Assembly: GCA_045594705.1 (NCBI GenBank)
Contig: JAZNZB010000090.1
Location: 20,679-84,678 of the forward strand
Direction of reading: 5' to 3'
Length of the DNA: 64,000 bases
Origin: Eubacteriales bacterium
GTDB taxonomy: Bacteria > Bacillota > Clostridia > Oscillospirales > CAG-272
In this document: positions 1 to 64,000 of the stretch, piece by piece
Numbering within the stretch: position 1 is the first letter of the stretch
How the letters are laid out: every line of letters begins with the position of its first letter
Notes under the pieces: generated by a model
What the model was told of the DNA's origin: nothing
What the model saw: the letters and a program-made list of their open reading frames with translations, nothing else
Database searches by the model: none
Translations under genes and position numbers: made by a program

Positions 1-972
1 GCGGTAGAGCTGCAAAAAAGCAACGTGCTTTTGATCGGCCCGACCGGTGTCGGTAAGACTTATCTTGCTCAGACCTTGGCCAAGACCCTGCAGGTTCCCT
101 TCGCAATCGCAGATGCAACCACGCTGACTGAAGCCGGTTACGTTGGTGAGGACGTTGAGAATATTTTGCTCCGACTGATCCAGGCTGCCGACTATGACGT
201 AGAGCTTGCGGAACACGGTATCATCTATATCGACGAGATCGATAAGATCTCCAGAAAAAGCGAAAACAGATCGATCACGCGTGATGTTTCCGGTGAGGGT
301 GTCCAGCAGGCACTGCTCAAGATTCTTGAAGGTACTGTTGCAAACGTACCCCCACAGGGCGGCCGTAAGCATCCCAACCAGGAGTTCATCAAGATCAACA
401 CCGAGAATATTCTCTTTATCTGCGGCGGCGCTTTTGACGGCCTGGAAGGTATTATTGAAAAGAGACGCGGCAATCAGGCGATCGGCTTCTGTGCTGATAT
501 TCAGAAGAAAACCGAGAGGCGTGACAGCGGTATTTACCGTGACGTCACACCCCACGATATTGTCAAGTACGGTCTGATCCCCGAGCTGATCGGCAGACTT
601 CCCGTCATCGTTTCTTTGAATGATCTTGACAAGGATGCCCTGCTGCGCATTATCAAGGAGCCCAAATCGGCTCTGCTAAAGCAGTACGTTAAGCTCTTTG
701 ATATGGACAACGTCAAGCTGACGCTGACCGATGATGCGCTCGAAGCAATCGCAGAGCTTGCCATCAAGCGTAATACCGGCGCACGCGGTCTTCGTTCCAT
801 CATGGAGAATATCATGATGAAAACCATGTTTGAGATCCCCTCTCGCGACGACGTTGCAGAGGTCGTCATTCACCGTGACTGCGTAGAAGTTGGCGCATTG
901 CCTGAGCTGGTCATTCGCACTGAGCAAATCGAGACGCCAAACGACACGTTATTGCTAGAGAATCAAGAATAA
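1..972 (+). CDS. clpX: ATP-dependent Clp protease ATP-binding subunit ClpX, 5'-truncated by the window edge
   Basis: Frame 1 is open from base 1 ([20 protein letters not shown]). Walker A GPTGVGKT, Walker [25 protein letters not shown] and GARGLRS motifs are typical of ClpX. A terminator follows. Confidence 0.95.
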
Positions 973-978
973 TGAAAG

Positions 979-1010
979 GATCCGCACCTTGAAGGTGCGG
1001 ATCTTTATTT
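979..1010. terminator. Rho-independent terminator shared by convergent clpX and the Cys-rich gene
   Basis: 10-bp stem gatccgcacc (979-988) / ggtgcggatc (994-1003), 5-nt loop, then tttattt. An A-rich run lies on the other side. Confidence 0.8.
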
Positions 1011-1833
1011 ATGAGCAACCGCAATTTCCTGTTCGGTCTGCTTTGAGCTCTCCGCAATATCCGGGAGGACAAAACTCTGCCGTCGGGAAAGGTATATGGC
1101 GGAAGACACTGCAGGGATCGGAAGAATCGTTGCTGACGCATTCCTTATCCGGCACACAGTACTCGGTAGCATGTACTAGATACTGTGCAGGTCTGACAAG
1201 ACGAATGACTGAGAAGAGGCCAAAGGATACAGCAAGGTATCTGCGGTAGTTGTCGTCATCGCCCAGATATTGACCAAGATCAGGGCATACGTTCTCGGGT
1301 ACGTCGCAAGGGCAACAACAGCAGGTGCAGCATTCCTCTACGTGCTCTACGACCTTTACGCCAAGCACGATGGGATCAACCACCTCAATAATGGCCTGGG
1401 GTACGTTCTTTTCCCCACAAACTGCTACAGGCGTTGCACAGAAATCATTGCTGCACTTACCGGATTTGAAGATGTTGACGTTGCTCTCGCTGCCGTATAA
1501 CACAACGGACTTCTCAAGCACGGCGATCCCTTGGAATTCCTGAGATCTGCCGTTAATGCACGCTTCAAAGACGATCTGAATATAGAAGCGAATGGTTACC
1601 GTATAAAAGCCCCTGTTGAACTGAACGGGTTCGATATTGATATGTGTCCAACGGATCTCGGCGCATTTTACACGAACGTTAGTGGTATGCTCAATGACTT
1701 CCTGGCCGAAGTCGGTCAAAAAGACGCGTACGTTTTCAAAGCAATCGCGGTCTCTGCAAGAGTCCAGGATGCGATTGGTTTCAATACACACCGTTTCCTT
1801 GCAGGCATTGCTCGTAAATCTGTTTTCAGACAT
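1009..1833 (-). CDS. Cysteine-rich hypothetical protein (24 Cys in 274 aa, CCTCCCCPC cluster), possible spore-coat-like or metal-binding protein
   Basis: Long ORF with a near-perfect RBS (taggaggtgttaccATG). I recognise no family. Cys count was read directly from the translation. Confidence 0.7.
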   Translation of the reverse strand: MSENRFTSNACKETVCIETNRILDSCRDRDCFENVRVFLTDFGQEVIEHTTNVRVKCAEIRWTHINIEPVQFNRGFYTVTIRFYIQIVFEACINGRSQEFQGIAVLEKSVVLYGSESNVNIFKSGKCSNDFCATPVAVCGEKNVPQAIIEVVDPIVLGVKVVEHVEECCTCCCCPCDVPENVCPDLGQYLGDDDNYRRYLAVSFGLFSVIRLVRPAQYLVHATEYCVPDKECVSNDSSDPCSVFRHIPFPTAEFCPPGYCGELKADRTGNCGCS

Positions 1834-1936
1834 GGTAACACCTCCTAAAGATCAGAAGCCAATGGCTTCTTCTCTAATATGGTATGCAGTGATGACGACA
1901 TCTGACATCGATAAACAAAAATATTTCTCAAACGAC

Positions 1937-1963
1937 AAAACCACCGCATTTTGCGGTGGTTTT
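1937..1963 (-). terminator. Rho-independent terminator after the membrane-protein gene
   Basis: aaaaccaccgca / tgcggtggtttt stem with a ttt loop. Runs on both sides fit termination on the minus strand. Confidence 0.75.
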
Positions 1964-1970
1964 GCTATTA

Positions 1971-2750
1971 TCATTGCGTTTTAGGCATCTTTTCGTCGTA
2001 TTTCATCATAATGAACATCATAATGCAATAGCAGATACACGCAAGAACTGCATTAAGCAGCAAATAGATGATCTGCATCCCAAGCCCTTCCACGTACTCA
2101 AACTTCAGTATTGAAAGGATATCAATATAAATATACTGAAAATAAAACGTCAGCCAATAGATGATTGCCGTTGAAAAAATGCCGAGCTGAACAGGGTTCT
2201 TAAAGCTGATAAAGGAGCTGAGCGGAAACGCGATTGAACGCTCGTCCTGCTTCTCTTTCCCAAGGATGTTTGCTTTTGCATTATATTCCTTGCGCTTTGC
2301 TTCCCTGCTTTTGAACAGCTTTGCCGTGATTAAACCTATCAAGAAGATTCTCAGGCAGTCAAGCGCGACGAACAGCACAAGATCCTCAAAGATACGTACG
2401 ATCAGATCCTGAACCGATTCCGGAAGCGTATTGGGAAACACCAGCCAGCCAATGCAAAGGATTGCAACGTAATGGAATACCGTAATACAGAAATACGCTG
2501 CATAAAGGGTGGTCAGGCTTTTTACGCCGAACAGATAAATCCCGTAAATGATCACGGATGCAGAAATAGCATAGGCAAAAATATCCACGACCGTGATCGC
2601 AATATCCAATATTTGCACGATAGGTGTATCCATATAAAGAACGTTACTGCTAAGCAGCATAGAGCCTGACAGCATCCCTATCAGTAATAGCATCAGCCCG
2701 CCGTAGCCGAACAGCAGGTTTATCAGTAGTTTCTTTTTATATAATGTCAT
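1971..2750 (-). CDS. Multi-pass integral membrane protein, unknown function
   Basis: The ORF track gives 1971..2756 from a TTG. The ATG at 2750 follows gaaaggga at good spacing. There are several long hydrophobic segments and a central charged loop (KSREAKRKEYNAKANILGKEKQDER). Confidence 0.6.
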   Translation of the reverse strand: MTLYKKKLLINLLFGYGGLMLLLIGMLSGSMLLSSNVLYMDTPIVQILDIAITVVDIFAYAISASVIIYGIYLFGVKSLTTLYAAYFCITVFHYVAILCIGWLVFPNTLPESVQDLIVRIFEDLVLFVALDCLRIFLIGLITAKLFKSREAKRKEYNAKANILGKEKQDERSIAFPLSSFISFKNPVQLGIFSTAIIYWLTFYFQYIYIDILSILKFEYVEGLGMQIIYLLLNAVLACICYCIMMFIMMKYDEKMPKTQ

Positions 2751-2893
2751 TTCCAAGTTCCCTTTCCATCATATGTAAACAGTATAGCACAAATGGCTCG
2801 GAAATGCTATCTCTAATTGTAAATTATTTGTCTTTGCGCATCATTTTCTCAGCTTTGGCATATGATGTATTGAGAAATATAAAGGAGTCGGAC

Positions 2894-3313
2894 ATGCACA
2901 CTGTTTTAGGCGTTGGAAAACAAAGGATTATCTATTTGAATTCGCAAGAATCAAAGCAAGTAAATGAACTGTTTGAGAGAGTTGTCAAATTATACCGCAT
3001 GAAGCATGAGATGGGATATCCGGACATCTGTGAAATGCATCGCAACAGTTGCTTGCTGTTTTCTGATGATACAAGCTTGCTCAAAAGCAACGACGTATGC
3101 CTGAGTATCGACGAACGACCTTGGGGGATTTATGTGGGCAATCATGCATATCACAAAAGAATTGCGCAAAAAGTCAGTCACATGGCGGGGATCGAACTGT
3201 TTGTTATAAACGACTTTACTCATATCAACATCGGGATAGGCGGTTTAATTGGCAAAGCCGAAATATATATGATATTAAAGGATGCTTTGCTGGAATTGCC
3301 AGGGTCAATATAA
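2894..3313 (+). CDS. Hypothetical protein (139 aa)
   Basis: The internal ATG at 2894 is preceded by aaaggag. The upstream part of the 2744 ORF overlaps the divergent gene and lacks an RBS. No recognisable motifs. Confidence 0.45.
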   Translation: MHTVLGVGKQRIIYLNSQESKQVNELFERVVKLYRMKHEMGYPDICEMHRNSCLLFSDDTSLLKSNDVCLSIDERPWGIYVGNHAYHKRIAQKVSHMAGIELFVINDFTHINIGIGGLIGKAEIYMILKDALLELPGSI

Positions 3314-3462
3314 TCCATCACTGTTTCCGCGTTTTTTATATCATGTCAGCCTGATAAACTCAAACATCCCGTTATTGCAAGATTTCTACTGTTGGTTGGT
3401 GCGGTTGAAATAGTCTTTGTAATTATTTCAACGAATTATTTTGAGAAATTTTCAAAAAGGGG

Positions 3463-3491
3463 TTGCAAAACGCCGTTATTTGTGATATAAT
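3463..3491 (+). promoter_or_regulatory. SigA-type promoter of the tRNA gene
   Basis: TTGCAA (3463-3468), 17-nt spacer, TGa-TATAAT (TATAAT 3486-3491). It lies 11 nt upstream of the tRNA 5' end. Confidence 0.75.
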
Positions 3492-3502
3492 ACCAGACGT
3501 TC

Positions 3503-3579
3503 GGAGGCGTAGCTCAGTTGGTCAGAGCGCACGGTTCACATCCGTGAGGTCATGGGTTCGAGCCCCCTCGTCTCCACCA
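3503..3579 (+). tRNA. tRNA-Val (anticodon CAC), CCA encoded
   Basis: Manual cloverleaf. Acceptor GGAGGCG/CGTCTCC has one G-U pair. D arm is GCTC-AGTTGGTCA-GAGC. Anticodon arm is CACGG-TTCACAT-CCGTG. T arm is ATGGG-TTCGAGC-CCCCT with one mismatch. Discriminator A is followed by CCA. Confidence 0.85.
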
Positions 3580-3584
3580 AGAGA

Positions 3585-3622
3585 ATATAGAGGGCATGCA
3601 TTTGCATGCCCTCTATATTTTT
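3585..3622. terminator. Rho-independent terminator after the tRNA, also downstream of the convergent SecB-like gene
   Basis: 16-nt arms atatagagggcatgca / tgcatgccctctatat followed by ttttt. Confidence 0.85.
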
Positions 3623-3647
3623 GAACTGTAGTTGTAGTTTTGAGAAT

Positions 3648-4058
3648 TTATTTGGAAAACAGTTCGGGATTATATCTGTAAATATCCTGTGCATCAATGT
3701 CTACACTCGGAATAATGATGGGCAATATTCCCGTAGTAGAAGAAATCGTAGATACTGCGGCTCTTGCAAAGGGATACAGTTGTTTGAAGGATTCCTTATG
3801 CAAAAGCTCCTTATCCTGCTCGGCGACGATCTCAAATATGCCTACCATGGTCATATCCACAGTCAAGGTATCCAGATTCTCCTGATCCGTCACCAGGATC
3901 TTCATTTCTCCTCTGCAGGTATGATTGTTTGCAAACTTTACCTGATAAGTATACTTTGTTTCCAGCTTGGATTTCCCTGTCGCAGTTGCGTGATTCTGAA
4001 ACTTCAGATCGGTAATACGGTACGTTTTCAAGATAAGTGCATTCATAATAATCTCCAT
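3648..4058 (-). CDS. SecB-like chaperone family protein (136 aa)
   Basis: Size and the C-terminal segment LYPFARAAVSTISSTTGILPIIIPSVDI resemble, as I recall it, the E. coli SecB region [28 protein letters not shown]. Confidence 0.55.
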   Translation of the reverse strand: MEIIMNALILKTYRITDLKFQNHATATGKSKLETKYTYQVKFANNHTCRGEMKILVTDQENLDTLTVDMTMVGIFEIVAEQDKELLHKESFKQLYPFARAAVSTISSTTGILPIIIPSVDIDAQDIYRYNPELFSK

Positions 4059-4084
4059 GCCGTTCCGTCGGCTCTGATAGTGAT

Positions 4085-4111
4085 GAAAAAAGAGGCCGAG
4101 GCCTCTTTTTT
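4085..4111. terminator. Bidirectional-looking terminator between the P-loop gene and the SecB-like gene
   Basis: aaaaaa-agaggcc-ga-ggcctct-ttttt. Confidence 0.7.
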
Positions 4112-4133
4112 CATAAAGACGTTGTGTATATAA

Positions 4134-4541
4134 TCACAGATACTTCTTGATGGTGTCGGAAGCCTCTTCTACAGGAAGAGAAGAAGTCATGACAACGTTA
4201 ACGTTCATCTTGGAGCAGAGCTCATCAACAGCAAGAACCATCTTCTCAAAAGCAGCGCGGTCCTCGTTGCAGATCTTCAGAGCGGAATCTACAAACAGAT
4301 CGGAAACGTCGTGGTTGCTTGCGAGAATGCCGGCGATAAAGCCGTACAGAGCCTCAGCATCGAATACCAGATATTCGTTGGTATTGATCAGTCTTGCCTG
4401 GTACTTGATGTCGTATCTCAGTTTCACACCCTTTTCAATGCAGACCACGTCACCGTGAGTCTTGGAAAGAGCGTCGTTAACCAGTTCAATCAAAGTCTTT
4501 GTTTTTCCGGTGCCTTTAACACCAATCAGCAATTTGAGCAT
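4134..4541 (-). CDS. Small stand-alone P-loop NTPase-like protein (135 aa)
   Basis: Walker A-like GVKGTGKT at residues 7-14 and a possible Walker B, DLFVDS. No further family recognised. Confidence 0.55.
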   Translation of the reverse strand: MLKLLIGVKGTGKTKTLIELVNDALSKTHGDVVCIEKGVKLRYDIKYQARLINTNEYLVFDAEALYGFIAGILASNHDVSDLFVDSALKICNEDRAAFEKMVLAVDELCSKMNVNVVMTSSLPVEEASDTIKKYL

Positions 4542-4616
4542 TTATTTAGTCCTCCATTGTATGCTTTACTACATTATACAGTATTTTTTGAAATATTACA
4601 AGACCTTTTTGAAAAT

Positions 4617-5954
4617 TTATCCCAATCTTGCCTCAAGTTTTTGCTTCATTTCCTCATATCCGGGCTTTCCGAGCAACGCGAACATATTTTTCTTGTATGC
4701 CTCTACGCCGGGCTGGTCAAAGGGATTAACGCCAAGCATATATCCGGAGATTGCGCAAGCCAGCTCAAAGAAGTAGATCATATAGCCCAGCGAGTATTCA
4801 CTGCGGTCCTTGACCTCGAGCAGAATGTTGGGTACACCGCCATCCACGTGTGCAAGCAGTGTTCCCTGCATTGCGGTCTTCTTAACGACGTTGAGATCCA
4901 CACCGGACAAGAAATTCAGACCGTCGACGTTTGCGGGATCGTTCGGGATTTCGAAGGTGACATCGCTGTTCTCAATAGAAATCACCGTCTCAAACAGATT
5001 GCGCATACCGTCCTGAATATACTGGCCAAGAGAATGCAGGTCGGTTGAGAAGATCACGGACGCCGGGAAGATACCCTTCTGATCCTTGCCCTCGCTCTCA
5101 CCGTAAAGCTGCTTCCACCATTCGTTGAACATCTGCGCATAGGTCTCATAACCAACCAAAATCTCGGTGGTCTTGCCCTTTCTGTACAGAATATTACGAA
5201 TTGCTGCATACTTGTAGCAGTCGTTTTTGCAGATGCAATCATCCGAGTAAGCAAGTCTTGCATCGTCAGCACCCTTCATCAGAGCGTCAATATCAATTCC
5301 GGCTACGGCGATGGGAAGAAGGCCGACCGCTGTCAGCACAGAAAATCTGCCGCCAACGTCATCCGGAACGACAAAGGTCTGATAGCCCATCTGATCAGAA
5401 AAGGCCTTGAGAGTGCCCTTTTGACGGTCTGTGGTAACGAAAATTCTTTCCTTGGCACCTTCCACGCCATACTTCTCTTCCAGCATATTACGGAATACGC
5501 GGAAGGCAACAGCGGGCTCAGTGGTTGTGCCTGATTTGGAAATCACGTTGATGCAAACGTCCTTGCCCTCACAAATGCTCAGCAGCTCAGCAATCGATGC
5601 AGCGCTGATATTACAGCCGGCAAAATAGATATCGGGGGTGTCCTTTTTCAAACTATTATACAGCGGAGACTTCAGATATTCAATCACAGCGCGTGCGCCG
5701 AGATAAGAGCCGCCAATACCAATGACGATAAATACGTCACAGGATTTCTGAATCTTTTGTGCGCACGTCTTGATTGCTGCAAATTCTTGCTTGTCATAAT
5801 CATTGGGAAGCGTGGTCCAACCAAGAAAATCGTTGCCAAGCCCCGTTCTTTCGACCAGCATCTTATGTGCTGCACTGACCTGGGGCTGAATTGCGGAGTA
5901 TTCCTGATCAAGGATAAAACCATTCAAATAATTGTCATTCAGTCTGATAGCCAT
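4617..5954 (-). CDS. pgi: Glucose-6-phosphate isomerase
   Basis: 445-aa Firmicute-type PGI with a [11 protein letters not shown] motif. Overall sequence is typical of the ~450-aa bacterial PGI family. Confidence 0.93.
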
Positions 5955-6001
5955 TGATATACCGCCTTTTTTTGATTATTCGCCGTTGGGCGTCTACACA
6001 T

Positions 6002-6030
6002 ATTATACTCTATTTCTCTCGCTTTTTCAA
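6002..6030 (-). promoter_or_regulatory. SigA-type promoter of pgi
   Basis: Minus strand reads TTGAAA (6030-6025), 17 nt, TATAAT (6007-6002). Confidence 0.65.
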
Positions 6031-6053
6031 TACCCGAATCATGGATTTTCAAA

Positions 6054-7268
6054 CTAAATCAACAGAAATTTTGCGATGATTCTGCAAAGAACCTCCCCAA
6101 AACGGATTTTCTCAATATCTTGAGAGGAAAGTATACTTACACAACCGATCTGTTTCCCATCTATGGAATACACGACCTTACCAAGCTTATCCCCCTTATG
6201 CACAGGAGCAGTATAGAACTCACTGTCTAACTCGGCCTGCTCTTGTACTTTTGTAACCTGATTTTTTGGTAATACACAATAAAACCCTTGATACTGTGCT
6301 TGCACAGTATTCAAGGAGCCTCCTTTAACGGGAATTCCCGTTAAGACTCCGTTCTCCTGAGCGAAAAGCGAATAATTTGCAAATCCCCAATCGAATAGTT
6401 GGGTCGCAATTTGGTTTCGCACATCTCTGTTCTCAGCACCCATGACCACGCAGATCAAGGTCATGCCGTCACGCTCAGCCGTAGCGCTGACGCAAAAACC
6501 GGCCTTGGCTGTTGAACCGGTCTTTAAGCCATTGCAGCCGTTATAGAATCGCACCAACCTGTTTGTATTTGTCAAGCCGAACGCACCTTCACGAATTGTA
6601 TCCATCCAGATCGAACTGTATTCCAGTATCTTTTCATGTTTGATCAGCTCTCTGGACATAATGGAGATATCCCGTGCCGATGTGTAATGATTGAGTGTCG
6701 TATCATCCAGACCGTTGGTGTTTTCAAATTTTGTATTCAGCATATCAAGCTGCAGTGCTTTTTCATTCATCATTTTCACGAATGATTCTTCACTTCCTGC
6801 GATATGCTCTGCAAGTGCGAGAGCAGCATCATTTGCCGAGGCGATCACAACACTCTTGACCATGTCCTCAACACTCATGCGCTCACCTTCCTTGAGGTAG
6901 ATTTGCGAGCCGCCCATTGAACATGCGTGTGCACTGGCTGTGACCATGTCGTTCCAACCTATCTTTCCTTGTTCGACCGCTTCCATAACTAACAGCAAGG
7001 TCATTATCTTTGTTACGGAAGCAGGTGGTAACCCTTGGTCTGCATTCATTTCATACAATACGGTTCCGGTTTGTGCTTCCATCAGAACCGCTGATTTGCA
7101 TGCAAGATCACCTTCAAACGTGATGGTCTGACTTGTAGTTTGCCATAATGACCAATCCTCTTCCGATATCAGCGTTGCATCATCATCCGCATAAGCAGTA
7201 CCGGTCAGGATGCAAACCAATGTCAATATTGCAAGCATAAAGGATATGATATTTTTGCTTTGTTTCAT
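6054..7268 (-). CDS. Serine-type D-Ala-D-Ala carboxypeptidase (PBP5/DacB-like) with signal peptide
   Basis: SVTK (SxxK), SAND (SxN) and KTGST (KTG) motifs. The ATG at 7268 follows gaaaggcgg at 8 nt, whereas the ORF track starts at a TTG at 7292. Hydrophobic N-terminus. Confidence 0.88.
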   Translation of the reverse strand: MKQSKNIISFMLAILTLVCILTGTAYADDDATLISEEDWSLWQTTSQTITFEGDLACKSAVLMEAQTGTVLYEMNADQGLPPASVTKIMTLLLVMEAVEQGKIGWNDMVTASAHACSMGGSQIYLKEGERMSVEDMVKSVVIASANDAALALAEHIAGSEESFVKMMNEKALQLDMLNTKFENTNGLDDTTLNHYTSARDISIMSRELIKHEKILEYSSIWMDTIREGAFGLTNTNRLVRFYNGCNGLKTGSTAKAGFCVSATAERDGMTLICVVMGAENRDVRNQIATQLFDWGFANYSLFAQENGVLTGIPVKGGSLNTVQAQYQGFYCVLPKNQVTKVQEQAELDSEFYTAPVHKGDKLGKVVYSIDGKQIGCVSILSSQDIEKIRFGEVLCRIIAKFLLI

Positions 7269-7320
7269 TTCATACACCGCCTTTCGTTGCAATATATGAA
7301 AGAATGTGATCTGTTATGTA

Positions 7321-7349
7321 AAAAAGCCACTCCGAAGAGTGGCTTTTTG
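7321..7349 (-). terminator. Rho-independent terminator after galM
   Basis: aaaaagccactc-cgaa-gagtggcttttt. Confidence 0.8.
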
Positions 7350-7352
7350 CTA

Positions 7353-8414
7353 TTATTTTACATAGAACTTGAATTCTGTTGTGGTGTTATACAGGTCTCC
7401 GGGGCGAAGCACGCAATTGGTAAATTCGGGATGATTGGGGCTGTCCGGCATGATCTGCGTTTCCAAGCAGAAGGCGTTCTGCGTTGCCTTGCGGTAGCCG
7501 CCAAAGAACGGATGCCCGTCATCAGTCAGGAAGTTGCCGCTATAGAACTGTACACAAGGCAAATCGGTGCGAACGTCCATCGCCCTGCCCGTTTTGGGAT
7601 CGTATGCAGTTGCAACACGCTTAATTTTGCCATCAAAGTTCTCAAAGCACCAGCAATGGTCGTAGCCACCTGCAATTTTGAGATCCTTGTTTTCGGTAAA
7701 GAAATCTTGTCCGATTGTCTTTGCTTGTCTGAAATCAAACGGTGTACCCTCAACAGATGCAATCTCGCCTGTCGGAATAAGATTGTCGTCAGTTTTGAGA
7801 TAACGGTCTGCATCCATTTGCAGTACCTGGTCAAATACCTTACCCGAAGCGAATCCGGAAAGGTTAAAGTAAGCATGATTGGTCATGCTGATTACCGTGG
7901 GCTTGCTTGTCATTGCCTTATAATCAATTGCCAACGTATCGTCTTCGGTGATGCGGTACGTTACGGTAATCGTCAACTCTCCGGGAAATCCCTCTTCCAT
8001 ATCGGGAGAGATCATGGAGAAGTAGACGCTGGGCTGAGTTGTGTCAGAATAGGACGATGCCCAAACCTTGTGAGAAAAGCCTACCTTTCCGCCATGCAGC
8101 GTGTTCTTACCGTTATCGTTGGGATAAAGCTGATATTCATTTCCGTCAAGCGAAAATTTTGCACCGCCGATGCGGTTTGCATATCTGCCCACCAGAGCAC
8201 CGACGTAACCGTCGGAAGCTATCAGATCAGCAAGGCTGTCATAGCCGCAAACAACGTTTGTAAAGCATCCATTACGATCGGGTGTTTCAATCCCCATCAG
8301 AGTACCGCCAAATTCACACACCTTGACGCGAATACCGCCCGTGTGATGCTGAAGCGTATAACAATACACCTCTTGTCCGTCCGGCATATAGCCAAATAAT
8401 TCTTTTGTGACCAT
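7353..8414 (-). CDS. galM: Aldose 1-epimerase (galactose mutarotase)
   Basis: 353 aa. LHGGKVGF, NHAYFNL and CLETQIMPDSPNH segments are typical of the aldose epimerase family. Confidence 0.88.
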   Translation of the reverse strand: MVTKELFGYMPDGQEVYCYTLQHHTGGIRVKVCEFGGTLMGIETPDRNGCFTNVVCGYDSLADLIASDGYVGALVGRYANRIGGAKFSLDGNEYQLYPNDNGKNTLHGGKVGFSHKVWASSYSDTTQPSVYFSMISPDMEEGFPGELTITVTYRITEDDTLAIDYKAMTSKPTVISMTNHAYFNLSGFASGKVFDQVLQMDADRYLKTDDNLIPTGEIASVEGTPFDFRQAKTIGQDFFTENKDLKIAGGYDHCWCFENFDGKIKRVATAYDPKTGRAMDVRTDLPCVQFYSGNFLTDDGHPFFGGYRKATQNAFCLETQIMPDSPNHPEFTNCVLRPGDLYNTTTEFKFYVK

Positions 8415-8416
8415 GA

Positions 8417-9436
8417 TTATTCTCCGTAACCGTCAGGATTCATGCTCTGCCAGCGATAAGCGTCCTCGCACATACGATTGATATCATACTTTGCTTTCCA
8501 TCCAAGCACCTGTTCGGCTTTGGTAGGATCTGCATAGCAGGTTGCAATATCGCCCGGACGACGCTCCACGATTCGGTAAGGCAGCGGCTTTCCGGTGGCC
8601 TTTTCAAATGCATGAACAACTTCCAGAACCGAATAGCCCTTACCTGTACCGATGTTGAAGTACTCAATTCCCTCTTGCTTCATAGCAAGCTCCAGCGCAG
8701 AAAGGTGTGCCTGTGCAAGGTCGACAACGTGAATATAGTCACGGACGCCTGTACCGTCGGGGGTAGGATAATCGTTACCGTAAACGCGAAGATACTCGCG
8801 CTTGCCGGATGCGACCTGCGTAATATAAGGAAGCAGATTGTTGGGAATTCCGTTGGGGTCTTCACCGATCAGTCCGCTTTCGTGTGCACCGATCGGATTG
8901 AAATAGCGAAGAATCGAGATCCTCCAGGCGGGATCGGAAATATAGGTATCCTTGAGGATACGCTCAATCATGTGCTTGGTTTCTCCATAAGGGTTGGTTG
9001 TGTTTCCCGTCGGGAAATCTTCGCGGATCGGCACGGTTGCGGGATCGCCGTACACTGTTGCTGAGGAGCTGAATACGATGGTTTTAACGCCATGCTCCCT
9101 CATGGAATTACAAAGATTTATAGTTCCGGTCAGATTGTTGTGGTAGTATGCAAGAGGCATGCTGACGGATTCACCAACTGCCTTAAGACCTGCAAAATGA
9201 ATGCAGGAATCAATATCCGGGCACTCGTCAAGCATACGGTCAACCGCAGGCTTATCGAGCAAATCGATCTGATAAAACCTGAAGCTCTTCCCTGTAATCT
9301 GCTTAATGCGATCCAGGACACAGGGCTTACTGTTCGAAAAATTATCGAGGATTACCAAGTCATAACCCTTATTCAAAAACTCTACTGCGGTGTGAGAGCC
9401 GATGAAGCCTGCACCGCCTGTAATCAGAACTGCCAT
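8417..9436 (-). CDS. galE: UDP-glucose 4-epimerase
   Basis: 339 aa with an N-terminal GGAGFIGSH Rossmann motif and the catalytic YGETK (YxxxK). Confidence 0.93.
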   Translation of the reverse strand: MAVLITGGAGFIGSHTAVEFLNKGYDLVILDNFSNSKPCVLDRIKQITGKSFRFYQIDLLDKPAVDRMLDECPDIDSCIHFAGLKAVGESVSMPLAYYHNNLTGTINLCNSMREHGVKTIVFSSSATVYGDPATVPIREDFPTGNTTNPYGETKHMIERILKDTYISDPAWRISILRYFNPIGAHESGLIGEDPNGIPNNLLPYITQVASGKREYLRVYGNDYPTPDGTGVRDYIHVVDLAQAHLSALELAMKQEGIEYFNIGTGKGYSVLEVVHAFEKATGKPLPYRIVERRPGDIATCYADPTKAEQVLGWKAKYDINRMCEDAYRWQSMNPDGYGE

Positions 9437-9452
9437 TTTTATTTCCTCCGTA

Positions 9453-10553
9453 TTACAAATATTTCTGAATGATTTGATTCATCTGATCCATTTTTTCTTC
9501 CATATCGGCAACCAGCTTGAACTGATTTCGCGCACGGTCAAGATTATGCTGCTCATATGCCGTTCTGAAATATGTATCTCCGTTCAGATAATCAGTCAGG
9601 AATCTGATACCCGTTTCTAAAGTCAGAATATATGCTCCCATAGGCAGTGAACGAATTTCCTCCTCGGTTAAGGAATGGTCAAGTCCGTCAATAAAGCCTT
9701 TTGCAAATGCATCAAACATTTCGAGCCGTACGTAGACCTTGTCAAGATCTGTTTCATCTTCGGCCGCAGAGGATGCACCGAATCGAATGCTGTCACCAAA
9801 ATCAGCCAAAACGGATCCGGGCATGACCGTATCAAGGTCAATGACACAAATGCCTTCACCGGACTCATCATCTAGCATGATATTATTCAACTTAGTGTCG
9901 TTATGCGTGACACGAAGTGGAATTCTGCCATCCGCTATTCTTTCATTGATATACCTGCAAGCATCTTTTCTTTGCAATACGAATGCAATCTCTTCACGCA
10001 CGGTTTCACGTCTGTTTGCGAGATCGTTTTCAATTGCATTTACAAGCTGGAGTAATCTGTCCTCTGTATTATGGAAATTCGGAATGGTTTCATACAGCAC
10101 AGAAGCATCAAAGTCTGCCAGCTGCTTCTGGAAATGACCGAAAGCCTTACCGACCTTTGTAAACATTTCCTCTGACTCTACTGCCTGATAACATGTGGCA
10201 TTCTCCACAAAGTTATACGCACGCCAATATTGGCCATTCTCGTCGATGTAAGCATAGCGACCATCATCGGTTAGGACAACATGGAGTGTACCGCGTTTAC
10301 TGTCTCCGCCGGATGCAATCAATTTGTCTTCGATGTGCTTTGTTACGTTGAGAATGTTCTGCATTACCTCATCGGGCTTCTTGAAAATAGAAGTATTGAC
10401 AATTTGCAGAACATAGCGATGAATACCGTCGTCTGCAGAACAATCTACAAAGTATGTTGAGTTAATATGGCCTGTTGTACACTCAGTTACTGAAATCGGT
10501 TCACCTTCAAACCGAAATTTTTCAGCAATCAGAAATATTTTTGCGTTATTCAT
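9453..10553 (-). CDS. nahK: N-acetylhexosamine 1-kinase-like anomeric sugar kinase (NahK/LnpB family, APH fold)
   Basis: GHINSTY, RVTHNDTKLNNIM, DLDTVMPGS and DFGDSIRFGAS closely match my recollection of Bifidobacterium NahK. Confidence 0.75.
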   Translation of the reverse strand: MNNAKIFLIAEKFRFEGEPISVTECTTGHINSTYFVDCSADDGIHRYVLQIVNTSIFKKPDEVMQNILNVTKHIEDKLIASGGDSKRGTLHVVLTDDGRYAYIDENGQYWRAYNFVENATCYQAVESEEMFTKVGKAFGHFQKQLADFDASVLYETIPNFHNTEDRLLQLVNAIENDLANRRETVREEIAFVLQRKDACRYINERIADGRIPLRVTHNDTKLNNIMLDDESGEGICVIDLDTVMPGSVLADFGDSIRFGASSAAEDETDLDKVYVRLEMFDAFAKGFIDGLDHSLTEEEIRSLPMGAYILTLETGIRFLTDYLNGDTYFRTAYEQHNLDRARNQFKLVADMEEKMDQMNQIIQKYL

Positions 10554-10583
10554 GAGATTCCTTTCAAGTATTATCTATTGTAA

Positions 10584-11480
10584 TTAATTCCAAAGACCTT
10601 TTGGATAAACGCCGTTTTCGATCATAGCGTGGATCGAGGATTTCACGTACTCCTTGTCTTCAGCATATGTCACACCGTACCATTGCGCATCGGTTGCGTA
10701 TACACGAACATCACACTTACCTGCCTTCATGAAATCATCAATTGCGCCGGGTAAATAGTACTCACTCTTTAACTCGTGTCCGCGTTTTTCCAAAAACGCT
10801 TGAAAGCCTTCGGAAATCATTGGAATTGCTCCCGGAGTCAATCCCCAAAAATTCATAGACACAACGGTTGACAAAGGCAGTTCTACCCATTCACCCTTGT
10901 CATTTATGTATGCGGCATTGTCGCTTTGCTTTTTGATATCGGTGCGCTCCGTGACGGAAGTTAACATACCATTCGCATCCACATAGCATTCACCTCTGGA
11001 AACCGTGCCGTTGTCGGTCAGTGTGTTGCCAAGTCTGTATCCAACCATACAATAATGCTCACCGCTTTCCATTTCCTTCAAATGATTGGCAGCCTTGACG
11101 AATGCATCTCTTCCGTAAAAATCGTCGGAGTTGATAACAGCAAAGTTCTCAGTAAGGTATTCACGTGCTGCATAAACTGCATGTGCTGTGCCCCAAGGCT
11201 TTGATCTTTCTTGCGGTACGCTGAACCCTTCCGGGATGTCGCACAGATCCTGGAATGCATAATATGTCTTGATATGAGAAGATACTCTCTGACCCACAGT
11301 TTGGGAAAACACCTCATAGTTTTCCTTTTTGATGATGAAAACAACTTTGTCAAATCCGGCCTGAATAGCATCATATACAGAAAAGTCAATAATGAACTCG
11401 CCGTTTTCCGTCATCGGATCAATTTGTTTGAGTCCTCCATAACGAGAACCCATACCTGCAGCCAGTATTGCCAATATCAT
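10584..11480 (-). CDS. Sugar-1-phosphate nucleotidyltransferase (GlmU/RmlA-fold)
   Basis: N-terminal LAAGMGSRYGGLKQ loop. The ATG at 11480 follows GGAGG at 7 nt, whereas the ORF track starts at 11513. Confidence 0.75.
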   Translation of the reverse strand: MILAILAAGMGSRYGGLKQIDPMTENGEFIIDFSVYDAIQAGFDKVVFIIKKENYEVFSQTVGQRVSSHIKTYYAFQDLCDIPEGFSVPQERSKPWGTAHAVYAAREYLTENFAVINSDDFYGRDAFVKAANHLKEMESGEHYCMVGYRLGNTLTDNGTVSRGECYVDANGMLTSVTERTDIKKQSDNAAYINDKGEWVELPLSTVVSMNFWGLTPGAIPMISEGFQAFLEKRGHELKSEYYLPGAIDDFMKAGKCDVRVYATDAQWYGVTYAEDKEYVKSSIHAMIENGVYPKGLWN

Positions 11481-11648
11481 AGTGTGCCTCCAAATGGTTA
11501 GTCTGCTCTGCATATCATTATACTACATAACATATAAAATTGCAATAAGAATATGTGAATTTTCCGCAGAATTCGTTCATATCCCATTGACAATGTCCGA
11601 CCTTTCATGTATAATAATAGTGTCTCAAATGATACACTCGGAGGTTTT

Positions 11649-12311
11649 ATGAAAGAGCTTTACGAAATACTTGAAAAGCTTCCAATTACTCAAGGCGCAC
11701 AAAATGAGTCCATTGCTCGTGCATGTAAGATTTGTATGCCGCAATTTCAAGAATATGTCAAAGGAGAAATGCTTCTGTCCCCCGGAGAATTCACACATAA
11801 GCTTTGCGTATTATGCGAAGGCAATGCTGTTGCATACAGTGCGGAGAATGGTCATTCTGTGGTGCTCAGAAGCTTTAAGCCTTATGAGCTATTCGGCATA
11901 TCTAATTTGTTTACTGACTCTCCTTTTGCTACCAAGGTGGTCGCGAAATCACCTTGCACTGTCTTGATTCTGGACAAAAGCTTTTTGTCTTATTTGATCG
12001 ACAATGACAAAACGGTGAGATATCAATATATCCGCTTTCTTGCTGAAAAAACTTTGTTTCTCAATCAAAAGATTGCATGCTTGACAGCGGGTTCTGCCGA
12101 AAAAAGGTTGGCGGTATGGTTGAATGCTCAGGCTAATAATGACTCGGTTTCTTTGGAAATGCCCTTGAATTCTCTATGTATGATGCTTGATATGGGACGT
12201 GCATCACTATATCGAGCATTTGATCAATTAGAGCAAGACGGCTTTATAAAACGAGACGGAAAACAAATTCTTTTGTATCATCGCGAAGACATGCTATCAT
12301 TTTATCACTAA
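11649..12311 (+). CDS. Crp/Fnr family transcriptional regulator
   Basis: The ATG at 11649 follows ggagg. It has a cNMP-binding-like N-terminal half and a C-terminal HTH (GRASLYRAFDQLEQDGFIKR). Confidence 0.8.
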   Translation: MKELYEILEKLPITQGAQNESIARACKICMPQFQEYVKGEMLLSPGEFTHKLCVLCEGNAVAYSAENGHSVVLRSFKPYELFGISNLFTDSPFATKVVAKSPCTVLILDKSFLSYLIDNDKTVRYQYIRFLAEKTLFLNQKIACLTAGSAEKRLAVWLNAQANNDSVSLEMPLNSLCMMLDMGRASLYRAFDQLEQDGFIKRDGKQILLYHREDMLSFYH

Positions 12312-12331
12312 AAAAGAAAGGACTTATCAAA

Positions 12332-13315
12332 ATGAAAGCCACGAAACTCCTCTCCCTTGTTTTAATCACTCTGCTTCTCTGCTCTGTATTTGCTGCCTGC
12401 AACAACGAAACAAAGCAACCCGAAACACCCAATGTCATGGTATTAAACGGTACCACCGGATTCGGCATGGCAAAATTGATTTCTGATAGTAAAAACAATG
12501 CAACCGCATATTCTTATAACTTTTCCGTAGAAACAGATGCTTCCAATATCACTGCAGCGCTGATCAGCGGGAACTGCGATATCGCAGCTCTGCCCACAAA
12601 TGCTGCTGCAAACGTTGCGCAAAAATCCAATGGCGGTATCAAGGTTATCGCTATCAATACACTTGGTGTATTGTACGTCATGAGCAACAAGGATACTCAG
12701 GAAATCAACAGCTTTGAAGATTTGCGCGGAAAAACTGTTTACTGCCCCGCACAAAACCCCACCTTCCTCTTTAAAGCGGTTTGCGAGGCAAACGGCCTGA
12801 AGGTTGGCGAGGACATCGTCATCGATAATACCTACGCCCAGCCTGCAGATTTGCGTACGGCACTTGTATCCGGTGTCGTGGATCTTGCTGTGCTGCCCGA
12901 GCCTATGATGACGATTGCGAAAAGTGCAAACTCTTCCTTGACCGCTTCCCTTGATTTGACCGCAGAATGGGAAAAGCATTTTCCCAAGGATTCTCTGATG
13001 CAGGGATGCCTTGTTGTGCGTACCGAATACTTGGAAAAGAACGAAACGCTTGTTAAGAAGTTTTTGGAAGAATATAAGGCTTCTATCGAATTTGTAAACC
13101 AAAATCCTACTGAAGCCGGCAACATGATCGTGGAAGCGGGTATTTTCGGTCAAGCTCCCGTAGCAGCCAAGGCAATTCCCAACTCCAATATTTGCTATAT
13201 TGACGGAGCGGACATGAAGGCGGGCCTGCAAAAATTCTATGAAGTGCTTCTGGCAACTGCGCCTGCGTCGATAGGTAATGCGCTTCCGACCGAGGACTTC
13301 TACTATGTCCCCTAA
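12332..13315 (+). CDS. ABC transporter substrate-binding lipoprotein (NMT1/SsuA/TauA-like)
   Basis: Signal peptide with lipobox VFAAC. Operon context with a permease and an ATPase. Confidence 0.75.
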   Translation: MKATKLLSLVLITLLLCSVFAACNNETKQPETPNVMVLNGTTGFGMAKLISDSKNNATAYSYNFSVETDASNITAALISGNCDIAALPTNAAANVAQKSNGGIKVIAINTLGVLYVMSNKDTQEINSFEDLRGKTVYCPAQNPTFLFKAVCEANGLKVGEDIVIDNTYAQPADLRTALVSGVVDLAVLPEPMMTIAKSANSSLTASLDLTAEWEKHFPKDSLMQGCLVVRTEYLEKNETLVKKFLEEYKASIEFVNQNPTEAGNMIVEAGIFGQAPVAAKAIPNSNICYIDGADMKAGLQKFYEVLLATAPASIGNALPTEDFYYVP

Positions 13316-13321
13316 ATCTTT

Positions 13322-14089
13322 ATGAAACGAATACTCAAATATTCGCTTATCGTGTTGTTTTGGCTGGGGGTCTGGTGGATTGTATCTGCAATCGTCAATT
13401 TGCCTTTGATATTACCTTCTCCACTCGACGTATTGGCCAAGCTGACCGGTATGGCAGCGACATCTGTCTTTTGGAAGGTTTTGATCACAAGTGCCGTACG
13501 CGTCACTATCGGAATCGTTCTTTCATATGTCGGCGGCTTTTTGTTGGCAATTTTCTGCCATAAAGTCAAGTTCTTTTATGATTTGGTATTACCTATCATA
13601 TCCGTAATCAAAACGACGCCTGTTTCTTCATTCATCCTCATCGCGCTCGTATTCTTCAACCGCGATTTGATTCCCGGCGCAATCGCTGCATTGATGGTGC
13701 TTCCTGTTGTATTTTCCAATACAACAGAGGGACTGTCGTCCCCAAATCCTGCACTTTTGGAAACTGCTCATGCTTACAAATTGAGTTTTACCGATCGCGT
13801 GCGCTGCATCTGGATTCCTACGCTTCGTCCGTTTTTGGTTTCCGCAGCGGGTGCCTGTGCAGGTCTGGCCATAAAAGCCGGTATCGCTGCAGAAGTGCTG
13901 ATATGCCCTGAGGTTTCTGTGGGCAGGTATATGTATTTTTCCAAGCAGAACATGGAATACGTTGAACTCTTTGCATGGACGGTTGCGATTGTGATTTTCA
14001 GCTATATTGTAGATCTCGTGTTCAAACAGATCTTGATCTGTGTAAAAAAATCAGCGCGAAAGGAGGCCTCGATCAATGATCGTTCGTGA
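13322..14089 (+). CDS. ABC transporter permease (SsuC/TauC-like)
   Basis: 255-aa polytopic membrane protein between the binding protein and the ATPase. Confidence 0.8.
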   Translation: MKRILKYSLIVLFWLGVWWIVSAIVNLPLILPSPLDVLAKLTGMAATSVFWKVLITSAVRVTIGIVLSYVGGFLLAIFCHKVKFFYDLVLPIISVIKTTPVSSFILIALVFFNRDLIPGAIAALMVLPVVFSNTTEGLSSPNPALLETAHAYKLSFTDRVRCIWIPTLRPFLVSAAGACAGLAIKAGIAAEVLICPEVSVGRYMYFSKQNMEYVELFAWTVAIVIFSYIVDLVFKQILICVKKSARKEASINDRS

Positions 14090-14642
14090 TCTTCACTTCT
14101 CCTTTGCTGACTCCGAAATTTTTGACGGATTGAATTTGGACATCGCAGATGGACGAATTACAGCAATCATGGCACCCTCTGGAAAAGGAAAATCAACCCT
14201 GCTTCGCTTGATAGCAGGCTTGCTTACGCCGACACGCGGGTCTATTGACACAAACGGCCGGTCTGTGGGTATCATGTTTCAAGAGCCGAGATTGTTCCCT
14301 GAATTGACAGTATTGCAAAACATCATGCTTGTGATGAATCAAAAGCACGGTAAAAAAGAACGTGCCATACAATTGCTTTCAGCGTTTGACATATCGGAAG
14401 CAGCTGACAAATATCCGGAAGAGCTGTCAGGCGGTATGGCGAAACGGGTCTCTTTGGCCAGGATCATTGCCTATGACGCAGAAGTATTACTGTTGGATGA
14501 ACCATTTTCTGCGCTTGATCTCAATACGAAAGCCCACGTGATGAACCAAACTAAGCAGCTTGTCGCGGATAAAACAGTCATTCTTGTTACTCATGACAAG
14601 GAAGAAGCCGATAATTTTGCTGATTTTTTGATAGAACTCTAA
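14076..14642 (+). CDS. ABC transporter ATP-binding protein (compact, 188 aa)
   Basis: Walker A PSGKGKST, signature LSGGMAKR, Walker B LLLDEP and H-loop VTHD. It overlaps the permease end by 14 nt. Confidence 0.88.
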   Translation: MIVRDLHFSFADSEIFDGLNLDIADGRITAIMAPSGKGKSTLLRLIAGLLTPTRGSIDTNGRSVGIMFQEPRLFPELTVLQNIMLVMNQKHGKKERAIQLLSAFDISEAADKYPEELSGGMAKRVSLARIIAYDAEVLLLDEPFSALDLNTKAHVMNQTKQLVADKTVILVTHDKEEADNFADFLIEL

Positions 14643-14669
14643 TAATCCTATTTACCTGTATATAAGAAA

Positions 14670-14701
14670 ATCCCCTTGTGACCTTTGTCATAAGGGGATT
14701 A
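14670..14701. terminator. Hairpin between the convergent ABC operon and the DUF2974-like gene
   Basis: aatcccctt / aaggggatt stem. The T-rich tract is better on the minus-strand side (tttcttatat). Confidence 0.6.
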
Positions 14702-14704
14702 ATC

Positions 14705-15817
14705 TTATTTAGGAATATTTTCAAAATCCTTTGGGCTTGTCATGCCGATATCGAGTAATTCGGCGATCAGTAAAAGCATAAGCTCTCTTTCTCTTTTATC
14801 AAGATCATTAAACGTTTTGATCATTGTGATAATATTTTTCAGGCTACGTGCGTTCAGCTCTGATAATGTCTTAACACCTGTTGATTCAAGCATTCCGAAA
14901 AGCACATCTACGAAATGTTTTCTTGCTTCAACAGGAAGCGCGTGAATTCTTTCGTTGAGAAGGATCGTATTGATTGCATCATTTCCTATCTTGGACTCTC
15001 GAACAAAACTGCCGCCCATTACCTGCCACGACATACCGTCATGTTGGAATACACCGACTTGTTTGCTCTTGACAACACGAAGCTTTCCCCTGTTTTCAAA
15101 GAACATTCCGACGACGGAATTCTGTGGCATGTACACGTGGAATTTCGATTCAGCTGCATTATACTCGGGCAACTCGGTTATCGCTTTTGAAAGCCCGGGG
15201 CCATCGTTGCTAAAGGAGGCAATTATACGATTTTTGTGTAACGGATCACATTTCACTGTTGCATATAGCGCAAGATGACCGCCTTTGGAATGCCCTCCTA
15301 TATAGAAGTTCCCTGCTTGTGCTGATATGACAGCATTCACATATTCTACCACGCGCTTGTGCGACGGAATCTCATCCAAAAATGACAAATTAAAATCTTC
15401 TTTCCATCCAACAATGGTATCGTCAGTGCCTCGAATGCTGATATAAGACATTTTTTCTTTGAATCTGATTGTGATTGCGCTGAACTGCTTTTCTTCTTCA
15501 AAATCAATTTCATTGATGTAAGCGGAAAGCTGCAGGTCTGCAAATCGTTTACAGTTTGCCATCATTCGAAACATTTTGTAGGTTTGATGAGAAATGATCA
15601 ATCCGGGACGCTGATTCTTTTTGATGTCATTCTCAAAGAAAAACTGCATAGCTGCTTGCTTAATCGTAACAGGCGGCGCTGAGGGATCGGAAGACACAAT
15701 GCCGGAAAAGTCAACAAACGCTAGTTGCGAAAGAATCAGATTATCAACCTCATTGAGCTTGACTTGATCGAACGTCAAATCACCGCGCCAATTTAAATAG
15801 TCTATGATGTTAGCCAT
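14705..15817 (-). CDS. Mbeg1-like / DUF2974-type alpha/beta-hydrolase (lipase-like) protein
   Basis: N-terminal NIIDYLNWRGDLTF and the GGHSKGG nucleophile-elbow motif. The ATG at 15817 follows aaaggaga, whereas the ORF track starts at a TTG at 15841. Confidence 0.65.
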   Translation of the reverse strand: MANIIDYLNWRGDLTFDQVKLNEVDNLILSQLAFVDFSGIVSSDPSAPPVTIKQAAMQFFFENDIKKNQRPGLIISHQTYKMFRMMANCKRFADLQLSAYINEIDFEEEKQFSAITIRFKEKMSYISIRGTDDTIVGWKEDFNLSFLDEIPSHKRVVEYVNAVISAQAGNFYIGGHSKGGHLALYATVKCDPLHKNRIIASFSNDGPGLSKAITELPEYNAAESKFHVYMPQNSVVGMFFENRGKLRVVKSKQVGVFQHDGMSWQVMGGSFVRESKIGNDAINTILLNERIHALPVEARKHFVDVLFGMLESTGVKTLSELNARSLKNIITMIKTFNDLDKRERELMLLLIAELLDIGMTSPKDFENIPK

Positions 15818-15845
15818 GCTATTCTCCTTTCTGAGATTCAAAGTG

Positions 15846-18437
15846 TCAAATGGTTACTGCACGGTAAGTGCCTGAGCCGACAAAGCAGGTCTCGTCCAAA
15901 GGACATGTGATATGCGTGCCGTCTGCCGCTGTGATTTCCACGCCTTCTGAAAACGACATGATACAATGCGTGTTTGCCGGCACTGTGACCTCGTAAACGT
16001 ATCCGTTTTCGCTCTTATGAGCAGAGACGGTGATCTTGCCGTACATAGAATCGTATGTAATATCGACATGATCAACACCCGTTACGTGATACGGCTTGAC
16101 AACAAATGTTTTAAAACCGGGCTCAGCGGGCTGCAATCCGCCGAGATAAGCATAATAAATGTAGGCAAATCCGCTGTGCATGGGGTGATTATAGGAAGGA
16201 ATGCACTTGGTACGATCGGTGTCAATATGGTGCATATCGAGCTGCTCCCAAACGGAAGTTCCTCCATCGTCCATCATGGTACCGAAACTCGTATGTCTGC
16301 GATTGAACAGAATTTCCATTGCCATATCGCCCATACCCTCTTCAAAGAGCAGCGGAATGAGGTACTTGTTGCCGTAAATTCCCGTACTCATTGCGTAATC
16401 ATCTGCTATGATACAATCATGTAAGGATTTGAGCAACAGATCTCTGTCATATTCGGGATGAACGCCAAGCGTCAGCGCAACGGCGTCGGACGCCCAGGTT
16501 CCATACGTATGATTATCATAATCATAGAAATGTCGGATAAAGGACTCGCTGATACAATCCGCAAGATCAGTATAATATTTTGCATTGCCATAACCGAACT
16601 GATTGCTCAACTCAGCCATTTTGATGCAAATTTCATAGAACATCAAGGTGGAGGAGTGAGCCACGGGAATTCTTCTTGCGCTTCCCTCACCTCCGGGAGG
16701 ACACCAGTCTCCAAGACCTTCGGAGATGATGTAATCCTCCGATCGTGCAAGCTCATGCTCAACCCATGCCTGCATCAGATCCCAATTTCGGGTGACAGCG
16801 GCAGAGTCGTTGTAATAATGATACATCCAATAAGGAATGATAATTTGGGCGCACCCCCAGAGCGGAGATGCTTCGCCGCAGCCGCGCTTGCCGGGTGAGA
16901 TCATTTGCCACGTGCCATACACGTCCTTTTCTGTGCGGATATCGCTCAGATACTTTTCGTAAGACGCTATCATGTCATAATTCATCATGCCCGTATTGCA
17001 AACAATTTGGGCATCACCAAGCCAACCGCATTTTTCGCGCGCAGGACAGTCTTCGGGCAAACCGTGATAGTTGGAACGGAAGGTGCGACAAATGATCTCA
17101 TGAAGCAAATTCAGATCCTTTGAGGAGGACTTGAATGAACCGATCTGATTAAAATCAGTAGAGAGCGCACATCCAACGACAAAATCAATATCCGGTTGCC
17201 TGCCGTATTCATGGCAATAATCAACACCGGTAACTTCGATGTATCTGAAGCCGTGATAGGTAAATCTCGGACGCCAGATCTCACCGTCCTCGTCTCCGCG
17301 AGCGATATAAATATCCTGCTGTACGCATTGAGTTGCAAATCCACCGGTTGAACGATAATCCGGCTGACCGGAAGCACTCAGGGTTTCTGCGTATCTGAAA
17401 ACGTAAAGCTTTCCCTTTGAGGAACGCGGTAAATGAAACTCGGCAACACCTGCAAAGTTTTCTCCCAGGTCAATAATCCACGCACTGTCATCCTTACCGG
17501 TAGCAGGCGTTACACTCTTAGCCGGAATGCGCTTGATAATTCTGACAGGAGGCATATTACAGGGCTTAAGCTCTCCTTTGGGAGTATGATCGATGACACA
17601 GTTCAGCCACCCGGCGTCGCTGCTGTCGGCATTTGCGAAATCGGGCGTTTCAAGTCTGGCGTCATACGTTTCACCATTGTAAATATTGTTATGCGAAATC
17701 GGGCTGTTTTTACATTTCCAGGTCGTATCGGTGACCACTGCTTCTCTGGTGCCGTCTTCGTACTCGATTTCAAGACGCGCAATCAAGCAAACGGGGCCGT
17801 AACTGAAGCCGCCGTAGGTCCATACCTGGCTTTGAGCGTAAAAGCCTTCTCCGAGCCATGCTGCAATTGCGTTTTTTTGCGTGATGAGCTTTGTTACGTC
17901 ATATGAGCGGTATAAAACCTCTTTTTCATAATTCGACTGCGGAGGATCGATGTAGTCGTCTGCGATTTTCTTGCCGTTGATATAGTATTCTGCACAGCCA
18001 AGGCCACAGGCATATAGGGTTGCGCGGCGAATTCCGTCTTTCGCGTCAAACTTTTTTCTCAGGTAAGGTGCCCAGCTGACGATCGGATCAGACGAGGTGA
18101 TCCATTCAGCCTGCCACATATCGGGGTAAAGCTCAGTTGCAAATGAAAGTGTGGAAACTGCGGTTTGACCATAATTGTCTTTGACACAAAGATTCCATTG
18201 GTATTCGGTAGCCGGTTGCAAGAACAGCTCTTCGAACGTGATATCGCAACAGGCATCCCCTTCGATGGTGTCGGAATCAAACACAAGCTCTTTGTCCTTG
18301 GATATCGTTACGCGATAGGTCTTTTGAACTACATTGCTTTGATCAGAATCAATTTTCCAGGAAAATCTTAAGCCATGTGTTCTGGCAATTGTTGGTGTTG
18401 CATTATTGTCGATTTTTAAATCATAAATCTGAAGCAT
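15846..18437 (-). CDS. Alpha-L-rhamnosidase (GH78), copy 1
   Basis: 863 aa. EDCPAREKCGWLGDAQI is the GH78 DCPxREkxGWxGD motif. RBS gggaggtaaatATG. Confidence 0.85.
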   Translation of the reverse strand: MLQIYDLKIDNNATPTIARTHGLRFSWKIDSDQSNVVQKTYRVTISKDKELVFDSDTIEGDACCDITFEELFLQPATEYQWNLCVKDNYGQTAVSTLSFATELYPDMWQAEWITSSDPIVSWAPYLRKKFDAKDGIRRATLYACGLGCAEYYINGKKIADDYIDPPQSNYEKEVLYRSYDVTKLITQKNAIAAWLGEGFYAQSQVWTYGGFSYGPVCLIARLEIEYEDGTREAVVTDTTWKCKNSPISHNNIYNGETYDARLETPDFANADSSDAGWLNCVIDHTPKGELKPCNMPPVRIIKRIPAKSVTPATGKDDSAWIIDLGENFAGVAEFHLPRSSKGKLYVFRYAETLSASGQPDYRSTGGFATQCVQQDIYIARGDEDGEIWRPRFTYHGFRYIEVTGVDYCHEYGRQPDIDFVVGCALSTDFNQIGSFKSSSKDLNLLHEIICRTFRSNYHGLPEDCPAREKCGWLGDAQIVCNTGMMNYDMIASYEKYLSDIRTEKDVYGTWQMISPGKRGCGEASPLWGCAQIIIPYWMYHYYNDSAAVTRNWDLMQAWVEHELARSEDYIISEGLGDWCPPGGEGSARRIPVAHSSTLMFYEICIKMAELSNQFGYGNAKYYTDLADCISESFIRHFYDYDNHTYGTWASDAVALTLGVHPEYDRDLLLKSLHDCIIADDYAMSTGIYGNKYLIPLLFEEGMGDMAMEILFNRRHTSFGTMMDDGGTSVWEQLDMHHIDTDRTKCIPSYNHPMHSGFAYIYYAYLGGLQPAEPGFKTFVVKPYHVTGVDHVDITYDSMYGKITVSAHKSENGYVYEVTVPANTHCIMSFSEGVEITAADGTHITCPLDETCFVGSGTYRAVTI

Positions 18438-18470
18438 ATTTACCTCCCGATCGGAATATTGACTATCTAT

Positions 18471-18499
18471 ATTATAACAGACTTTTTGCCGGTAGTCAA
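18471..18499 (-). promoter_or_regulatory. SigA-type promoter of GH78 copy 1
   Basis: Minus strand reads TTGACT (18499-18494), 17 nt, TATAAT (18476-18471). Confidence 0.65.
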
Positions 18500-19041
18500 T
18501 TTGATTACTGAATTCTTTATTTATTATTTTTAGAATGTTTTTGAATTGGGCTTATTTCACAATTTTTGGGGAAGATTTATTTTGTTGTTTAGACTGCTCA
18601 AGGCCAATCTGCGCTAATTGTGCATAATGACGACTCTGCAGCGTGCGCGCCCACCACGACAAAACGAGCTTTTGCGTTTTAGCAGCAGATTGGTGCAACT
18701 GCTACGAAAACTGATCTCTTTCTTTCGCGGATCGCCAAATACCTTATAATATAAAGGAATATAGGTGTTCAGAAAGAGTATAGCATACTTAACATACGGG
18801 CGACGCGACGTTTACGGGCCGCTTTTGCACCTCTTTTTCGTTGTTTTTAACACGACAAAAGTGTCGTGTTGATCAGATCTGAAGTCTCGGTGCATTCGTG
18901 CTATAAAAACGATCATAATTTTAAAAAATCATCGAAAATATATGCGAAAAACGGCATAATATCATAAAAATATAGAAAAATAAGAAAATAGTACTATGTT
19001 ACGAATTTCATGCTTTCGAAGAGCATTTTTCATGAATTGTA

Positions 19042-19070
19042 TTGACAAAACTGTATGATTCGTATAAAAT
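19042..19070 (+). promoter_or_regulatory. SigA-type promoter of the LRR gene
   Basis: TTGACA (19042-19047), 17 nt, TAAAAT (19065-19070). Confidence 0.6.
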
Positions 19071-19123
19071 GAATGCACGGTGAAACGTGTATTTCACAAT
19101 TCAGAAGAAAGTGAGGATTTGTC

Positions 19124-19786
19124 ATGTACGCACAAGTTGCTTCAGTAGGACTCGTATTTACAGCTCTCAATGAACACGAATGTGCCCTTTCGGGTATCGG
19201 GACATGTCATGATAACCATATCGTGATTCCGATGCAGCATATGGGTCGTAACGTTGTAGGCATTGCGGATATGGCTTTTGCTCATAATCATGATATTGTC
19301 TCTGTGATGGTGCCTTCTTCTGTAAAAGCAATCGGAGACTATGCGTTTGCTTGGTGCCACAATCTTCACGCAGTCACTATTGAAAATCATGCTGTCAATT
19401 CTATTGGAGAAAGATGCTTTATCGGTTGCGACAAGCTGACGCAGCTTTATCTTGGCGATAGCCTGACGACGATCGGCGAGAAGGCGTTTGCATTCTGCGC
19501 TTCAATCAGAACGCTCGCGCTCCCCTACGGTACAAGAACGGTTGGTCACTCCGCTTTTGAAGGCTGCAGATCCTTGGAAACCGTGATCCTGCCCGAAACG
19601 CTCAATACGCTCCCGAACAACATGTTCGGTGCCTGCATTTCGCTGACCTCCGTTTCCCTTTCCAGTCTGACAAGATCGATCGGCTATTACGCATTCTCCT
19701 ATTGCCGCAATCTGCGTCACATCAACGTCGGAAACGCCGTCGTAGACGAACAAGCCTTCTATGGTTGCGAGTCTTTAGCAAGCTAA
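19124..19786 (+). CDS. Leucine-rich repeat (BspA-type LRR) protein, no signal peptide
   Basis: Repeated units of about 23 aa, such as IGDYAFAWCHNLHAVTI, IGEKAFAFCASIRTLAL, VGHSAFEGCRSLETVIL and IGYYAFSYCRNLRHINV. Confidence 0.75.
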   Translation: MYAQVASVGLVFTALNEHECALSGIGTCHDNHIVIPMQHMGRNVVGIADMAFAHNHDIVSVMVPSSVKAIGDYAFAWCHNLHAVTIENHAVNSIGERCFIGCDKLTQLYLGDSLTTIGEKAFAFCASIRTLALPYGTRTVGHSAFEGCRSLETVILPETLNTLPNNMFGACISLTSVSLSSLTRSIGYYAFSYCRNLRHINVGNAVVDEQAFYGCESLAS

Positions 19787-19804
19787 AGAAAAATCGTTCA
19801 TATA

Positions 19805-19838
19805 AAAAAGATCGGATTTTCCATATCCGATCTTTTTT
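19805..19838 (+). terminator. Rho-independent terminator after the LRR gene
   Basis: aaaaagatcggat-tttccat-atccgatctttttt. Confidence 0.8.
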
Positions 19839-19863
19839 GTTTGGAATAATTTGTGCAAAATGC

Positions 19864-19892
19864 TTGCAATTACACTATATATATGGTATACT
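19864..19892 (+). promoter_or_regulatory. SigA-type promoter of GH78 copy 2
   Basis: TTGCAA (19864-19869), 17 nt, TGg-TATACT (19887-19892). Confidence 0.65.
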
Positions 19893-19926
19893 TTCCTTGT
19901 ATAACACATCATACGGAGGTATGCAC

Positions 19927-22452
19927 ATGAAAGATATGTTGAGCGCCGGTAAGGCCAAGTGGATCTCCTTTGGCTATCCGGGAGAAAATGAACATACAGA
20001 GATCTCCAATCCTTGGGAAAACAAGCTGGTTATGACCGATCAGTTCAAGGCGATCGAGACAAGACACGGTCTTTCCCTGTTCCGCAAGAACTTTTCCGCT
20101 ACCAAAAGTGGCAAGGTCACCATAGACGCAACCGCGCTTGGAATTTTTGATCTGTACTGCAATGGCAAGAGAGTTGGTCGCATTGACGAGAATGGCAACG
20201 AGGTCTTTGACGAGCTCAAGCCGGGTTATTATGAGTTCAGAAAAAGAGCTCTCTACTTCAGCTACGACTTGACTCCTTATTTGGTTGACGGCGAGAACGT
20301 ATTGCTTGCAGCTGTCGCACCCGGTTGGAGAAACGGCCGTATTGCCTTTAATGCCTTTGAAGGCGAAAACGAGGCGTTCTTTGCCAAAATCACCGTGAAT
20401 GACGACGTCATTTACACCGACTCCGACTGGATGGCTACCTGGGGCGGCAGAGTTCGTGCTGCTGACATCTGGGATGGCGAGCTTTATAATGCAAATTATC
20501 CTTCTTATAATGAAATGAGTACTGCCGGATACGACGTGTCCGATTGGAGCACTTCCACTGTTGTGACACAGGACATTGAAATCACGCCCTTCATCGGTCC
20601 TACCGTCATGGTGCGCCCCGAGCTGACAAGAAAGCCGATTTCCTTGACCGTTCATGAAGGAACGATTGACAACGGCACCGAGCACGGCGAGATCAACGTC
20701 GTATATGCAGCAGAAAATCAAGAAGCGATCAGCCTCAAAAACGGTCAGGTGCTGACTTACGACCTTGGGCAGAATATGGTTGGCTGGCCTGTCATTACCG
20801 TCAAGGGTAACGCCAAGACCACCATTCAGCTGCGCGCTGCAGAGTTTCTCAACGACAGCGGCTCCGAGGCTCGCGGAAACGACGGTCCCAAGGGCTCTGT
20901 CTATACCATCAACTACAGAAGTGCCCGTGCAAAGGCTTATTACATTTTGGGAGGAGCACCCGAGGGGGAATCCTATCAGCCCACTTTCTCCTTCTTTGGC
21001 TTCCGTTATATTGAAATCACCGCTGACAGCGATGTGGAGATTCTTTCATTCCGTGCTGACGTCATCGGCTCTGCTACCCGCGAGACCGGCAAGATGGAAA
21101 CCTCCAATGCTCTGGTCAATCAGCTGATCTCCAACATCATCTGGGGTCAGCGCGGCAACTACCTCTACGTTCCTACCGACTGCCCTCAGAGAGACGAACG
21201 TCTTGGCTGGACGGGCGATACGCAGATCTTCTGCAACACCGCTGCATATAACGCGGACGTTCGCTTGTTCTTCCACAAGTGGCTTCAGGACGCAAGAGAT
21301 AGCCAGGCGGACTGGGGCGGCTACCCTGACGTCATCCCTGCGGCGCGTGTCGTAGGCTGTGGCGGTGCAGCATGGGGCGATGCAGGTATCATTGTTCCCT
21401 ACGTCATGTGGAAAATGTACGGTGACGTAGAACTCCTTCGCGACCACTATGACTCCATGGTAAAGCACATGAATATGCTTGAAGCACGCGACATTGAAAC
21501 GCCGCACAAGCACGCTGCATACGGCGACTGGCTGGCTTATGAGCCCTCTGATCACTGGATGGTTTCGGTTTGCTATGCTGCATTTGATGCACGCCTGATG
21601 GTTCAGATCGCTCAGGTTCTGGGCAAGCATACCGATGCCAACCGTTTCCGGAATTACTTCAATGCTCTGAAGCATCGTTTCATAACCTTCTACTGCGATG
21701 AAAACGGTGATCTCTTACCCCAGCATCGTACCCAGACCGCTTACCTGCTGGCTCTGAAATTCGATCTGCTGGCAGAAAAGAACAGGCCCACTGCAATCGC
21801 TGCACTGCGCCGGAAGATCATTGACAACGGCCACAAGCTGTCCACAGGCTTTGTCGGAACGGGCATTCTTGCTCAGACGCTTGCCGAGATCGGAGAAAAC
21901 GATCTTGCTTATTCCCTGCTTTTGCAGCGTGAGAATCCTTCCTGGCTGTATTCCGTTGACCAGGGTGCTACCACCATTTGGGAGAGATGGAACTCCTACA
22001 CGCTGGCAACCGGCTTTGGCAACGTAGGCATGAACTCCTTCAACCACTATGCATACGGTGCTATCCAGGAATGGATGTACAGACACGTTGCCGGTATCGA
22101 ATACGATCCCGCAGCTCCCGGCTTCGAGCGCGTGATCCTGCAGCCCAAGCCCGATACAAGAACCGCAGACGAGCTGCCCGAGGGTCAGGAGAATATCAAG
22201 TATGTCAACACCTCCTACGACTCTTACCACGGTACCATCGTCTCCAACTGGTCGACCGAGAACGGCTTTACCTACTACTGCGAGGTTCCCGTTCCCACAA
22301 GACTGTATCTGCCTATCCTGACCAAGAACGACTGCTTCACGCTGGACGGCATCAGCCATAAGTTCTCTGAGTTCAAGCAGGCTGCATACAACGCAAGACT
22401 TAACAGAATTGTGATCGACCTCGCTCCCGGTAAATACGAATTCAAGATGTAA
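19927..22452 (+). CDS. Alpha-L-rhamnosidase (GH78), copy 2
   Basis: TDCPQRDERLGWTGDTQIF motif. The start is set at the ATG 7 nt after GGAGG (19915-19919). The track's 19702 start would read through the LRR gene, its terminator and a promoter. Confidence 0.88.
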   Translation: MKDMLSAGKAKWISFGYPGENEHTEISNPWENKLVMTDQFKAIETRHGLSLFRKNFSATKSGKVTIDATALGIFDLYCNGKRVGRIDENGNEVFDELKPGYYEFRKRALYFSYDLTPYLVDGENVLLAAVAPGWRNGRIAFNAFEGENEAFFAKITVNDDVIYTDSDWMATWGGRVRAADIWDGELYNANYPSYNEMSTAGYDVSDWSTSTVVTQDIEITPFIGPTVMVRPELTRKPISLTVHEGTIDNGTEHGEINVVYAAENQEAISLKNGQVLTYDLGQNMVGWPVITVKGNAKTTIQLRAAEFLNDSGSEARGNDGPKGSVYTINYRSARAKAYYILGGAPEGESYQPTFSFFGFRYIEITADSDVEILSFRADVIGSATRETGKMETSNALVNQLISNIIWGQRGNYLYVPTDCPQRDERLGWTGDTQIFCNTAAYNADVRLFFHKWLQDARDSQADWGGYPDVIPAARVVGCGGAAWGDAGIIVPYVMWKMYGDVELLRDHYDSMVKHMNMLEARDIETPHKHAAYGDWLAYEPSDHWMVSVCYAAFDARLMVQIAQVLGKHTDANRFRNYFNALKHRFITFYCDENGDLLPQHRTQTAYLLALKFDLLAEKNRPTAIAALRRKIIDNGHKLSTGFVGTGILAQTLAEIGENDLAYSLLLQRENPSWLYSVDQGATTIWERWNSYTLATGFGNVGMNSFNHYAYGAIQEWMYRHVAGIEYDPAAPGFERVILQPKPDTRTADELPEGQENIKYVNTSYDSYHGTIVSNWSTENGFTYYCEVPVPTRLYLPILTKNDCFTLDGISHKFSEFKQAAYNARLNRIVIDLAPGKYEFKM

Positions 22453-22458
22453 TAATTC

Positions 22459-22496
22459 AAAACAGCCCACCTCTCTAAATTAAGGTGGGCTGTTTT
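22459..22496. terminator. Bidirectional terminator between GH78 copy 2 and the HTH regulator
   Basis: aaaacagcccacc / ggtgggctgtttt 13-bp arms with a 12-nt loop. Confidence 0.85.
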
Positions 22497-22498
22497 GA

Positions 22499-23653
22499 TT
22501 ATTCTTTTTCAAAAGCCTCTGCTTGTTTCACGATATTCTTGAAACGATCTAATTCACGGATAGGATCAAATGACTCCCATTCAAGGCTGGCAGTAATTCT
22601 ATTATGTTTGGGATATGTGGCATTGTATGAGTAAGAGAATTCCATACCATAAAAACATGGTAGTTCACTTCTTGTAATTACATTAAACGCTTTTTCATTT
22701 ATGCGCTCTTGATTTATCCATTTTTCAAGCCATTCCATGGCCTCATCATATCGTTCGAGATGTATACACATCGCTGCACACCAATCATAGCACGGATGAT
22801 TGATATAGTAAGGCACTTCATTCTCGCTTTGCCCAAATATAAGCTCATAAATATTGGGGAAAAGACGATAACAAGCATATGCATCCTCATATCTCTGCTG
22901 CTTTTGATAAAGATGTCCGAGAAGCGAAAGATCTTGGGACAGATTCATAAGTGCTGCATTGATATTCAAACTATATTGCTTCATAGCCTCATCTACTTTT
23001 CCCATATCGCTATATACAACAGCAAGATACCTGCAGCGGTTATCTGTTAATTTCATTGCATGCTCTTCTGCCTTGCTATAGTCCTTCATAATTCTGTATA
23101 TACTTACGAGCCATCGATTTGCGCTATTCAGATACTCGCTGTCTGTACAATGATTCAACACAATATGTGCTTGTCGTATTGCTTCGTCTGCCCAGGCTTT
23201 CATCTCAGATTCACGATCAACGATCTCGTCTGCAAACTGCTCCTCTGTGTAATCCCAAAGTAGATAAGTGATGAAAGACAGTGAACAACAAATAAGTTTG
23301 TAGTTGTTTGGATAAATGGCTAACTCGCTCTGAAGTTCCTCACAGCATGATTTACGATGCATAAATCGGCTGATGCCCTCTTCAGGTTTATTGCTGATGC
23401 GGATCTCGACATCTCGAATAAAGCTTTCAACTTGCTCATCGCCTTCTACGCAAGCATTCCCGAACAGTATATCGGTCGTCACTCCGAGCACGTGCGCGAT
23501 CGGAACAACTTGCGAAATGTCCGGCATCCCGACATCATTTTCCCATTTGGAAACCGCCTGCGATGTAACTCCCAGCAATTCCGAAAGCTCTTCTTGCGTT
23601 AAGTTTTTTTCTTTACGTAATCTTCGAATAATTTGTCCCATTGTTTCTTTCAT
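22499..23653 (-). CDS. XRE-family HTH transcriptional regulator with a long helical-repeat (TPR-like) C-terminal domain
   Basis: N-terminal IRRLRKEKNLTQEELSELLGVTSQAVSKWEN is a Cro/C1-type HTH. The ATG at 23653 follows ggagg at 7 nt. Confidence 0.8.
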   Translation of the reverse strand: MKETMGQIIRRLRKEKNLTQEELSELLGVTSQAVSKWENDVGMPDISQVVPIAHVLGVTTDILFGNACVEGDEQVESFIRDVEIRISNKPEEGISRFMHRKSCCEELQSELAIYPNNYKLICCSLSFITYLLWDYTEEQFADEIVDRESEMKAWADEAIRQAHIVLNHCTDSEYLNSANRWLVSIYRIMKDYSKAEEHAMKLTDNRCRYLAVVYSDMGKVDEAMKQYSLNINAALMNLSQDLSLLGHLYQKQQRYEDAYACYRLFPNIYELIFGQSENEVPYYINHPCYDWCAAMCIHLERYDEAMEWLEKWINQERINEKAFNVITRSELPCFYGMEFSYSYNATYPKHNRITASLEWESFDPIRELDRFKNIVKQAEAFEKE

Positions 23654-23783
23654 AATCAAGCCTCCATCTTTGATATTGGGTCTGTACTCATTATCTCACA
23701 TAGTTCATAATAATTGAAGCGAGACAAAAATGAGTTATACCCAACTATGCGTTGGATTTTCCGACATGTCTTTTATAGTACAC

Positions 23784-23821
23784 AAAAAACCTTGGCAAAT
23801 CTATACTCTGCCAAGGTTTTT
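23784..23821 (-). terminator. Rho-independent terminator after smpB
   Basis: aaccttggca / tgccaaggtt arms flanked by A and T runs. Confidence 0.8.
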
Positions 23822-23865
23822 GATTGTTCTGAATTGTTTGATCGCAGATCAGACATGTATATATA

Positions 23866-24342
23866 TTATTCTGCTTTATTTCTATCTCGCATACTGCGCT
23901 CAATCACGCGGTCTGCGTCGCGCTTTGCGGCATCGTCGCGCTTGTCGTACAGCTTTTTACCGCGACAGAGACCAACCTCTACCTTGACGTGCGATCCGCA
24001 AAAATACAGAGACAGCGGGATCAAGGTAAATCCCTTTTGCGAGACAAGCCCGTGCAACTTCATGATCTCGCGCTTGTGCATCAGCAGCTTTTTGTCACGC
24101 AGAGGATCTTTATTGAAGATATTTCCCTGCTCGTAAGGGCTGATATGCATGCCCTTGACAAAGATCTCGCCATCCTTGATGTCGCAATAGGCGTCCTTCA
24201 GGTTGACACCGCCCGCGCGTATGCTTTTGACCTCAGTTCCGTACAGCGCGATTCCTGCCTCGTATTTTTCATCAACGAAATACTCGTGCCATGCCTTTTT
24301 ATTTTGTGCAATGATCTTATTTCCTGTCTTTTTCTCTGCCAT
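23866..24342 (-). CDS. smpB: SsrA-binding protein
   Basis: 158 aa. [19 protein letters not shown] and LLMHKREI are typical SmpB blocks. Confidence 0.93.
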
Positions 24343-24356
24343 AATTACCTGCTATT

Positions 24357-24677
24357 TTAATCGTTGGTGTCCTTATGAAAAATTGTTTCATCCGGGAAAT
24401 GTAAGCCTAATTTCTCGCGCGCGATCCGTACGATATACTCATAATCGATGGGAGAATCGATCAAAAACTTCAGCTCGTCTACCTGCTCCTTGCGGTCGTC
24501 AATTTGCTGTTTGAGCTCGTTGATCTTTTCCTGATTCGCGTTATATATCATGACACCGGACACAAAAGTGCACAAGGATATGACCACGATCGCGATCAGT
24601 GCGCATCTGAGCAATATTTTCATGCCGGACTTTGTGCTTTCAACAGCTGTGTCCTGCTTGTTTTCCTGTTCGTTCAT
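24357..24677 (-). CDS. divIC: Septum formation initiator (DivIC/FtsB family)
   Basis: One transmembrane helix then a coiled coil (NELKQQIDDRKEQVDELK) and the YIVRIAREKLG tail. Synteny after yabQ. Confidence 0.8.
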   Translation of the reverse strand: MNEQENKQDTAVESTKSGMKILLRCALIAIVVISLCTFVSGVMIYNANQEKINELKQQIDDRKEQVDELKFLIDSPIDYEYIVRIAREKLGLHFPDETIFHKDTND

Positions 24678-25156
24678 GCTTTTGCCTCCGTAATATTTTC
24701 AAATCCGTTTGATGCTTCCAGCATCATTGCTTCTATCCTGTCATCAGTGCTCTTTATCATTTTTGATAAAGATGCTTTGGCTATCATCGGTCCTATTGTC
24801 AAATGCCAAAGCCAGCGAATGGGCACAGATAAAATGCGCCAAGCTGTGAAAAGAACAAAATCTCTTATTCTTACCAACAACTTTCCAAGCAAGAGATCAC
24901 TGACAAAAAAGCCGGTCACAGCCCCCAATGGAGCAAGGTATCTGTAATCCCCGTCATTGACGTAATATACCAGTATTACCGTCATAATACCGGCAAGAAT
25001 CATAAAAATAAAATCTTTGCAATTTCCGTATATTTTTTTGAACACGGATCGCTGTGTTGTGATGGGGTCTGCAAGTCTGTATACAATACTGAGCATTACA
25101 CCGATCGGCATAGCACCGAACATCAGCATTGCCAAGGATGTCTGTGAGAGCTCCAT
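24674..25156 (-). CDS. yabQ: Spore cortex biosynthesis protein YabQ-like
   Basis: Small polytopic membrane protein with an NDGDYRYL segment. Its position between yabP and divIC matches Bacillus. Confidence 0.7.
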   Translation of the reverse strand: MELSQTSLAMLMFGAMPIGVMLSIVYRLADPITTQRSVFKKIYGNCKDFIFMILAGIMTVILVYYVNDGDYRYLAPLGAVTGFFVSDLLLGKLLVRIRDFVLFTAWRILSVPIRWLWHLTIGPMIAKASLSKMIKSTDDRIEAMMLEASNGFENITEAKA

Positions 25157-25428
25157 CAGCGAAACAGCTTCTTGACAAGCCCTGATTTTTCTTTGTTTTT
25201 GGGCTCGTAATAGTAAACACCGGAAACAGTACCTGAAAGTACAACGATCCCGGCGTCAATCTCCAAAACGGCAACTTTCAGATCTTTTCCTTCGATTGCC
25301 ATATCACCGCATTGTGTTTTGAGTATAACAGCCGTTTCGTCAAAGCTAATTACCTCTGTCACACCTTCAATGCGCATTTCACTCCGATCCATCAGCAAGA
25401 TCGAATGCTTGGTTTTTGCTGTTTCCAT
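25156..25428 (-). CDS. yabP: Sporulation protein YabP
   Basis: 90 aa. The RIEGVTEVISFDETAVILKT ... LSGTVSGVYY pattern and synteny support the call. Confidence 0.8.
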   Translation of the reverse strand: METAKTKHSILLMDRSEMRIEGVTEVISFDETAVILKTQCGDMAIEGKDLKVAVLEIDAGIVVLSGTVSGVYYYEPKNKEKSGLVKKLFR

Positions 25429-25495
25429 GCATGCCTCCGCTTATTGTACTGGCAGTATTCAAACCGCCAGTACATTATATGCGGATTTCTGAAAA

Positions 25496-25738
25496 TTATG
25501 ATATTACCTCATATAGAGAAGAGGCATCAGCCTTGGCCGTGTAATCCTTAACGTCAAGCACGCGTACCTTCAAAGTGCGTTCGCCAAACGTTACCTCGAT
25601 AACATCACCAACCTTCACATCATATGACGCCTTTGCCTGTCTGCCATTGACGCATATATGCGATGCATCACAAGCCTCATTTGCAACTGTGCGCCGCTTG
25701 ATGATTCGGGAAACTTTCAGGAATTTATCAAGTCGCAT
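25496..25738 (-). CDS. S4-domain RNA-binding protein (YabO/Hsp15-like)
   Basis: The N-terminus [19 protein letters not shown] is a canonical S4 motif. Confidence 0.85.
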
Positions 25739-25741
25739 GGA

Positions 25742-26014
25742 TTAGTTAAGCTTATCCTTGAGAACCTGAGCTGCAGAGAAAACAACTCTCTTGGAAGCTG
25801 CGATTTCAACAGCTTCACCGGTCTTGGGATTTCTACCCATTCTTGCATCGCGGGTCTTAACGTCAAAGCTACCGAAACCGGAAACCTGAACCTTATCGCC
25901 GGAAGCCACTGCGTCGGAAATTGCATCGATAACAGCCTTCAGAGCTACTTCTGCGTCCTTCTTGGTCATGTTGCCGTTCTCGGCGATCTTCTGAATCAGT
26001 TGAGTCTTGTTCAT
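25742..26014 (-). CDS. hup: DNA-binding protein HU
   Basis: 90-aa product from the ATG at 26014 (MNKTQLIQKIAE ... GFGSFDVKTRDARMGRNPKTGE). The upstream part of the track ORF has no support. Confidence 0.93.
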   Translation of the reverse strand: MNKTQLIQKIAENGNMTKKDAEVALKAVIDAISDAVASGDKVQVSGFGSFDVKTRDARMGRNPKTGEAVEIAASKRVVFSAAQVLKDKLN

Positions 26015-26099
26015 TTTTATAATTCCTTTCTTTATATTGGATTTCGATATTATTATACCATAAATACGTATATATTGCAAGGGATTTTTGAGAATTTTC

Positions 26100-26915
26100 T
26101 CAAATCATTTTGCAATTCTTTTTCTTGTTTTCATCCCAAATACGTTCAAGCTCATCGCGATCCACATCTGCAATATTGAAACCACGATTTTCCACTTCGG
26201 TTTCAATGGCCTCAAAGCGATCGATAAAACGATTGGTCGCGTTATACAGTGCTTGCTCAGCATTGACGTTCAACATTCTTGCAAGGCTTGTGACGGCAAG
26301 CAGCAGATCGCCGATTTCCTTCTCGGCTTCAACCGGATTTTCTGCAACCTCCATCACTTCCTCAACTTCTTCAAGGACTTTATTGCGGGCGTCTTCTGCA
26401 TCTGCAAAATCAAAGCACGAAGCTTTTTTACCGACCTTTTGGGCTCTGAGCAAAGCAGGATACATGGGAGGAATGGCGCGCAGCTTATCTGTCACAGTCA
26501 TGCGCTTCTTCTCTTCACTCTTTATCGCATCCCAATTTTCAAGTACCTGTTCGGAAGTATCCGCGCAGACGTCACCGAACACATGCGGATGTCTGTGAAT
26601 CAGTTTCACGCAGATATCGTTTGCGACGTCATTGATATCAAACCTTCCCTCCTGCTCTTCAATGCGAGCATGGAATACGACCTGCAGCAATACATCACCC
26701 AATTCTTCGCGAAGCAATACGGGATCATCCGTATCGATTGCTTCAATTACCTCATATGTTTCCTCAATAAAATCGTTTCTGATACTTTTGTGTGTTTGTT
26801 CCTTATCCCAGGGACATCCTTGCTCACTGCGCAATACCACGACCACATCAACAAGATCATCGAATGTATATGTCTTCTTGGACAAAAGACTTAGGATCTT
26901 TTCTTGAATTTCCAT
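26100..26915 (-). CDS. mazG: MazG-family nucleoside triphosphate pyrophosphohydrolase (YabN-like)
   Basis: GCPWDKEQTHKSI, EETYEV and EELGDVLLQV repeated MazG motifs. Confidence 0.9.
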   Translation of the reverse strand: MEIQEKILSLLSKKTYTFDDLVDVVVVLRSEQGCPWDKEQTHKSIRNDFIEETYEVIEAIDTDDPVLLREELGDVLLQVVFHARIEEQEGRFDINDVANDICVKLIHRHPHVFGDVCADTSEQVLENWDAIKSEEKKRMTVTDKLRAIPPMYPALLRAQKVGKKASCFDFADAEDARNKVLEEVEEVMEVAENPVEAEKEIGDLLLAVTSLARMLNVNAEQALYNATNRFIDRFEAIETEVENRGFNIADVDRDELERIWDENKKKNCKMI

Positions 26916-26921
26916 ATGTTT

Positions 26922-28457
26922 TCATTCCTTTTTAGTATTCTTTATATCTGATATTCGGAATAACCCGAATAAATACGCAAGTATTCCGTAAAAGAGTACG
27001 GCTGTTGCAACCGTAGCCGATACTCTGATGATAATCAAATCCGTGACTGATATCAATACTCTTTTCAAAGCAGAGGCTGTACCGATTGACAGCACGGATA
27101 TTCCGATTGTGCATATCCATGTGTTACAAAACGAAAACGGAGGAGCAACCCTGCAAACGAAAAATAAATTGACGGTAACAATCACGATACAACAAATCAA
27201 AGTACTGATCGGTGCCGCCATGATTCCTATAGAGGGATTGGCGCAAAGCAAATACAGAGTAAGCGCCTTAATTGCGCAGCCTGCTGCCGTAGAAACCATC
27301 GGTAACCAAGCATGCCCATATGCTTGTAATATAGCACTTGTTGCTGTAATCAGACAACTTGCAGGAATTGCCATACTGATCACTATGAGCATAGGAATTG
27401 CCTCGTCAAGATTTTGAGTTCTTCCAAACAAAAGCGGCAGTACCTGATCCGAAAGCATTCCCAATCCAATTGCCCCTGGAATTCCGATCAGTGCGGTCAA
27501 TCTGAAGCTCGTATTCAAAAGATCTTTTTGCGCCTGTATATCTCTTCGCTCATAAGCCCCGGCAAGATGTGGGATCAACGGCATGGCAAGAGAACCGAAC
27601 ATGGCAGGAATTGCATTATACAACGGTATGACCATTGCGCTATAACAACCATACAACGAAACAGCCATTTCGCTCTCTACGCCGGCATCCTCTAACCTGC
27701 GCATGATCAATCCGAGATCAATGATTTTTGACATTCCGGAAAGAACGGCACCCAATGTTACAGGAAAAGCAACAGAGATCAACTGTTTTAGCAAAACGTG
27801 CCAATCGACATTGTCAGATGTTTGCTGGAACTTCTCTCTGTTTCCATAAAGGAGCAAAAAGACCATGCACAAAAACGTTCCCAAACTCAAGCCAAGCACT
27901 GCAAAAGCGGCTGATTCGGACAGGGTTTGGTGCTTGGATATTGCAATATATGCAAATACCAAACCGAACACAAGCTTTCCAACGGCTTCTATTACCTGTG
28001 AAACGGCGGTTGGCAGCATATTATGCATACCTTGGTAATAACCGCGCAAAGCGCCTGTTATACAAATGAACAAAACTGCCGGCGCCATAAAGCGCAAGCT
28101 CATAGCTGCACTGCGTGCTCCTATGCGAACAGCAATCTGTTCGGAAAAAGCAAATACACCGAGTGCGCTTATCAGACCAATCACTATAACAATGCATAGG
28201 GACAACAAAAATATCCTTTTGTGCTGTTCTCTGTACTTATTCATTATTACAGATATTGCAACAGGAAGTCCGGTTGTCGAAACTATACATAATATCGCAT
28301 ATACATCATACGCTGCATTGAAATAGCCCATACCTTCAGAGCCTAACAATCTGACAAGCGGAATCTTATAGCATACGCCAATTAGCTTTACAATGACAGT
28401 AGAAAGCGTTAATATAGCTACACCACCGGCAAAGGAGGAATTCACCTCGTTTTTCAT
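26922..28457 (-). CDS. MOP-superfamily polysaccharide/lipid II flippase-like protein (SpoVB/YabM/MurJ-like)
   Basis: Polytopic protein of about 510 aa. Synteny upstream of mazG matches Bacillus yabM. The start could be 28457 (after gaggtggtg) or 28475. Confidence 0.75.
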   Translation of the reverse strand: MKNEVNSSFAGGVAILTLSTVIVKLIGVCYKIPLVRLLGSEGMGYFNAAYDVYAILCIVSTTGLPVAISVIMNKYREQHKRIFLLSLCIVIVIGLISALGVFAFSEQIAVRIGARSAAMSLRFMAPAVLFICITGALRGYYQGMHNMLPTAVSQVIEAVGKLVFGLVFAYIAISKHQTLSESAAFAVLGLSLGTFLCMVFLLLYGNREKFQQTSDNVDWHVLLKQLISVAFPVTLGAVLSGMSKIIDLGLIMRRLEDAGVESEMAVSLYGCYSAMVIPLYNAIPAMFGSLAMPLIPHLAGAYERRDIQAQKDLLNTSFRLTALIGIPGAIGLGMLSDQVLPLLFGRTQNLDEAIPMLIVISMAIPASCLITATSAILQAYGHAWLPMVSTAAGCAIKALTLYLLCANPSIGIMAAPISTLICCIVIVTVNLFFVCRVAPPFSFCNTWICTIGISVLSIGTASALKRVLISVTDLIIIRVSATVATAVLFYGILAYLFGLFRISDIKNTKKE

Positions 28458-28502
28458 TGATTCACCACCTCTCATTTATATATATGAAAGGTGGTGTAAT
28501 AA

Positions 28503-29408
28503 TCAGAACTGAATGAACTCTCTGTACAATGAATCCTCTTGCAGATATTTGGCCGGAATAGGGTCGATTGCGGCTGTTCTGTTCAAAATATCCAGTGCAC
28601 GAAGATAATATCTGCTTTGCTCATCTACTTTGGGCATCAACATACGCAAATACGGAGTAAGCAGATGCAGATCATACGCCATTGTAGAATCAATGATAAT
28701 ATCGCATCCTTCCCGGTACGGAAAGATGTGTGCATCTTCGTTGTCACGCACTCCTCTCCAAATCTCCAGCGTTCTATCCGGACTTGCACCGCGATACTGA
28801 GAATCACGTACAATCCTGCGGTAAAATCTGAAAATGTTCGGTTCAAATACCTGCTCTCCAACTCGGATCGCCTGATCAGGGCAAACAAAAATACTGATCA
28901 TGCCAAAGGGCTTAACCAAGGATGTGATTTCCGGATAGATCGCTTGAATTCCTTCCAGTATAATCATGTCCTTGGGGCTGCATTTGAAATCACTGTAACC
29001 GCTTCGGCTATGCGTATAAAAATCAAAGATCGGGAGTTGTGTTTGATTTTGATCAACTAACTCTGCAAGGCATTTTTCAAAAGTCGACAGATCAATGGCA
29101 TCGACAGAATCCATATCAAGTCCGGTACCCTTTTGCTCTGACATGCGGATCAAGTAATCCATGTTAAAGAAAAAATTATCCAAGGATATCACGTGCGTAT
29201 GAATTCCCTGCTGTTCCAGCTCCCGGGTGATTTTCAGTGCCGTCGTCGTTTTGCCTGCACAGCTGGGACCGGATAGACAAATAAATCTGACACCGCTTTG
29301 TTGTATATACGTTACTGCTTTGGCAATCTGTAAATCAAATTGCTTGTCGCAATCTGCAAGAAATGCAATTGCTTCCTCATCGGAATAATGGGGTTTGGTA
29401 ATATGCAT
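28503..29408 (-). CDS. Uridine kinase/phosphoribulokinase-family P-loop kinase
   Basis: Walker A GPSCAGKTT and the general layout of the uridine-kinase-like family. Confidence 0.65.
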   Translation of the reverse strand: MHITKPHYSDEEAIAFLADCDKQFDLQIAKAVTYIQQSGVRFICLSGPSCAGKTTTALKITRELEQQGIHTHVISLDNFFFNMDYLIRMSEQKGTGLDMDSVDAIDLSTFEKCLAELVDQNQTQLPIFDFYTHSRSGYSDFKCSPKDMIILEGIQAIYPEITSLVKPFGMISIFVCPDQAIRVGEQVFEPNIFRFYRRIVRDSQYRGASPDRTLEIWRGVRDNEDAHIFPYREGCDIIIDSTMAYDLHLLTPYLRMLMPKVDEQSRYYLRALDILNRTAAIDPIPAKYLQEDSLYREFIQF

Positions 29409-29424
29409 ATAAGACTCCTTTGTA

Positions 29425-30921
29425 TCAATCTAACAGGTTTCTTTCCTCATAGAATGATACGATCTGCTCAAGCTTTTGGACAGTATTGTTATTTCGCAAG
29501 TATTCATAAGGATATTTATCATTGAAATATCTTTTGATAAAAGGCTTTGAGCCATCTGCGGGCATATAGTCTACTGCTTTTGTTACAGCGCCTGCACCTG
29601 CTGCAAATATCGAGTGCACTTCTTCCATCATATAGATGTTATAAAGCCCTTCGTTCCCGTCCGTAGCAAGTCCAACGTTTTCAAAATTTCCAACAGTATT
29701 TTTTTGCCGATACATATAATAAGGCTTGTATCCTTCGTGCATTGCTTTAATTTGCGAATAATCCACACATTTTCCTGTATCCCCGCCTCGAATATCGTAT
29801 ACCTTCGAGTCTTTTTGCAAGATTTCGGCTGATTTTTTGACACAGAAAGTATGTACGGTAATATTTTCAGGTCGTAACGCAAGAATTTTATCGAATGATG
29901 CAGAAAACGTTGAAAACTTATCTCCGGGCAATCCTGCAATCAAGTCGGTATTGATGACCTTAAAGTCGGCCTCGCGTGCAATCTCAAAGGCACGGTAAAA
30001 ATCGCTGCTGTTATGCGCTCTGCCAATTCCCTGTAAAACCTCATCGCAAAGTATCTGTGGATTGACACTGACACGATTGACACCATATTGCTTTGCAACA
30101 GCGAATTTTTCTGCAGAGATTGTATCAGGCCTACCGGATTCAAGAGTATACTCTTCAAGCTTTGATACATCTGTAGATTCAGCGATTACCGAAAGCAGCA
30201 TACGCAGTTGCTCTGCGGTCAGAATGGTAGGGGTGCCTCCACCTATATACACCGTTTTGACATTCAACCCGAGGCGATTGATACAAGCAAATGTTTCTTT
30301 AACCTCGTCGCATAGTTTTGCCAGATATTCAGGAATCAAAGACAATAGCCTCTTAGAGGTATAGGATACAAACGAGCAATATGCACATCTTGTTGGACAA
30401 AACGGAATTGATATATAAACACTGCAGTCCTTTTTTGCCGGCGTTGCTATAATTTTGGCTTCATTGAGCGCAACGTCGGTAGCAAGAGCGGCCTTTTTAG
30501 GAATGACGAAATATTCACCGGAAAGGATTTTTTTGACACGCGTTTTACTAATGCCTTTTTTGAGCATTTCAGTAGCCACCTTAGAAGGGCGAACGCCTGT
30601 CAGCATGCCCCAAGAAGGACGATAACCACATATCTCGCCACCTACCGCAAGTATTACATCTCCCAAAGCAAGCTTAAGCAGCTTATCACGATCAATGTCT
30701 TCGCGGTAAGCATAATCTCTTTGTGCACTTGCCTGCTTTGTACCCATTGTCAGTGTTGCACTCACATGGTACCCAATGTCGTCAGATGCTGCTTTGAGAT
30801 GCAGAATCGGTGTGTTGGGAGTCACATCTTGCTCCTCAGAGAATTTTTCCCCCGGAAAAAATATCATGCACAAGGTTTGGACGTAATATAGGTTTACTTG
30901 TCCGTCTATGATCAATTTCAT
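29425..30921 (-). CDS. hemZ: Radical SAM coproporphyrinogen-dehydrogenase-like protein (HemZ/HemN family)
   Basis: CPTRCAYCSF CxxxCxxC cluster. Length is about 500 aa. Confidence 0.75.
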   Translation of the reverse strand: MKLIIDGQVNLYYVQTLCMIFFPGEKFSEEQDVTPNTPILHLKAASDDIGYHVSATLTMGTKQASAQRDYAYREDIDRDKLLKLALGDVILAVGGEICGYRPSWGMLTGVRPSKVATEMLKKGISKTRVKKILSGEYFVIPKKAALATDVALNEAKIIATPAKKDCSVYISIPFCPTRCAYCSFVSYTSKRLLSLIPEYLAKLCDEVKETFACINRLGLNVKTVYIGGGTPTILTAEQLRMLLSVIAESTDVSKLEEYTLESGRPDTISAEKFAVAKQYGVNRVSVNPQILCDEVLQGIGRAHNSSDFYRAFEIAREADFKVINTDLIAGLPGDKFSTFSASFDKILALRPENITVHTFCVKKSAEILQKDSKVYDIRGGDTGKCVDYSQIKAMHEGYKPYYMYRQKNTVGNFENVGLATDGNEGLYNIYMMEEVHSIFAAGAGAVTKAVDYMPADGSKPFIKRYFNDKYPYEYLRNNNTVQKLEQIVSFYEERNLLD

Positions 30922-30926
30922 AATAC

Positions 30927-31388
30927 TTACTTTCCTTTATTCTTCAGAACTTCACTGTCCATAACTATTGTAACCGGTCCCCAGTTGGTCAGACTGACGT
31001 CCATATCTGCACCAAAGATACCATGACCCACATGTCGTACTTGCTGAGATACGAGCGAAAGAAAATACTTATAAAGTCGGTTGGCTTCATCCGGAGCTGC
31101 TGAACCAAAGAAATCAGGGCGGTTGCCATGACGATATTCCGCAAGAAGTGTAAACTGAGAAACTACCAAGATTTCTCCGTCGATATCCTTGACAGAAAGG
31201 TTCATCTTGCCGTTTTCGTCGCGGAAGATCCTGTGCTTGACAATTTTTTCAGCCAACAGTCGTGCGTCCTCCTCACTATCTCCCTTGGCAACGCCAAGTA
31301 AAATCAACAAACCCTTGCCACATTCTCCAACAACTTCACCATCGACCTCGACCTTGGCATATTTTACTCTTTGCAATACTGCTTTCAT
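30927..31388 (-). CDS. dtd: D-aminoacyl-tRNA deacylase
   Basis: MKAVLQRV ... LLGV ... SQFTL ... GNRP motifs. It overlaps the relA stop by 4 nt. Confidence 0.92.
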   Translation of the reverse strand: MKAVLQRVKYAKVEVDGEVVGECGKGLLILLGVAKGDSEEDARLLAEKIVKHRIFRDENGKMNLSVKDIDGEILVVSQFTLLAEYRHGNRPDFFGSAAPDEANRLYKYFLSLVSQQVRHVGHGIFGADMDVSLTNWGPVTIVMDSEVLKNKGK

Positions 31389-33613
31389 GATGAATATCCC
31401 CTGACTACATCCACAACGCCATCAAGACTCTTTAGTCTGGACATAATGGACTGATAATGATCTGTGTTTTTACAGCTTACCTTCAAATTGATGATACACA
31501 TACCGTTTGTTCTCTTTTGCGAATTGACTGACAAGATTGCAACTCGCATATCTGCAAGAGCAGTAGCAATATCTGCCAGCATACCAATTCGGTCCTCGGA
31601 ATGCAGCTGGATGAATGCTTCGTATACGCCAACGCTGCCGGAATCATTCTGGGAGGTTTCCCATTCTGCCTTGACCCAGCGGTCCTCGTATTCACTTCTG
31701 CCCATGATGTTGATCACATTCGGGCAATCACTTTTATGAATAGAAATACCGAAGCCCTTGGTAATAAAACCAATGACGCGATCGCCCGGCAGCGGGTTGC
31801 AACACTTTGCAAATTTGACCTGGCAACCGGTTTCACCGTCAACAATAATACCGCTGTTGGAGCGGACATTTCTGACCTTGGAGGGGGCCGAGATCATATC
31901 GCTCTCTGTAATTTGCGGAGCTTGATCGACTTCCACTGTCAGATACTTCGAGGCTTCATCCTTTATCTTATTAGCAATCTTTGAAACTGCAAGACCGCCA
32001 TATCCGATCTCATTGAACAAATCATCTGCACTGGCAAAGCCGATACGCTGTGCAATTGCAGCACAGATCTCATTGCGCACGGTTTCTGAAGGCTTGCCGA
32101 TTGTTTTTTTGATCTCAGCCTCGACCTGTGCTTTGCCTTCAATGATATTCTCAGTTCTCTTTTCGCGCTTGAACCATTGACGGATCTTGGCGCGAGCCTC
32201 ACCCGTTTTTACAATCGAGAGCCAGTCTCGGCTGGGGCCTTTACTTGCGGACGAGGTTAATACCTCAATGATCTCACCGTTTTCAAGTACTCTGTCAATG
32301 GGTACGATGCTTCCGTTGATTTTGGCTCCGATCATTTTATTACCGACCGCGGAGTGAATGGCATACGCAAAGTCAATTGCAGTAGCTCCTTGAGGCAAAG
32401 CAATGACGTCACCCTTGGGGGTAAATACAAATACCTCATCGTGGAAAATATCGGTTTTTAATGCGTGCATGAACTCATCCGGGTCACGCGCTCCGTCCTC
32501 TGTCTCGATCAGACGTGCGATCCATTCCAGCTTCTTGTCCATATCCTCCTTAGAGGTAGCACCGGATTTGTATTTCCAATGCGCAGCAATACCGTATTCC
32601 GCAATATGATGCATTTCCCACGTACGGATCTGCACTTCAAAAGGAATACCCGAGCGCCCAATGACTGTCGTATGCAAGGATCGGTACATATTGGGCTTGG
32701 GAGTTGAGATATAGTCCTTGAATCTTCCGGGCATTGAGTTAAACATCTCATGAATGATACCCAATACTGTATAGCACTCAAGCTCGGTATCCACAATGAT
32801 ACGCATCGCATAGAAGTCATAGATCTCGTCAAAGTTTTTCCCCTGAGAAAACATCTTCTTATAAATGCTGTAGACAGTCTTAATTCGTCCCTCAAGGGTA
32901 TAGGAGATGTGATTTTCCTCAAGCTTTGCACCAACAGTCTGACGAATGCCCTCTATGAAATTCAAACTCTGTCCGTACTTCTGTTCTATGCCGGTACGAA
33001 CCTCTTCATATCCGATGGGGTCCAAATAGCGGACGCCGAGATTTTCAAGCTCTTGCTTGATTTTTTGCATACCGAGACGGTGTGCAAGCGGCGCATAAAC
33101 CTGCATGGTTTCAAGTGCGGTAATTCTACGCTTATTGTCCGGCTTTGCATCCAAGGTTCTCATGTTATGCAGTCTGTCACATAACTTGATAAAGATGACT
33201 CGTACGTCCTTGGACATCGCAAGTAACATTTTTCTCAGGTTTTCAATATGCGCTTCTTCTTTATCCTCAACCTGCAGCGTTACGATCTTGGTCAAACCGT
33301 CAACAAGAATTGCAACGTCCTTGCCAAAAAGCTTTTCAATTTCCCTGAGATTTGTCTTGTCTGCACAATCTTCAACTGTGTCATGCAACAAGGCTGCACA
33401 AATTGAGTCTGTATCAAGCTCCAGACCGGCAACGATTTCTGCAACAGCAACAGGGTGAGAAATATATTTTTCACCGCTGGCGCGATATTGTCCATCGTGC
33501 AAATTATCAGCATATTGAAAAGCATGCGTGATTTTTTCTATGTCATATTTTTTACCGGTTGCTTTGAGAATATCAAGCAGCCTGGTGATGTCTGTATGAA
33601 CAGTATTTTGCAT
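31385..33613 (-). CDS. relA: Bifunctional (p)ppGpp synthetase/hydrolase RelA/SpoT
   Basis: 742 aa with an HD domain (HPVAVA, HDTVED), a synthetase core, and TGS and ACT-like C-terminal parts. Confidence 0.93.
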   Translation of the reverse strand: MQNTVHTDITRLLDILKATGKKYDIEKITHAFQYADNLHDGQYRASGEKYISHPVAVAEIVAGLELDTDSICAALLHDTVEDCADKTNLREIEKLFGKDVAILVDGLTKIVTLQVEDKEEAHIENLRKMLLAMSKDVRVIFIKLCDRLHNMRTLDAKPDNKRRITALETMQVYAPLAHRLGMQKIKQELENLGVRYLDPIGYEEVRTGIEQKYGQSLNFIEGIRQTVGAKLEENHISYTLEGRIKTVYSIYKKMFSQGKNFDEIYDFYAMRIIVDTELECYTVLGIIHEMFNSMPGRFKDYISTPKPNMYRSLHTTVIGRSGIPFEVQIRTWEMHHIAEYGIAAHWKYKSGATSKEDMDKKLEWIARLIETEDGARDPDEFMHALKTDIFHDEVFVFTPKGDVIALPQGATAIDFAYAIHSAVGNKMIGAKINGSIVPIDRVLENGEIIEVLTSSASKGPSRDWLSIVKTGEARAKIRQWFKREKRTENIIEGKAQVEAEIKKTIGKPSETVRNEICAAIAQRIGFASADDLFNEIGYGGLAVSKIANKIKDEASKYLTVEVDQAPQITESDMISAPSKVRNVRSNSGIIVDGETGCQVKFAKCCNPLPGDRVIGFITKGFGISIHKSDCPNVINIMGRSEYEDRWVKAEWETSQNDSGSVGVYEAFIQLHSEDRIGMLADIATALADMRVAILSVNSQKRTNGMCIINLKVSCKNTDHYQSIMSRLKSLDGVVDVVRGYSS

Positions 33614-33647
33614 TGTTGTTCCTCTGAATTCTTTTGTGTAAAAGATA

Positions 33648-35837
33648 TTACTTACATTGTGTACGTAACTTCTTTAATATCTCTGAATTCTCAATATTCG
33701 TTTTGGCGGCATTACAGTATACATCGAAAATATAAAGATTGTCACCGGGTTCTTTGACTCCGCACAGAGAGAGCTCCTTGAGAATCATAATAATAAACTT
33801 CAATTTGACGTAATTGATTTGCAGTGCGGATGTCAGATTCAGTGTAGACAGCAGAGTTTTATGTGAAAAAGTGTTATGCCCGATTCGGCACTCTCTGCGC
33901 AATAGCTTGTAAACCTCGGCAATGTCCTCTCTGTTAGGGACAATGTTTTCTGAACAAGAGAATTCCGCGCCATCCAAGATCTGCTGATATCTTTCCTTTT
34001 CCAGTTTGCATTTCTCTGCGTATTCGTCTGATATGCGCATATCCTTAACGATCATCTGCAGGCTCTTGACGTTCTGATACTCGTTGATGCTGAGTTGGAA
34101 CATAACATCCACACAATCGGAAACACTGAACGGGAACGTGGAGGCAGGTACTCCAAACCATACGGCCTGCATTTGTAAGCCATCCTTGGCTAAAATCACT
34201 TTACAGTGCTTGCCTGCTCCCAGCGGAATGACCTTATAGACCGTCAGATTTCTGGTTACAAGCTCAGGCGTTGGGTTTGCAACACCAAAGGGCTCCAATT
34301 TAGTTAATTCGACCGCTAAGGGCATACTCAGGCTATGAATATCTACCTCACAATCTGCTTCATAGCGGATGTCCAGCGCATCACTGTCGAGATTCTCTCT
34401 TGCGTATTTATTGATTCTCTTTCGGAATTCATCAATATTGCATCTCGCAATCGAAAGCCCTGCAGCCAGCTCATGTCCGCCGTAGCGTGTCAGCAGATCA
34501 CTGCAATGCGTAAGTGCATCAACAAGATTCATGCCTTTGATGCTTCTGCCCGATCCCTTGCCAATGTCATCTAAGCTTGCATAGCCTCGTGTAGCTCCGT
34601 CAAAAGAAATCAGCACGGACGGCAAGCCATATTTCTCTGTGATTCTGGACGATACGATACCGATGATTCCCTGTTGCCATGAATCATCCTCCAACACAAT
34701 GACTCTGTCATTAATAAAATCATGCTGCTGTTCGATAGTTCTGTAAGCCTGTTCGGCAATACGGTTTTCTTCTATCTGTCTTTGGGTGTTGATTTTGCAA
34801 AGCTCCTCTGCCCGCTCTTTTGCTATATCGGGGTCATTCTCAAGCAAAAGCTCAACCGCCTTAGTAGCGCTACTGATTCTTCCGGCTGCATTGATTCGTG
34901 GAGCAATGCCAAAGCCGATGAACCCGGAGGTGATCTTTTTCCTTTTTGGAGGTTGATCCTGTCTCGTATTTGGATTATAGGATGATGCATCGATCAGTGC
35001 ATTTAATCCGCATCTCTGTGTATTTTCAACAGCCTCAAGACCTACTGAAACAATGAATCTGTTCTCGTCTATGATGGGCATAACGTCCGCAATCGTACCA
35101 ATAGCTGTCAGATCTACATAATCTCTGCATACGCTTTCGATCGCTTCCTCTGCAGTGCCACCGCGCTTTTTGTATTCATTGATTTCATATGCACATATCA
35201 ATTTGAATACCACACCAACCCCTGCAAGCTCCTTGAAAGGGTAAGGGCAATCGGGTCTGTGGGGATTGACTACGGCGCACGCAGGAGGCAATTCCGCTCT
35301 GCATTCGTGGTGGTCGGTAATCACCATGTCTATTCCGATAGAATCCGCGTATTTGACCTCTTCATCAGCAGTAATTCCCGTATCCACAGTAATGATCAAA
35401 CTGACACCGTGATCGGCCAACACATCTATTGCCGCCTGACAAAGTCCATACCCTTCTTTATCACGGCTGGGGATATAGTAAACGACGTCAGCTCCCTTGC
35501 TTTGCAAATAAAGGTAGATTGATGTCACGGAGGTGACCCCGTCAACGTCGTAGTCTCCATAAATGGCAATGCTTTCCTCGTTTTCGATAGCTTTCTCAAT
35601 GCGCTCAACCGCCTTTCCCATATCCTTCATCAAAAAAGGATCGTGCAAGGCAGAAATATCTATGGACATAAAGGCTTTCGCTTTTTGCGGTGTATCATAA
35701 CCTCTGTTATAAAGTAATCTCGCTGTAATCAGAGAGACGCCTGTCTCTTGTGATATCCGTGCGATCTTATGATCGGATTCTTCCCCGCCCGGCGTATAAA
35801 GAAGCGACCATACACGTTCTCTTTGCAATTCTCTCAT
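33648..35837 (-). CDS. recJ: Single-stranded-DNA-specific exonuclease RecJ
   Basis: DHH motifs (GDYDVDGVTS, ITVDTG, VITDHHE) and DHHA1 (GGHELAAG). Confidence 0.9.
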   Translation of the reverse strand: MRELQRERVWSLLYTPGGEESDHKIARISQETGVSLITARLLYNRGYDTPQKAKAFMSIDISALHDPFLMKDMGKAVERIEKAIENEESIAIYGDYDVDGVTSVTSIYLYLQSKGADVVYYIPSRDKEGYGLCQAAIDVLADHGVSLIITVDTGITADEEVKYADSIGIDMVITDHHECRAELPPACAVVNPHRPDCPYPFKELAGVGVVFKLICAYEINEYKKRGGTAEEAIESVCRDYVDLTAIGTIADVMPIIDENRFIVSVGLEAVENTQRCGLNALIDASSYNPNTRQDQPPKRKKITSGFIGFGIAPRINAAGRISSATKAVELLLENDPDIAKERAEELCKINTQRQIEENRIAEQAYRTIEQQHDFINDRVIVLEDDSWQQGIIGIVSSRITEKYGLPSVLISFDGATRGYASLDDIGKGSGRSIKGMNLVDALTHCSDLLTRYGGHELAAGLSIARCNIDEFRKRINKYARENLDSDALDIRYEADCEVDIHSLSMPLAVELTKLEPFGVANPTPELVTRNLTVYKVIPLGAGKHCKVILAKDGLQMQAVWFGVPASTFPFSVSDCVDVMFQLSINEYQNVKSLQMIVKDMRISDEYAEKCKLEKERYQQILDGAEFSCSENIVPNREDIAEVYKLLRRECRIGHNTFSHKTLLSTLNLTSALQINYVKLKFIIMILKELSLCGVKEPGDNLYIFDVYCNAAKTNIENSEILKKLRTQCK

Positions 35838-35929
35838 GTTATTTTTCCTTCATCTCGTTCGTAGTCTGATTCCTTTCGGTCACATCGGCACCAAAAGATC
35901 ATCGTAATGCATCTAAATCATTTTTTGAT

Positions 35930-37576
35930 TCAATCATGGTATGGAGCGTAACGCTTCATGACTGCAAGCGCTGTTTTAACACCGTCAACTGCGGCACTGG
36001 TTATGCCTCCTGCATACCCCGCTCCTTCTCCGCAAGGATATATATATGGAAATCCAATAGCTGTGCCCTGCTCATTTCTCGTAATCCGCACAGGTGCACT
36101 TGTTCTGGTTTCTGCTCCGGTCAAAACTGCATCGGAAGCAGCAAAACCGGGGATTTTCTGATCAAAGGATGACAATCCGTATCGCAACGTTTGGTTAACG
36201 ATATTTGGGAATAATACAGATAGATCCGTCACCTTGACAAACCCGTTCATATAAGTCGGTAAGACACGCGAGGGCTCATGCTTGGTTTTTCCCGACATGA
36301 AATCTCCCACTGTTTGGATCGGTGCAGCATAATTCTCTCCACCGGCAAGGAAGGCTTTTTCCTCAATCGTTCGCTGTAGTTCGATCATCCCTTCGACAAG
36401 ACTGCCATTGATCGGGGCAATATCATCGCAGCCGAGAGAAACAACCACAGCTGCATTTGAATTACGACCGTCTCTTGCGCGATTGCTCATACCATTGACC
36501 ACGACGCGCCCCTGTTCAGATGTAGCTGCCATGACCTCGCCACCCGGACACATGCAAAACGTATACACACCGCGTCCCGTTCCGGTATCCGATAACGCAT
36601 ACTCGGCATGACCAAGCGCGGGGTGGCCGGCAAAACTCCCGTATAGTGCTGTATCAATTTCCGTTGTCAGATGCTCAATTCTGACGCCCACGGAAATTGG
36701 CTTGGCAATCAGGTTCATTTGCTTCTCCAAAAGCATTTTATAGGTGTCACGTGCACTGTGGCCTATGGCCAAAACAATACTGCTGCATCGAATATTCCCC
36801 TTTGTTGTGTAAGCGATGACAGAACCGTCAGCACATTGATCAAACCCTTCCAATCGGCAACGGTAGATCACTGTGCCGCCAAGACTGCGAATTTGCGCAA
36901 GGATACTGTCAACAACACCGCGCAACAGATCAGTTCCGATATGGGGCTTTGAGAGCAGCAGAATATCCGTCGGAGCACCGTGTTCAACCATGGTTTCAAG
37001 TACGAATGAACACTTTGGATCGTGGATTCGTGTCATTAGCTTTCCGTCCGAAAATGTTCCTGCGCCACCTGCTCCGAACTGAATATTCGAATTGGTATCA
37101 AGTATTTTTGACTCATAGAAATGCATAACCGACCGCGCGCGGTCGGTAATAGAATCGCCTCTGTCAATAATGATCGGCCGATAACCGTTTCTTGCAAGCA
37201 TCAATGCAGCAAACAAGCCCGCAGGTCCCATTCCCACTATTAGCGGCGGGGCCAAAAGAGGTTCACGGCCATATTCCGGAAGAATCTCTTCGCTTCGCAG
37301 AATTCGTATCTTTTCTTTTTGCAAGACCGCTTCGTTTTTAGGATAAGCACCATCTTGCTTGGATGCCAGTACCGAGAATACGAATTTGATGTTATCACGG
37401 TCTCTTGCATCGACTGATTTTTTGAATAGTGAAAGCCGATAGCTTGCCGGATTCTGACCAATTCGTTTTATTCTTTTGGCAGCTCTTGCAAAAATCTCTT
37501 GCTCATCTGCGTCCACAGGGACGGCGATTGATTCAATCACCATCCCTGTCGTACGCTTGATTTCATTACTTATCAT
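35930..37576 (-). CDS. FAD-dependent oxidoreductase (COG2509-like)
   Basis: GMGPAGLFAALMLARNG dinucleotide-binding motif. The start could be 37576 or the internal ATG at 37543. Confidence 0.75.
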   Translation of the reverse strand: MISNEIKRTTGMVIESIAVPVDADEQEIFARAAKRIKRIGQNPASYRLSLFKKSVDARDRDNIKFVFSVLASKQDGAYPKNEAVLQKEKIRILRSEEILPEYGREPLLAPPLIVGMGPAGLFAALMLARNGYRPIIIDRGDSITDRARSVMHFYESKILDTNSNIQFGAGGAGTFSDGKLMTRIHDPKCSFVLETMVEHGAPTDILLLSKPHIGTDLLRGVVDSILAQIRSLGGTVIYRCRLEGFDQCADGSVIAYTTKGNIRCSSIVLAIGHSARDTYKMLLEKQMNLIAKPISVGVRIEHLTTEIDTALYGSFAGHPALGHAEYALSDTGTGRGVYTFCMCPGGEVMAATSEQGRVVVNGMSNRARDGRNSNAAVVVSLGCDDIAPINGSLVEGMIELQRTIEEKAFLAGGENYAAPIQTVGDFMSGKTKHEPSRVLPTYMNGFVKVTDLSVLFPNIVNQTLRYGLSSFDQKIPGFAASDAVLTGAETRTSAPVRITRNEQGTAIGFPYIYPCGEGAGYAGGITSAAVDGVKTALAVMKRYAPYHD

Positions 37577-38324
37577 GATCAGCTCGAGTCACAGTTACGG
37601 ATATTTCAATTCCGGAAATATCGTATTTCAAAGCTTCGTTTTTATTTGTTTCATGAAACAGAAGTGTTTGGTCTTCAGCATAAAAGCTTGCGGCAGTTAC
37701 AGGGATTTTGTGAGTGCCCTCTTTGTCCTTGACACTCGAATAGTCAACCTCAAAAGAAACCGAGTTGATCTTGATCACTTCCTGCTCTGCACCAACAATC
37801 GTAAAGGTTCCGTTCATGGTGTTAGGATCTACGGTATAGGTAAAGTTTTCACGGTCCAGATCCGACGATACGTCAAGCACCGAATACTGGATCTGCTTGG
37901 AAACGTTAACGGTTACAACTGCAGGTGTAACATCATAGTTCTTAAGCTCGACCCGGTTGCCGCTTTCATCAAAGTAGTAAGCTTTAATAGATGCAACTCC
38001 ATTTGTCGCAGAAGAAACGTCAGCAATCAGTCGAATGCTTTGTGCATCGTATTTCACAAGCTCACGATTGATGCCGCTGATCGAAATATTTGCGGCCTGT
38101 ACGCTAAGTGAGTGGATTTCCAATCCAACCTCATTTTCAAAAGACTCTGCACCGACGATTTCGACCGGCAATTGATTATAAGTCTTCACATTAATGTCGT
38201 CGTCAATCGCCTGTGCATATAGCCAGATACCGCATGCGATAAAGAAACATGTAATCAATGCTCCAATGCGGATGCCCTTCTTTTCATGAAAGTTGGTGGT
38301 GTTAGATTTGATGCTATTCATCAT
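37566..38324 (-). CDS. cdaR: YbbR-domain protein CdaR, regulator of diadenylate cyclase
   Basis: N-terminal membrane anchor then beta-rich repeats. It lies immediately downstream of cdaA and overlaps it. Confidence 0.75.
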   Translation of the reverse strand: MMNSIKSNTTNFHEKKGIRIGALITCFFIACGIWLYAQAIDDDINVKTYNQLPVEIVGAESFENEVGLEIHSLSVQAANISISGINRELVKYDAQSIRLIADVSSATNGVASIKAYYFDESGNRVELKNYDVTPAVVTVNVSKQIQYSVLDVSSDLDRENFTYTVDPNTMNGTFTIVGAEQEVIKINSVSFEVDYSSVKDKEGTHKIPVTAASFYAEDQTLLFHETNKNEALKYDISGIEISVTVTRADHDK

Positions 38325-39241
38325 TCACCCTCCTCACCATCATTGTCTCGTTTTTGCTCGGTTACGTATTTTTGATTCTCCTTCTGCTCGGATCGGATCG
38401 GACGTTTGGTTTTATTGCCCATGAATTTTTCAATCGCATCGTGCAGATTCTTATAATCATAATCTCTATGGAGATATCCACCGTATGCAATCGAAATGAT
38501 GCCGTTTTCCTCTGAAACGATTACGACCATGGCATCACTGACTTCAGTGATACCTACACCTGCGCGATGACGTGTCCCAAGATCTCTCACAACCTCTTCG
38601 TTGTCAGATAAAGGAAGCTTGCATGCGGCTGCCCCGACTCTGTCACCCTCTATGATGACTGCACCGTCGTGCAGCGGTGAGCGATTGACAAAAATGTTCC
38701 TCAAAAGCTTAGCAGATACCATTGCATCCAAGCGCTCGCCCTTGTCCATATAATCCTGCAGCTTGGTGGTTTTTTGCAGGACGATCAATGCACCGTAGCC
38801 TTCTGACGAAAGCGAGCAGGCGGCAGAAGCAATTTCGGAGGCCAGATGATCAATTTCTGCAGAGGTACCAACCCGTTCACCGCCGAATCTTCCGATTCTC
38901 AAAGACGTGTTTCCAACACGCTCCAAAGCATCACGCAATTCAGGCTGGAATATGACTACGACAGCGATCAGACCCACAGTAAGAAAATTATCCATAATCA
39001 GTCCGACGGCCTTCATTTCGAGGATGCTGCAAATGATGAAAACGCTGAAAAGAGCCGCAATACCCAATAAAAGCTTGCCGGCTCTGCGCCTTCTGACAAA
39101 TATATACAAGTAATAAAGCAAACCCGTCAACAAAAGAATGTCGAGCAGATCAGTAAGAAGATTCATATTCTGGATAGGAAACAGAATATAGTCCGCTGCA
39201 AATGTCCGGATCAAATTCACAAGTTCCTGCCAATTAATCAT
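38321..39241 (-). CDS. cdaA: Diadenylate cyclase CdaA
   Basis: Three N-terminal transmembrane helices and a DAC domain with DGAVII and GTRHRAG motifs. Confidence 0.92.
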   Translation of the reverse strand: MINWQELVNLIRTFAADYILFPIQNMNLLTDLLDILLLTGLLYYLYIFVRRRRAGKLLLGIAALFSVFIICSILEMKAVGLIMDNFLTVGLIAVVVIFQPELRDALERVGNTSLRIGRFGGERVGTSAEIDHLASEIASAACSLSSEGYGALIVLQKTTKLQDYMDKGERLDAMVSAKLLRNIFVNRSPLHDGAVIIEGDRVGAAACKLPLSDNEEVVRDLGTRHRAGVGITEVSDAMVVIVSEENGIISIAYGGYLHRDYDYKNLHDAIEKFMGNKTKRPIRSEQKENQKYVTEQKRDNDGEEGE

Positions 39242-39276
39242 TCATACCACCGCCTTTCAATAAAATACCATTAAAC

Positions 39277-39305
39277 ATTATATCACAACATTTTCATTTT
39301 TTCAA
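39277..39305 (-). promoter_or_regulatory. SigA-type promoter of cdaA
   Basis: Minus strand reads TTGAAA (39305-39300), 17 nt, TGa-TATAAT (39282-39277). Confidence 0.65.
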
Positions 39306-39350
39306 CGGTTTCTTATATATTTTATAAAAAGTTTATAATTATAATTAGAA

Positions 39351-39387
39351 AAGAACCGCCACAGGCAGAAAAGCCCATGGCGGTTTG
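39351..39387 (-). terminator. Rho-independent terminator after the 783-aa lipoprotein gene
   Basis: aaccgcca / tggcggtt stem with extensions, followed on the minus strand by cttttct. Confidence 0.65.
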
Positions 39388-39394
39388 CTGATTA

Positions 39395-41746
39395 TTATTT
39401 TATTTGAGAGACATTTTCCAGGAGCATGATGCGTACTGCATGCAAATAATCATCATCATTTGTGTAAGTGATAACGTCAGTTGTTACCATGTTAACTATG
39501 CTATTTGCAGCATCCTCTCCTGCTGATTTCTCAAGCATGTCAAGCAACTGATAGTCCTGAATGCCAAGACGTATATTTTCCAGCCTGAACGAAGAAACGG
39601 GTTCATAAACACCAACCTCTGCACCGCTGTAAAGCAGCACTCCGTCACCGTAAACGCTGGTGATTACAGTAGATGCGAGATTGTTGTAAGGATCGGAAGA
39701 CCAATAGGTAGAGCCCCAATAAAGCACTCCCGTCGAATCGGTCATTTTGCACTGCCAGATTGAAACGACAGGCTCAGTGCCATCACCCGTAGCAAGCCAG
39801 TTTGCATAAGGTTGATTGGGTTCCCAGCAGAAATACAACCAAAGCTCATCGCCTTCTGCAACCTCTGCCTTCATTCTTTCTGCAAATGAGCCGTATTGCT
39901 GATCTTGAAGTTTGGTTGTCAGATATTGCGTACCGCTGATGATAGATTTATCTCTGGGCGTAAATGCAAAGACCTTAGTACACCAGATCTGCGTATACGG
40001 CTTCATAAAAGTGATCTGGTCCGAGCCTTCAATACTGATATTTGTAAAGAACGGGGATATCTGTCTGTAACCGGGATATGTACTTGCAAGACGATCTCCG
40101 TGCGATCTGAGCGCATAAAGCAATTCTGCGTTGGTGGGCTCATCGACATAGTAGAAATATCCCTTGTCCAGCCATTCCTGCTTTTGAGAAAGCATCGCAT
40201 AAGCCCCTGCTTCGTCGCCACCGTTGCTTTCTTTAATGCTGAACGAGGTCACTCTGGGATTATCCAAATACTCGATCACGCGCTCATCCCACAAGGAATA
40301 AGGCAAATTATAGCAAGAGATTCGGTTCTCCAGCATGAAATCATAGTAGATACGGTAGATTTCTTCTGCCGAATAATCATTCATTCCCTTAGCTTCATAC
40401 GAGTTGGCGATGACCCACGGAGACATTTGAACTGCGGTCTTGAGAGCAGTATGCTCCAAGAGCGAGAAGCCGTACACCTTTGTATACACATTGGCAGTTT
40501 TGATACATGCGCCGGTGTCGGCATCATAGATGTTAAGCGTTGCGCCGTAAAGGCCGGCAGCCTGTTCCGATTCCGTCCACACCTTGAGCACAAATCCCTG
40601 AGAATTGTTCTGTGCCACCTCGACACTTCCCTGTACCGGAGGGAGCGCATCGGGCACCCAATCGTTCCCGATCTTGACATAGTGTTCACGAAGCAGCTTT
40701 GTTTTCAGCACGTTACCCTGCCCGTCGGTCATGTCCGTGATTTCAACGCGAATACTACGGTCTGATTCGGTAGGAACAACAAAGAACTGACAATTTTCAA
40801 TGGAATTACCTGCCATATGAATGACATAGGTATTCAAACCGGAGGGCGTGATATGATCCCGGTAGGTCTTTTCGGTCATATGGTCAAACCAGAGCAGAAC
40901 CGAATCATCTTCAGCAGAAGCAGTCAATTTATCATAATTCACACCGTCAACAGCCTCTTCCTTGAGATCAGATCCTTCGCCCGGTCTGGTTGTGTCAATG
41001 TCAAAATTCTGATAAGCTTCCTCTGCGGTCTTGTAAAGATCGATGGACGCAATATACACAGTTTCCCCTCCACCCGAAGGAGCAGTCAAAAAGTCAAAGC
41101 GGAACATATTGATTTTGCCCGACCAATCTGCCTGAGACAAATCAAAAATGACGTATTGCCAATCGGAATTGGTCTGGTCAAATGTCGCAACCTTGCTGTA
41201 TCCTCCAACAGGTCCTGTTATCTTTCCGGCAGCATAAAACAGTTCAAAGCCATCACTTGTTACGTTTTCGGCCTTGATCTTGATTACAACGTACTTGTAA
41301 TCGTTTGCACTTGCGGGAGACATCAAGAATTTTTTCATGTAACTCTTGTAATCCAGCATGATAAACGGGTCGTTTGCACCGTCATTGGTTGTCAGCTTAA
41401 GCACGTAGCCGCACTGCTCATCCTTGACAATTTCATACGTACACTGATTTGCATTGGTCAGCATCTTACTCCAATTGAAGGATTCCTGGCCCGTAAAGGT
41501 AATGCTTGTGGGAGAGTGCGGATCGTTGAACTCATTTGCCACGGTCTGCTCTTCGGTTGTCTGTTCCTGGGTCGTCACGTCCTCGGTTGTCTGTTCTTCG
41601 GTCTGCTCGGGATCGCCCGTTTGCTCTTCGGGTGTTGCTGTGGTTTCATCGCCCCCTGTCGAAGGGACGGTATTGCATGCTGCAAATATGACGCAGCCAA
41701 GCGTAAGCATCGCAAGCGCGATCAGAAACAGTTTTTTCAAGTTCAT
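39395..41746 (-). CDS. Secreted lipoprotein with a DUF4091/GH123-like C-terminal domain
   Basis: Lipobox IFAAC, then a T/E/Q-rich linker. The C-terminal LWLYFCWEPNQPYANW ... GVLYWGSTYW resembles the DUF4091 signature as I recall it. RBS aaaggagg. Confidence 0.55.
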   Translation of the reverse strand: MNLKKLFLIALAMLTLGCVIFAACNTVPSTGGDETTATPEEQTGDPEQTEEQTTEDVTTQEQTTEEQTVANEFNDPHSPTSITFTGQESFNWSKMLTNANQCTYEIVKDEQCGYVLKLTTNDGANDPFIMLDYKSYMKKFLMSPASANDYKYVVIKIKAENVTSDGFELFYAAGKITGPVGGYSKVATFDQTNSDWQYVIFDLSQADWSGKINMFRFDFLTAPSGGGETVYIASIDLYKTAEEAYQNFDIDTTRPGEGSDLKEEAVDGVNYDKLTASAEDDSVLLWFDHMTEKTYRDHITPSGLNTYVIHMAGNSIENCQFFVVPTESDRSIRVEITDMTDGQGNVLKTKLLREHYVKIGNDWVPDALPPVQGSVEVAQNNSQGFVLKVWTESEQAAGLYGATLNIYDADTGACIKTANVYTKVYGFSLLEHTALKTAVQMSPWVIANSYEAKGMNDYSAEEIYRIYYDFMLENRISCYNLPYSLWDERVIEYLDNPRVTSFSIKESNGGDEAGAYAMLSQKQEWLDKGYFYYVDEPTNAELLYALRSHGDRLASTYPGYRQISPFFTNISIEGSDQITFMKPYTQIWCTKVFAFTPRDKSIISGTQYLTTKLQDQQYGSFAERMKAEVAEGDELWLYFCWEPNQPYANWLATGDGTEPVVSIWQCKMTDSTGVLYWGSTYWSSDPYNNLASTVITSVYGDGVLLYSGAEVGVYEPVSSFRLENIRLGIQDYQLLDMLEKSAGEDAANSIVNMVTTDVITYTNDDDYLHAVRIMLLENVSQIK

Positions 41747-41762
41747 GAAAACCTCCTTTGTA

Positions 41763-43208
41763 TTATCCGCGGTTTCTCAACATTTCGTGCTTGATATCCC
41801 AAAGCTTTTGGGACAGGTCTACGTAATACTTATGGGGATTTGTGAATCTGCGCACTTCTTCCCACATGCCGGCAATTTCTTCTTGGCAATGTGCTTTGAT
41901 TTCTTCGATATCGGGCAATTCGTACACTTGTACTCCATCTTTGAAAATGGGAACCATCAGCTCGGTAGCGATATAGTCTGTCATGATCTTGCGTTTCCAA
42001 GTGTACTCGGGATCAAAAATCTCATAAGGCTGTGAGTCGTCGATTACCTCGTCGTGTAAGCAGATCACATCCGCCTCTGCCTTTCCCGTGGTCTTGCCGC
42101 GCAATCTGTAGATCTTTTTGAAATGCGGAGTGGTGATCTTTCCGACATTTTCACTGATCTTGATCTTGGGCTGAATGGAGCCATCCTCTCTTTCCACGGC
42201 GACAAGCTTATATACGCCGCCGAACACGGGAGCTGAGAGTGAGGTGATCAATCTCTCACCAACGCCGAACGCATCCACGCATGCACCCTGACGGATCAGC
42301 TCACGGATGATATACTCATCCAAGGAGTTGGAAACTACGATCTTGCATTCCGTCCATCCTGCAGCATCCAGCATTTCTCTGACCTTTTTGGTCAGGTACG
42401 TAATGTCACCCGAGTCCAGACGAACGCCGCACTTGGTAATACCGAGAGGCTTGAGTACCTCGTTGAACGCGCGAATTGCGTTGGGCACACCGGATTCAAG
42501 CACGTTATAAGTGTCAATCAGCAGCGTTGCATTTTCGGGATAGGTCTGGCAATAGGTCTTGAATGCTGTGTATTCGTTGTCAAACATCTGCACCCAGGAG
42601 TGCGCCATAGTGCCGGTTGCGGGCACGCCGTAGGCGATATCGGAAATGGTGCAGGCAGTGCCGGAGCAGCCGCCGATATATGCAGCACGAGCACCAAGGA
42701 TCGCAGCGTCGCTTCCCTGCGCACGTCTGGAGCCGAATTCGCTGATGGGTCTTCCCTTGGCTGCGCGCGCAAGTCTTGCAGCCTTGGTAGCGATCAGGGA
42801 TTGGTGGTTGATCATCATAAGAATATAGGTCTCAATAAACTGTGCCTCAATCGCCTTTGCACGAACGGTCATCAAGGGCTCGCCCGGGAATACCACAGTG
42901 CCCTCGGGGATTGCCCAGATGTCACCCGTAAACTTGAAATCCTTGAGATATTCAAGAAATTCCTCGGAAAAGCAGTTTCTGCTGCGCAGATAAGCGATGT
43001 CGTCATCGTCAAAATGCAGATTGTTGATGTATTCAACGACCTGCTCAAGGCCTGCTACGATCGCGTAGCCGCCGTTGTCCGGATTGGAACGGTAAAACAC
43101 GTCAAAATACGTGATCTTGTCCTTGAATCCGCATTGGAAATAGCCGTTGCTCATGGTCAACTCATAAAAGTCGCAGAGCATTGTCAAATTTCTGGAGATG
43201 TCTTTCAT
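41763..43208 (-). CDS. pncB: Nicotinate phosphoribosyltransferase
   Basis: 481 aa. The N-terminus LTMLCDFYELTMSNGYF and overall layout are typical of the NAPRTase family. Confidence 0.9.
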   Translation of the reverse strand: MKDISRNLTMLCDFYELTMSNGYFQCGFKDKITYFDVFYRSNPDNGGYAIVAGLEQVVEYINNLHFDDDDIAYLRSRNCFSEEFLEYLKDFKFTGDIWAIPEGTVVFPGEPLMTVRAKAIEAQFIETYILMMINHQSLIATKAARLARAAKGRPISEFGSRRAQGSDAAILGARAAYIGGCSGTACTISDIAYGVPATGTMAHSWVQMFDNEYTAFKTYCQTYPENATLLIDTYNVLESGVPNAIRAFNEVLKPLGITKCGVRLDSGDITYLTKKVREMLDAAGWTECKIVVSNSLDEYIIRELIRQGACVDAFGVGERLITSLSAPVFGGVYKLVAVEREDGSIQPKIKISENVGKITTPHFKKIYRLRGKTTGKAEADVICLHDEVIDDSQPYEIFDPEYTWKRKIMTDYIATELMVPIFKDGVQVYELPDIEEIKAHCQEEIAGMWEEVRRFTNPHKYYVDLSQKLWDIKHEMLRNRG

Positions 43209-43244
43209 AATGTTGCCTTCTTCCTTAAGATATTTATTTACTTT

Positions 43245-43273
43245 ATTATATCAAAGCGAGGCGAAATTGTCAA
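43245..43273 (-). promoter_or_regulatory. SigA-type promoter of pncB
   Basis: Minus strand reads TTGACA (43273-43268), 17 nt, TGa-TATAAT (43250-43245). Confidence 0.7.
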
Positions 43274-43291
43274 TGAAATTTGCTTTAATTG

Positions 43292-43320
43292 TTGCAATTC
43301 TCACGTATACATGCTATAAT
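43292..43320 (+). promoter_or_regulatory. SigA-type promoter of nadE
   Basis: TTGCAA (43292-43297), 17 nt, TGc-TATAAT (43315-43320). Confidence 0.7.
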
Positions 43321-43350
43321 ATACTCAAGAATGTCATTTCGGAGGTTTCT

Positions 43351-45243
43351 ATGAAACACGGATTTGTGAAGGTTGCGGCAGCTGCTCCCGAGATCAGATT
43401 GGCTGACTGCACAAACAATGCGAACGTGCTTGCGCAGACTGCACGCAAGGCTTACGATCAGGACGGCACGCGCGTGCTGGTATTTCCCGAGCTTTGTCTC
43501 TGCGGTGCAACGTGCGGTGACCTGTTTTTTCAAAACACCCTGATCGCGGGTGCAAAAGCAGCGCTTGCTTCTTATCTGGAGCAAACGGCTGATCTTGATA
43601 TGCTCAGCATTGTCGGCTTGCCTATGGTGCTCAACGGCAAGCTGTATAACTGCGCCGCAGTTTGCAACGCAGGCACGCTTTTGGGCGTCGTTCCCGCAAA
43701 ATCACATCATAGCCGCCATTTTGCTGCGCTTGCGGATGACGCCTATGCATTTGATCCCTTTGGCGATGGGATGCAGGTTTGTAACTTTGGCAATAACACC
43801 GTCTTTTCCTGCACCGATCTGCCCGAGCTCAAGATCGGCGTATGCGTTGGTGATGGCGAAATTGAAGGCCTTTGCGCTGCGGGGGCTACCTTGATCTGCC
43901 GCCTTGATGCTTCGCCTGCACTCGTCGGATATGATTCTGCGGCAAGCGCAAAAGCGCAATATATGTCTTGTCATAATCATTGCGCATACCTCTCTTGCAA
44001 TGCAGGCAGAGGCGAATCCACCACCGATGCAGCTTACGGTGCGAATGCCGTTATTGCAGAAAACGGCACTATCCTTACCGAAAGAAAATCCTTTGATTAT
44101 TCCGCCGATTATATCGTTACCGAGATCGACGTTCAGATGCTTTGCGGCGAGCGCTGCAAGGATGCTGCGTTTAGCAACAAGACCGGCAACCGCGAATTTG
44201 CCGAGATCGACTTTTCGCTGACCGCATACGACACAGAATTGACCAGAAGAGTCAACGCGCTTCCCTTTATTCCGACATGTAATTGCGATTATGAGACGAT
44301 TCTGCGCATTCAGGCCGAGGGCTTGCGCGCTCGTATCAAGGCAGCGCATGCCGACACCTTGGTGCTTGGCATTTCGGGCGGTCTTGACTCTACGCTGGCA
44401 CTTTTGGTGGCGGTCGATGCCCTCAGCTCGCTTGGTATACCTGCGAACAAGCTGATCTGCATTACCATGCCCGGATTCGGCACAACAAGCAGAACCAAGA
44501 ACAATGCGACCGTGCTTTGCGAGCAGTTGGGCGTGGATTTCCGCGAGATTCCGATCGGCGAATCGGTTGCTCTGCACTTCAAGGATATCGGACATGATCC
44601 GAGCAATCATAATGTCGTATACGAAAATAGCCAGGCAAGAGAGCGCACGCAGGTGCTCATGGACGTGGCCAACGGCTGCAACGGTCTTGTGGTCGGTACG
44701 GGTGACCTTTCCGAGTCGGTTCTCGGCTGGGCAACCTACAATGGCGACCATATGTCTAATTACAGCGTCAACTGCGGTGTTCCCAAGACGCTCGTTCGCA
44801 GACTTGTAGGCTTTGCCGCCGACCGCTATAAGGCAAACGGACAGACCGCTTTGGCAGACGCGCTTTACGACGTGCTCGGCACGCCTGTCAGCCCCGAGCT
44901 GCTCCCCGCAAACGAAAATGGCAGCATCGCGCAAAAGACCGAGGATCTTGTCGGCCCTTACGAGCTGCATGACTTCTTTATTTACTATGCGCTGCGCTAC
45001 GGCTTCGGCCCTGCCAAGATCTACCGCCTGGCGCAATACGCCTTTGACGGCAGCTACGACGACAGCGAGATCAAAAAGTGGCTCAAGGTCTTCGCACGCC
45101 GCTTGTTTACCCAGCAGTTTAAACGCTCCTGCATGCCCGACGGTCCTGCCGTCAGCGCCATCACCGCATCTCCCCGCGGCGGCCTCTGCATGCCCTCCGA
45201 TGCAGCCTTTGCGCTGTGGATGAGTGAGATTGATGGGATTTGA
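43351..45243 (+). CDS. nadE: Glutamine-dependent NAD+ synthetase (large form)
   Basis: The ATG at 43351 follows ggagg. It has an N-terminal CN-hydrolase-like domain (VFPELCLCG) and a C-terminal PP-loop SGGLDS. Confidence 0.9.
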   Translation: MKHGFVKVAAAAPEIRLADCTNNANVLAQTARKAYDQDGTRVLVFPELCLCGATCGDLFFQNTLIAGAKAALASYLEQTADLDMLSIVGLPMVLNGKLYNCAAVCNAGTLLGVVPAKSHHSRHFAALADDAYAFDPFGDGMQVCNFGNNTVFSCTDLPELKIGVCVGDGEIEGLCAAGATLICRLDASPALVGYDSAASAKAQYMSCHNHCAYLSCNAGRGESTTDAAYGANAVIAENGTILTERKSFDYSADYIVTEIDVQMLCGERCKDAAFSNKTGNREFAEIDFSLTAYDTELTRRVNALPFIPTCNCDYETILRIQAEGLRARIKAAHADTLVLGISGGLDSTLALLVAVDALSSLGIPANKLICITMPGFGTTSRTKNNATVLCEQLGVDFREIPIGESVALHFKDIGHDPSNHNVVYENSQARERTQVLMDVANGCNGLVVGTGDLSESVLGWATYNGDHMSNYSVNCGVPKTLVRRLVGFAADRYKANGQTALADALYDVLGTPVSPELLPANENGSIAQKTEDLVGPYELHDFFIYYALRYGFGPAKIYRLAQYAFDGSYDDSEIKKWLKVFARRLFTQQFKRSCMPDGPAVSAITASPRGGLCMPSDAAFALWMSEIDGI

Positions 45244-45261
45244 TCCTTGTCTGGTGACGCA

Positions 45262-45843
45262 ATGAATTTGATTTTATCATCTTGTGATTTTGGAAATCCG
45301 AATTCCGCAAAGATCATATTCGATAATCTTCCCAAACCGATTTCAGAATGTAAGGTATTATTCTTTCCAAACGATAAAGCCACCCCGGAGAAGATAGAGA
45401 GCGGCAAATACAAGTCTCGTTTAGCAGCATTCGGCTTTCAAAAGAACAACATTTACGTTGCAAACTACTTTCAACCGAAGTCAATCTTCTATATTGACGT
45501 TGACGTGATTTATATCAGTGGCGGCAACACCTTCGGTACTATGAAGCGAATTCGTGAATCCGGATTTGATCAGGTGATCCTGGATCTTGTTCGCAACGGT
45601 GCTACCTATATAGGGGGTAGTGCGGGTGCACACATAGCAACCGCCGATCTCTCTCATGTAACAAAATATGATCAAGACACGTTCGGACTTTCAGACTTTT
45701 CAGGACTGGGACTATATCAAGGCATTTTGATTTGCCATTATTCCGAGGACAGAAGAGAGGATCTGGAGCATCTTCGTTCTTCAGGTGTCTACAACGTGCA
45801 GGCGCTTTCCGACCAGGACTCCATTGTAGTCAAAAATACTTGA
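45262..45843 (+). CDS. Peptidase S51 (dipeptidase E-like) family protein
   Basis: IYISGGNTF and YIGGSAGAHI motifs. Start is uncertain (45247 TTG or 45262 ATG) and the RBS is weak. Confidence 0.7.
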   Translation: MNLILSSCDFGNPNSAKIIFDNLPKPISECKVLFFPNDKATPEKIESGKYKSRLAAFGFQKNNIYVANYFQPKSIFYIDVDVIYISGGNTFGTMKRIRESGFDQVILDLVRNGATYIGGSAGAHIATADLSHVTKYDQDTFGLSDFSGLGLYQGILICHYSEDRREDLEHLRSSGVYNVQALSDQDSIVVKNT

Positions 45844-45888
45844 TCTCAATTTCCGATGTAAAAATTCCCTCTTTTTTCAAAAAACATC

Positions 45889-45917
45889 TTGCAAAACAGA
45901 GTCAAATACTGTATAAT
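45889..45917 (+). promoter_or_regulatory. SigA-type promoter of rhaA
   Basis: TTGCAA (45889-45894), 17 nt, TGTATAAT (TATAAT 45912-45917). Confidence 0.7.
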
Positions 45918-45979
45918 GTATGTTGACTATATATGTTCTCTAAAAATATGTACATATATCAATTCAGGAGGAAACACAA

Positions 45980-47224
45980 ATGAATCAACGCTATGAATCC
46001 GCAAAGCAGATCTACGCTAAGTACGGTGTTGACACCGAGGCTGCGATCTCCAAGCTTTCCGACATTCGCATTTCCATGCACTGCTGGCAGGCAGACGACG
46101 TTCTTGGTTTCGAGAACAACGGCCCTCTGACCGGCGGTATTCAGACTACCGGTAACTATCCCGGCAGAGCAACCGGTCCCGACCAGCTGTTTGCAGACCT
46201 TGAAAAGGCTCTCTCTCTGATCCCCGGTACTCACAAGCTCAACGTTCACGCAAACTACGCAATCTTTGAGGATGGCGAATTTGCTGACAGAGACGCGCTT
46301 GAGCCCAAGCACTTCCAGAAGTGGGTTGACTTCGCTAAGAAGCACGGCATGGGCCTTGACTTCAACCCCACCTACTTCTCTCACCCCAAGGCAAACGGTC
46401 TGACCCTTTCTTCTCCCGACGAGGAGATCAGAAAGTTCTGGGTAAGACACGGTATCTGCTGCATGAAGATCGCTGAGTACTTTGCAAACGAGACCGGCTA
46501 TCCCTGCGTAATCAACTTCTGGACCGGCGACGGCTTCAAGGATATTCCCGCTGACCGTATGGGTCCCCGTATGAGATACGCTCAGTCCCTGGACGAAATC
46601 CTGGCTTGCGGCTACGACAAGACTAAGGTTTACCCCTGCGTTGAGTCCAAGGTATTCGGTATCGGCGTTGAGTCCTACACCGTAGGCTCCGGCGAATTCG
46701 CTCTGTCCTATGCTCTGTCCCGCGGTATCGTTCCGCTGTTCGACAACGGTCACTACCATCCCACCGAGGTCGTTTACGACAAGCTGCCCGCAATGCTCTG
46801 CTTCTCCGAGAAGCTGGCTATGCACATCACCAGACCCATTCGTTGGGACTCTGACCACGTTGTAAACTTCGACGACGACACCAGAGAAATGATGATGGAA
46901 GTCGTTCGTTGCGATGCTCTTGACAGAGTATTCTTGGCTACCGACTACTTCGATGCTTCTATCAACCGTGTAGCTGCTCTGGTTATCGGTATGAGAAGCG
47001 TTCAGAAGGCTCTGCTGTATGCTCTGCTCTCTCCCAACGCTGAGATGAAGGCTCTGCAGGATGCAGGCAACACCACCAAGCTGATGATGCTGCGTGAGGA
47101 AGTCAAGACCCTGCCCTTCGGCGATATCTGGATGGAATTCTGCGAGAGAAACAACGTATGCGGTTGCTCTTGCTGGTTCAAGGAAATCGAAGAATACGAG
47201 GCTGAAGTTCTCTCCAAGAGATAA
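45980..47224 (+). CDS. rhaA: L-rhamnose isomerase
   Basis: 414 aa. The N-terminus YESAKQIYAKYGVDTEAAISKL ... ISMHCWQ is typical RhaA. RBS caggagga. Confidence 0.9.
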   Translation: MNQRYESAKQIYAKYGVDTEAAISKLSDIRISMHCWQADDVLGFENNGPLTGGIQTTGNYPGRATGPDQLFADLEKALSLIPGTHKLNVHANYAIFEDGEFADRDALEPKHFQKWVDFAKKHGMGLDFNPTYFSHPKANGLTLSSPDEEIRKFWVRHGICCMKIAEYFANETGYPCVINFWTGDGFKDIPADRMGPRMRYAQSLDEILACGYDKTKVYPCVESKVFGIGVESYTVGSGEFALSYALSRGIVPLFDNGHYHPTEVVYDKLPAMLCFSEKLAMHITRPIRWDSDHVVNFDDDTREMMMEVVRCDALDRVFLATDYFDASINRVAALVIGMRSVQKALLYALLSPNAEMKALQDAGNTTKLMMLREEVKTLPFGDIWMEFCERNNVCGCSCWFKEIEEYEAEVLSKR

Positions 47225-47238
47225 TCCCTACATAAAAG

Positions 47239-47270
47239 AATGGGCTGTTGCTTAGGCAACAGCCCATTTT
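47239..47270 (+). terminator. Rho-independent terminator after rhaA
   Basis: aatgggctgttgc-ttag-gcaacagcccatttt. Confidence 0.85.
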
Positions 47271-47273
47271 ATA

Positions 47274-47302
47274 TTGACAAAAGCCGTGTGTTTCTGTATA
47301 AT
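47274..47302 (+). promoter_or_regulatory. SigA-type promoter of the 1131-aa lipoprotein gene
   Basis: TTGACA (47274-47279), 17 nt, TGTATAAT (TATAAT 47297-47302). Confidence 0.7.
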
Positions 47303-47330
47303 ATAAGTAACAAATTCTGGAGGTATTGTA

Positions 47331-50300
47331 ATGAAACGATTGTTGATTTTCATGCTTGTCCCACTCTTATTGCTTCCATGCTTTTATGCATGCAAGGACA
47401 CCCCTGCTCCCGATGAACAAACCACGGAATCCGGGCAAGACGAGCCAACACCCGGGCCGGAAGACTTGGTGCTTGTCAAGGACGGCGCATCCTCTTACGT
47501 GATCGTCAGACCTGCCGATCTGACTGCAAATGATCCCGCCTTCCTGGCAGCGGTGCTTTTCAGAGACGCCGTTGAAAAGCTCACAGGCGTCGCTCTGCAG
47601 ATTGTTACGGACAACGAATCTGATTACGCTACTTCCGAGCATGAAATCATCATCGGAAACGCGCGAAATTCTACGTATACCGAGAACACTGTGTTCGCTT
47701 CGGACGGCAAGCTTTACATTGGCGGAGAAGCGCAACTATTGTCCGATATGGTTGCGGCATTCTTCCATACGTGCTTTGATGTTGACATCCATGCACAGGA
47801 GGTATCACAAATGAACGAGCTGAAGATTCCCGCTGATCTTTCCATGGATCAGGCTGGTAATATTACGACTAATCAGGTGCGACAGGACACCACCGCCTGG
47901 GGTGACACTATCACTTATGCGGATGATGTTGCCAATCTTATCAACTTCCGTTATCTTGATCAAAGACGTGATACTGCAGAAATCACGAACGGTGACGTGC
48001 GTTTGGTTTACAACCTGGATAAAAAAGACAACAAACAAGTCTCCGGGCTTTACAATCATAACGGAATTGCCTACCTGACAGACACGATGGATGCATTCGT
48101 CATCACCGAACGCGGTGACAAACTGTATTCTTCGCACTCGGGCAACAGCGCACGCGGCAATATCTACAGATTCGGTTATTACTATTACGATATTCATTTT
48201 CTGGATCAAGGCTTTTTGCCTTCCGTTTATGAATTTGATGAGAGCGCAGGCAGCTACGATCTGCTCGCCAAGGCGCGCAAGCCCTCCTCCCACGACATTA
48301 AATCTGTCGCTTTGAATGACGGTGTACTGACCGCAATCGTACAAAGCACATACGATCCCTATTTCCATTGGAACGTGAAGTATAACGCGGAGGATTACAA
48401 CGCAATTCAAATCACCATGCGCACCGAGTATGCGTCCAACGTTACGCTCTATCTCAGAGCAGGCTCTTATGGCGGCTTTAACGGTGATCAGAATGTTTCC
48501 TTCTCGGTAGAGCCCGGCGATGAATACTGTACCGTAATCGTTCCTCTTGTTTCTATTCCTGATTATACGGGTAAGGTGGAAGAAATCCGTGTTGACTGTG
48601 GCGATAAGGTCGGCGAGAAGATCGAGATCACGGAAATGAAAGCGGTTAAGATCAAAACAACTGCAGCGACCGCCATGAAACTTGACCGCAACCTGCATGT
48701 TTACGGTGACAAAATTCATCAGCAAATCCGCGTGGTGGCAGATGGTGACGCTCACGGCTTGAAAGGATTTGGCATGGTGACCCGTATTGAGCAAAGCCGT
48801 GTTGCTTCTCTCGTCATCGCGGACCAGAACGGTAAGCACACCACCGTTGACGGCATTGATGCGGCTTCGGTGCAATACGTTGGCTTTGACGTGACCGATG
48901 CAGGCATATTCGGCTATATATTCCCTGCCGAGAACGAATACGCAGGCGAGGTTACTGTAACGCTTGAGGACGGCCACTACGTGATCACACAGACCTATAC
49001 CCCCGCTTCCACAACTCTGAATAGCCATGATAGCTACTCGATCGGTCACCGCATCTACACCGACAAGGGACACTCGTTCGACGAGCTGGAGAGACAGGCT
49101 TATATTGAACGCACCCCGTTGACCGACATCAAGATCGTCAACAAGAGCGATAACGCAAAATACGTTGGTTACAACAGTCTTATCGGCTGTTACACATACA
49201 CGCTGGATGGTACAGACTTCAATAAGCCTTATTATCAAGAACCTCAAAAGCATTATATTGTTGATACGCAGATCGTCGGAGACGATTATGACCGTGAGAT
49301 TTATATCTTTGCGCACACCAACAATACGGGATGCCTTGAATGCGGCGTGGTACTTGACGAAGCTGACAGACTGCTGCCCATCAACGTAGAGGTCTGCAAG
49401 AACTTCAAGGGCGAATATGAAGAGCCTGTGTTCGATCCCGAGGACATGCATTACGGCTACTCGATCTTCCCTATCAAGCTTGAAAAGAATGAGACCAAGC
49501 AATTCAAATCGGTCAATCTCTATCAGAATTGGGGGCAATTCCCGCTCAAGCAGCTGTCCTCTATTCAGTTTATCGCTCCTTACTATCATCTTTCCTGCGG
49601 TGTGACTGAATCCAACTGCATCGCCCCCTATTACGTTTACGGAAAGGACTACTGGACACTTCCGGACTTCCGCGCCATGTCCGCTCCTCTGTGGCCCGGA
49701 CAGCCTCAGCACACCAGCGCGGGCAGATTGTACTGGCTGCAATACACCGATGCACAAGGAAACTTCTATGGCTCCGAATCACAAACCGCAAATATTTCGA
49801 CTTCCGGCCCTGTTTACGTGGATATCGACATGGGTTATCTTTCCGATGACGGTAAGATCCAAGTCGATTACAGACAGGTGGAGATGGCGCAGTCCGACGA
49901 AACCAGAACCTACTACACGCTGGATCTGACTGTGCTTGAGGATCTTGAGATCAAGGATTTTGTCAACAATTTCTCGTTCTTCTCCATGGACGGACGCGCG
50001 ATCGTTTATAAGAAGCTTGGCTACCTTGACCAAAACAATCAGCCGCAAACGGTTGACCTGAAGCTCAGCGAGCATACCGATTACTACAAACTCGGTAAAG
50101 ATGGTGCGTATTTTGATTACTACATCGACTCTGATCCTTCCCATAAGGGCACGGATTCTGTCAACATGGCTGTCGTGATCAAGGATTACAGCATGATTCT
50201 TGGCGGTAAGCCTTATGACGGCAATCTCATTTTGAAGGAACAGTTTGACGGAACGGTCAACCTTGCAACCCTGACCGTGGATGCAGGTGATATCACGCTT

Positions 50301-50726
50301 CGTGCAGGCGATACCGTGCATATCGATATGATCCTGCTGCCTTGGGGATCTCCCGAAAGCAAGGACGACTCCAACGTGCTTGGCGTCAGAGAGGATTCGG
50401 TTCTCTCTCCGATCAAGGTTGAATCCTCTGTCGGCAGTGTCATTGAGGATACTTACCTTCCCACGGTGATTGCCGATCAGAACGTTGCCGAATTCACCGT
50501 AAGTGGTGGTGGCTCTGCCGTTTATGCTGTTCGTGTTTACGGCTTTGACAGCTATACTCAGCCCACCATCCAGGTTATGGAGAACGGAGCTTGGGTAGAT
50601 TACAACTATCAGCATCACAGTTACGACGGCTACATGGCCTTCCGTGAGGATGACGGTACGTATTCGTACGCGTTTTCCTTCCAAATGGACGACGGAGAAG
50701 CTCGTACGTTCCGCGTAACACAATAA
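47331..50726 (+). CDS. Large secreted lipoprotein (1131 aa), unknown function, possibly glycan-active
   Basis: Signal peptide with lipobox CFYAC, RBS ggaggtattgtaATG, and its own promoter and terminator. No catalytic family recognised. Confidence 0.75.
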   Translation: MKRLLIFMLVPLLLLPCFYACKDTPAPDEQTTESGQDEPTPGPEDLVLVKDGASSYVIVRPADLTANDPAFLAAVLFRDAVEKLTGVALQIVTDNESDYATSEHEIIIGNARNSTYTENTVFASDGKLYIGGEAQLLSDMVAAFFHTCFDVDIHAQEVSQMNELKIPADLSMDQAGNITTNQVRQDTTAWGDTITYADDVANLINFRYLDQRRDTAEITNGDVRLVYNLDKKDNKQVSGLYNHNGIAYLTDTMDAFVITERGDKLYSSHSGNSARGNIYRFGYYYYDIHFLDQGFLPSVYEFDESAGSYDLLAKARKPSSHDIKSVALNDGVLTAIVQSTYDPYFHWNVKYNAEDYNAIQITMRTEYASNVTLYLRAGSYGGFNGDQNVSFSVEPGDEYCTVIVPLVSIPDYTGKVEEIRVDCGDKVGEKIEITEMKAVKIKTTAATAMKLDRNLHVYGDKIHQQIRVVADGDAHGLKGFGMVTRIEQSRVASLVIADQNGKHTTVDGIDAASVQYVGFDVTDAGIFGYIFPAENEYAGEVTVTLEDGHYVITQTYTPASTTLNSHDSYSIGHRIYTDKGHSFDELERQAYIERTPLTDIKIVNKSDNAKYVGYNSLIGCYTYTLDGTDFNKPYYQEPQKHYIVDTQIVGDDYDREIYIFAHTNNTGCLECGVVLDEADRLLPINVEVCKNFKGEYEEPVFDPEDMHYGYSIFPIKLEKNETKQFKSVNLYQNWGQFPLKQLSSIQFIAPYYHLSCGVTESNCIAPYYVYGKDYWTLPDFRAMSAPLWPGQPQHTSAGRLYWLQYTDAQGNFYGSESQTANISTSGPVYVDIDMGYLSDDGKIQVDYRQVEMAQSDETRTYYTLDLTVLEDLEIKDFVNNFSFFSMDGRAIVYKKLGYLDQNNQPQTVDLKLSEHTDYYKLGKDGAYFDYYIDSDPSHKGTDSVNMAVVIKDYSMILGGKPYDGNLILKEQFDGTVNLATLTVDAGDITLRAGDTVHIDMILLPWGSPESKDDSNVLGVREDSVLSPIKVESSVGSVIEDTYLPTVIADQNVAEFTVSGGGSAVYAVRVYGFDSYTQPTIQVMENGAWVDYNYQHHSYDGYMAFREDDGTYSYAFSFQMDDGEARTFRVTQ

Positions 50727-50735
50727 CCAATCATG

Positions 50736-50766
50736 AAAAAGGCGAGCGCCACAGCGCCCGCCTTTT
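50736..50766. terminator. Hairpin between the convergent lipoprotein gene and mntP
   Basis: aaaaa-ggcgagcgc-caca-gcgcccgcc-tttt, with one mismatch in the stem. Confidence 0.7.
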
Positions 50767-50769
50767 ATG

Positions 50770-51402
50770 TTATGCAAATAAGCCCAAAACCCAATTCCAT
50801 GCAGCATCAATCACACCGTATTGATCCAATACGTTTTTAAGTCCAAGCAGGCATAGAATGATACCTCCTGCCAGCTGTGCTTTTTTCTCATATTTGTCGC
50901 CAAATACATTGCCTATCTTGACGCCAAGTGCGGAAAGCGCAAACGTAATTACACCGATCAAAGTCACACTGATCAATACCTCCGGAATGCCCATATCGGG
51001 CTGTAATCCGTATCCGACGCCGACTACCATCGCATCAATGCTGGTGGCAACTGCCATGGGAAACATGACGCGGGCTGTCAGTGAAGCATCCTTGTCACAG
51101 CACGCACATCCCTCTTCCTTCTTTTCAATCGCTTCCTTGATCATCCCGCCGCCAATCAATGCTAAGAGAATAAACGCGATCCAGCCGGTGAACATTTCCA
51201 AGTATTGACCAAAGAACTTATTCAGAATTCCTGCCAACAAGAATCCGAGCGCAGGCATCAATGCCTGAAAGGCACCGAACCAACCGCCAACGATTGCTGC
51301 CTTTTTCAAAGTTGCCTTTTGCATGGATAAGCCTTTGCAAATGGCTACGGCAAAGGCGTCCATGGAAAGCGCAACCGCTAAAACTATTAACTCAATAATC
51401 AT
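50770..51402 (-). CDS. mntP: Manganese efflux pump MntP
   Basis: 210-aa polytopic protein with duplicated SMDAFAVAI / SIDAMVVGV motifs. Confidence 0.85.
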   Translation of the reverse strand: MIIELIVLAVALSMDAFAVAICKGLSMQKATLKKAAIVGGWFGAFQALMPALGFLLAGILNKFFGQYLEMFTGWIAFILLALIGGGMIKEAIEKKEEGCACCDKDASLTARVMFPMAVATSIDAMVVGVGYGLQPDMGIPEVLISVTLIGVITFALSALGVKIGNVFGDKYEKKAQLAGGIILCLLGLKNVLDQYGVIDAAWNWVLGLFA

Positions 51403-52283
51403 TTTGTTACTCCGTTACTGATGTGCAATTTTTGTCCGTTGATCAATTCAACCGTCGTATCATAATATTTCTCTTGAAAATAGATTTCCCGGCAAATTTG
51501 TTCAGCTGTATACTGATAATCGTCCGCAGCAACCACAAGCTTGTCTTCGCTGTCATCTTTTCTGTGTACGATCGCGATCACTTTACCGGAAAATGAGGTA
51601 AGTGGTTTGTCTGTACCAAGATAATATACGTCCAGCTCCTCACCGTCACCGCCCAATACACCGGGGATAAAACCATAGTTAATGGGATACAGTAATTCCT
51701 TTTGACCCTTGCAGTGCAGATATCCGGCAGGTCTGTCTACCTGTGCGCACACATACTGTCCGAGAAACGACCAGACCATCGCTTTGCGCAACGTATAGGT
51801 AATAAATTCTGCCTTTTTCAGCGTGTACTGTTCCCTGTCATTCGGATACCTCTTTGCGAGAGTGTTTTTCAGATCTTGATATGTATGTTTGACTTGCGGA
51901 AACGCTTTTAGGTAATCTCTGAAATTCAGATAGTTCCGCCATTCCATACTCATGTGCTGAACAACGTGTATGTGCGCACGTCTGATTTCTCCGTCAGCAT
52001 CTATGAAAAGCATGTGTATTTGACTGTCATGCGCAGGCCTGTACAAATACCCTGATTGCTCCAAACCTCTTATGATGGATTCATGAAAATTTCGAACGCC
52101 GACGACGATATCAATAATGGGTTTCGCACACAGTCCGGGAACAGACGTACTTCCCACGTGCGCAATATCAATTGCCATCCCGCCAAGAGCATTTTTGATT
52201 TTCATGACGTGCTCATCTGCCAGCACAAACCAACGGGGATCATGCTCCACAAGCTTTACTTTTCCACGCTCAAGCCCAATCAT
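51399..52283 (-). CDS. GrpB-domain protein fused to an inorganic-pyrophosphatase-like C-terminal domain
   Basis: N-terminal VEHDPRW ... HVGSTSVPGLCAKPIIDI is GrpB-like. C-terminal YPINYGFIPGVLGGDGEELDV ... DDSEDKLVVAA resembles the family I PPase core YPxNYG ... DGDPxDV ... DxKhhAV. Its stop overlaps the mntP start as ATGA. Confidence 0.55.
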   Translation of the reverse strand: MIGLERGKVKLVEHDPRWFVLADEHVMKIKNALGGMAIDIAHVGSTSVPGLCAKPIIDIVVGVRNFHESIIRGLEQSGYLYRPAHDSQIHMLFIDADGEIRRAHIHVVQHMSMEWRNYLNFRDYLKAFPQVKHTYQDLKNTLAKRYPNDREQYTLKKAEFITYTLRKAMVWSFLGQYVCAQVDRPAGYLHCKGQKELLYPINYGFIPGVLGGDGEELDVYYLGTDKPLTSFSGKVIAIVHRKDDSEDKLVVAADDYQYTAEQICREIYFQEKYYDTTVELINGQKLHISNGVTK

Positions 52284-52391
52284 ATTGTCCTCCTTGCAAA
52301 GATACCTGCATATTCTATCACAAAACAGGCAGAAACTGTCCTTGGTTTACAAATTGTTTACATTAATATTTAATTTTTCTTCGCACTTTAC

Positions 52392-52420
52392 TTGACTAAA
52401 GTGCTCGCTTGTAGTATAAT
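52392..52420 (+). promoter_or_regulatory. SigA-type promoter of the his operon
   Basis: TTGACT (52392-52397), 17 nt, TATAAT (52415-52420), 30 nt upstream of the hisZ ATG. Confidence 0.7.
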
Positions 52421-52450
52421 CATACTATCCTTTTACTATGGAGGAATCTG

Positions 52451-53524
52451 ATGGACAAAATCTCTTATGTCATGACGCCTGCTGAGCAGACCGTCAGCAA
52501 ATGCGCAGGCCTGTATACAAACTATGGATACCGTAGATTTCTGATGAATAAATTCGAGGACTATTCCCTTTATGCCGATAATAAAAGCTTTTTGGTAGAT
52601 GATCGTCTCCTGACCTTTACGGACGGTGGCAAGCTTAAGGCTCTCAAGCCTGACATTACGCTTTCGATCGTCAAAAACCTTGCCAGAGATCAGCACCTGC
52701 CATTAAAGGTTTTTTACAACGAAACGGTTTACCGTGTCAAAAAGGGTGATCGCGAATTCAGTGAGCTGCATCAGATGGGGCTTGAATTGATTGGAGACGA
52801 TAGCTTGTATGCCATTACCGAAGTTGTCTCATTGGCAAAGGCTACATTGGACGCTGTCAGCCCAAACAACATTCTTGATATTTCCCATATGGGAATTCTC
52901 TCTTCGTTAATTGATCATGCCTGCGAGTGCGGAGCGCAACGAGACGAGCTGACTGCAATGATCTCGCAAAAAAATGCTGACGGAATTCAATCCATGCTTT
53001 CCGCTCTTGATTGCGAGAATCCTCTGGCTATACTGGTAGACTCTTATTTACCGATCTCTCAAATGATTCCTGCACTCAAAGCTACTCTCCCGGATTCTCA
53101 AGCGGTTGAAGAGCTTGCGCAGATCGCCGAGGTATTGCAAAGCCTGGGGCTTGATCATAACGTTTACCTGGATTTTTCGCTGATGCATGATATCGGTTAC
53201 TACAACGGTATCATTTTCAAGGGATATATCAAAGACGTACCTGTCGCGGTGCTTTCCGGCGGACGCTACGACCCGCTGCTTGAACGCTTTGGGCTCTCGG
53301 CTGCAGCTATCGGCTTTGCGCTTTACCTGGATTATATCAGATACAGCGACTCGGCCCCCGATTTTGACGTTCTTTTGTTATACTCAGATAAGGATTCTGC
53401 ACTTTCGATCACACAGGCTATGCAAAAAATCACTGCGCAAGGAAAGCATGTAATGGCCGCTTCTCAGATACCTGCAAACCGCAAGTTTTCCAAAATACTG
53501 CATGTCACGGAGGTGCTAAAATGA
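52451..53524 (+). CDS. hisZ: ATP phosphoribosyltransferase regulatory subunit
   Basis: 357-aa HisRS-like paralog directly upstream of a short-form hisG. Confidence 0.85.
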   Translation: MDKISYVMTPAEQTVSKCAGLYTNYGYRRFLMNKFEDYSLYADNKSFLVDDRLLTFTDGGKLKALKPDITLSIVKNLARDQHLPLKVFYNETVYRVKKGDREFSELHQMGLELIGDDSLYAITEVVSLAKATLDAVSPNNILDISHMGILSSLIDHACECGAQRDELTAMISQKNADGIQSMLSALDCENPLAILVDSYLPISQMIPALKATLPDSQAVEELAQIAEVLQSLGLDHNVYLDFSLMHDIGYYNGIIFKGYIKDVPVAVLSGGRYDPLLERFGLSAAAIGFALYLDYIRYSDSAPDFDVLLLYSDKDSALSITQAMQKITAQGKHVMAASQIPANRKFSKILHVTEVLK

Positions 53525-54138
53525 TAAAGATTGCACTCCCCAAAGGCCGACTTGGAGATAAGGTTTTGGCTATGTTTGAAAATGCCGGTTATCCCTGTCC
53601 CGAGATTCATACACCTTCAAGAAAACTCGTGTTTTCTACAGACAAGGTTTCTTACTTTTTTGTCAAGCCCTCTGATGTTCCCATTTACGTAGAACGCGGG
53701 GTGGCGGATATTGGTGTTGCGGGCAGCGATATTCTGGTGGAATACGAGCCTGACGTTTATTCGCTTTTGGACCTTGGAATCGGCAAATGCAGACTTTGCA
53801 TGGCTGCAAAAGAAGATTTCGAGGACGACCCGGCAAATCCGCTTCGTGTAGCAACCAAATTCAAAAATACCGCTGCCAGATATTATGCATCATGCGGCAG
53901 AACCATTGATATCATCAAACTCAACGGTTCTATTGAGCTTGCTCCCATTCTCGGACTTTCCGACGTCATCGTGGATATCGTGGAAACCGGAACCACACTC
54001 AAGGAAAACGGACTGGTGGTCAAGCAAGAGATCTTGCCGATCAGCGCCAGATTGATCGCAAATAAATCCGCTTATAAATTTAACAGTACCGAAATTACTG
54101 AGCTTCAGCAAAAGCTGCAAGCTCAAAGAGAGGGATAA
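53521..54138 (+). CDS. hisG: ATP phosphoribosyltransferase (short form)
   Basis: 205 aa. MIKIALPKGRL ... typical HisG-S, overlapping the hisZ stop. Confidence 0.92.
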   Translation: MIKIALPKGRLGDKVLAMFENAGYPCPEIHTPSRKLVFSTDKVSYFFVKPSDVPIYVERGVADIGVAGSDILVEYEPDVYSLLDLGIGKCRLCMAAKEDFEDDPANPLRVATKFKNTAARYYASCGRTIDIIKLNGSIELAPILGLSDVIVDIVETGTTLKENGLVVKQEILPISARLIANKSAYKFNSTEITELQQKLQAQREG

Positions 54139-54141
54139 ACC

Positions 54142-55416
54142 ATGATTCGCATTTTTGATTTTAATTCCGTTTCTGATGAAGAGATCTTCGGACGTACGCA
54201 AAATGCATTCAACGTAGAAGACATCGTTTCTGAAATCATTTCTACAGTAAGAGCCGAAAAAGACGCTGCTCTCCTGGCATATACTGAAAAGTTTGATAAG
54301 GTCAAGCTTGCTTCCCTGCAGGTTTCCGAGCAAGAGATAGCCGACGCATTTGCAAATGCTGACCCCGAGTTCATTCGCGTTATGCGTGACGCGGCTGCCA
54401 ACATTGAGGCTTATCATAAAAATCAGGTCAGACAGGGCTTTGAGATCAAAAAGGACGGTGGCATCATTCTCGGACAGAAAATCACCCCTCTTGCAAAGGT
54501 TGGTATTTACGTTCCGGGAGGTACTGCTGCATATCCTTCTACCGTGCTGATGAACAGCATTCCCGCAAAGCTTGCAGGCGTTGGTGAGATCGTTATGGTC
54601 ACGCCTCCTGCAAAGGACGGCCTGGTCAATCCCGCTATCCTCTGTGCAGCAAAAATCGCAGGCGTGGACAAAATCTTCAAGATCGGCGGCGCACAAGCGG
54701 TTGCAGCACTTGCATACGGCACCGAGTCGGTTCCTTGCGTGGATAAGATCGTAGGCCCCGGCAACGCATTCGTTGCTGAAGCAAAGAGACAAGTTTACGG
54801 CAAGGTTGCCATCGATATGATCGCAGGCCCTTCCGAAATTCTTGTACTTGCAGACGGCAAATCCAACCCTGCATTTGTTGCTGCCGACCTGCTCTCGCAG
54901 GCCGAGCATGATAAAATGGCAAGTGCGGTTCTGGTCACGGACAGTGCTGAGCTTGCACAGGCTGTTCAAGCAGAAGTTGAGGCGCAACTGGCTGTTTTGC
55001 CCCGCTACGAGATCGCCCGTCCTTCCATTGACAATTTCGGGAAGATCATCGTTTGCTCTGATTTGTGGCAAGCGATCGAGGTTGCCAATCGCATTGCTCC
55101 TGAGCACCTTGAGATTTGTGTGGACGATCCTTTTACCTATCTTGAAAAGATTGAGAATGCAGGATCTGTCTTCCTCGGTCGTTATTGCCCCGAGGCGCTT
55201 GGTGACTATTATGCGGGCACTAACCACACGCTCCCCACAAGCGGTACGGCAAGATTCTCCAGCCCATTGTCGGTAGACGATTTCATCAAGAAGATCGCGT
55301 ACACCTACTACGATCAGAACGCTATACAGAAAGCAGCACCCGATATTGCGCTCTTTGCCCGCAAGGAAGGCTTGGAGGCGCACGCAAGAAGTGCTGAGGT
55401 CAGGATCAAAAAATGA
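54142..55416 (+). CDS. hisD: Histidinol dehydrogenase
   Basis: 424 aa. Segments such as IAGPSEILVLAD, LLSQAEHD and APEHLEI are typical HisD. Confidence 0.93.
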   Translation: MIRIFDFNSVSDEEIFGRTQNAFNVEDIVSEIISTVRAEKDAALLAYTEKFDKVKLASLQVSEQEIADAFANADPEFIRVMRDAAANIEAYHKNQVRQGFEIKKDGGIILGQKITPLAKVGIYVPGGTAAYPSTVLMNSIPAKLAGVGEIVMVTPPAKDGLVNPAILCAAKIAGVDKIFKIGGAQAVAALAYGTESVPCVDKIVGPGNAFVAEAKRQVYGKVAIDMIAGPSEILVLADGKSNPAFVAADLLSQAEHDKMASAVLVTDSAELAQAVQAEVEAQLAVLPRYEIARPSIDNFGKIIVCSDLWQAIEVANRIAPEHLEICVDDPFTYLEKIENAGSVFLGRYCPEALGDYYAGTNHTLPTSGTARFSSPLSVDDFIKKIAYTYYDQNAIQKAAPDIALFARKEGLEAHARSAEVRIKK

Positions 55417-56468
55417 GCAAGTATTTTTCCCGCAAGCCGGGTGAGCTACAGGCATACGTTCCGGGTGAACAACCGAGAAATATGCAGTCACTGATTAAGC
55501 TCAACACAAATGAATCCCCTTTTCCACCTGCTGAAAACGTAACGGAAGCTGTTTTGAAAGCAACGAATAAGGCGAATCTTTATTGCGATCCTTCCATGCT
55601 GGCCGTCAGGCAGCAGCTTGCAAGCGTGTACGGGTTGACACCCGATCACTTTACTCTCGGAAACGGTTCAGATGAGCTGTTATCTTTTGCATTTCTGGCT
55701 TTTTGCAATGCACAAACGGGGGCTGCATTTGCAGATATTACTTACGGCTTTTACAGCGTGCTTTCCCGCCTTTATGCGACGGATACAAAAATAGTCCCTT
55801 TAGATGAAAAGTACTGCATCAACCCTATTGATTATGCAGGCTTAGGCAGAACTGTTTTTATCGCCAACCCCAATGCTCCCACGGGCATTGCTTTGACTCT
55901 TGATCAAATTGAACAGGTTTTGATCTCAAATCCGGATAATGTCGTGGTCATCGACCAGGCATACGTGGATTTTGGTGCAGACTGTGCGATTCCTTTGGTG
56001 GAAAGATATGAGAACCTTTTGGTTATTAACACCTTTTCCAAATCCCGCAGCTTTGCAGGTGGACGTGTCGGTTTTGCCGTTGCACAGCCTTCACTGATTG
56101 CTGATCTTGAAACAATCCGAAACTCGATCAACCCCTATAACGTTAATGCGCTTTCTCAGGTCGCTGCATGTGCGATTCTGGAAAATAATGACTATTACAT
56201 GCAAAACTGCAGAATTATCGCGCAAAACCGCGAATACCTGACTGAGCAACTGTCCTTGCTCGGCTTTGAGACTCTTCCCTCCAAAACCAACTTTGTCTTT
56301 ACCAAGCATCCGGCAATTTCCGGAGAACAGCTCTATCTTGGGCTTAAAGAAAAAGCAATCCTCGTCCGTTATTTCAATGCTCCGAGAATCAGCGATTTTT
56401 GCCGCATCACCATTGGCACCAAGGAGCAAATGGACGCATTACTAAGTGCTATCAAATCCTTGATCTGA
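55413..56468 (+). CDS. hisC: Histidinol-phosphate aminotransferase
   Basis: 351 aa. LNTNESPFPP and the PLP-lysine context TFSKSRSFAG support the call. Confidence 0.9.
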   Translation: MSKYFSRKPGELQAYVPGEQPRNMQSLIKLNTNESPFPPAENVTEAVLKATNKANLYCDPSMLAVRQQLASVYGLTPDHFTLGNGSDELLSFAFLAFCNAQTGAAFADITYGFYSVLSRLYATDTKIVPLDEKYCINPIDYAGLGRTVFIANPNAPTGIALTLDQIEQVLISNPDNVVVIDQAYVDFGADCAIPLVERYENLLVINTFSKSRSFAGGRVGFAVAQPSLIADLETIRNSINPYNVNALSQVAACAILENNDYYMQNCRIIAQNREYLTEQLSLLGFETLPSKTNFVFTKHPAISGEQLYLGLKEKAILVRYFNAPRISDFCRITIGTKEQMDALLSAIKSLI

Positions 56469-56482
56469 AAGGAAACATAAAC

Positions 56483-57070
56483 ATGAGAACATGGGAAATC
56501 AACAGAAAAACAAATGAAACCGAAATTTCGCTGAAGTTCAACCTGGACGGTGTCGGCCAAAGTCAGATTCAAACAGATTGCGGTTTTTTGGCCCACATGC
56601 TGACATTGTTTGCCAAGCACGGCGGCTTTGATCTTGAACTCATCTGCAAAGGCGACAGCGAGGTGGATTTCCACCACACTGCCGAAGACATTGGCATTTG
56701 CCTTGGTGACGCATTTGCAAAGGCGCTGGGCGATTGCAAGGGTATTTGCAGATATGGCGATATCATTCTGCCCATGGACGAAGCACTGATGCTTTGTGCG
56801 GTGGACATTTCCGGACGTCCGTATCTCGGATACAGTGTTGATATCCCGGCAGCACGTGTCGGTGACTTTGATACCGAGCTGGCTGAGGAATTCTGGCTTG
56901 CGTTCGTTCGTCGTGCGGGCATTACCCTCCACCTGCAGATGCTTGCAGGAAAGAATTCGCATCACATTATTGAAGCCGAATTCAAGGCTGTTGCGCGTGC
57001 ACTTGCAAAGGCCTGTGCAATCGACGCAGCAAAAGCTGATCAAATTCCCTCCACGAAAGGCGTATTATGA
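56483..57070 (+). CDS. hisB: Imidazoleglycerol-phosphate dehydratase
   Basis: The ATG at 56483 gives a 195-aa product (RKTNETEISL ... HHTAEDIGI ... HHIIEAEFKA). The track's 56399 start overlaps the hisC end. Confidence 0.92.
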   Translation: MRTWEINRKTNETEISLKFNLDGVGQSQIQTDCGFLAHMLTLFAKHGGFDLELICKGDSEVDFHHTAEDIGICLGDAFAKALGDCKGICRYGDIILPMDEALMLCAVDISGRPYLGYSVDIPAARVGDFDTELAEEFWLAFVRRAGITLHLQMLAGKNSHHIIEAEFKAVARALAKACAIDAAKADQIPSTKGVL

Positions 57071-57696
57071 CAACCATTATCGATTACGGCGTTGGAAACC
57101 TGTTTTCTCTTGCCTGCTCACTTGAAAAGATCGGTGAGCAGACAGAGGTGACATCGGATGCCGAAAAAATCATGAATGCCGAAAGAATTATACTGCCCGG
57201 CGTTGGTGCATTTGAGGATGCTGCCAAGAAACTCAAAGAAAGTGGGCTTGACAAAGTGGTACTTTCCAAAGCCGCTGCAGGCACGCCCATTCTCGGTATC
57301 TGTCTTGGCATGCAAATGCTGTTTGATAAAAGCTATGAATTCGGTGAGCATCAAGGCCTTGGGCTGATTCCGGGCAGTATCAAGCCGATTGCCCCTGTTA
57401 TAGGGGGACTCAAATCTCCGCAAATGGGCTGGAACAGTCTGATCTTCCCCTCTGACAAGCCCAAGCACCCAATTTTCAAGTACGTCAATCAAGGTGATTA
57501 CGTTTATTTCGTGCATTCCTATGCTGCCATGGACTGTGACGCATCCGTGACGGCATTGACCGAATACGGTGCACTTCTGACCGCAGCAGCTTGCTACGGT
57601 AACGTATGCGGCACACAATTCCATCCCGAAAAGAGCGGTAACGTAGGCCTTGCGATCCTGCGTGCATTTACCGAGATTCCTACAACACAACCTTAA
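57067..57696 (+). CDS. hisH: Imidazole glycerol phosphate synthase, glutamine amidotransferase subunit
   Basis: IDYGVGNL, GICLGMQ and QFHPEKS motifs. Confidence 0.93.
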   Translation: MTTIIDYGVGNLFSLACSLEKIGEQTEVTSDAEKIMNAERIILPGVGAFEDAAKKLKESGLDKVVLSKAAAGTPILGICLGMQMLFDKSYEFGEHQGLGLIPGSIKPIAPVIGGLKSPQMGWNSLIFPSDKPKHPIFKYVNQGDYVYFVHSYAAMDCDASVTALTEYGALLTAAACYGNVCGTQFHPEKSGNVGLAILRAFTEIPTTQP

Positions 57697-57709
57697 TTTG
57701 GAGAATATT

Positions 57710-58429
57710 ATGATTCTTTTTCCCGCAATTGATCTCATAGACGGTAAAGCGGTGCGCCTATACAAGGGCGATTACGCACAAATGACCGTATATAGCGATG
57801 ACCCCGTATCCGTCGCAAGATCGTTTGAACAAGCAGGCGCGACTCATCTGCACGTTGTGGACCTGCAAGGTGCGCGTGACGGCGGCACTCCCAATTTTAT
57901 GACCGTTTCCAATATCATCGGGAACACTTCCCTTTGCGTTGAGATAGGCGGCGGCATCCGCGACATGGATACTGTTGAAAAATACTTGAATGCAGGAGCG
58001 TTTCGTGTCATTCTGGGCACGGCTGCACTAACCGACCCCGAGTTTCTTGTGCAAGCAGTTGCCAAATACGGTGACAGAATTGCCGTAGGTGCAGATCTGC
58101 GCGATGGCATGGTGGCAACAAACGGTTGGTTAGAAACCTCTCAGGTCAGCGGTTATGAGTTTATCGAAAACATGCAAAAAGTTGGCGTAAAGGTCATCAT
58201 TTGCACCGATATATCCAAAGACGGTGTGCTTGGCGGCACAAACCGTGCGCTGTATCGATCTCTGCAGGATAAGTTCCCTGACATGATGTTCACCGCCTCG
58301 GGCGGCATTTCGGATCTTGAAACCGTCAAAGCGCTCAATGACATGAATATGTACGGAGCGATCCTTGGAAAAGCACTCTACACAGGTGCGCTGGATCTTG
58401 CCACGGCAGTCAGGGAGGTGACAACATGA
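57710..58429 (+). CDS. hisA: ProFAR isomerase
   Basis: The ATG at 57710 follows ggag (MILFPAIDLIDGKAVRL). Confidence 0.92.
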   Translation: MILFPAIDLIDGKAVRLYKGDYAQMTVYSDDPVSVARSFEQAGATHLHVVDLQGARDGGTPNFMTVSNIIGNTSLCVEIGGGIRDMDTVEKYLNAGAFRVILGTAALTDPEFLVQAVAKYGDRIAVGADLRDGMVATNGWLETSQVSGYEFIENMQKVGVKVIICTDISKDGVLGGTNRALYRSLQDKFPDMMFTASGGISDLETVKALNDMNMYGAILGKALYTGALDLATAVREVTT

Positions 58430-59184
58430 TCACCAAGCGAATTATTCCCTGTCTTGACGTCAAGGACGGACGCGTTGTCAAGGGCGTCAATTTCGCAGGC
58501 TTGCGCGACGTCAACTCACCTGTGGAGCTTGCCAAGTATTACAGTGACAACGGCGCTGACGAGCTTGTTTTTTACGATATCGCGGCATCGGCAGCAGAAC
58601 GAGCCCTGTTTACCGACATTCTGACAGAAACGGCTAAAGAGGTGTTTATTCCGCTGACCGTGGGCGGTGGCATCAATTCCCTTTCGGATTTTGAGCGCGT
58701 GCTCGCTTGCGGTGCGGACAAGGTCAGCGTCAATACCGGCGCGATCAAAAACCCCGATCTGATCTACGCCGCGGCAAGAAAGTACGGCAGTCAATGCGTG
58801 GTGCTCTCGGCTGATATCAAGCGCGTGGACGGCGTTTTCCGTGTGTTTGCCAAGGGCGGACGCGAAAACACGGGCATCGAGGCCTTGGAATGGCTCAGAC
58901 GTGCCGAGGAGAACGGTGCGGGCGAGATCGTGGTCAATTCGATCGACACGGACGGCGTCAAGCAAGGCTTTGACCTTGAAATGCTGGAGCAGGTCTGCAA
59001 TACGGTCAACGTACCCGTGATTGCCTCGGGTGGCGCGGGCTGTGTACAGGACTTTGTGACACTGTTCAAGTCTGTGCCCGGTGTTGATGCGGGTCTTGCC
59101 GCATCGGTATTCCATTTCGGAGAAATCAAAATCCCCTCGCTCAAGCAGAGTCTGCACGAGCAAGGGATCATCGTAAGGAGATAG
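58426..59184 (+). CDS. hisF: Imidazole glycerol phosphate synthase, cyclase subunit
   Basis: [16 protein letters not shown] ... typical HisF. Confidence 0.93.
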
Positions 59185-59186
59185 TT

Positions 59187-59834
59187 ATGTTAGAAATCAA
59201 GGATTTGAAATTTGATCAGAACGGTCTGATCCCTGCCATCGTCGTGGACGCGCAGGACGGCAAGGTTCTGATGCTGGCTTATATGAACGCAGAGAGTCTG
59301 CAGATCACCATGGAAGAAGGCACGACCTGCTTCTGGTCGCGCTCCAGACAAGAGCTTTGGAGAAAAGGCGAAACGTCGGGCAACAAGCAGCACGTGCTGT
59401 GCATCAAGGCGGACTGCGACCGCGACACGCTGACCGTGCTTGTTACCAAGGATGGTCCCGCCTGCCACACGGGCGCGGAAACCTGCTTCAACGACCTGCT
59501 TTACACAAGTGGTACAGAAGCTCCCTTCTCGCTCAATACGCTTGAAGCATTGCTTGCGGACAGACGTGAAAAGATGCCCGAGGGCTCTTATACCACTTAC
59601 CTGTTTGCCAAGGGTATGGATAAGATTCTCAAGAAGGTGGGCGAGGAATCCACCGAGGTCATCATCGCGGGCAAGAATCAGGATAAGGCCGAGGCCATTT
59701 ACGAGATCGCAGACCTTGCCTATCACGTCATGGTCATGATGAACGAAATGGGCATTTCGGTTGACGAGGTTAAGGCAGAGCTTGCGTCCAGGCATATCAT
59801 TGACCATAAGGTCAAGCAGGAAAAGATGAAATAA
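59187..59834 (+). CDS. hisIE: Bifunctional phosphoribosyl-AMP cyclohydrolase / phosphoribosyl-ATP pyrophosphatase
   Basis: [10 protein letters not shown] ... [17 protein letters not shown] (HisI) followed by a HisE-like C-terminal half. Confidence 0.9.
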
Positions 59835-59840
59835 GGAAGC

Positions 59841-59870
59841 AGGCACTCGCAATAAAGCGAGTGCCTTTAT
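59841..59870 (+). terminator. Terminator hairpin after the his operon
   Basis: aggcactcgc / gcgagtgcct 10-bp stem with an aataaa loop and a short tttat tract. Confidence 0.65.
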
Positions 59871-59877
59871 CAATTCA

Positions 59878-60084
59878 TTGCAGCATGCGCCGATCATCCG
59901 CAACTTCTATTTTCGCGACAGTAAGTGCCGTGACGAGGATTACCGCAAGGCTATGAACGAGCTAACATCCTTCTCTTTCACGGCGAAAAACCTGCATGAC
60001 GACGCGGCTGATTCCCTTGCCATGATGGCGGGGTATCTGTCTGAGAGACCTAAGGTGGTCACGGTGGCAAAGAGACCGTTTTGA
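59878..60084 (+). pseudogene. Remnant of a phage terminase large subunit (extreme C-terminus only)
   Basis: The 68-codon frame IIRNFYFRD ... YRKAMNELTSFSFTAKNLHDDAADSLAMMAGYL reads like the conserved C-terminal tail (..HDDAxDAL..) of TerL proteins. No ATPase domain, RBS or ATG is present. Confidence 0.55.
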
Positions 60085-60091
60085 TATAGCA

Positions 60092-60124
60092 AAACGCCCC
60101 CAAAATCGGGGGCGTTTGTTGTTT
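60092..60124. terminator. Bidirectional terminator between the terL remnant and the collagen-like gene
   Basis: aacgccccc / gggggcgtt stem with tttgttgttt on the plus side and ttttg on the minus side. Confidence 0.75.
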
Positions 60125-60157
60125 ATAATCCTATAACAATATTTCCAAACCATAAAG

Positions 60158-62398
60158 TTACGGTGATTTACCGTCCTCGCCATGTGAAGGATGAACGGAA
60201 ATGGTTGCTGTGACTGTCGTATAGCCATAGCCGATTAACACGAATGCTTCAAGATCAGTCACGTTGCCTTGCTTATCGATTGTATAGCTTTCCAAGGTAA
60301 TGACAGGCTCTGCAAAATCACTGCTAAGATGCTGATTAACAAAAACCTCAATGGCATCAATCAATGCCTGGTCACTGTCAATCTTCTCAAAGGTATAGCT
60401 TGCACTCTCGATCGCCTCCTTGGCTTTTTTCGCAGGATCAATTTCGTAATTCTCCAGAACGGTCACTGTATACGGCGATTGCAAAGCAGCATTAACTGCT
60501 GCCTGAGCAATTTGCGTATACTCTACAGGCAATTCCCCAAACACAGGTGATTGGGGAACGTCGATGAATGTTCCTCCATCAATCCACAGTTCCTCGGGGA
60601 TGAGATATTTTGCAAAGGTTTGCGCAACGATATAACCACCAAAAGTGTATGCTATATGTACGTCATCACGCTGGAGACCGATCACGGTTTCTTTATCGTC
60701 CGAATAATTCAGCAACCCCAGATACGTTGTTCGGGCATTTTGAACAGCTGTACCGACTGGAATAACGCCATCAAAGCTTCTGCGCGTTCTATTTCCTTTG
60801 TATTCCATGAGTTGCTTAGTCATGGCTACAATCTGCTCATATTCGGTAAGCCCTGCGTTCAAAGTTGTCGTATCGGTTGATTTCTGCCAAATCATATAGT
60901 AATATATTTTTGCTTCCGGAGCATTTTCCGAAACGTAATCAAGCATATACGGAACAGAATTCTCTATGGGCAGAAAAGCTGCATCTTCTCCCTCCAGTCC
61001 TGTTGCCAAGCCCGAATTCACTTCTGGGAAAAAGCCCTGTACTGTCACAGCATCCCATTGCTTGAGAGATATAATGTCGCTAAGCTTATGAAGCGGTTCA
61101 TCGTCATAGACCCATATGCCTGTCTCGGCCTCGTAATATCGATGCTTATATGAGGGTTCATCGGAAGACACCTGTGTTGCATGCCACGCAAGTGTTTTGG
61201 CTGCATTAATTGCCAAATGTACATCCACCTTTGTATTTTCGCCCAGCAGGGACTTAATCTGCTCGCAAAGTTGTCTAGCTGCATCATGTGAAAAACTATT
61301 ACCGATCAGCAATATGCGGTAAGGTCTTGCATCGGTAAAATCCTCCACATAACTTGCACCACAACCACAGCTATACGTAGTAAATCCTCCCTCTGTATAC
61401 GTCGGTTCAGTCACATTCTCATCAAAATCATGCATATGCCCATCTGTAAATTCAATTATGATCTGTTCATTATCATAATCGTCAAGCGTAATCGTCCCCC
61501 AAGTATCTCCCGATTTCTTGCCAATAGAAATAGCCAACAAGCCATCAGTATGAATAACGTATTCTCCTGTTCCTGTCACCCACGGTCCAAGGCTCAGCCA
61601 CTCGTTTGATTGACTGCTTGACACGATGTTGAAAATCATTTGCAGACCGTCAAGATCATAGTGAATTACAGTTCCTGCGCTAACGTAGATCAATTCACCA
61701 ACGCGAAGTCGTGTCGTTGAGTTATGTTCCTGACCGTAATAGTACGAGCCTTGCTCTATGTCAAATTTTGAGATCTCCAAATAATTGCCATCGGGATCAA
61801 TCTGATAACAATTCGTGCATTTACCATGAACATAGATATGCCCCATTGCGTCCACATAGTCCGTTACATATGAATCACCGCAAATGCAGCTATGGTTGGT
61901 ATAGCCCTGCTCGGTGCAGGATGCAGGAGTAATAACAATATCATAATCGTGCGCGATCTTATCGATTAATCCTGTTTCGGAGTGATTGCAGATTACGCAA
62001 AAACGTATTTTCATGCCGGTTTGCGTGCACGTGGGAGCAATAACAACGAACCAATCACTATACATGTGCGTACATTCAGGTTTTTCTGGAATATATACGG
62101 GATCAAGAACTGTACCATCAGTCAGCGTAATGATCAAACGACCTTGCTCATCAACTTCAATCTTTTCAATGGTAGCACCCGTTTCACCCTGCTCGCCTTG
62201 CTCGCCCTTTTCACCTTGGATGCCCTGCTCGCCTTGCTCGCCCTTTTCACCTTGGATGCCCTGCTCGCCCTGCGGGCCTTGTTCGCCTTGGATGCCTTGC
62301 TCGCCCTGCGGGCCTTGCGCTTCCTGTGTGTCACAAGCTGTCAAAAGCACCGAAAGCATCAGCAGACAAGCCAAAACCATAAAAGCCAATTTCTTCAT
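60158..62398 (-). CDS. Lipoprotein with a collagen-like G-X-Y repeat, Cys-rich repeats and an SGNH/DUF4886-like C-terminal half
   Basis: The ATG at 62398 follows ggagg. Lipobox LLTAC is followed by 16 uninterrupted G-X-Y triplets. Cys-motif repeats include [29 protein letters not shown] and [31 protein letters not shown] looks like an SGNH block I. Confidence 0.75.
62171..62314 (-). repeat. Collagen-like triplet-repeat DNA including a perfect 36-bp tandem duplication
   Basis: 62188-62223 is identical to 62224-62259 (cctgctcgccttgctcgcccttttcaccttggatgc). A further imperfect copy extends to about 62317. It encodes [12 protein letters not shown]...GETGAT. Confidence 0.9.
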
Positions 62399-62614
62399 TT
62401 CTTCCTCCAAAATCAAAAAACCATTTATAACAAAAATGATAATTTAATATTATTTTATCACTTTTCCCATAATATGTAAATGCAACTATCATACAAATAT
62501 AATGATAAATAATTGTGTAAATCCGCCATTGGCATTTCGTGCTTTTACTAAAATGCTACATCTAGTATTGGTAGGGTTTACTACATCAACATTTGGTGTT
62601 ATAGTACAGATAGA

Positions 62615-62917
62615 ATGCTGACGCCAAGGTGGGTAACAGTGAGCTACGGCCGAAGCAAAATCTACTCCGATACTAGAGAAATAACGGTAGCCAATGTCAA
62701 GGACGAGGTCAATAAGGCGGGCGCGGTACACTGTCAAAACCAGTCCGAAACCCCGACGCTGTGGAAAGAATTTCGGGGTCAGACCAAGATATTACAGAAA
62801 ACAAAAGAGATCCACGAGGAAATCAATCACAAAATCAACGAAAACCGCGCGTACGAGATTTCTTTATTCACATATAAAAAACCGCGATGCATTATACATC
62901 GCGGTTATCTGTATTAA
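62615..62917 (+). pseudogene. Remnant of a phage portal protein (N-terminal ~75 codons, SPP1 gp6-like)
   Basis: The frame ...LWKEFRGQTKILQKTKEIHEEINHKINENRAYEI resembles the N-terminal block of SPP1-type portals (YYxGxxxIL.R.K....EINNKI..N.A.EIV). Similarity ends near 62866, and the frame then runs through a neighbour's terminator hairpin. Confidence 0.5.
62876..62906 (-). terminator. Rho-independent terminator after the Gfo/Idh/MocA gene
   Basis: aaccgcgatg / catcgcggtt 10-bp stem, followed on the minus strand by tttttatatg. Confidence 0.8.
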
Positions 62918-62927
62918 ATCTTATGCT

Positions 62928-64000
62928 TTATTCCCTCTCGCAAAATGCGCCGTTTGTGAAATCCGGGAAGTCTACGGGGGCTCCGCCCTTGGCGATCGAC
63001 ATTTCGGACAGAGGTGTCACAGCCATCCAGGCAGCTGCGTCGTAGACGTCGATGGGGCAAGGCGTGCCGTTTCTGACAGCCTCGATGAACGCATCGTAAA
63101 CAAGACCGTCCATGCCGCCGTGGCCGCCGCGAATGCCTTCCTTGAGATACTTCTCCCAAACGGGATGCTCGTACTTTTCAAGATACTTTTCCGCGTTGTT
63201 CCACTGCACAGACCAATTCCAATGGTCTGCGGGCGTGAAATCGGAATCTAAGTAAACCGAGTTGTTGTCTTCCATGTACATGCCCAGCGTGCCGCGCACG
63301 GTAAATCTTCTGCTGTATGCTCTGGGCAGCGTTGTATCAAGGCTGAGCGTAATGGTTTCGCCGTTGGCGCACTTGATGATGGTGGTTACCACGTCGCCCT
63401 GTGCGAAATTCGCAGTCTGCAGAGCGGGATTGACGTTTTCGTGCTGTCTTGCATACTCGTTCATGCCGCGTGACTTGCTTGCAACCGAAACAAGATTCAA
63501 GAATCTGTTTCCTCTGTTGATACCCAAAATCTGCGCGATCGGGCCAAGCTCGTGCGTGGGGTAGTTCTCGCAGTTTCTGTGCAGATAATTGCGCAGTCTG
63601 TAGTGTCTGTTTTCTTTGCCATAAGCGACCTCATCGCGCAAATCGTGGCAATAGCCGCCCTCGCAATGCACGATCTCGCCAAACAGCCCCTGTTTGATCA
63701 TATTCATGACCATCATCTCAATTCTGCCGTAGCAGCAATTTTCAAGGAACATAAAGGGCGTTTTGGTGCGCTCGTAAGCGCGGACCATATCCCAGCATTG
63801 GTCGATCGAATAAGCACCGCCGACTTCCATACCTACGGCAATTCCCTTTTCCATGGCTTCAATGGCGATCGGCACGTGGGATTCCCACGAAGAAAGGATC
63901 AGTACAGCATCCGCAAGTGCGGGATCAAGCACCTCATGCCAGTCAGTACTTGCGAAAGGCTTTACAAATCCACGTCCTACAATGGTATTCACAGCCCAAT
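62928..64000 (-). CDS. Gfo/Idh/MocA-family oxidoreductase (GH109-like), N-terminus beyond the window edge
   Basis: The frame is open to the window end. Only the C-terminal alpha/beta domain and part of the Rossmann domain are visible (AVLILSSWESHVPIAIEAMEKGIAVGMEVGGA). Confidence 0.7.
   Translation of the reverse strand, partial: WAVNTIVGRGFVKPFASTDWHEVLDPALADAVLILSSWESHVPIAIEAMEKGIAVGMEVGGAYSIDQCWDMVRAYERTKTPFMFLENCCYGRIEMMVMNMIKQGLFGEIVHCEGGYCHDLRDEVAYGKENRHYRLRNYLHRNCENYPTHELGPIAQILGINRGNRFLNLVSVASKSRGMNEYARQHENVNPALQTANFAQGDVVTTIIKCANGETITLSLDTTLPRAYSRRFTVRGTLGMYMEDNNSVYLDSDFTPADHWNWSVQWNNAEKYLEKYEHPVWEKYLKEGIRGGHGGMDGLVYDAFIEAVRNGTPCPIDVYDAAAWMAVTPLSEMSIAKGGAPVDFPDFTNGAFCERE

What the first reader, a model, noticed from the sequence alone, without database searches (positions are those of the whole stretch)
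59871..62927. Terminase-C-terminus and portal-N-terminus remnants split by a complete opposite-strand gene
Seen in the sequence: a 68-codon frame starts right after the hisIE terminator, with no RBS, ATG or N-terminal domain. It reads like the last ~65 residues of a large terminase (..NELTSFSFTAKNLHDDAADSLAMMAGYL). About 2.5 kb further on, a frame reads like the first ~75 residues of an SPP1-type portal (..ILQKTKEIHEEINHKINENRAYEI). It then decays into the terminator of the neighbouring convergent gene. Established knowledge: in tailed phages the terL stop and the portal start are normally adjacent. Here that junction is interrupted by an intact minus-strand lipoprotein gene with its own RBS and terminator. 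Inference: either a prophage carried a moron at the terL/portal junction and then lost everything else, or a cassette inserted into an already decayed junction fragment. Either way, the collagen-repeat gene appears to be phage-delivered cargo preserved after the rest of the phage decayed.
Basis: partly seen in the sequence, partly recalled or inferred. Interest (0 to 1): 0.55.

Follow-up and report, generated by a model that had tools for sequence, protein, structure and literature searches.

The report
Phage-junction cassette carrying a swappable lipoprotein gene
Two short pieces of phage packaging genes really do flank a complete surface-lipoprotein gene here, but the same two pieces flank different lipoprotein genes in related gut bacteria, so this looks like a recurrent, exchangeable phage-derived cassette, not a one-off dead prophage.

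Summary
Window 59881-60084 is the last 67 codons of a phage large terminase (terL'), up to 90% identical in protein to uncultivated phage contigs. Window 62639-62860 is the first 74 codons of an SPP1-type portal (portal'), preceded by the phage's own portal promoter. In the intact relatives the two genes lie 80-315 nt apart. Between them here sits a self-contained minus-strand lipoprotein gene with a collagen-like stalk and a DUF4886/SGNH domain.

The "single prophage decayed in place" reading is only partly supported.
- Related genomes have this hisIE/Gfo site empty, or filled by an unrelated BspA-type lipoprotein cassette with an apparent invertible promoter.
- Other contigs have the same terL'/portal' arms at this site, around different lipoprotein genes on either strand.
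- The arms also occur at other chromosomal sites.
- The arms differ mostly by synonymous changes (pN/pS 0.1-0.25), although terL' has no start codon, so their variation arose in working phage genes.
- In related phages this junction is a variable cargo slot.

Best reading: a phage moron slot captured in the chromosome. Its roughly 200-bp arms probably let cargo be exchanged by homologous recombination. No phage carrying a lipoprotein in this slot was found. This is a new variant of a known kind.

The parts
59841..59866 (+). hisIE terminator hairpin (chromosomal). It forms the left border of the island.
   Evidence: 10-bp perfect stem. Each related species has its own hairpin at this position.
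59881..60084 (+). terL': the last 67 codons plus stop of a phage large terminase. It has no start codon and no RBS. This is the left arm of the cassette.
   Evidence: 85% nt identity to the arm in L223 and 78.5% to the arm in L227.
60092..60117 (.). GC-rich hairpin terminator between terL' and the convergent lipoprotein gene. It is part of the conserved cassette frame.
   Evidence: The same hairpin follows the terL' stop in L223 and L227, and lies at the left end of L226, where only the last few nt before the stop are held.
60158..62398 (-). Cargo: a 746-aa lipoprotein gene. It encodes a signal peptide with lipobox LLTAC, a collagen-like G-X-Y stalk, Cys-rich modules, a DUF4886 (SGNH-like) domain and a C-terminal domain.
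   Evidence: The GNS (Ser368) and DxxH (Asp578/His581) motifs are invariant in the alignment with P0001 and P0004.
62177..62311 (-). Collagen-like repeat: 9-nt periodic DNA encoding about 15 G-X-Y triplets.
   Evidence: Pfam Collagen E 3.6e-9. Repeat family D1.
60599..61318 (-). DUF4886 domain (SGNH-hydrolase-like), a putative esterase module.
   Evidence: PF16227 E 2.1e-22. PDB 4i8i E 2.4e-8.
62452..62480 (-). Promoter-like site for the lipoprotein gene: TTTACA-17-TAAAAT with TG, 10 of 12 matches.
62577..62638 (+). Retained phage intergenic DNA: the portal promoter (TTTACT-17-TATAGT with TG, 62577-62605) and the RBS.
   Evidence: Aligns with the terL-portal spacer of phage contig L004. The promoter, RBS and GTG start are retained in most of the remnants examined; L227 has a weaker -35.
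62639..62860 (+). portal': the first 74 codons of an SPP1 Gp6-type portal, starting at GTG. This is the right arm of the cassette. The open frame continues through unrelated sequence to the stop at 62915-62917.
62880..62906 (.). Terminator of the convergent Gfo/Idh/MocA-type gene (chromosomal). It forms the right border of the island.
   Evidence: A similar stem (ACCGCGA...) occurs in L020 and L029.

Best explanation
**What it is.** The island is a chromosomal copy of the terL-portal intergenic cargo slot of a family of SPP1-portal-type tailed phages of ruminant-gut Clostridia. In order it holds: the terL 3' end (205 nt), a strong terminator, a self-contained lipoprotein gene, the phage portal promoter and RBS, and the portal 5' end (222 nt).

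**It belongs to a recurrent cassette type.** The two phage arms form a conserved frame. The gene between them differs from genome to genome. It is a collagen/DUF4886 lipoprotein here and a BspA-LRR lipoprotein elsewhere, on either strand.

**Most likely mechanism (inferred).** The roughly 200-bp arms serve as homology arms. Cargo and arm sequence are exchanged by homologous recombination with related phages, whose slot also holds variable cargo, and with other cassette copies. The whole unit may also move between strains by recombination in the flanking hisIE and Gfo genes.

**Likely benefit to the host (inferred).** A variable, independently transcribed surface lipoprotein. Here it is probably a trimeric stalk carrying an SGNH-type esterase.

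**Shown:** the phage identity of the arms; the variable slot in phages; the same arms around different cargo at the same and other loci; presence/absence among close relatives; divergence of the arms dominated by synonymous changes.

**Inferred:** recombination as the mechanism, the direction of transfer, and the function of the cargo.
For: 1. **The arms are phage DNA from one junction**.
2. **In 45 related phage contigs the terL-portal gap is usually 80-315 nt.** Five contigs hold 0.8-3.4 kb of unrelated cargo at the same point. One of these has a terminator after terL, as here.
3. **Same frame, different cargo, at the same hisIE/Gfo site.**
   - L226: portal' 96% identical, a 377-aa collagen+LRR lipoprotein on the minus strand, and the same post-terL hairpin at its left end.
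   - L227/L228: two independent assemblies reading hisIE, terL', a 293-aa LRR lipoprotein on the plus strand, portal', Gfo.
   - L230 also carries the frame.
   - Homology with the window stops exactly at the slot borders, 60117-60144 and 62553-62597.
4. **Same frame at other loci.** L223-225 lies between MatE and a MiaB-like gene and was seen in at least 3 assemblies. L229, L234 and L235 are further sites.
5. **Presence and absence among close relatives.** The hisIE fragment of L227 is 99.2% identical to L023, which lacks the cassette. The Gfo fragment of L230 is 94% identical to L022, whose site is empty. The window is nested among genomes that carry an unrelated LRR cassette.
6. **The arms diverged under purifying selection (Nei-Gojobori counts).**
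   - terL', window vs L227, same locus: 14.8 synonymous and 6.2 nonsynonymous changes, pN/pS 0.14, p 8e-6.
   - terL', window vs L223: pN/pS 0.13, p 4e-7.
   - portal', window vs L227: pN/pS 0.24, p 6e-5.
   - Yet terL' has no start codon, follows a terminator, and is frameshifted in L227.
7. **Remnants are polyphyletic among phage portals.** Arm phylogeny disagrees with locus: L230 pairs with L234, and the window and L226 pair with L223 and L229.
8. **Precedents in the literature.** The SopE cassette is a gene with constant flanks that moves between prophages by homologous recombination (PMC7380047). Recombination between phages and prophage remnants is reviewed in PMC6379469.
Against: - No phage contig with a lipoprotein gene in the slot was found.
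- The closest homologues of the cargo are chromosomal.
- No full-length portal is closer than about 75% to the main remnant clade. The presumed donor phages are therefore unsampled.
- The selection tests rest on 43-74 codons and 8-30 substitutions per pair. The pairs are not independent.
- The purifying signal could instead reflect selection on small ORFs within the arms.
- Most comparison loci are short metagenome contigs. The organism is known only for the GTDB MAG loci.
- No recombination event was observed directly.
Confidence: 0.55

Rival explanations
1. One-off decay in place. A temperate phage with a lipoprotein moron between terL and portal integrated between hisIE and the Gfo gene. 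Two deletions then removed everything else. The retained flanks are neutral leftovers.
For: The arms are genuine phage DNA in the native order and orientation. The cargo sits exactly in the spacer. Both frames are still open. Prophage decay with retention of useful cargo is well known (PMC6379469).
Against: - No prophage, integrase or att-like repeat lies at or near the site, either in the window or in the related genomes fetched.
- The same arms occur at other loci and with other cargo.
- At least six distinct breakpoints all fall within portal codons 50-83 of about 470.
- The arm divergence is dominated by synonymous changes rather than neutral.
- Conspecific genomes lack the cassette.
Confidence: 0.15
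2. The arms are kept because they encode small functional peptides. portal' has its own promoter, RBS and GTG start and would give the first 50-83 residues of portal. The TerL C-terminal tail might also be made. Such peptides could interfere with head assembly or DNA packaging of related phages, with the lipoprotein as a linked or independent passenger.
For: - The portal promoter, RBS and start codon are retained in most of the remnants examined.
- pN/pS is 0.09-0.36 even between same-locus, same-breakpoint copies. The window vs L226 comparison shows 6 synonymous and 2 nonsynonymous changes, p 0.0014.
- Breakpoints cluster so that 50-83 portal codons are always kept.
- A 43-codon ORF (MNELT...RPF) survives the frameshift in L227 and was called as a gene there.
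- That terminase C-termini dock on portals is from my own knowledge and was not tested here.
Against: - terL' has no promoter or RBS and follows a terminator.
- Its outer 21 codons show the same synonymous bias although they are out of frame in L227.
- The ORF tails after the breakpoint are unrelated between copies.
- There are no matches in PADLOC.
- There are no expression data.
Confidence: 0.15
3. A lipoprotein gene cassette inserted secondarily into an already decayed terL/portal junction fragment.
For: The cargo is of a cellular type. Cargo differs between copies of the frame.
Against: The insertion would have had to land, repeatedly and in both orientations, in the same roughly 25-nt interval between the terL terminator and the portal promoter. 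Related phages show that this interval is a native cargo slot.
Confidence: 0.07
4. Artefact: chimeric assembly joining phage and chromosomal reads at shared sequence.
For: Most comparison contigs are short metagenome assemblies.
Against: The structure appears in the window itself and in independent assemblies: L227 and L228; L223, L224 and L225 including a Logan assembly. Contigs reach 32 kb with consistent junctions.
Confidence: 0.02

Closest known systems
Phage morons (autonomous transcription units inserted between two phage genes)
   Same: It has its own promoter-like site and terminator. It is inserted between two genes that are adjacent in related phages. Its orientation is independent of the flanking genes, and it encodes a cell-surface protein.
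   Different: It is not in a phage genome. Only about 200 bp of each neighbouring phage gene is present, and no phage carrying this or any lipoprotein in the slot was found.
SopE cassette of Salmonella (a gene with constant flanks, found in unrelated prophages and spread by homologous recombination; PMC7380047)
   Same: A cargo gene is bracketed by constant flanking sequence that recurs in several genomic contexts. Recombination in the flanks is the likely means of spread.
   Different: Here the constant part is the frame, made of fragments of two essential phage genes, and the cargo varies. The contexts seen are chromosomal sites rather than prophages.
Cryptic or defective prophage remnants that recombine with infecting phages (reviewed in PMC6379469)
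   Same: These are phage-derived chromosomal DNA homologous to functional phages. The sequence variation in the arms looks imported from working phage genes.
   Different: The remnant is minimal (about 0.5 kb of phage DNA, no complete phage gene). It is recurrent with clustered breakpoints and always linked to a lipoprotein gene where the contig allows this to be seen.
Variable surface-protein loci switched by recombination in conserved flanks, and invertible-promoter (inverton) loci of gut bacteria
   Same: The hisIE/Gfo site holds alternative surface-lipoprotein genes in different genomes. In L019 the alternative cassette has 25-nt perfect inverted repeats around a promoter, next to a tyrosine recombinase.
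   Different: The window's cassette has no such repeats or recombinase. Its frame is phage-derived.

Membership tests
Large terminase subunit (PHROG 38) | Significant similarity to TerL proteins, in register with the C-terminal (nuclease) end | tested here: met
   phrog_38 E 9.3e-5 at profile positions 660-711 of 760. tblastn hits the last 68 residues of Maintenon TerL. 90% identity to the TerL C-terminus of L002. The full-length homologue L004 scores phrog_38 at E 2.6e-53.
Large terminase subunit (PHROG 38) | Complete gene with the N-terminal ATPase domain and a start codon | tested here: not met
   Only 67 codons are present. Homology begins at 59881, directly after the hisIE terminator.
SPP1 Gp6-like portal (PF05133) | Profile match above the Pfam threshold | tested here: inconclusive
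   The fragment alone scores 14.6 bits (E 0.017) against a cut-off of 25.5, at profile positions 11-52. It is about 60% identical to the N-terminus of the L004/L002 portals, and the L004 portal matches PF05133 at E 9.7e-72.
SPP1 Gp6-like portal (PF05133) | Full-length protein of about 470 residues | tested here: not met
   74 homologous codons are followed by unrelated sequence and a stop.
Moron | Own promoter and terminator, inserted between genes that are adjacent in related phages | tested here: met
   Consensus-level promoter and terminator sites. Adjacency of terL and portal in relatives. Exact position in the spacer.
Moron | Resides in a phage or prophage genome | tested here: not met
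   There is no other phage homology in the 64-kb window. No phage contig carries this cargo or any lipoprotein in the slot.
Integrated prophage or prophage remnant | Integrase, att-type direct repeats, further phage genes | tested here: not met
   No flanking direct repeats. No further phage genes. The site is empty or differently occupied in related genomes.
Constant-flank gene cassette (SopE-cassette type) | The same flanking sequences recur in different genomic contexts | tested here: met
   The arms are 78-96% identical in nucleotides at the hisIE/Gfo site of other contigs and at the MatE/MiaB site and others.
Bacterial lipoprotein | Signal peptide ending in a lipobox with an invariant Cys | not tested
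   [22 protein letters not shown] was read by eye. No lipoprotein predictor was available.
DUF4886 / SGNH-hydrolase-like | Pfam match and conserved catalytic motifs (GxS nucleophile block, DxxH block) | tested here: met
   PF16227 at 79.8 bits against a cut-off of 26.7. G366-N367-S368 and D578/H581 are invariant in the three-sequence alignment. Enzyme activity was not tested.
Collagen-like repeat protein | Run of G-X-Y triplets | tested here: met
   PF01391 at 36.7 bits against a cut-off of 27.2. 9-nt periodic DNA repeat.
Known anti-phage defence systems (PADLOC) | Match to any defence-protein model | tested here: not met
   No hits for portal', terL' or the lipoprotein.

The most novel reading that the evidence does not exclude
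The two arms are not just homology arms or debris. They would be domesticated decoys: a portal N-terminal peptide expressed from the retained phage promoter, and possibly the portal-docking C-terminal tail of TerL. These would poison head assembly or DNA packaging of related phages. That would explain why independent copies always keep 50-83 portal codons with promoter, RBS and start, and why they evolve under purifying selection.
Probability: 0.15. Interest if true: 0.85.

Novelty: new variant of a known kind. Interest (0 to 1): 0.55.

Why it matters
If the arms do work as homology arms, this is a simple and general route by which phages and bacterial chromosomes trade surface-protein genes without integrases or transposases. 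A short fossil of a phage gene junction would act as a landing pad that keeps a host surface-lipoprotein locus variable. It would also mean that tiny "phage gene fragments" in genome annotations can mark active exchange sites rather than dead DNA. The locus offers a natural comparison of three states in one genus: empty, an invertible-promoter BspA lipoprotein, and a phage-framed lipoprotein.

Tried and rejected
- **Exact-sequence look-ups.** The window's lipoprotein and HisIE are not on record, so the source genome is not in that collection.
- **Viral-contig scan with the lipoprotein.** It found nothing.
- **The single metagenome scan.** That scan was wasted.
- **Viral scans with the LRR cargo proteins.** They found only unrelated phages with LRR proteins elsewhere in their genomes.
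- **Base composition as evidence of foreign origin.** Rejected. The island is 44.3% GC and the whole window 46.2%; only the his operon is higher.
- **att-like direct repeats.** None found. A 13-nt similarity between 59880-59892 and 62940-62952 was examined and judged chance, because the surrounding sequence does not support a target duplication.
- **The palindrome of the neighbouring LRR/inverton cassette.** Absent from the window, with 0 matches at up to 3 mismatches.
- **Recombination signal in the flanking his genes.** Identity rises toward the island in all comparisons, so it is uninformative.
- **Other profile searches.** Rfam on L020: no hits. Pfam on the full-length TerL: no hits; PHROGs was needed instead. 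PADLOC: no hits.
- **Exhaustive representative search.** It gave many short portal N-termini, but its 50% clustering and metagenome fragments make counts unreliable.
- **Misaligned codon counts.** Two early codon-count runs were misaligned by one codon or used wrong coordinates. Parts were affected. I corrected them and cite only the corrected values.
Full report
**1. What is at the coordinates**

The frame after the hisIE terminator (hairpin 59841-59866) reads ...QHAPIIRNFYFRDSKCRDEDYRKAMNELTSFSFTAKNLHDDAADSLAMMAGYLSERPKVVTVAKRPF and stops at 60082-60084.
- tblastn places it on the last 68 residues of the annotated large terminase of Clostridium phage Maintenon, ending at that gene's stop (E 6e-10).
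- A scan of IMG/VR found 15 contigs with 63-90% amino-acid identity. The best pair is 60/67 identical.
- The fragment hits PHROG 38, terminase large subunit, near the profile's C-terminus. The full-length homologue in L004 hits it at E 2.6e-53.

The second frame starts at GTG 62639 (VSYGRSKIYSD...) and is homologous for 74 codons, to ...NENRAYEI at 62860. It then runs through the terminator of the convergent Gfo/Idh/MocA-type gene.
- Alone it is below the Pfam threshold for SPP1_portal (E 0.017).
- It is about 60% identical to the N-termini of the portals encoded just downstream of terL in the same phage contigs. One of those portals is a clear PF05133 member (E 9.7e-72).

At the DNA level, phage homology covers 59880-60086 and 62577-62863. 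The right-hand block includes the phage's own portal promoter (TTTACT-17-TGTTATAGT) and RBS.

Between the blocks lie three things:
- a hairpin terminator at 60092-60117;
- an intact minus-strand gene at 60158-62398, encoding a 746-aa lipoprotein (lipobox LLTAC, about 15 G-X-Y triplets, Cys-rich modules, DUF4886 with conserved GNS and DxxH motifs);
- a promoter-like site at 62480-62452.

**2. The junction in intact phages**

In 45 related IMG/VR contigs the terL stop and the portal start are usually 80-315 nt apart. Five contigs carry larger inserts at exactly this point:
- L007/L132: 871 nt, with a Zn-ribbon protein and a DUF2085 membrane protein behind a terminator and promoter.
- L106: 3.4 kb, with a minus-strand sigma-70-region-4 protein and a membrane Zn-ribbon protein.
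- L121, L126 and L127: 0.8-1.2 kb, with HNH endonucleases in L121 and L126 (the L127 insert was not examined).

The spacer is thus a native cargo slot. The window's cargo lies in it without damaging the terL stop or the portal promoter.

**3. The same chromosomal site in related genomes**

A scan of one genome per species with HisIE returned ruminant-gut Clostridia MAGs with 93-98% identical HisIE. Their hisIE-Gfo interval takes several states:
- Empty, with 40-55 nt holding one hairpin: L022, L024, L025, L027, L029 (and L028, read directly). L023 has about 200 nt of unrelated sequence.
- Occupied by a different minus-strand gene, a BspA-type LRR lipoprotein with no trace of terL or portal: L017, L019, L020, L026.

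An NJ tree of the his region nests the window inside the clade formed by L017, L019 and L020. None of these genomes has a prophage at the site. The window contains no other phage structural homology and no att-like repeats.

**4. The decisive lead**

Searching the portal fragment against 5.8 billion proteins returned only eight hits. All are short ORFs (65-112 aa), 66-96% identical, and each is a portal N-terminus followed by an unrelated tail. Their contexts are as follows.

| Locus | Site | Structure |
|---|---|---|
| L226 | hisIE/Gfo (Gfo side seen) | Portal' 96% identical with the same breakpoint; cargo is a 377-aa collagen+LRR lipoprotein on the minus strand; the same post-terL hairpin lies at its left end |
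| L227/L228 | hisIE/Gfo | Two independent assemblies: hisIE, terL' (with a 5-nt frameshifting deletion), 293-aa LRR lipoprotein on the plus strand, portal' (same breakpoint), Gfo |
| L230 | hisIE/Gfo | Collagen-type lipoprotein on the minus strand; portal' cut four codons earlier |
| L223-225 | Between MatE and a MiaB-like gene | Contigs up to 32 kb, at least three assemblies: terL', the same hairpin, a 272-aa LRR lipoprotein on the plus strand, a terminator, the portal promoter and portal' (50 codons) |
| L229, L234, L235 | Further sites | Portal' next to other genes; L235's portal' is closest to phage L007 |

Homology between these cassettes and the window stops at the slot borders, 60117-60144 on the left and 62553-62597 on the right. 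The arms are a conserved frame and the cargo is what changes.

Presence is polymorphic among close relatives:
- The hisIE fragment of L227 is 99.2% identical to L023, which lacks the cassette.
- The Gfo fragment of L230 is 94% identical to L022, whose site is empty.

**5. How the arms evolve**

Nei-Gojobori counts show mostly synonymous differences.

| Arm | Pair | Synonymous / nonsynonymous | pN/pS | p (neutral) |
|---|---|---|---|---|
| terL' | window vs L227 (same locus, 43 codons) | 14.8 / 6.2 | 0.14 | 8e-6 |
| terL' | window vs L227 (outer 21 codons) | 6.5 / 5.5 | 0.20 | 0.015 |
| terL' | window vs L223 | 18 / 8 | 0.13 | 4e-7 |
| portal' | window vs L227 | 15.5 / 14.5 | 0.24 | 6e-5 |
| portal' | window vs L226 | 6 / 2 | 0.09 | 0.0014 |

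For comparison, hisIE between the window and L227 has pS 0.51.

terL' has no start codon, follows a terminator, and is frameshifted in L227. The simplest reading is that this variation was generated in functional phage genes and imported, by repeated capture or by recombination that refreshes the arms.

The portal' tree agrees. Remnants are polyphyletic among phage portals, and the tree does not follow the locus.

At least six distinct breakpoints (portal codons 50, 65, 70, 74, 80 and 83 of about 470) cluster tightly. The exhaustive search shows further short N-termini with unrelated tails, but clustering and fragmentary contigs make those counts unreliable.

**6. Interpretation**

The best-supported picture is a captured phage cargo slot whose two roughly 200-bp arms act as a frame for exchange of lipoprotein genes. 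Exchange would be with related phages and between cassette copies, by homologous recombination. The unit would also spread between strains through the flanking genes.

This resembles the SopE cassette and the known recombination between phages and prophage remnants. It differs from both: here the frame is constant and the cargo varies, and the frame is made of fragments of two essential packaging genes.

Weak points:
- No phage with a lipoprotein in the slot was found.
- The closest homologues of the cargo (P0121 with a dockerin, and P0001, 49-50% identical) are cellular. Where the contigs give context (P0121 and the more distant P0004) the neighbourhood is chromosomal; P0001's contig holds only the gene.
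- The nearest full-length portals are only about 75% identical to the remnant consensus.
- The selection tests rest on short sequences.

An alternative I cannot exclude is that portal', which keeps its promoter, RBS and start in most copies, encodes a functional peptide. PADLOC has no match.

**7. Cargo function (inferred)**

The cargo is a surface lipoprotein. The collagen-like stalk is expected to form trimers (established knowledge for such repeats). The DUF4886/SGNH-like domain keeps its nucleophile and Asp/His motifs.

Homologues carry dockerin, SLH, cohesin or LRR modules. This points to an extracellular enzyme, probably a glycan esterase. Activity and any effect on phage adsorption are untested.

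**8. Verdict**

It is wrong in treating the island as a unique relic. I rate novelty as a new variant of a known kind and interest as moderate (0.55). Interest would be higher if arm-mediated exchange or a decoy function were shown.

Noticed in passing
L019:12153-13260 (same hisIE/Gfo site in a sister species); also L017:8354-8377 and L020:12516-12541: The alternative BspA-LRR lipoprotein cassette has two 25-nt perfectly complementary palindromic repeats (ACCACATAAT-TCGC/GCGA-ATTATGTGGT) 197 nt apart. They enclose a TTGACA-17-TATAAT promoter, next to a 279-aa XerC/D-like tyrosine recombinase. The promoter points away from the lipoprotein gene in L019 and toward it in L017 and L020. This looks like a phase-variable invertible promoter.
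   Followed up: partly
hisIE-Gfo interval of L022-L029 and the window (59835-59880, 62864-62927): Every species has a different terminator hairpin sequence between the two conserved convergent genes, so the terminators turn over quickly. L021 has what looks like the start of another gene about 140 nt after hisIE (possibly an insertion sequence), and L018 has other unrelated sequence.
   Followed up: no
L121:9593-10213, L126:6736-7551, L127 (gap of about 1.1 kb): Free-standing HNH endonuclease genes (phrog_374/3377) occupy the same terL-portal slot in L121 and L126. L127 has a similar-sized insert that I did not examine. Homing-type double-strand breaks could explain why this junction is a recombination hot spot.
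   Followed up: partly
L104:6627-13341 (IMG/VR contig): In this phage contig terL is followed by a NYN-domain protein, a 350-aa secreted His/Cys-repeat protein with a C-terminal anchor, an amidase-like ORF and a 964-aa surface protein. Three of the four are on the minus strand (the amidase-like ORF is on the plus strand). No portal lies within 8 kb. This could be a very large cargo region or a rearranged prophage.
   Followed up: no
window 19124-19786 (and the adjacent ORF 19702-22452): tblastx shows a 34% match over 117 aa to a region upstream of terL in phage contig L132. L004, another contig of this phage family, encodes a resolvase-type serine recombinase upstream of terL, so this could be a resolvase/transposon-like gene pair, but I did not check that the matched region is that gene. 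It is unrelated to the island.
   Followed up: no
L020:12600-13000: About 400 nt of GC-rich non-coding sequence with repeated CCTAATTCGCGG-like motifs lies between the LRR lipoprotein promoter and the Gfo terminator. There is no Rfam match.
   Followed up: partly
L227:1975-2391 compared with the window and L023: The Gfo gene of L227 is 96% identical to L023 over its last 207 nt. Further in, it encodes a quite different central segment, which suggests a recombination breakpoint inside the flanking gene.
   Followed up: no
L229:610-1554 (-): Here portal' is cut after codon 65 and abuts the 3' end of a 315-aa protein that looks like a tyrosine recombinase. It has only a weak Phage_int_SAM_4 hit, and I read the catalytic-region motifs by eye.
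   Followed up: no
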